A DNA stretch of 15,510 nt from an uncultured Deinococcales bacterium (GTDB taxonomy: Bacteria > Deinococcota > Deinococci > Deinococcales > JAAFIG01). How positions within the stretch are numbered: position 1 is the first letter of the stretch; every line of letters begins with the position of its first letter. The position numbers and the translations under genes were made by a program. Where the stretch lies: contig CAXTKV010000126.1 of the NCBI GenBank assembly GCA_964244895.1, forward strand, positions 1 to 15,510. The letters run 5' to 3'. This document shows positions 1 through 15,510 of the stretch, piece after piece. The notes below the pieces were generated by a model, which saw only the letters and a list, made by a program, of their open reading frames with translations, ran no database searches and was not told where the DNA came from.

Positions 1-99
1 ATTGGGGTCAGCGTGAAGTCAGTCCCTGCAAAGGGACAGCTCGCACTCAACTCGAAAGTTCTAACGAGAGGAGCGACCTGAAAGGGTCGTTCTTTTGTT
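1..99 (+). ncRNA. Possible 3' end of a structured non-coding RNA, truncated by the window edge
   Basis: Hairpin GTCCCT-GCAA-AGGGAC (22-37) with a GNRA loop and possible further pairing between 2-13 and 40-50, then a GAAA-capped terminator. Family not recognised. Confidence 0.3.
71..99 (+). terminator. Rho-independent terminator
   Basis: Stem GAGCGACCT (71-79) / GGGTCGTTC (84-92) with a GAAA loop, followed by a T-rich tract. Confidence 0.8.
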
Positions 100-261
100 G
101 TGGTTCCCCGGTGCTCGTGGTTCCTCGGTGTGGAGCTACCGTGATTCTCGAAGGTATCTACGATATCGCGCGTTGTCACTTTGCGAATTTGGAGGTCGCC
201 TCGAGTCGGCAGCGGGCCTCTCGTGTTGGATACCGAAGGGTCAGATGGTCTCAAGTCTTCT

Positions 262-720
262 TTAGATTGACCAATCCCGTGTGAGCTGGCGTGCAGCTTC
301 GAAAGCGACGATGCCGACGCTGACGGCCAGGTTGAGACTGCGTCCCCGACCCGGCATGGGAATTTGCAGGCTCGGGTAGCGCTCGAGAATGGTGGGTGGT
401 AAACCATCCGATTCGCGCCCGAACACCAGGTAATCGTTGCGTTGAAATGCGGTATTCGTGTACACGCTCGAGCCCTGAGAGGACGTGGTGAAGACTCGAG
501 CATCGGCGGGCAGGCTGGCTTCAAATGCGGCCCACGAGACGTGCTGATTGAGTTCGACGTGCTCGAAGTAATCCATCGCGCTGCGCTGCAACGACTTCGC
601 GCTGAGGATAAATCCGTATGGGCGGATCAGGTGCAACTTCGCGCCCAGCACGGCGCAGGTGCGGGCGATGGTGCCGGTGTTCTGCGGAATTTCGGGTTGG
701 TAGAGCACGATCTGTAGCAT
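262..720 (-). CDS. trmL: tRNA (cytidine/uridine(34)-2'-O)-methyltransferase TrmL, SPOUT family
   Basis: Motifs IVLYQPEIPQNTGTIARTC, LHLIRPYGF, LVFGRESDGLP and IPM..RSLNLAVSVGIV. Start placed at ATG 720, which follows a TGnTATCAT -10 box by 5 nt. Confidence 0.93.
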   Translation of the reverse strand: MLQIVLYQPEIPQNTGTIARTCAVLGAKLHLIRPYGFILSAKSLQRSAMDYFEHVELNQHVSWAAFEASLPADARVFTTSSQGSSVYTNTAFQRNDYLVFGRESDGLPPTILERYPSLQIPMPGRGRSLNLAVSVGIVAFEAARQLTRDWSI

Positions 721-737
721 CGGGCATGATACCAAAG

Positions 738-755
738 AGACCGTCCAGGACGCGA
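738..755. repeat. Single arm of the palindromic element
   Basis: AGACCGTCCAGGACGCGA resembles the left arm ACACCGTCCAGCACGCGA of the copy at 9083. Confidence 0.5.
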
Positions 756-777
756 GAAACTGGAGTAAACTCTGGTC

Positions 778-1155
778 ATGTTTCGTTACCATCACGTTTC
801 GCGCAGCACGCCGGACATTGATCGGGCGATCAGGTTTTACCTTTCTATCGGTTGTACCCTAGAAAAACACGTCAAGGACGATGTGCAGCACCTCGAGCGC
901 GCACAACTCGCGCTGCCGGGTTCGAGCGCGGTGCTGCAACTGATCCAGCGTCAGGAGGGTGCGGTCACGCCGCCGGGACTGGATTGGACGGAGCATCTGG
1001 CGTTTCACACGTCGGCCTTCGATGACGCGCTGAAGGCGTTGCTGGAGGCGGGAGGGCGTCTCGAGCGCGAGCCGTATCGGTTGCAGCCGGGCGCTGGGCG
1101 CATCGGTTTCGTGTTCGACCCGGACGGGCACAGGATCGAACTCGTCGAGAAGTGA
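778..1155 (+). CDS. VOC family (glyoxalase/bleomycin resistance) protein
   Basis: N-terminal HHV...D.DRAIRFY, central EHLAF and C-terminal FVFDPDGHRIELVE motifs. Confidence 0.9.
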   Translation: MFRYHHVSRSTPDIDRAIRFYLSIGCTLEKHVKDDVQHLERAQLALPGSSAVLQLIQRQEGAVTPPGLDWTEHLAFHTSAFDDALKALLEAGGRLEREPYRLQPGAGRIGFVFDPDGHRIELVEK

Positions 1156-1217
1156 AAACCGATTGCGCGACCATCCAGTGCGCTCGAGTTTGAAATGCTC
1201 GAGCTCTTCCGCCTGGG

Positions 1218-1265
1218 GAACACCGTCCAGCACGTGAATCTTAAAATGTGTGCTGGACGGTGTTC
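1218..1265. repeat. 44-bp-core REP/REPIN-like palindromic element, copy 1
   Basis: Perfect 16-bp inverted repeat GAACACCGTCCAGCAC (1218-1233) / GTGCTGGACGGTGTTC (1250-1265) between convergent genes. Confidence 0.9.
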
Positions 1266-1282
1266 TCGTGTATTGATCGGCG

Positions 1283-4200
1283 TTACGCCACGATCTGACG
1301 CAGGATGCTCGGGTCCTGAATCTGTTCGTCGCGCGCCAAGAGCAGGACTTTCGAGACGACCTCGGCGGTGCGCGGATCGTTGTCGGCGAACGGCAGGAAC
1401 ACGCGACCGCGTTGCTGCGAGGGCACGGCCACGATGCACACATAACCGCCCGGTTGCTGATGCACCGTGCCGCTGCCCAGGTGGACGGTGTAGCGGTTGA
1501 GTTTTCCTTGCACCAGCGCGTGCGAATCCTTGATGCTGACGTTCTCGAGCTTCAAGAGGGCGCTCGTTTCGCGCACCATCGCGGCGCGCATCTCGACGGT
1601 GCTGGCGCTGGCTTCCGGGTCGACGCCGCCGACGTGGGCGACGCTGACGATCAAGTCCACGTCGCGCATGACTTCAGAGAGCAATCGTGGCGGGATTGCC
1701 GTCAGTTCCAGGCGCTTCCAATCGCCTTTTCTGGTGAAGTACAGGTTTTCCAGCGTCGGCGCTTCGACCTCTGCGGGGGTCGTCCAGCCCTGGTTGCTCT
1801 CGAGCCAGGCGGTCACGCCCTCCGTGTGGAAGGTGCGGGATAAACCGTCCTCCATCCTCGAGACCCAACCGCGCTGCCCCAGGAGCGCCATGGCTTGCTT
1901 CGGGTTGACCTGATGACCCGCGTAACGGCTCGAGAAGACCTTGTCGGCGCGTTCGGCGGCGGTCAGCACGTATAACTCGCGGAAGACCTGCTTGAAGGGC
2001 TGCACGCGGTTCGCGTCGAAGCACTCCTGCTGCCAGGCGCTCCAGTTTTTTGCTCCCAAGAGATCGTGCGGGTGTGCGATCCGCAACTCGTCTTTGAGGC
2101 TCAGCTTCGTCTCGAGCTTCGCGCAATCGCGCAGGGCTTGTCCGCCTTTGGTGAGGTAGCCCAACCTGCCGGAATCCGCGACGAACACGATTTTCTCGAA
2201 CATCGCGCGCAACAACGGGTGCGCCCACAACGAACGCAATTCCTTGGCGGTGAACGCATCGCCGTGAACCATCGCGCGTTCCAGCGAAACCCGCATCCTG
2301 GACGCCTGCCGCTCGAGTTCCCGGCGGCGCTCCTGCAAGGCCAGCACGTCCTCGTCCTTCTTGAGCGCGGCGGGAACGGTCTTGAGGGGCTTCCCATTTT
2401 TTTCCACGCTGAATTCTGGTTTGCCCTCCGACGTGATTGAAAGCGCGAACCGCGTACCATCTTTATTCAGCGCGACCGGGCCACTGGAGAGGTCCGCGAC
2501 GGCTTTGAGTTCCATCGCCCAGGTCAACCGCAACGGATCGGGATAACCCGCCGTGTTGGCCAGGTTGACCATCCCGATGCGCGCCGCCAGGGATTCGCTC
2601 TCCTTGCGTTGTGAGCCGAACGCTTTGGAGCCGCGCAGGAATTCCTGAATCACCTCGAAGCGCCGCAGCACGGCAGCCTCGATCTCGAGCTGATCGGAAG
2701 AATCCAGCAACGGGATTAACCCGAGCGCCCGAACGCTGTCCTGGTGGCGTTTGGCGCGGATGCGTTCGATCACCTCCGATTGCTCTAAAACCCCTAGCAT
2801 CGCGTCCGCGAACTGTTTGGCGCGCGTGTGCCCCGTGCCGCCGGACGCGAACTTCGCGGCATCGTAGACCTTCGCCCAGCGCTGTGCGCCGAGTTTCTGG
2901 TGGACGCGTCTGAACCAGGCCACGTCCACCGCGCCGTCCAGCAAGTCCTGCGCGGAAAGCGGCGTCTGCTCGCTGATTTCCGCCTGCCAGCTTTCCAGCA
3001 CCTCGCCCTGAACGTGCCAGCCGCGATCCTTGGTGTGCGCGTGCAACCACCACATGGCCTGCGCCAGACCCTCCCAGCCCAACGCGTGCTCCACGAAGCG
3101 CGACCATTGCGGCGCGTACAAGCCCAGTTCCACCAGGCGTTGATCGGTGATGCGGGCTTCGTGGACGCGCTTCGCGAAATCTTCGGGCGTGTCGTCCGGT
3201 GCGGGGAAGGTCACGCGGATCAGGTGGCTGATCGTGTCGCCGCGACCCGTCACGCCCCAGCTCGAAATGTACCCACGCACGAAGTCCGTCTTGCCCAAGC
3301 CCGTCAGGAGCGACACCAGCGTTTCCGTGCCCTCCGTGTAGCGCACCGACAGGGCGGGTTTGGATGCCGCCGTCGGCAGGTCGCCGCGCGTGCGTTCGGT
3401 CTCGATGATGCGGCTTCGGACGCGGTTTACCAGCGGTTTTAATTGCGGGAATTTCTCGAGGAGCGCGTCCGGTTTGCGGGTCGTGAGCGCGTTCAACTCG
3501 CCGAAATGTCCGTCGTTGACGGATTTTGGATCGAGATTGCGCGCCCCGATCAACTGATCGAGCACGTCTGCGTCGGCAATTTCACCCGCGCTCCAGGTGC
3601 GCAAGGTCAGCTCGAGCGGCGAGAACTCGCGTACCGAACGCCCCGGCGTGTTGTGCGCGGCGTGCTTGAGATTCCACAAGCGCGCCGCCTGCTTTTCTGA
3701 TGCGTTGCCGATTCGGGTGTGCGCGCTTCCCAGCCACGATGACAGCCGTTCGTCCGAAGACCAGCGGCTCAAAAAAATTCGGTCGTTCGCGCGCGGGTCT
3801 CTCGCGTCGGGCGTTTCCTCGAGATCGATGTCGTCCAGCTCGAGATCGTCACCATCGGCATTCGTTGTGGGCGCTGGCCCGAGTTCTTTGTGCAGCACCT
3901 CCAAAGTGGGCAGGATTCTGGCCAGCGATTGCTCCGCCGCGTCCAGCGCGAAATCCTGCGCGCCATCCTGCGCGCCATCCGGCGCGTGCAGGGCGTTCAG
4001 CCAGGCCAGCACGACCCGAAGGTAAGGCGTTTGTTTGAACTCGATGCGCTTGCTCTTGCCGATCAGCTTTTCCAGCAGGTTCGTCTTCGCGCCACTCAAT
4101 TCATCGAGTACGTTCTGGACGATCTTTGGACGATATTCCGTTTGCCACGCGTAACGCTGCGGCCCCAGCACCGGCACGAGGCTCGCGGCGCGCAGCAGTT

Positions 4201-6229
4201 CGAAACCGTCCGCATCGCGCTGATTCTTGGGGCGGTTGGCGTACCAGTCTTCCCAGACCTCGCGCAACGGCAGGGGTTGCGTGGCTTCGTCGAGGGCTTT
4301 GCTCAAATCGGGCGCGTTGAATCGGGCGTTGGACAGGGGCGCCTCCTGTTCCTCGTCCGCCCAGTTCTTGAACTTCACGGGCGTCTGCGCGTGGCTGTCG
4401 ATCAGTGCGTCCAGCGACTTCAGGCACTCGAGCGCGGCGGGCGTGACGAGTTGCACCTTCTGCGTTTTTGGCGCTCTGGGTTTCGTCAATTTTTCCGGGT
4501 CGAACAGGCCCAGACCGTCGCGCAAGGTCGGCGTGTTCGTCTGACCGTCTTTGGCCTCGAGCGCCTTCAGCAGTTCATCGCCCGCCGCGCGCTGGTCGGC
4601 GGATTTTGCGTTGCTCAACCGTTCTGCGCTTTCCTGCACGACCGTTTCGGGTTGGCGAAGGAGCAGTTTGATCGCGCCCTGCCGCATGTCGGTGCGTTTG
4701 CGCGAGAGCAGTTCCTCGAGCGCGGTGACTTCTGGTGGTTCGAGGACTGTTTTGTGCTTCTCGAGGGCGTTGAAGGCGCTTCGACGGACGTATTCTCCGG
4801 CGTCACCGATGCTTTGCAGGATCGCGGCTCGGGTTTGCGCGTCCCACGGTGTGCGCTCCGCGATCCTGTCCAGCAGGCTCGAGCGCGTCCAGGTGCTGAG
4901 TTCCTTCCAGTACGGCAGCATCCGTTTCGGATCGCGTTCATTGATGGCTTGCATCATGGCCTGCGTGATGTTCTGCGGCGAGAGCGTCACGTTGGCCAGC
5001 CACGAGATGCCGGATGGCAAACTGATTTCCTTGGGGACGCGTGCCAGCAGGCGCTCGAAAATCTCAAAGACCTGGTCGTCGTTGTTCCAGGCGTTGCTCG
5101 AGAACGCGCGCGCGGCCACGCTCAGGTCGCTGTCCTCGAGCGCGGTGGTCAGGTGCGCGGCGGTCAGTGGTGGGTTCGACAGCAGCACCAGGAACGCGGT
5201 CGCGGTGAAACGAAGCTTCGCGTTGCCGTGCCCGAGCCAGCCCGACGCCAGGTTTGCGGATCGCTCCGCGTCCTCGGTGGCGATGCACCACAGCCACTGG
5301 AAGAGCGTGAGCGGATCGGGTTCCGCCTTCGGGTTCGCGGCGTGCTGCTCGCAGGTGGGGATCTGCTCGAGCCAGCCCGTCAGCTTCTCGAGCCCATCGC
5401 GCAGTTGCTTGGGCGTGGCCTCGAACCCTTCCCAGCCCATCATCATTTGCAGCGCTTGCACGCTGGAACTGAAGCGGATCAGGTCGTGTTCCAGGATCAG
5501 CTTGAGCATTCGTTTGAAGGCCGTCGGGTGCGCCTCGAACATCGCCTGGAAGATGCTCTGGCGCAGCCCTTCTTGGCGTTGGGCGGCCAGAAGGAGTTTT
5601 TCGATGAACGCCCAGCCTTCGGGTCTGGACGCCATCAGCAGGCTCTTGGTGACGTGATCGCCCATCATGCCGATGGCGTGTTCGTTCTTGCCGGACGCGA
5701 TCAGAATCTGGAGGATTTCCGCGTCGCCCGAATCGATCGCGGCGGCGAACAACGGGGCGAGCGCGTCGGAACCCCAACCCAGGTAGGCGGCGTGTTCGGC
5801 GTACCAGCGCAGGGGTTGATCGCGGTTCTCGGTGATGCGCCGCAGGTTCTCGAGCCATGCCAGAGCGGTCTCGTCCAGCGGCGCGTCGGAAGCCTTTTCT
5901 TTCAGTCGGAACGGTCTGGATTGGTACGCGTTCAGGTACGGTCTGGACTGTCGCACGGCGGCCCTGACCAACGGTGCGAAGCGTGGAAACCACGCGTCGA
6001 TCAGCGCGGCTTGTTGATCCGCCGGAAGCTCAGCCAGGTCGGTGCGCGCCTGGTTGATCTTCTGCCAGTCCACGGAGACGTTCTTTCCCGTCGCATCGCG
6101 CCCCATCAACATCAAAGCCCGCGCCCTGACGGGCTCCTTGAGCTTCACGACTCGAGCCACCAGCCGCTCTGGGCCATCCTCGAGGATGGTGGCTTTCAGG
6201 GCTTTCTCGGCCTGTTCTTTGCTGAGCAT
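1283..6229 (-). CDS. Large DUF4132 domain-containing protein (MolR/YehI-related) with HEAT/ARM-like helical repeats
   Basis: Long ORF. The C-terminal region contains RLERAMV..., IAHPHDL...W..WQ...RVQPFKQVFRELY, SSRYAGHQV, SEVMRDVDL.VSVA and Y.VHLGSG..., as typical of DUF4132 proteins. Start placed at ATG 6229, with AGGAG 7 nt upstream. Confidence 0.85.
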   Translation of the reverse strand: MLSKEQAEKALKATILEDGPERLVARVVKLKEPVRARALMLMGRDATGKNVSVDWQKINQARTDLAELPADQQAALIDAWFPRFAPLVRAAVRQSRPYLNAYQSRPFRLKEKASDAPLDETALAWLENLRRITENRDQPLRWYAEHAAYLGWGSDALAPLFAAAIDSGDAEILQILIASGKNEHAIGMMGDHVTKSLLMASRPEGWAFIEKLLLAAQRQEGLRQSIFQAMFEAHPTAFKRMLKLILEHDLIRFSSSVQALQMMMGWEGFEATPKQLRDGLEKLTGWLEQIPTCEQHAANPKAEPDPLTLFQWLWCIATEDAERSANLASGWLGHGNAKLRFTATAFLVLLSNPPLTAAHLTTALEDSDLSVAARAFSSNAWNNDDQVFEIFERLLARVPKEISLPSGISWLANVTLSPQNITQAMMQAINERDPKRMLPYWKELSTWTRSSLLDRIAERTPWDAQTRAAILQSIGDAGEYVRRSAFNALEKHKTVLEPPEVTALEELLSRKRTDMRQGAIKLLLRQPETVVQESAERLSNAKSADQRAAGDELLKALEAKDGQTNTPTLRDGLGLFDPEKLTKPRAPKTQKVQLVTPAALECLKSLDALIDSHAQTPVKFKNWADEEQEAPLSNARFNAPDLSKALDEATQPLPLREVWEDWYANRPKNQRDADGFELLRAASLVPVLGPQRYAWQTEYRPKIVQNVLDELSGAKTNLLEKLIGKSKRIEFKQTPYLRVVLAWLNALHAPDGAQDGAQDFALDAAEQSLARILPTLEVLHKELGPAPTTNADGDDLELDDIDLEETPDARDPRANDRIFLSRWSSDERLSSWLGSAHTRIGNASEKQAARLWNLKHAAHNTPGRSVREFSPLELTLRTWSAGEIADADVLDQLIGARNLDPKSVNDGHFGELNALTTRKPDALLEKFPQLKPLVNRVRSRIIETERTRGDLPTAASKPALSVRYTEGTETLVSLLTGLGKTDFVRGYISSWGVTGRGDTISHLIRVTFPAPDDTPEDFAKRVHEARITDQRLVELGLYAPQWSRFVEHALGWEGLAQAMWWLHAHTKDRGWHVQGEVLESWQAEISEQTPLSAQDLLDGAVDVAWFRRVHQKLGAQRWAKVYDAAKFASGGTGHTRAKQFADAMLGVLEQSEVIERIRAKRHQDSVRALGLIPLLDSSDQLEIEAAVLRRFEVIQEFLRGSKAFGSQRKESESLAARIGMVNLANTAGYPDPLRLTWAMELKAVADLSSGPVALNKDGTRFALSITSEGKPEFSVEKNGKPLKTVPAALKKDEDVLALQERRRELERQASRMRVSLERAMVHGDAFTAKELRSLWAHPLLRAMFEKIVFVADSGRLGYLTKGGQALRDCAKLETKLSLKDELRIAHPHDLLGAKNWSAWQQECFDANRVQPFKQVFRELYVLTAAERADKVFSSRYAGHQVNPKQAMALLGQRGWVSRMEDGLSRTFHTEGVTAWLESNQGWTTPAEVEAPTLENLYFTRKGDWKRLELTAIPPRLLSEVMRDVDLIVSVAHVGGVDPEASASTVEMRAAMVRETSALLKLENVSIKDSHALVQGKLNRYTVHLGSGTVHQQPGGYVCIVAVPSQQRGRVFLPFADNDPRTAEVVSKVLLLARDEQIQDPSILRQIVA
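3953..3986. repeat. In-frame 12-bp tandem repeat encoding DGAQDGAQD
   Basis: ATCCTGCGCGCC twice, plus a partial third copy. Confidence 0.7.
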
Positions 6230-6265
6230 GGCGCGTCTCCTGTCTCGAGGCACTATTTTCTAGAG

Positions 6266-6309
6266 ACACCGTCCAGCACACATATTCAATCTCGCGTCCC
6301 AGACGGTGT
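6266..6309. repeat. 44-bp palindromic element, copy 2 (opposite orientation to copy 1)
   Basis: ACACCGTCCAGCACACATATTCAATCTCGCGTCCCAGACGGTGT; its reverse complement aligns without gaps to copy 1. Confidence 0.85.
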
Positions 6310-6324
6310 TTTCGTGATTCTGGC

Positions 6325-6750
6325 TCAGCCGCCCGCCAGGGCCACCAATCGCAGGAACAGCACATCCATCTGCGGTCGGAACAGGATCGGTGCATCCAGG
6401 CTGGTGATCTGTTCGTTGCCGATGAAGACGTAATACAACCCGTCCTCGAAGGCCAACAGCGCCGTCTGGATGGCTTCGGCTGGGTTGATGTCCTGCTGGG
6501 ACTCGCGCCCCAGGGAGTCGATCTTGCCCGCTTCGATTCCGTCCTGGATTTGCCCTTCGGTCAGGACGCGCACCAGTCGGGCGTCGCGCTGGCGGTTGTG
6601 GAAGGCCTGGACTTCTTCCAGCACCACGCGGGTGATCAGGTCTCGCAGGTTGAGTTGCTGGTCGTACTCGATTTGGAGCGTCCAGGACGGGACGAGCGCG
6701 GCGCGGCGTCCGATCTGTTTGGCTTCCAGGGTGAAGCTGGTCGTGCGCAT
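6325..6750 (-). CDS. 141-aa hypothetical protein with ubiquitin-like (ThiS/MoaD beta-grasp-like) features and a C-terminal Gly-Gly
   Basis: GAGG ribosome-binding site 7 nt before ATG 6750. The C-terminus YYVFIGNEQITSLDAPILFRPQMDVLFLRLVALAGG resembles MoaD/ThiS tails. Co-oriented immediately upstream of the DUF4132 gene. Confidence 0.75.
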   Translation of the reverse strand: MRTTSFTLEAKQIGRRAALVPSWTLQIEYDQQLNLRDLITRVVLEEVQAFHNRQRDARLVRVLTEGQIQDGIEAGKIDSLGRESQQDINPAEAIQTALLAFEDGLYYVFIGNEQITSLDAPILFRPQMDVLFLRLVALAGG

Positions 6751-6794
6751 GGGTAAACCTCGCTCTGGTGTATTTGCGAACTCTGATTCCATGA

Positions 6795-6811
6795 TTATGT
6801 TTATAACATAA
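6795..6811. promoter_or_regulatory. Radiation/desiccation response motif (RDRM), DdrO operator
   Basis: TTATGTTTATAACATAA matches the 17-bp Deinococcus RDRM consensus as recalled (TYMYGYNNWNRRCRKRA) at every position. It lies within a perfect 10-bp inverted repeat (6792-6814), 44 bp upstream of the 6750 start. Confidence 0.8.
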
Positions 6812-7203
6812 TCAATTCCAGTTGTGTTGCCACCTCGAGAATTACCCGAGCCGAGCGCGACAACCCGCTGAACGACGCATTCAAACGAGTCTAAAACACC
6901 CCGGTCAGGGCGGCGTGGTTAATCCCTCGTCGGATCGGAAGTCATGCGCGAACAATCGCGATTCTCGAGCATTCCAGTTTTCAGACTGAAGCTCGAGAAA
7001 TCGTGACTGCCCGAAGGCGAATATGAGACGCCCTTAGCGGTGGCTCGAACAATCCTGAGCAGAACGAGAAATCCGACCTCGCGTGCTCGAGCCTCAACCC
7101 GTTGTCATCCCGAGAAGGCAAGAAGAATCTTTCGCCGCGACTCGGGCGCAGATACATCTCGCACGACGACGTTCTCGGTACCCGCGCTCGAGAACTGAAA
7201 TGT

Positions 7204-7713
7204 TCACCAGCCGGAACTGTTCGGCACGCCCTTGAACGGCCCGACGATATTTTTGGTGATCCAGCCGCCGTAAAACCCGCCCGGTTGCGGCGCGACGCGC
7301 TCACCGTCCACGAAGCAACCGTCGGTATCCAGAACCTGCATCCGACCCGCGTAGAAGGCCACGAAATTCTGGATCGGCCTGAACCCCGCCGTGGGATTCG
7401 GGTAGTACCAGGCCGCATCCCGAGCCACCGCGTCCCCGACGCGCACCGTGTAATACCCGGCACCGCCTTTCCACTCGCAGAAGCTCGAGTTCGATGATGC
7501 TTCCAGCGCGCCAACCGCGATGTCCTCTGGCGGAATGTAATAGACGGGCGGATGGGATGTCTCCAGGACGCGGTACCCGCGCACGGTATCCACAATTTTC
7601 ACGCCGTTCATGACGATCTCGAGGCGCTTCGGGGTGGTTTCCAGGCGCGGAGGGCGCGGGTAATCCCAGACGGATTCCTGGCCGGGTTCGGGATGGATCG
7701 GTTTCGGGCGCAT
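7204..7713 (-). CDS. DUF427 domain-containing protein
   Basis: Motifs QESVWDYPRPPRLE, VLETSHPPVYYIP, SFCEWKG.A.YY, AAWYYPNP and PQPGGFYGGWIT. Confidence 0.92.
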   Translation of the reverse strand: MRPKPIHPEPGQESVWDYPRPPRLETTPKRLEIVMNGVKIVDTVRGYRVLETSHPPVYYIPPEDIAVGALEASSNSSFCEWKGGAGYYTVRVGDAVARDAAWYYPNPTAGFRPIQNFVAFYAGRMQVLDTDGCFVDGERVAPQPGGFYGGWITKNIVGPFKGVPNSSGW

Positions 7714-7843
7714 GAACGCATCCTCGCTCAGGTCGGGTGCGCGAGCAATGGCGCGGCTGACGATTGCGCCCGAACGCTCGGGACGGTAAACACCTCATCG
7801 CGCGCCTCGAGACCGATTGACCCCGATTTGATTGAACTCGAGA

Positions 7844-7897
7844 AGATCGTCCCGGACGAAGTTTCTTACGATCAAAAAACACTGTTCAGGACGGTGC
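7844..7897. repeat. Two short palindromic units of the element family
   Basis: TCGTCC-C-GGACGA at 7847-7859, and ACACTGTTCAGGACGGTGC at 7879-7897, which overlaps the stop codon of the 95-aa gene. Confidence 0.55.
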
Positions 7898-8173
7898 TCT
7901 CGCGCGGATCGCATGGAACCGAGCGCGCGTGATCCCGATCCGTTCGACCAGCCGCGCCGCCGCTTCCTCGAGCAATTCCGGCACCAGGTGATCCAGGTCG
8001 GTGATGCCCAGACGCACCCATTCCGTGTAGCCCGTGCCCTCTTCCTCGTAGTGCAGCACGAAGGTTTCGCGCGATTCCAGGTAGAACGCGCCCAGCAACC
8101 CATCCGGCACGCCGTGGTCTTTCAACACGACCCAGGCCGCGTTGATCGCGGCTTCGTCCTCGATGCGGCTCAC
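7886..8173 (-). CDS. Hypothetical protein (95 aa)
   Basis: Co-oriented 25 bp downstream of the SCP2 gene, GAGG before the GTG start, protein-like composition. No family recognised. Confidence 0.65.
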   Translation of the reverse strand: MSRIEDEAAINAAWVVLKDHGVPDGLLGAFYLESRETFVLHYEEEGTGYTEWVRLGITDLDHLVPELLEEAAARLVERIGITRARFHAIRARAPS

Positions 8174-8198
8174 GCTTGAACCTCGAGTTGCGCGACCA

Positions 8199-8528
8199 TC
8201 AGAGGATTTGCGCCAGTTTCATGGCGTAGGCCATGTCGCCCTTGAGCTTCAGCTTGCCCGTCAAGGCCGCCATCGTGGCGCTCAGTTCGCCTTTGGCCAA
8301 CCGCACGAAATCCGCCTGCGAGACCGTCACCGAGAGCTTCGGCTCGAGCCCGTGATCTTCCGGGTGGCCGCTCAGCACGCCCTGCCCGACCTCCTTGCGG
8401 GCATCGACCGTGTACGTCCCGCCCGCATCACCGGTCAATTCCAGCCCGATCACGGCGTCCAGCGCCTCGAGCCGTTCCGGGGTCAGCCGGGATTGCAATT
8501 TTTGTAAGTAATCGCTCGCTTCGCTCAT
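8199..8528 (-). CDS. SCP2 sterol-binding domain protein
   Basis: Motifs LTGDAGGTYTVD, VTVSQADFVRLAKGELSATMAALTGKLKLKGDMAYAMKL; GGAGG ribosome-binding site. Confidence 0.9.
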   Translation of the reverse strand: MSEASDYLQKLQSRLTPERLEALDAVIGLELTGDAGGTYTVDARKEVGQGVLSGHPEDHGLEPKLSVTVSQADFVRLAKGELSATMAALTGKLKLKGDMAYAMKLAQIL

Positions 8529-8545
8529 GCGTCCCTCCGATTGGT

Positions 8546-9013
8546 TTATTCCTTGACGCCCGCCAGTTTCAAAATGTGCTTCCAGTGCGCTTCCGACACG
8601 GGTTGCACCGACAGCCTCGAGCCCTTCTGCAAGAGGCGCATCTCGGCCAACTCGGACTCTTTTTTGAGCTGCTCGAGCGGCAAGAAATTCGGGAATTCCG
8701 CGTCTGCCTGCACGTCCACCTGAAACCAGCGCGGGCTTTGGGGCGTGGCTTTCGGATCGAAGTAATCGCTTCCCGCATCGAACTGCGCCGGATCAGGGTA
8801 GGCCTCGCGCACCACGCGGGCCGTACCGACGATCCCCATCGGCGCGACGCTCGAGTGGTAGTACAAGACGCCGTCCTGCAAGCGCATCTGCTGCATGAAA
8901 TTGCGCGCCTGGTAATTGCGCACGCCCTCCCAGCCCGTGGTGCGCTTTTTGGCGCGCATCAAGTCCTGAAAGGAGAACACGTCCGGTTCGGATTTCATCA
9001 GCCAGTACTGCAC
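8546..9013 (-). CDS. EVE domain-containing protein (THYN1-like)
   Basis: Motifs YWLMKSEPDVFS, WEGVRNYQARNFM, YYHS, AYPDPAQFD...YFDPK and RLSVQPV. GTG start at 9013, 6 nt after a TACAAT box. Confidence 0.93.
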   Translation of the reverse strand: MQYWLMKSEPDVFSFQDLMRAKKRTTGWEGVRNYQARNFMQQMRLQDGVLYYHSSVAPMGIVGTARVVREAYPDPAQFDAGSDYFDPKATPQSPRWFQVDVQADAEFPNFLPLEQLKKESELAEMRLLQKGSRLSVQPVSEAHWKHILKLAGVKE

Positions 9014-9081
9014 GCCCAGATTGTACCGTCTGCGCCGTTTTGAGCGCGTTGCTGGCTCGCATCTCGATCTCGAGTCTCGAG

Positions 9082-9127
9082 AACACCGTCCAGCACGCGA
9101 ATTCAGATATGCGTGCTGGACGGTGTT
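9082..9127. repeat. 44-bp-core palindromic element, copy 3
   Basis: Perfect 17-bp inverted repeat AACACCGTCCAGCACGC / GCGTGCTGGACGGTGTT with a 12-nt loop. Confidence 0.9.
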
Positions 9128-9215
9128 TAGGTCACAGGACAATCTCGAGGCTTTTGAAATTTGCCCGTATTGGACGCGCTACGGCCATCTCGGGACGAGC
9201 TTCAACCCGGAATTT

Positions 9216-10604
9216 CTACAAGGATCGCACCGTCTCGAGCCTGTCATCCAGAATCTTGACGCCTCTCGACCCGGCGACCGCGATGTGACCGTCCGGCATC
9301 ACGGTCAGATCCATCGGTTTGCCGCCCAGGTTCTTCCGCGCGATCACGCTCAAGTTGACTGCGTTAACGGCGGTTACGAAACCCGACCGATCCGACAGGT
9401 ACGCGATTCCCTCGGGTGCACCACGCACGCCGGGAATGACAGGCGCGACCATAATCCGATCCGGTGCGCCCTCGAGCTTGACTGAGCCCGTTTGCTCGAG
9501 CGTGTCCGGGTTCAGCCGGTACAGTGTCCCGGCCCGATCCAGCACCAAGAGCGCATCGTCGGTGAAGGCCAGGGACACGGGGCTGACGCCGATTCTGGCG
9601 CGCCTCAGTTCGCGGTTGGTCGAAAGGTCGATGACCGTCACCAGACCCGTGGCGTGGTGCGTGACGTAGACGCGATCGCCGCGAATCTCGGCGGCGTCCA
9701 TCACGTCTTCCAGGGGCGTCTTGTGGGGGTTCGAGATGCGCGCCTCGACCATCGTTTTATTGCCGATGCCGTTGCGCCGGAAGGTCAGGACGGTTCCGCT
9801 GGACGCGCCGACCACGCAGACCATGTCGCCATCCACCGACAGGCCGCTCGCGCCGTCCGGGACGGGCCAGCTGTCCACCAGCACGCCTCGGGCTTCGTCC
9901 ACGATGAACAATTTCGCGTTGTGCGCGTCCAGCAGGTAAGAAAGCCCTTCGCTCGAGACGGCCTTCGTGAAGTACGGCGCGCTCGGCGTGCTGAACCTGA
10001 CGGGGCGCGTTTTCCAGTCCGCGCCGACCAGCATCGCGGGCGCTTCTCGGTTGGAGGCGTCGGTGTAGATCAGGCCGCCCTCGAAGGTGGTGGCGACCAC
10101 CCCGGCGTCCAGCGCGGGCGTCGCGCTGCGGGTCACGGCCACGATGCCCGCCACGACCGCCAACGCGCTCAATCCGACCGCCAGGATCGGCGCGAGCCAA
10201 CGGTTGGCTCGAGGACTGGTTCGGGGCGTCGGGCTGGACGGTGCGCGGGCGGGGGAGGGTTCGGTGCGCGAACTGGGGCTTCGGGCTGCTGGCGAATCGG
10301 TCGGGTGAACTCGAGGAACACCGTTCCCAACGGTATCGCCTACCAGAACACCGTCTGGGACGGTCTTGGCTGCACCTTCGAGCCTGGCTTGGGCCATCAA
10401 GCGGGCTTTCAGATCGGGCGGCGGCGTCTGCGACTGGGCTGCGCCCAACCCGGTCAGCGCGACCTCGAGCTCGTTCGCCTCGAGCGCCAATTCGGCGTCC
10501 AACTGGAGCGCGGCGCGCACGGATTCTTGTTCCTCCGGGCTGGCGATGCCGAGCGCCACCAACGGCAGCAACTCGCGGATATGGTCACGGTCTGCGGCGT
10601 TCAC
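9216..10604 (-). CDS. Transmembrane anti-sigma factor with an RskA-like N-terminus, Pro-rich linker, TM helix and C-terminal YVTN/YncE-like beta-propeller
   Basis: GTG start overlaps the sigma stop (GTGA). N-terminal ELLPLVALG.ASPEE...PPPDLKARLM; TM segment WLAPILAVGLSALAVVAGIVAV; propeller-like blades such as RVYVTHHATGLVTVIDL...IGVSPVSLAF. Confidence 0.8.
   Translation of the reverse strand: MNAADRDHIRELLPLVALGIASPEEQESVRAALQLDAELALEANELEVALTGLGAAQSQTPPPDLKARLMAQARLEGAAKTVPDGVLVGDTVGNGVPRVHPTDSPAARSPSSRTEPSPARAPSSPTPRTSPRANRWLAPILAVGLSALAVVAGIVAVTRSATPALDAGVVATTFEGGLIYTDASNREAPAMLVGADWKTRPVRFSTPSAPYFTKAVSSEGLSYLLDAHNAKLFIVDEARGVLVDSWPVPDGASGLSVDGDMVCVVGASSGTVLTFRRNGIGNKTMVEARISNPHKTPLEDVMDAAEIRGDRVYVTHHATGLVTVIDLSTNRELRRARIGVSPVSLAFTDDALLVLDRAGTLYRLNPDTLEQTGSVKLEGAPDRIMVAPVIPGVRGAPEGIAYLSDRSGFVTAVNAVNLSVIARKNLGGKPMDLTVMPDGHIAVAGSRGVKILDDRLETVRSL
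10318..10366. repeat. Two 19-bp palindromic units inside the anti-sigma CDS (30-bp period)
   Basis: ACACCGTT-CCC-AACGGTAT (10318-10336) and ACACCGTC-TGG-GACGGTCT (10348-10366). Confidence 0.7.
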
Positions 10605-11302
10605 GTCAATCCCTCTTTTCCAAATCCGTCTTTGGTGTCGCTCAGTTCGCCCAGCACGCCCCGGAGCTTGTCGAGCGCGTATTTCAGCCGGGATTTGACG
10701 GTTCCGACCGGCACGCCCATGGTGGCGCTGATCTCCTCGCGGCTCGCGCCCCGGAAGTACGCCAGTTCGACCGTCTGACGGTGCGCGTCCGAAAGCGCCA
10801 ACATGGCTGCGCGAACCCGCACGGCGGTCTGGGAAAGCTCCGCCCGTTCTAGCGGCCCGGAATCCGGCGATGGGATCGGCAGGGGATCGCCCTGCTCGTC
10901 CTCCAGGGAATTGGTGGGTTTCTCGCGGCGCAAGGCATCGATGCTGGCATTCCGCACCAGCGTCAGCAAGTACGTGGACAACGCCGCCCTGGACGCGTCG
11001 AAGGCGCTCGGGTTGCGCCAGAGTTTCATGAAGGCATCCTGCGTGATCTCCTCGGCTCGAGCCTCGCTCTGCGTGACGCGCTTGGCCAGACCGAAAACCG
11101 CGTTCGAGTAGCGGTCATACAACGCCGAGAACGCGCCCTCGTCGCCGAACGCCAGCCGCGCGACCAGTTGCGCATCGCTCAGGGACGCGCTCCGTTCGGC
11201 GTCTGTGAAGCCCGAGGCCATCTCGAGTGGTTGGGGTCTTTCCGGCATGACCCGCATCTTAACGACTTCGTACCAGCCTGAGTTGGGAATGGCGAAGGTC
11301 AT
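10601..11302 (-). CDS. ECF RNA polymerase sigma-70 factor (SigK-like)
   Basis: Region 2 AFSALYDRY...AEEITQDAFMKLW...YLLTLVRNASIDALRR; region 4 LAYFRGASREEIS..MGVPVGTVKSRL. Start placed at ATG 11302 after AGGAG; alternative start at 11248. Confidence 0.92.
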   Translation of the reverse strand: MTFAIPNSGWYEVVKMRVMPERPQPLEMASGFTDAERSASLSDAQLVARLAFGDEGAFSALYDRYSNAVFGLAKRVTQSEARAEEITQDAFMKLWRNPSAFDASRAALSTYLLTLVRNASIDALRREKPTNSLEDEQGDPLPIPSPDSGPLERAELSQTAVRVRAAMLALSDAHRQTVELAYFRGASREEISATMGVPVGTVKSRLKYALDKLRGVLGELSDTKDGFGKEGLT

Positions 11303-11323
11303 CGTGGCTCTCCTGCCCTCAGA

Positions 11324-11349
11324 TACGCACCACCCGCGCGTGAGGTTCA
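11324..11349 (-). promoter_or_regulatory. ECF-type promoter P1 (TGAACC-N16-CGTA), likely autoregulatory
   Basis: TGAACC tcacgcgcgggtggtg CGTATC, 21 bp upstream of the sigma ATG. Confidence 0.8.
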
Positions 11350-11370
11350 ACGCCGCGCCCGCGCTCGAGA

Positions 11371-11414
11371 ACACCGTTCCGAACGTACTCCTAAAATGGC
11401 GTCCAGGACGGTGT
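11371..11414. repeat. 44-bp palindromic element, copy 4 (degenerate)
   Basis: ACACCGTTCCGAACGTACTCCTAAAATGGCGTCCAGGACGGTGT; same length and termini as the other copies. Confidence 0.75.
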
Positions 11415-11427
11415 CCTCGCATTCCCA

Positions 11428-11516
11428 AACTGCATCAGGCCCGAGCTGTATCGGCTCGAGCCTGACGGGGGGAGGGAGAATCCCGAGGGTGGGGGTGACC
11501 GCTCGAGCTTCTATTC
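11428..11516 (-). ncRNA. Candidate ECF-dependent small RNA with C-rich single-stranded motifs
   Basis: Directly downstream of P2: a hairpin with a CACCCCC loop (11477-11512), the linker CCCUCCCCCCG, and a 12-bp hairpin (11435-11465). Ends are approximate. Confidence 0.5.
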
Positions 11517-11521
11517 TGATA

Positions 11522-11547
11522 TACGCAACAAAGCTGCGTTCGGTTCA
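11522..11547 (-). promoter_or_regulatory. ECF-type promoter P2 (TGAACC-N16-CGTA)
   Basis: TGAACC gaacgcagctttgttg CGTATA. Confidence 0.75.
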
Positions 11548-11639
11548 GCATCTGGGTGCGGCTTGCGGGTCGTCACGAAATTTCCCGCCAGAACCTCAGA
11601 CCGAAGCTTGCAGCTCGAAATCAATCGTCTCGAGCGCGA

Positions 11640-12848
11640 TTACAGGAAACGCCAGACGATCGGGCAGTTGACCACGAAACCGGTCGAACCGAACTTCGCT
11701 CCGCCGGGGCCGGTGATGAAGCCGCGTTCGGCCAACCCCAGAATCTGGAATTCCTCGCTGACCCTCGAGCGGTAGCCCTTGGCGATCGCGTCTTTCGTCC
11801 ACTCGAAAACGTTCAAGTCCCACAGTGGGCTGTAATCGGTCGCCACGGTCGGAATGCCGCCCAGCACGTTCAACGGCCCAGCACCCTCGCCGGAGAGCGC
11901 GCTGTTGAAGCCCTGACGCTGCGGGTTGCCCGCACCCGTCGGGCCGTTGATCGCCGCGAACAGGCGCTCTAAGGCGCTGAAGGCGCTGTCGTCGTGACCG
12001 ACCGGGATGTCCTTCAGGGCCGGAGCCAACGTGACCTGCTCCATCGCGGCGGGCAGCGGGTCGTTGGCGTCCAGGCTGATGTACAAGACCGGCTTGGCGA
12101 AGCTGAACCCAGCCGTCAGGGCCAGCGTGACCGTGCCACCATCCTTGCCTTCCGGGCAGATCTTGACGACCTTGTCGTGCGTGATCTTGTGATCGGCCTT
12201 GCCGTCGCAGAACTTTTTGAGCTGATCCGCTGAGGTGTTAAACGACACGATCGGCGCGTTGTAGATGTGACCGCCCGCGTTGTCGATCCGCACCAGCGGC
12301 GTGTAATCCTTGTCGCCGACCGCGCCCGGAGCGAACTTGGCGGGCGGGAAGGGGTTGGGTTGCGCGCCCGGGGTCAGCACCAGTTCCGGGCTGAAATCCA
12401 CCGCGCCCCGGTCGAAGGTGACGGTCGCATCCTTCTCGATGTGACCGTTCCTAACGGCGTTGCCGACGTTGGCGTAGGTCAATTTGCCCGAGAAGTTCAA
12501 CCCCAACGATGCGGCGTTGGCCTGATCGTCGGTGTCGGTCAGGACGTACCAGACGTTGCGCTTGTCCTTGAGCTGACCCCGGTAGAGCGGGATCGTGATG
12601 GTGCCTTCCTCGAAGTTGATCGTGCCGGACTTCAGAAGCTGATACGGTCCGACGAGTTCCTTCAAGACCTGCGACGGCGCTGGGCCGAAGTACGTCAACG
12701 GAATGTCCGCGCCAATAGACGGGGGAGCGGGCGCCACGTCCGACTGCGCGAGGGCCGGTCCGCTCAACGCGATCGCGCCGAGAGCGGCCAAGAGTGCGGC
12801 TTTGGGCGCCTGGAGTGCGGCTTTGCGCGCCTGGAAAAGCTTGAACAT
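11640..12848 (-). CDS. Secreted protein of unknown function (DYSPLW / VVNCP motif family)
   Basis: AGGAGG ribosome-binding site; Sec signal peptide ending in ALA-Q; internally repeated DYTPL/DYSPLW and YNAPIV/VNCPIV motifs. Confidence 0.85.
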   Translation of the reverse strand: MFKLFQARKAALQAPKAALLAALGAIALSGPALAQSDVAPAPPSIGADIPLTYFGPAPSQVLKELVGPYQLLKSGTINFEEGTITIPLYRGQLKDKRNVWYVLTDTDDQANAASLGLNFSGKLTYANVGNAVRNGHIEKDATVTFDRGAVDFSPELVLTPGAQPNPFPPAKFAPGAVGDKDYTPLVRIDNAGGHIYNAPIVSFNTSADQLKKFCDGKADHKITHDKVVKICPEGKDGGTVTLALTAGFSFAKPVLYISLDANDPLPAAMEQVTLAPALKDIPVGHDDSAFSALERLFAAINGPTGAGNPQRQGFNSALSGEGAGPLNVLGGIPTVATDYSPLWDLNVFEWTKDAIAKGYRSRVSEEFQILGLAERGFITGPGGAKFGSTGFVVNCPIVWRFL

Positions 12849-13128
12849 GTTCCTCCTAATGGCTCAACTCATGCCTGCTGCGCGAAATTTCGCGCCGCCG
12901 ATGCACCTCGAGCGGGTCGATGACCAGAAGCCTCAGGCTCGAGACAGAGTGGTTCGTGAAAACCCCGAAGCGCAAAGGTGCGAGCGCGACCGCGATTTCC
13001 CACAAACGATACGGAACTGCCGTAAAACCAATTTCTAACACCAAAAGATGCGACTGAAATCATCAATCAATGAAGATTCCTTGGAAACCTCCGTTTCTGG
13101 AACAGACCCCCTCTGTTCCAAAACAATC

Positions 13129-13154
13129 TACGGAAGCGCGGAATTTTCGGTTCA
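13129..13154 (-). promoter_or_regulatory. ECF-type promoter P3 (TGAACC-N16-CGTA)
   Basis: TGAACC gaaaattccgcgcttc CGTAGA, upstream of the secreted-protein gene. Confidence 0.75.
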
Positions 13155-13409
13155 ATCGTATTAAATACCGAGACAAAAGGACTAGAATGTGCTGAAAAAC
13201 GAGTCCTCGAGAAAACGCCCTCGAACACCGATGTCGAACCGCTTTTAACGATACTTCTCGCGCTTTGTCCATCGGTCATTTGACCGCGCCCATCATCCGA
13301 GAAGAAACGCAAGTTAAAGGCGAGCGACGAACCGCAGGTGTGAAAACCGAGTCGGCGTGAGGACTGAAACTCGCGAAACCCGGAAAACAATCCGACCCTC
13401 ATCTGGCGA

Positions 13410-13435
13410 TACGCTGCCAGATGAGGCCGGGTTCA
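13410..13435 (-). promoter_or_regulatory. ECF-type promoter P4 (TGAACC-N16-CGTA)
   Basis: TGAACC cggcctcatctggcag CGTATC. Confidence 0.75.
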
Positions 13436-13445
13436 CCTTGCAGGG

Positions 13446-13489
13446 ACACCGTCCAGGACGGATTCTTATTCCCGCGCGCTAGACGGGGT
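13446..13489. repeat. 44-bp palindromic element, copy 5, overlapping the GGDEF-EAL stop codon
   Basis: ACACCGTCCAGGACGGATTCTTATTCCCGCGCGCTAGACGGGGT; its reverse complement aligns without gaps to copy 3. Confidence 0.7.
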
Positions 13490-15510
13490 GGAGTGCGCGC
13501 GCAGAAAATCCGATACGGATTCGGCGCTCAGGGGTTCAGAGAAGAAAAACCCCTGAGCTCGAGCGCAACCCAGTTCGCGCAGCAACTGCGCCTGAGCCTG
13601 GGTCTCGACGCCCTTGGCGACGACATCGCGCCTCATCTCGCGGGCCATACCGACGATCACGCCCAGCAACGGCGGAGCGCTCGAGGAGAACTCGAGTTCG
13701 CGCACGAACGTCCGGTCGATCTTGAGCGTGTCCACCGGCAAGCGCTGCAAGTACCCCAGAGAAAACGCGTCGTGACCGAAATCGTCAATCGCCAGCCGCA
13801 CGCCGAGCGCGCCCAGCACGGTCGTGTGGCGGCTGGCCGTCTGCGACTGGCGCATCAGCGCGCCCTCGGAGAGTTCGAGTTCGAGGCGCTCGGGCGCGAA
13901 GCCCGCGTGCTCGAGCGCGCGCATCACGGTCGCGGCGAAATCGGTGCGGCGAAACTGCAAGGCCGAGACGTTGACCGCGACCCGAGGGCCAGTCTGCGCT
14001 TCCTTGGCTGGCCAACCGCTGGCCTGACGGAGCGCCTCGCCCAGCACCCACGCACCGATCGGTGCGATCAGCCCCTGCGCCTCGGCGATGCCCAAAAAGA
14101 CATCCGGGCCGAGCGCGCCCAGACTCGGGTGACGCCAGCGCAGCAACGCCTCGAGCGACACGACCGCGTTGGTGCGCAAATCGAATTGCGGCTGAAATTC
14201 CAGGAAGAACTCGCCGCGCTCCAGCGCGCCCTCGAGCGATGACTGAAGCTCAGCGTCGCGCACCTGGACGGGTTCGTGTAACCCGATGCGTTCGCCGCCG
14301 TCGCGCGCGCGGCGCAATTCCGCTTCGGCGTTCGCCAGGAGCGTCTGCGCGTTCTCGCCGTCCGTCGGGTAAAGGCTGACCCCCGCCCGAGCGCCCACGA
14401 CCAGCGTGTGCCGCTCGAACTTCATCGGCGATTCGACGGCGTTGAGGAGCTTATTCACGATCCTGGCGGTCGTGTCCGCTTCGCGCAGTCCGGGCAGCAG
14501 CGCCGCGAAAGCCCCGAAACCCCAGCGCGCCACCGTGTCGCTGCCGCGCAAGCCCGAGCGCAAACGGTGCGCGGCTTCCTGCATGACGGTCACGAAGGCC
14601 GCCTCGCCGAGCGTCCGGGCGACATCGTCGAGCCCCTCGAGTTCGATCAGCACCAGCGTCAAGGGTCGCGCGTTGCGGCCCGATTGCACCAGCAATTGCT
14701 CGAGCCGATCCATCACCAGCGCCCGACCCGGCAGGGCCGTGATCGGGTCGAGCAACACTTCGTCGGATGCCTCGTTTTCCTCGAGCGTCCCGATGACCGC
14801 GACCGCACCGTCGGCGTCACCGATCTGGTTGTTCATCGGTGAAACCCTGACCTCGAATCTCGCACCCTCCCGCGCCAGCGACCTCAACTCGAGTTGCGCG
14901 GTCTGCCCCTCGAGCGCGCGCTGCACGGCTTGAGTCAGACCGAAAGGCGCCTGGAGATCATCCAGCGATTTGCCCAGGCTGGTGTTCGCGTCCAGCCCCG
15001 CGTCCGCGAGCATCCGCCCCAACGCCAGCGTCACCCGTCCCGAACCATCAAACGTCACCAGGCCCAGCTTCGCGCCGCTGATCGCCCGCTCCAGGCCCGC
15101 TCGCGTCTCAAAACGCGCCGCCGCCAGCCGTTGCGCCGCGCGTTTCTCGAGCATGTCGGTGCGCGCCAAGGCCATGCCCAGCTCGAATTGCGCGGCGGCG
15201 ATCGCGGCCATTTCCGCCAGCAGCACCTGCTGGCTCGTGCTGAATTCAGGTCGCGGTCGGGTATCCATGACGCACAGCGTGCCCAGGCTGAACCCATCCT
15301 GGCTCCTGAGCGGCGCGGCGGCGTAAAAACGGATGCCGGGCGCACCCGTCACGGCGGGGTGTTGCGCGAAACGCGCGCTCGAGCGCAAATCCCCCAGCAC
15401 GGTCGCGGCAGTCACCTGCGCGAACGGCCAGCCCGCCACCGCCTCGAGCCCGTGCGCGACCGTCAGCGGCACGCCCGCATCGGTGATCGCGGATGCCAAC
15501 GCGAACGGCA
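13466..15510 (-). CDS. GAF-PAS-GGDEF-EAL protein with degenerate catalytic motifs; 5' end lies outside the window
   Basis: GAF: PGIRFYAAAPL..DG..LGTLCVMD..PR. GGDEF-like: DPITALPGR...DTVARWGFGAF. EAL: FQPQ..LEALLRW.HP, VAVNVS..Q, LELELSE, IDDFG, LKIDR, AQGFFFSEP. The frame stays open to the window edge. Confidence 0.9.
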   Translation of the reverse strand, partial: PFALASAITDAGVPLTVAHGLEAVAGWPFAQVTAATVLGDLRSSARFAQHPAVTGAPGIRFYAAAPLRSQDGFSLGTLCVMDTRPRPEFSTSQQVLLAEMAAIAAAQFELGMALARTDMLEKRAAQRLAAARFETRAGLERAISGAKLGLVTFDGSGRVTLALGRMLADAGLDANTSLGKSLDDLQAPFGLTQAVQRALEGQTAQLELRSLAREGARFEVRVSPMNNQIGDADGAVAVIGTLEENEASDEVLLDPITALPGRALVMDRLEQLLVQSGRNARPLTLVLIELEGLDDVARTLGEAAFVTVMQEAAHRLRSGLRGSDTVARWGFGAFAALLPGLREADTTARIVNKLLNAVESPMKFERHTLVVGARAGVSLYPTDGENAQTLLANAEAELRRARDGGERIGLHEPVQVRDAELQSSLEGALERGEFFLEFQPQFDLRTNAVVSLEALLRWRHPSLGALGPDVFLGIAEAQGLIAPIGAWVLGEALRQASGWPAKEAQTGPRVAVNVSALQFRRTDFAATVMRALEHAGFAPERLELELSEGALMRQSQTASRHTTVLGALGVRLAIDDFGHDAFSLGYLQRLPVDTLKIDRTFVRELEFSSSAPPLLGVIVGMAREMRRDVVAKGVETQAQAQLLRELGCARAQGFFFSEPLSAESVSDFLRAHSTPSSARE

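Follow-up and report, generated by a model that had tools for sequence, protein, structure and literature searches.

A predicted DdrO operator before the Ubl-DUF4132 operon of an uncultured Deinococcus relative, and its conservation across two families

Introduction

The stretch of DNA analysed here (hereafter the window; 15,510 nucleotides) carries a short AT-rich palindrome before a two-gene operon that encodes a small ubiquitin-like (Ubl) protein and a giant DUF4132 protein, and it raises the question of whether this palindrome is an operator of DdrO, so that the operon would answer to the DNA-damage switch formed by the DdrO repressor and the IrrE protease. The window is contig C126 of an assembly of 328 contigs (5.12 Mb; 91% complete) from the sole member of its genus, within an uncultured family of 19 species in the Deinococcus order. 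Also in this order are a large genus, represented by 65 sampled species, and families whose genomes measure 2 Mb. A first-pass annotation had read the palindrome as an RDRM and had put the operon forward as a new, undescribed member of the regulon. In what follows we examine the palindrome, the operon and its products, the regulon of this genome, orthologous operons across the order and the published record, and we then weigh the DdrO reading against its rivals.

Throughout the text, sites are scored against the consensus TTMYGY-N5-RCRKAA, which we formulated ourselves; it agrees with the RDRMs given in Table 2 of PMC8533742 but does not derive from a published matrix. Genome positions were also ranked with a log-odds matrix built from 11 canonical sites, the window's site being left out. 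We use f1 for the family of the window and f3 for the Deinococcaceae. The comparison of orthologous operons covers the 5' regions of 45 loci (11 from f1, the window included, 30 from f3 and 4 from f2); one of them, L059, was dropped for want of a conserved start by pattern, which leaves 44 scored loci, and second copies or fragments in genomes G001, G012, G013 and G014 were left out.

The palindrome and its surroundings

The 23-bp perfect palindrome TGATTATGTTTATAACATAATCA occupies positions 6792-6814, with 10-nt arms, TGATTATGTT and AACATAATCA, flanking a TAT centre, as the first-pass annotation had described it; the RDRM core is the inner 17 bp, TTATGTTTATAACATAA (6795-6811; Table 1). The distance to the operon had been given as 44 bp, a figure that is correct for the core (44 bases from its edge at 6795 to the A of ATG 6750), the whole palindrome lying 41 bases from the same letter. 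Upstream of the palindrome, ~390 nt of non-coding DNA (6815-7203) separate it from a DUF427 gene (7204-7713). As this neighbour is also encoded on the minus strand and no gene diverges from the palindrome, the palindrome can serve only the Ubl-DUF4132 operon.

The local 300-nt sequence has a G+C content of 53-57%, against 62.7% for the genome. The string TTATGT-N5-ACATAA, with up to 2 mismatches, is matched once in the window, compared with a mean of 0.01 in 200 dinucleotide-preserving shuffles, and its perfect form occurs once in the 5.12 Mb of the genome, namely in the palindrome at hand. Base composition predicts 0.025 cores per genome (12 specified bases) and 1e-7 arm pairs (20 bases). Among 6-nt palindromes, CTCGAG is by far the most over-represented in this genome, with 21,883 occurrences against 1,711 expected (12.8-fold), 83 of them in the window, and CGGCCG, CCCGGG and ACTAGT are almost absent.

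Table 1. Features of the Ubl-DUF4132 operon and its upstream region in the window
Feature	Position	Strand	Remarks
Giant gene	1283..6229	-	1,648 aa from ATG 6229; DUF5724, DUF4132, DUF7737
Intergenic spacer	6230..6324	-	95 nt; hairpin without T-run; AGGAG 8 nt before ATG 6229
Small gene	6325..6750	-	141 aa + stop; beta-grasp (ubiquitin/MoaD-like); ends ...LRLVALAGG; from homology and fold model
Upstream in-frame ATG	6790..6792	-	candidate leaderless start giving 155 aa; 14-residue extension not conserved
Predicted DdrO operator (palindrome)	6792..6814	.	core 6795-6811; 0 mismatches to TTMYGY-N5-RCRKAA
Candidate extended -10 element TGnTATAAA	6800..6808	-	inside the RDRM; inferred from motif listing

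The operon and its products

Both start codons were placed by comparison. In tblastn searches against 10 relatives of the same family, homology to the small gene starts at residues 15-17 of the longer open reading frame, which makes ATG 6750 the conserved start; the sequence GAGG lies 7 nt upstream of it. The longest open reading frame of the giant gene begins at GTG 6253 (1,656 aa), and the proteins of relatives begin at residues aligned with MLSKEQAEK, which sets the start at ATG 6229. The spacer between the two genes folds into a hairpin with a minimum free energy of -32.9 kcal/mol, which is not significant (z -1.66), and the two genes of relatives lie 0-4 nt apart or overlap, as against 95 nt in the window. 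The giant protein matches DUF5724 (E 4.2e-190), DUF4132 (3e-48) and DUF7737 (1.2e-36) in Pfam, and no other protein of this genome matches DUF4132.

The small protein has no Pfam or NCBIfam family, and NCBIfam likewise returned no match for the giant protein or for four small RDRM-linked proteins. Its structural model is a beta-grasp fold with a helical insertion (mean pLDDT 76.3), and its Foldseek matches, although weak (E 0.013-0.09), are to ubiquitin, UBL domains and the PI3K Ras-binding domain. Searching independently of Foldseek, VIA-align returned ubiquitin-type or related beta-grasp folds in all of its best 50 rows (Z 6.5-8.8; values under 8 are middling, and the argument rests on consistency across the rows); the top one among these is 5mpo_B, the small subunit of molybdopterin synthase (Z 8.8, rmsd 3.3, 80 residues). 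In an alignment of 44 orthologs of the small protein, G140 and G141 are invariant, with the stop codon directly after them. The label "Ubl", which the first-pass annotation had attached to the protein, thus holds on the strength of the modelled beta-grasp fold together with the invariant terminal Gly-Gly.

A Pfam scan of 16 open reading frames of the window found none of the E1 (ThiF/MoeB type), E2 or JAB families. PADLOC assigned 0 families to the two operon proteins, and an earlier hint at anti-phage defence accordingly finds no support. As a best guess, held with low confidence, the small beta-grasp protein with its Gly-Gly end and the giant DUF4132 protein may cooperate in a damage-related process.

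DdrO, IrrE and the RDRM regulon of this genome

The reading of the palindrome as an RDRM had been made to depend on ddrO and irrE, and the genome has both. DdrO is a 129-aa HTH protein (C77:2266-2655), residues 1-128 of which match the structures 6jq1 (E 2.6e-66) and 6rnx (1.8e-64), with identity or similarity to a Deinococcus DdrO at nearly all of the 128 aligned positions; IrrE is a 248-aa HEITH protein of the Pfam family M78, residues 2-246 of which match 8slm (1.7e-63) and 3dte (1.3e-59). irrE is found ~640 nt downstream of ddrO on the same strand, and ddrO, a 121-aa open reading frame and irrE stand in a row within 1.8 kb (C77:2266-4040; L001:356-2130). In D. radiodurans, ddrO and irrE are unlinked.

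Across the 5.12 Mb, the consensus TTMYGY-N5-RCRKAA has 22 perfect matches and 243 matches with at most 1 mismatch. With genes assigned by Pfam, perfect matches lie upstream of uvrD, gyrB, gyrA, uvrB, uvrC, ruvB, recQ and cinA, and further ones upstream of a PHP/dnaE-like gene, a divergent imuB-like/SRAP pair and a DinB_2 gene; the sites of ssb and ddrO carry one mismatch each, ddrO having RDRM-like sequences of its own at C77:2059 and C77:2107. Several G+C-rich perfect matches fall inside long open reading frames and look like chance. With the log-odds matrix, the site of the window scores 28.9 bits, which gives it rank 2 among all positions of the genome and is more than any training site reaches (recQ, the best of them, 25.1; ddrO 24.7), so that a comparison with the canonical regulon sites favours the RDRM assignment. 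Its place among the three strongest RDRMs of the genome argues that the Ubl-DUF4132 pair belongs to the core and not to the fringe of the damage response.

This regulon seems not to be identical to that of Deinococcus: a search for the DdrB family (PF12747) came up empty in the assembly, the control search having matched in D. radiodurans. With the assembly 91% complete, this does not establish that DdrB is missing. The SSB protein of this genome has two SSB-family (OB-fold) domains. The perfect RDRMs at C139:1275 and C328:1491 precede, respectively, the gene of an imuB-like Y-family polymerase, with a divergent SRAP gene, and the PHP/dnaE-like gene, the latter on a contig of only 2 kb; these sites suggest that mutagenic polymerases may be under the control of DdrO in this genome. 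A near-twin of the palindrome, TGATTATGTTTATAGCATAATC, ranks 3 with the matrix (C2:29007; L080) and precedes the gene of a 147-aa protein without a family match, and a 158-aa paralog of that protein (46% identical; C37:22645; L098) has an RDRM-like site of rank 23. The 147-aa protein has no match in solved structures, nor in 41 Deinococcaceae genomes in a search that had no positive control, and the two paralogs may represent a lineage-specific family of the RDR regulon.

Conservation across orthologous operons

Matches to the giant protein were found in 53 of 251 genomes sampled from the order: 12 of 18 in f1, 35 of 70 in f3, 4 of 71 in f2 and 1 of 68 in f5, some of those in f3 being weak and confined to the DUF4132 region. 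The small gene is present in all 44 scored loci, and every small protein ends in Gly-Gly. Counted over the 350 nt upstream, the best site is free of mismatches at 20 loci and has 1 at 14, 2 at 5, 3 at 3 and 4 at 2, so that an RDRM with at most 1 mismatch stands before 34 of the 44 orthologous operons; 350 nt of background in the window's genome hold on average 0.0015 perfect sites and 0.017 sites with up to 1 mismatch. Within the Deinococcaceae, 27 of 29 loci have such a site, always at -55 to -96, and in the family of the window the site is perfect at 6 of 11 loci. Because these relatives are kin and not independent, we treat the counts as conservation and not as a statistical test. Looking before orthologous operons had been suggested at the first pass as a check, and it comes out in favour of the RDRM: the predicted site is conserved across two families.

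The exceptions differ in kind. Locus L014 (G004, f1) belongs to a genome in which DdrO is present (88% identity), yet its best site within 350 nt has 4 mismatches. Locus L022 (G010) has no RDRM in the scored region, which falls short of the true promoter since a second Ubl-like gene lies upstream; the two small genes stand in tandem before the giant gene (L022:1170-2085) and their products end ...LKLVPLVGG and ...LRLVALAGG. In the sister genus g2, loci L008 and L010 have 2 mismatches at the position aligned with the RDRM of genus g4, and at L009 the aligned string, TTTAACTGTAAACATAA, is degenerate, its 1-mismatch match at -267 lying elsewhere.

In these sister genera (g4: L011, L012, L013, L016 and L020; g2: L008-L010) the site lies ~200 nt upstream of the small gene, where the RDRM abuts a TTGCAA/TTGACA-17-TATAAT promoter. 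A conserved hairpin with a T-run follows ~110 nt downstream of the RDRM, before the Ubl gene, and its stem shows compensatory changes (CATCGC/GCGGTG, CACTGC/GCAGTG and CACGGC/GCCGTG); the hairpin may be an attenuator or a small RNA under DdrO control. This layout is missing from the window, so that the architecture varies between genera, the sister genera having their site ~200 nt upstream with a terminator-like hairpin after it.

The published D. radiodurans operon

The claim that the operon is a new and undescribed member of the regulon does not survive comparison with the literature. In Eugenie et al. (2021; Cells 10:2536, PMC8533742), DRA0165 appears in Table 2 as "putatively in operon with drA0166" and is assigned the RDRM GGTTATGCTATTTACATAAC at -83; this gene is supported there by ChIP-seq, transcriptome and motif, all three criteria of that study. 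As reported in the same article, drA0165-drA0166 shows DdrO occupancy in ChIP-seq and is up-regulated on depletion of DdrO, and DRA0166-V5 increases with mitomycin C in the wild type and not in the delta-irrE strain (Figure 8 legend and text); DRA0166 is stated to contain DUF4132, and DRA0165 is not marked in Table 2 as previously predicted (PMC8533742). In the text of Blanchard 2017, as available (PMC5552922), A0165 and A0166 have 0 occurrences.

At our locus L068 the published 20-nt string recurs letter for letter, 80 nt ahead of a gene orthologous to the small gene of the window, and this ties the operon of the window to the published drA0165-drA0166. The earlier statement of novelty therefore falls, the D. 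radiodurans ortholog having already been described as a DdrO target; the wiring of the operon into the regulon is already known, and the window is an orthologous confirming case in an uncultured sister family. There is nonetheless a conflict in the literature, as a 2022 paper that studied DR_A0165 under the name SEP068184, a peptide, states that it has no upstream RDRM and does not belong to the RDR regulon (PMC9650054). The conservation of the RDRM at 27 of 29 Deinococcaceae loci and at 6 of 11 loci of the window's family supports PMC8533742 against PMC9650054.

An alternative palindrome where DdrO was not found

Four f2 genomes have the operon without an RDRM (2-3 mismatches), and none of them has a DdrO match at E<=1e-5. 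Three low-G+C genomes of genus g27 (G103, G107 and G153) have the operon, no DdrO match and no RDRM; there, a different palindrome, ACTTAAAATTTAAGGT, overlaps a TATAAT ~25 nt before the Ubl gene. A palindrome of the same type precedes recA in all three g27 genomes with at most 1 mismatch and, with 2 mismatches, stands 18-30 nt before lexA-like genes in two of the three (the sites of this type come from L046-L048, L100, L105, L107 and other loci of these genomes). It also occurs before a glyoxalase/bleomycin-resistance-type gene and before the genes of a Cys-rich 129-aa protein, a 496-aa protein and an RNA ligase.

From its placement, ACTTAAAATTTAAGGT looks like a candidate SOS box of the g27 lineage, and the link between operon and damage response seems to persist under a different repressor. 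That another palindrome, shared with recA and lexA, takes this place where DdrO was not found suggests that damage induction itself is selected, whatever the repressor. This agrees with the case of E. coli MolR, which is stated in PMC8533742 to belong to the LexA regulon. One may go further and regard the Ubl + DUF4132 pair as an ancient damage-response module for which each lineage has wired its own switch (DdrO and the RDRM, an SOS-type palindrome, or LexA for MolR), a generalisation that we offer tentatively and think more probably wrong than right. Should it be true, the pair would carry out a damage-triggered ubiquitin-like or MoaD-like chemistry that is undescribed and missing from models of repair.

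The proposed switch and its rivals

We consider it probable (about 0.88) that the palindrome is an RDRM through which DdrO holds the Ubl + DUF4132 operon off until damage-triggered cleavage by IrrE. If the published system is a guide, the RDRM would be occupied by a DdrO dimer that blocks RNA polymerase, the best -10-like element, TGnTATAAA, lying inside the motif; after DNA damage the IrrE protease would cleave DdrO, and the operon would be derepressed. For this genome we infer DdrO binding, promoter occlusion and damage induction. The first-pass reading of the site, as an RDRM before the operon in a genome with DdrO and IrrE, is thus supported, and the induction by DNA damage that it proposed is the best reading of an RDRM in such a genome.

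RDRMs are reported to lie at -50 to +20 relative to transcription starts (PMC8533742), and the core, 44 nt before the start codon, contains TGnTATAAA. Read on the minus strand, this element is followed after 7 nt by the in-frame ATG at 6792 and after 49 nt by the conserved start, ATG 6750. A consensus scan of 6200-7300 for sigma-70-type -35/-10 pairs returned 0 promoter-like sites, so that the -10 element inside the motif is our reading of the sequence; the same interval has one terminator-like site by consensus scan, on the wrong strand. The promoter proposed at the first pass, TTGATT and TGGAAT on the minus strand with 18 nt between them, is weak and was rejected, its -10 hexamer having no A at position 2; TGnTATAAA is preferred and is itself only a candidate. 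Support for promoter occlusion as the common logic comes from the sister genera, in which the RDRM abuts a clear promoter.

A repressor other than DdrO, whether the partner of another M78/COG2856 peptidase or a LexA-like protein, might own a palindrome that resembles an RDRM only in looks, and the genome does not want for candidates: M78-domain matches number 6, with 5 above the Pfam cut-off, there are 3 LexA_DNA_bind matches, and operators of the XRE type are often AT-rich palindromes. We nevertheless judge this very unlikely, as the site reaches rank 2 with a matrix built solely from canonical RDR sites, that of ddrO included, as the orthologous site of D. radiodurans is occupied by DdrO in ChIP-seq (PMC8533742), and as the genomes without a DdrO match lack the motif as well.

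The inverted repeat might instead act in RNA. It would then lie in a 5' leader whose promoter sits further upstream, and would fold there into a 10-bp AU-rich hairpin that affects stability or translation. The ~390 nt of non-coding DNA upstream would leave room for such a leader, and in the sister genera the same gene is preceded by a long structured leader. The repeat, however, is not followed by a T-run, Rfam gave no match at E<=1 over 6200-7300, and the consensus scan found no promoter upstream. Orthologs, moreover, keep the half-sites and vary the spacer, which is the pattern of a protein-binding site and not of a stem with compensatory changes, and we regard an RNA element as slighter in prospect even than another repressor. 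That the palindrome is a chance AT-rich repeat without function is least credible of all, given the expectation of 0.025 cores and 1e-7 arm pairs per genome and a site kept upstream of orthologs in two families. The RDRM bound by DdrO remains, for us, the preferred reading.

Significance

As a regulon call, the present case carries little weight, the ortholog having been shown to be a DdrO/IrrE target in 2021 (PMC8533742). What it adds is the conservation of the RDRM across two families, which bears on the no-RDRM statement of PMC9650054, and a lineage without a DdrO match in which an SOS-type box stands before the operon instead. Taken together, the conservation, the strength of the site and the alternative palindrome make the Ubl-DUF4132 chemistry a well-motivated target for knockouts and biochemistry.

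Comparison with known systems

The closest known system is drA0165-drA0166, which consists of the same gene pair: its small protein ends in LRLTALAGG, and the gene of a DUF4132 giant comes next. Between L068 and the window, the small proteins are 42% identical and the giant proteins 47% identical over residues 853-1654 (E 2.3e-216). Both systems have a 17-bp RDRM upstream, with DdrO and IrrE present. They differ in that the window's site, 44 nt from the start codon, has perfectly palindromic 10+10 arms, whereas the core of drA0165-drA0166 is TTATGCTATTTACATAA, at ~80 nt; the window, moreover, belongs to a different family of the order than D. radiodurans, has the 95-nt spacer between its genes and is known from sequence alone.

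Canonical RDRMs stand before ddrB, ssb, gyrA, uvrB, the recA operon and ddrO, as reported by Makarova in 2007 and by Blanchard 2017 (PMC5552922). These share motif and regulator with the site described here, and the window's genome has sites of the same kind before ssb, gyrA, gyrB, uvrB, uvrD, ruvB, recQ, cinA and ddrO; unlike the Ubl-DUF4132 operon, the canonical genes have known roles in repair. E. coli MolR, as described in PMC8533742, is likewise a DUF4132 protein under a DNA-damage repressor, differing in that the repressor is LexA and the architecture WGR + DUF4132.

Switches made of an XRE repressor and a COG2856 protease, such as ImmR-ImmA of ICEBs1, work by inactivation of the HTH repressor by the protease after damage. 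The Xre-family regulator of ICEBs1 (7t8i) is a weak match of the DdrO of this genome (E 2.2e-4). The logic is the same in the two systems, applied in ICEBs1 to the control of a mobile element and in DdrO-IrrE to a chromosomal repair regulon.
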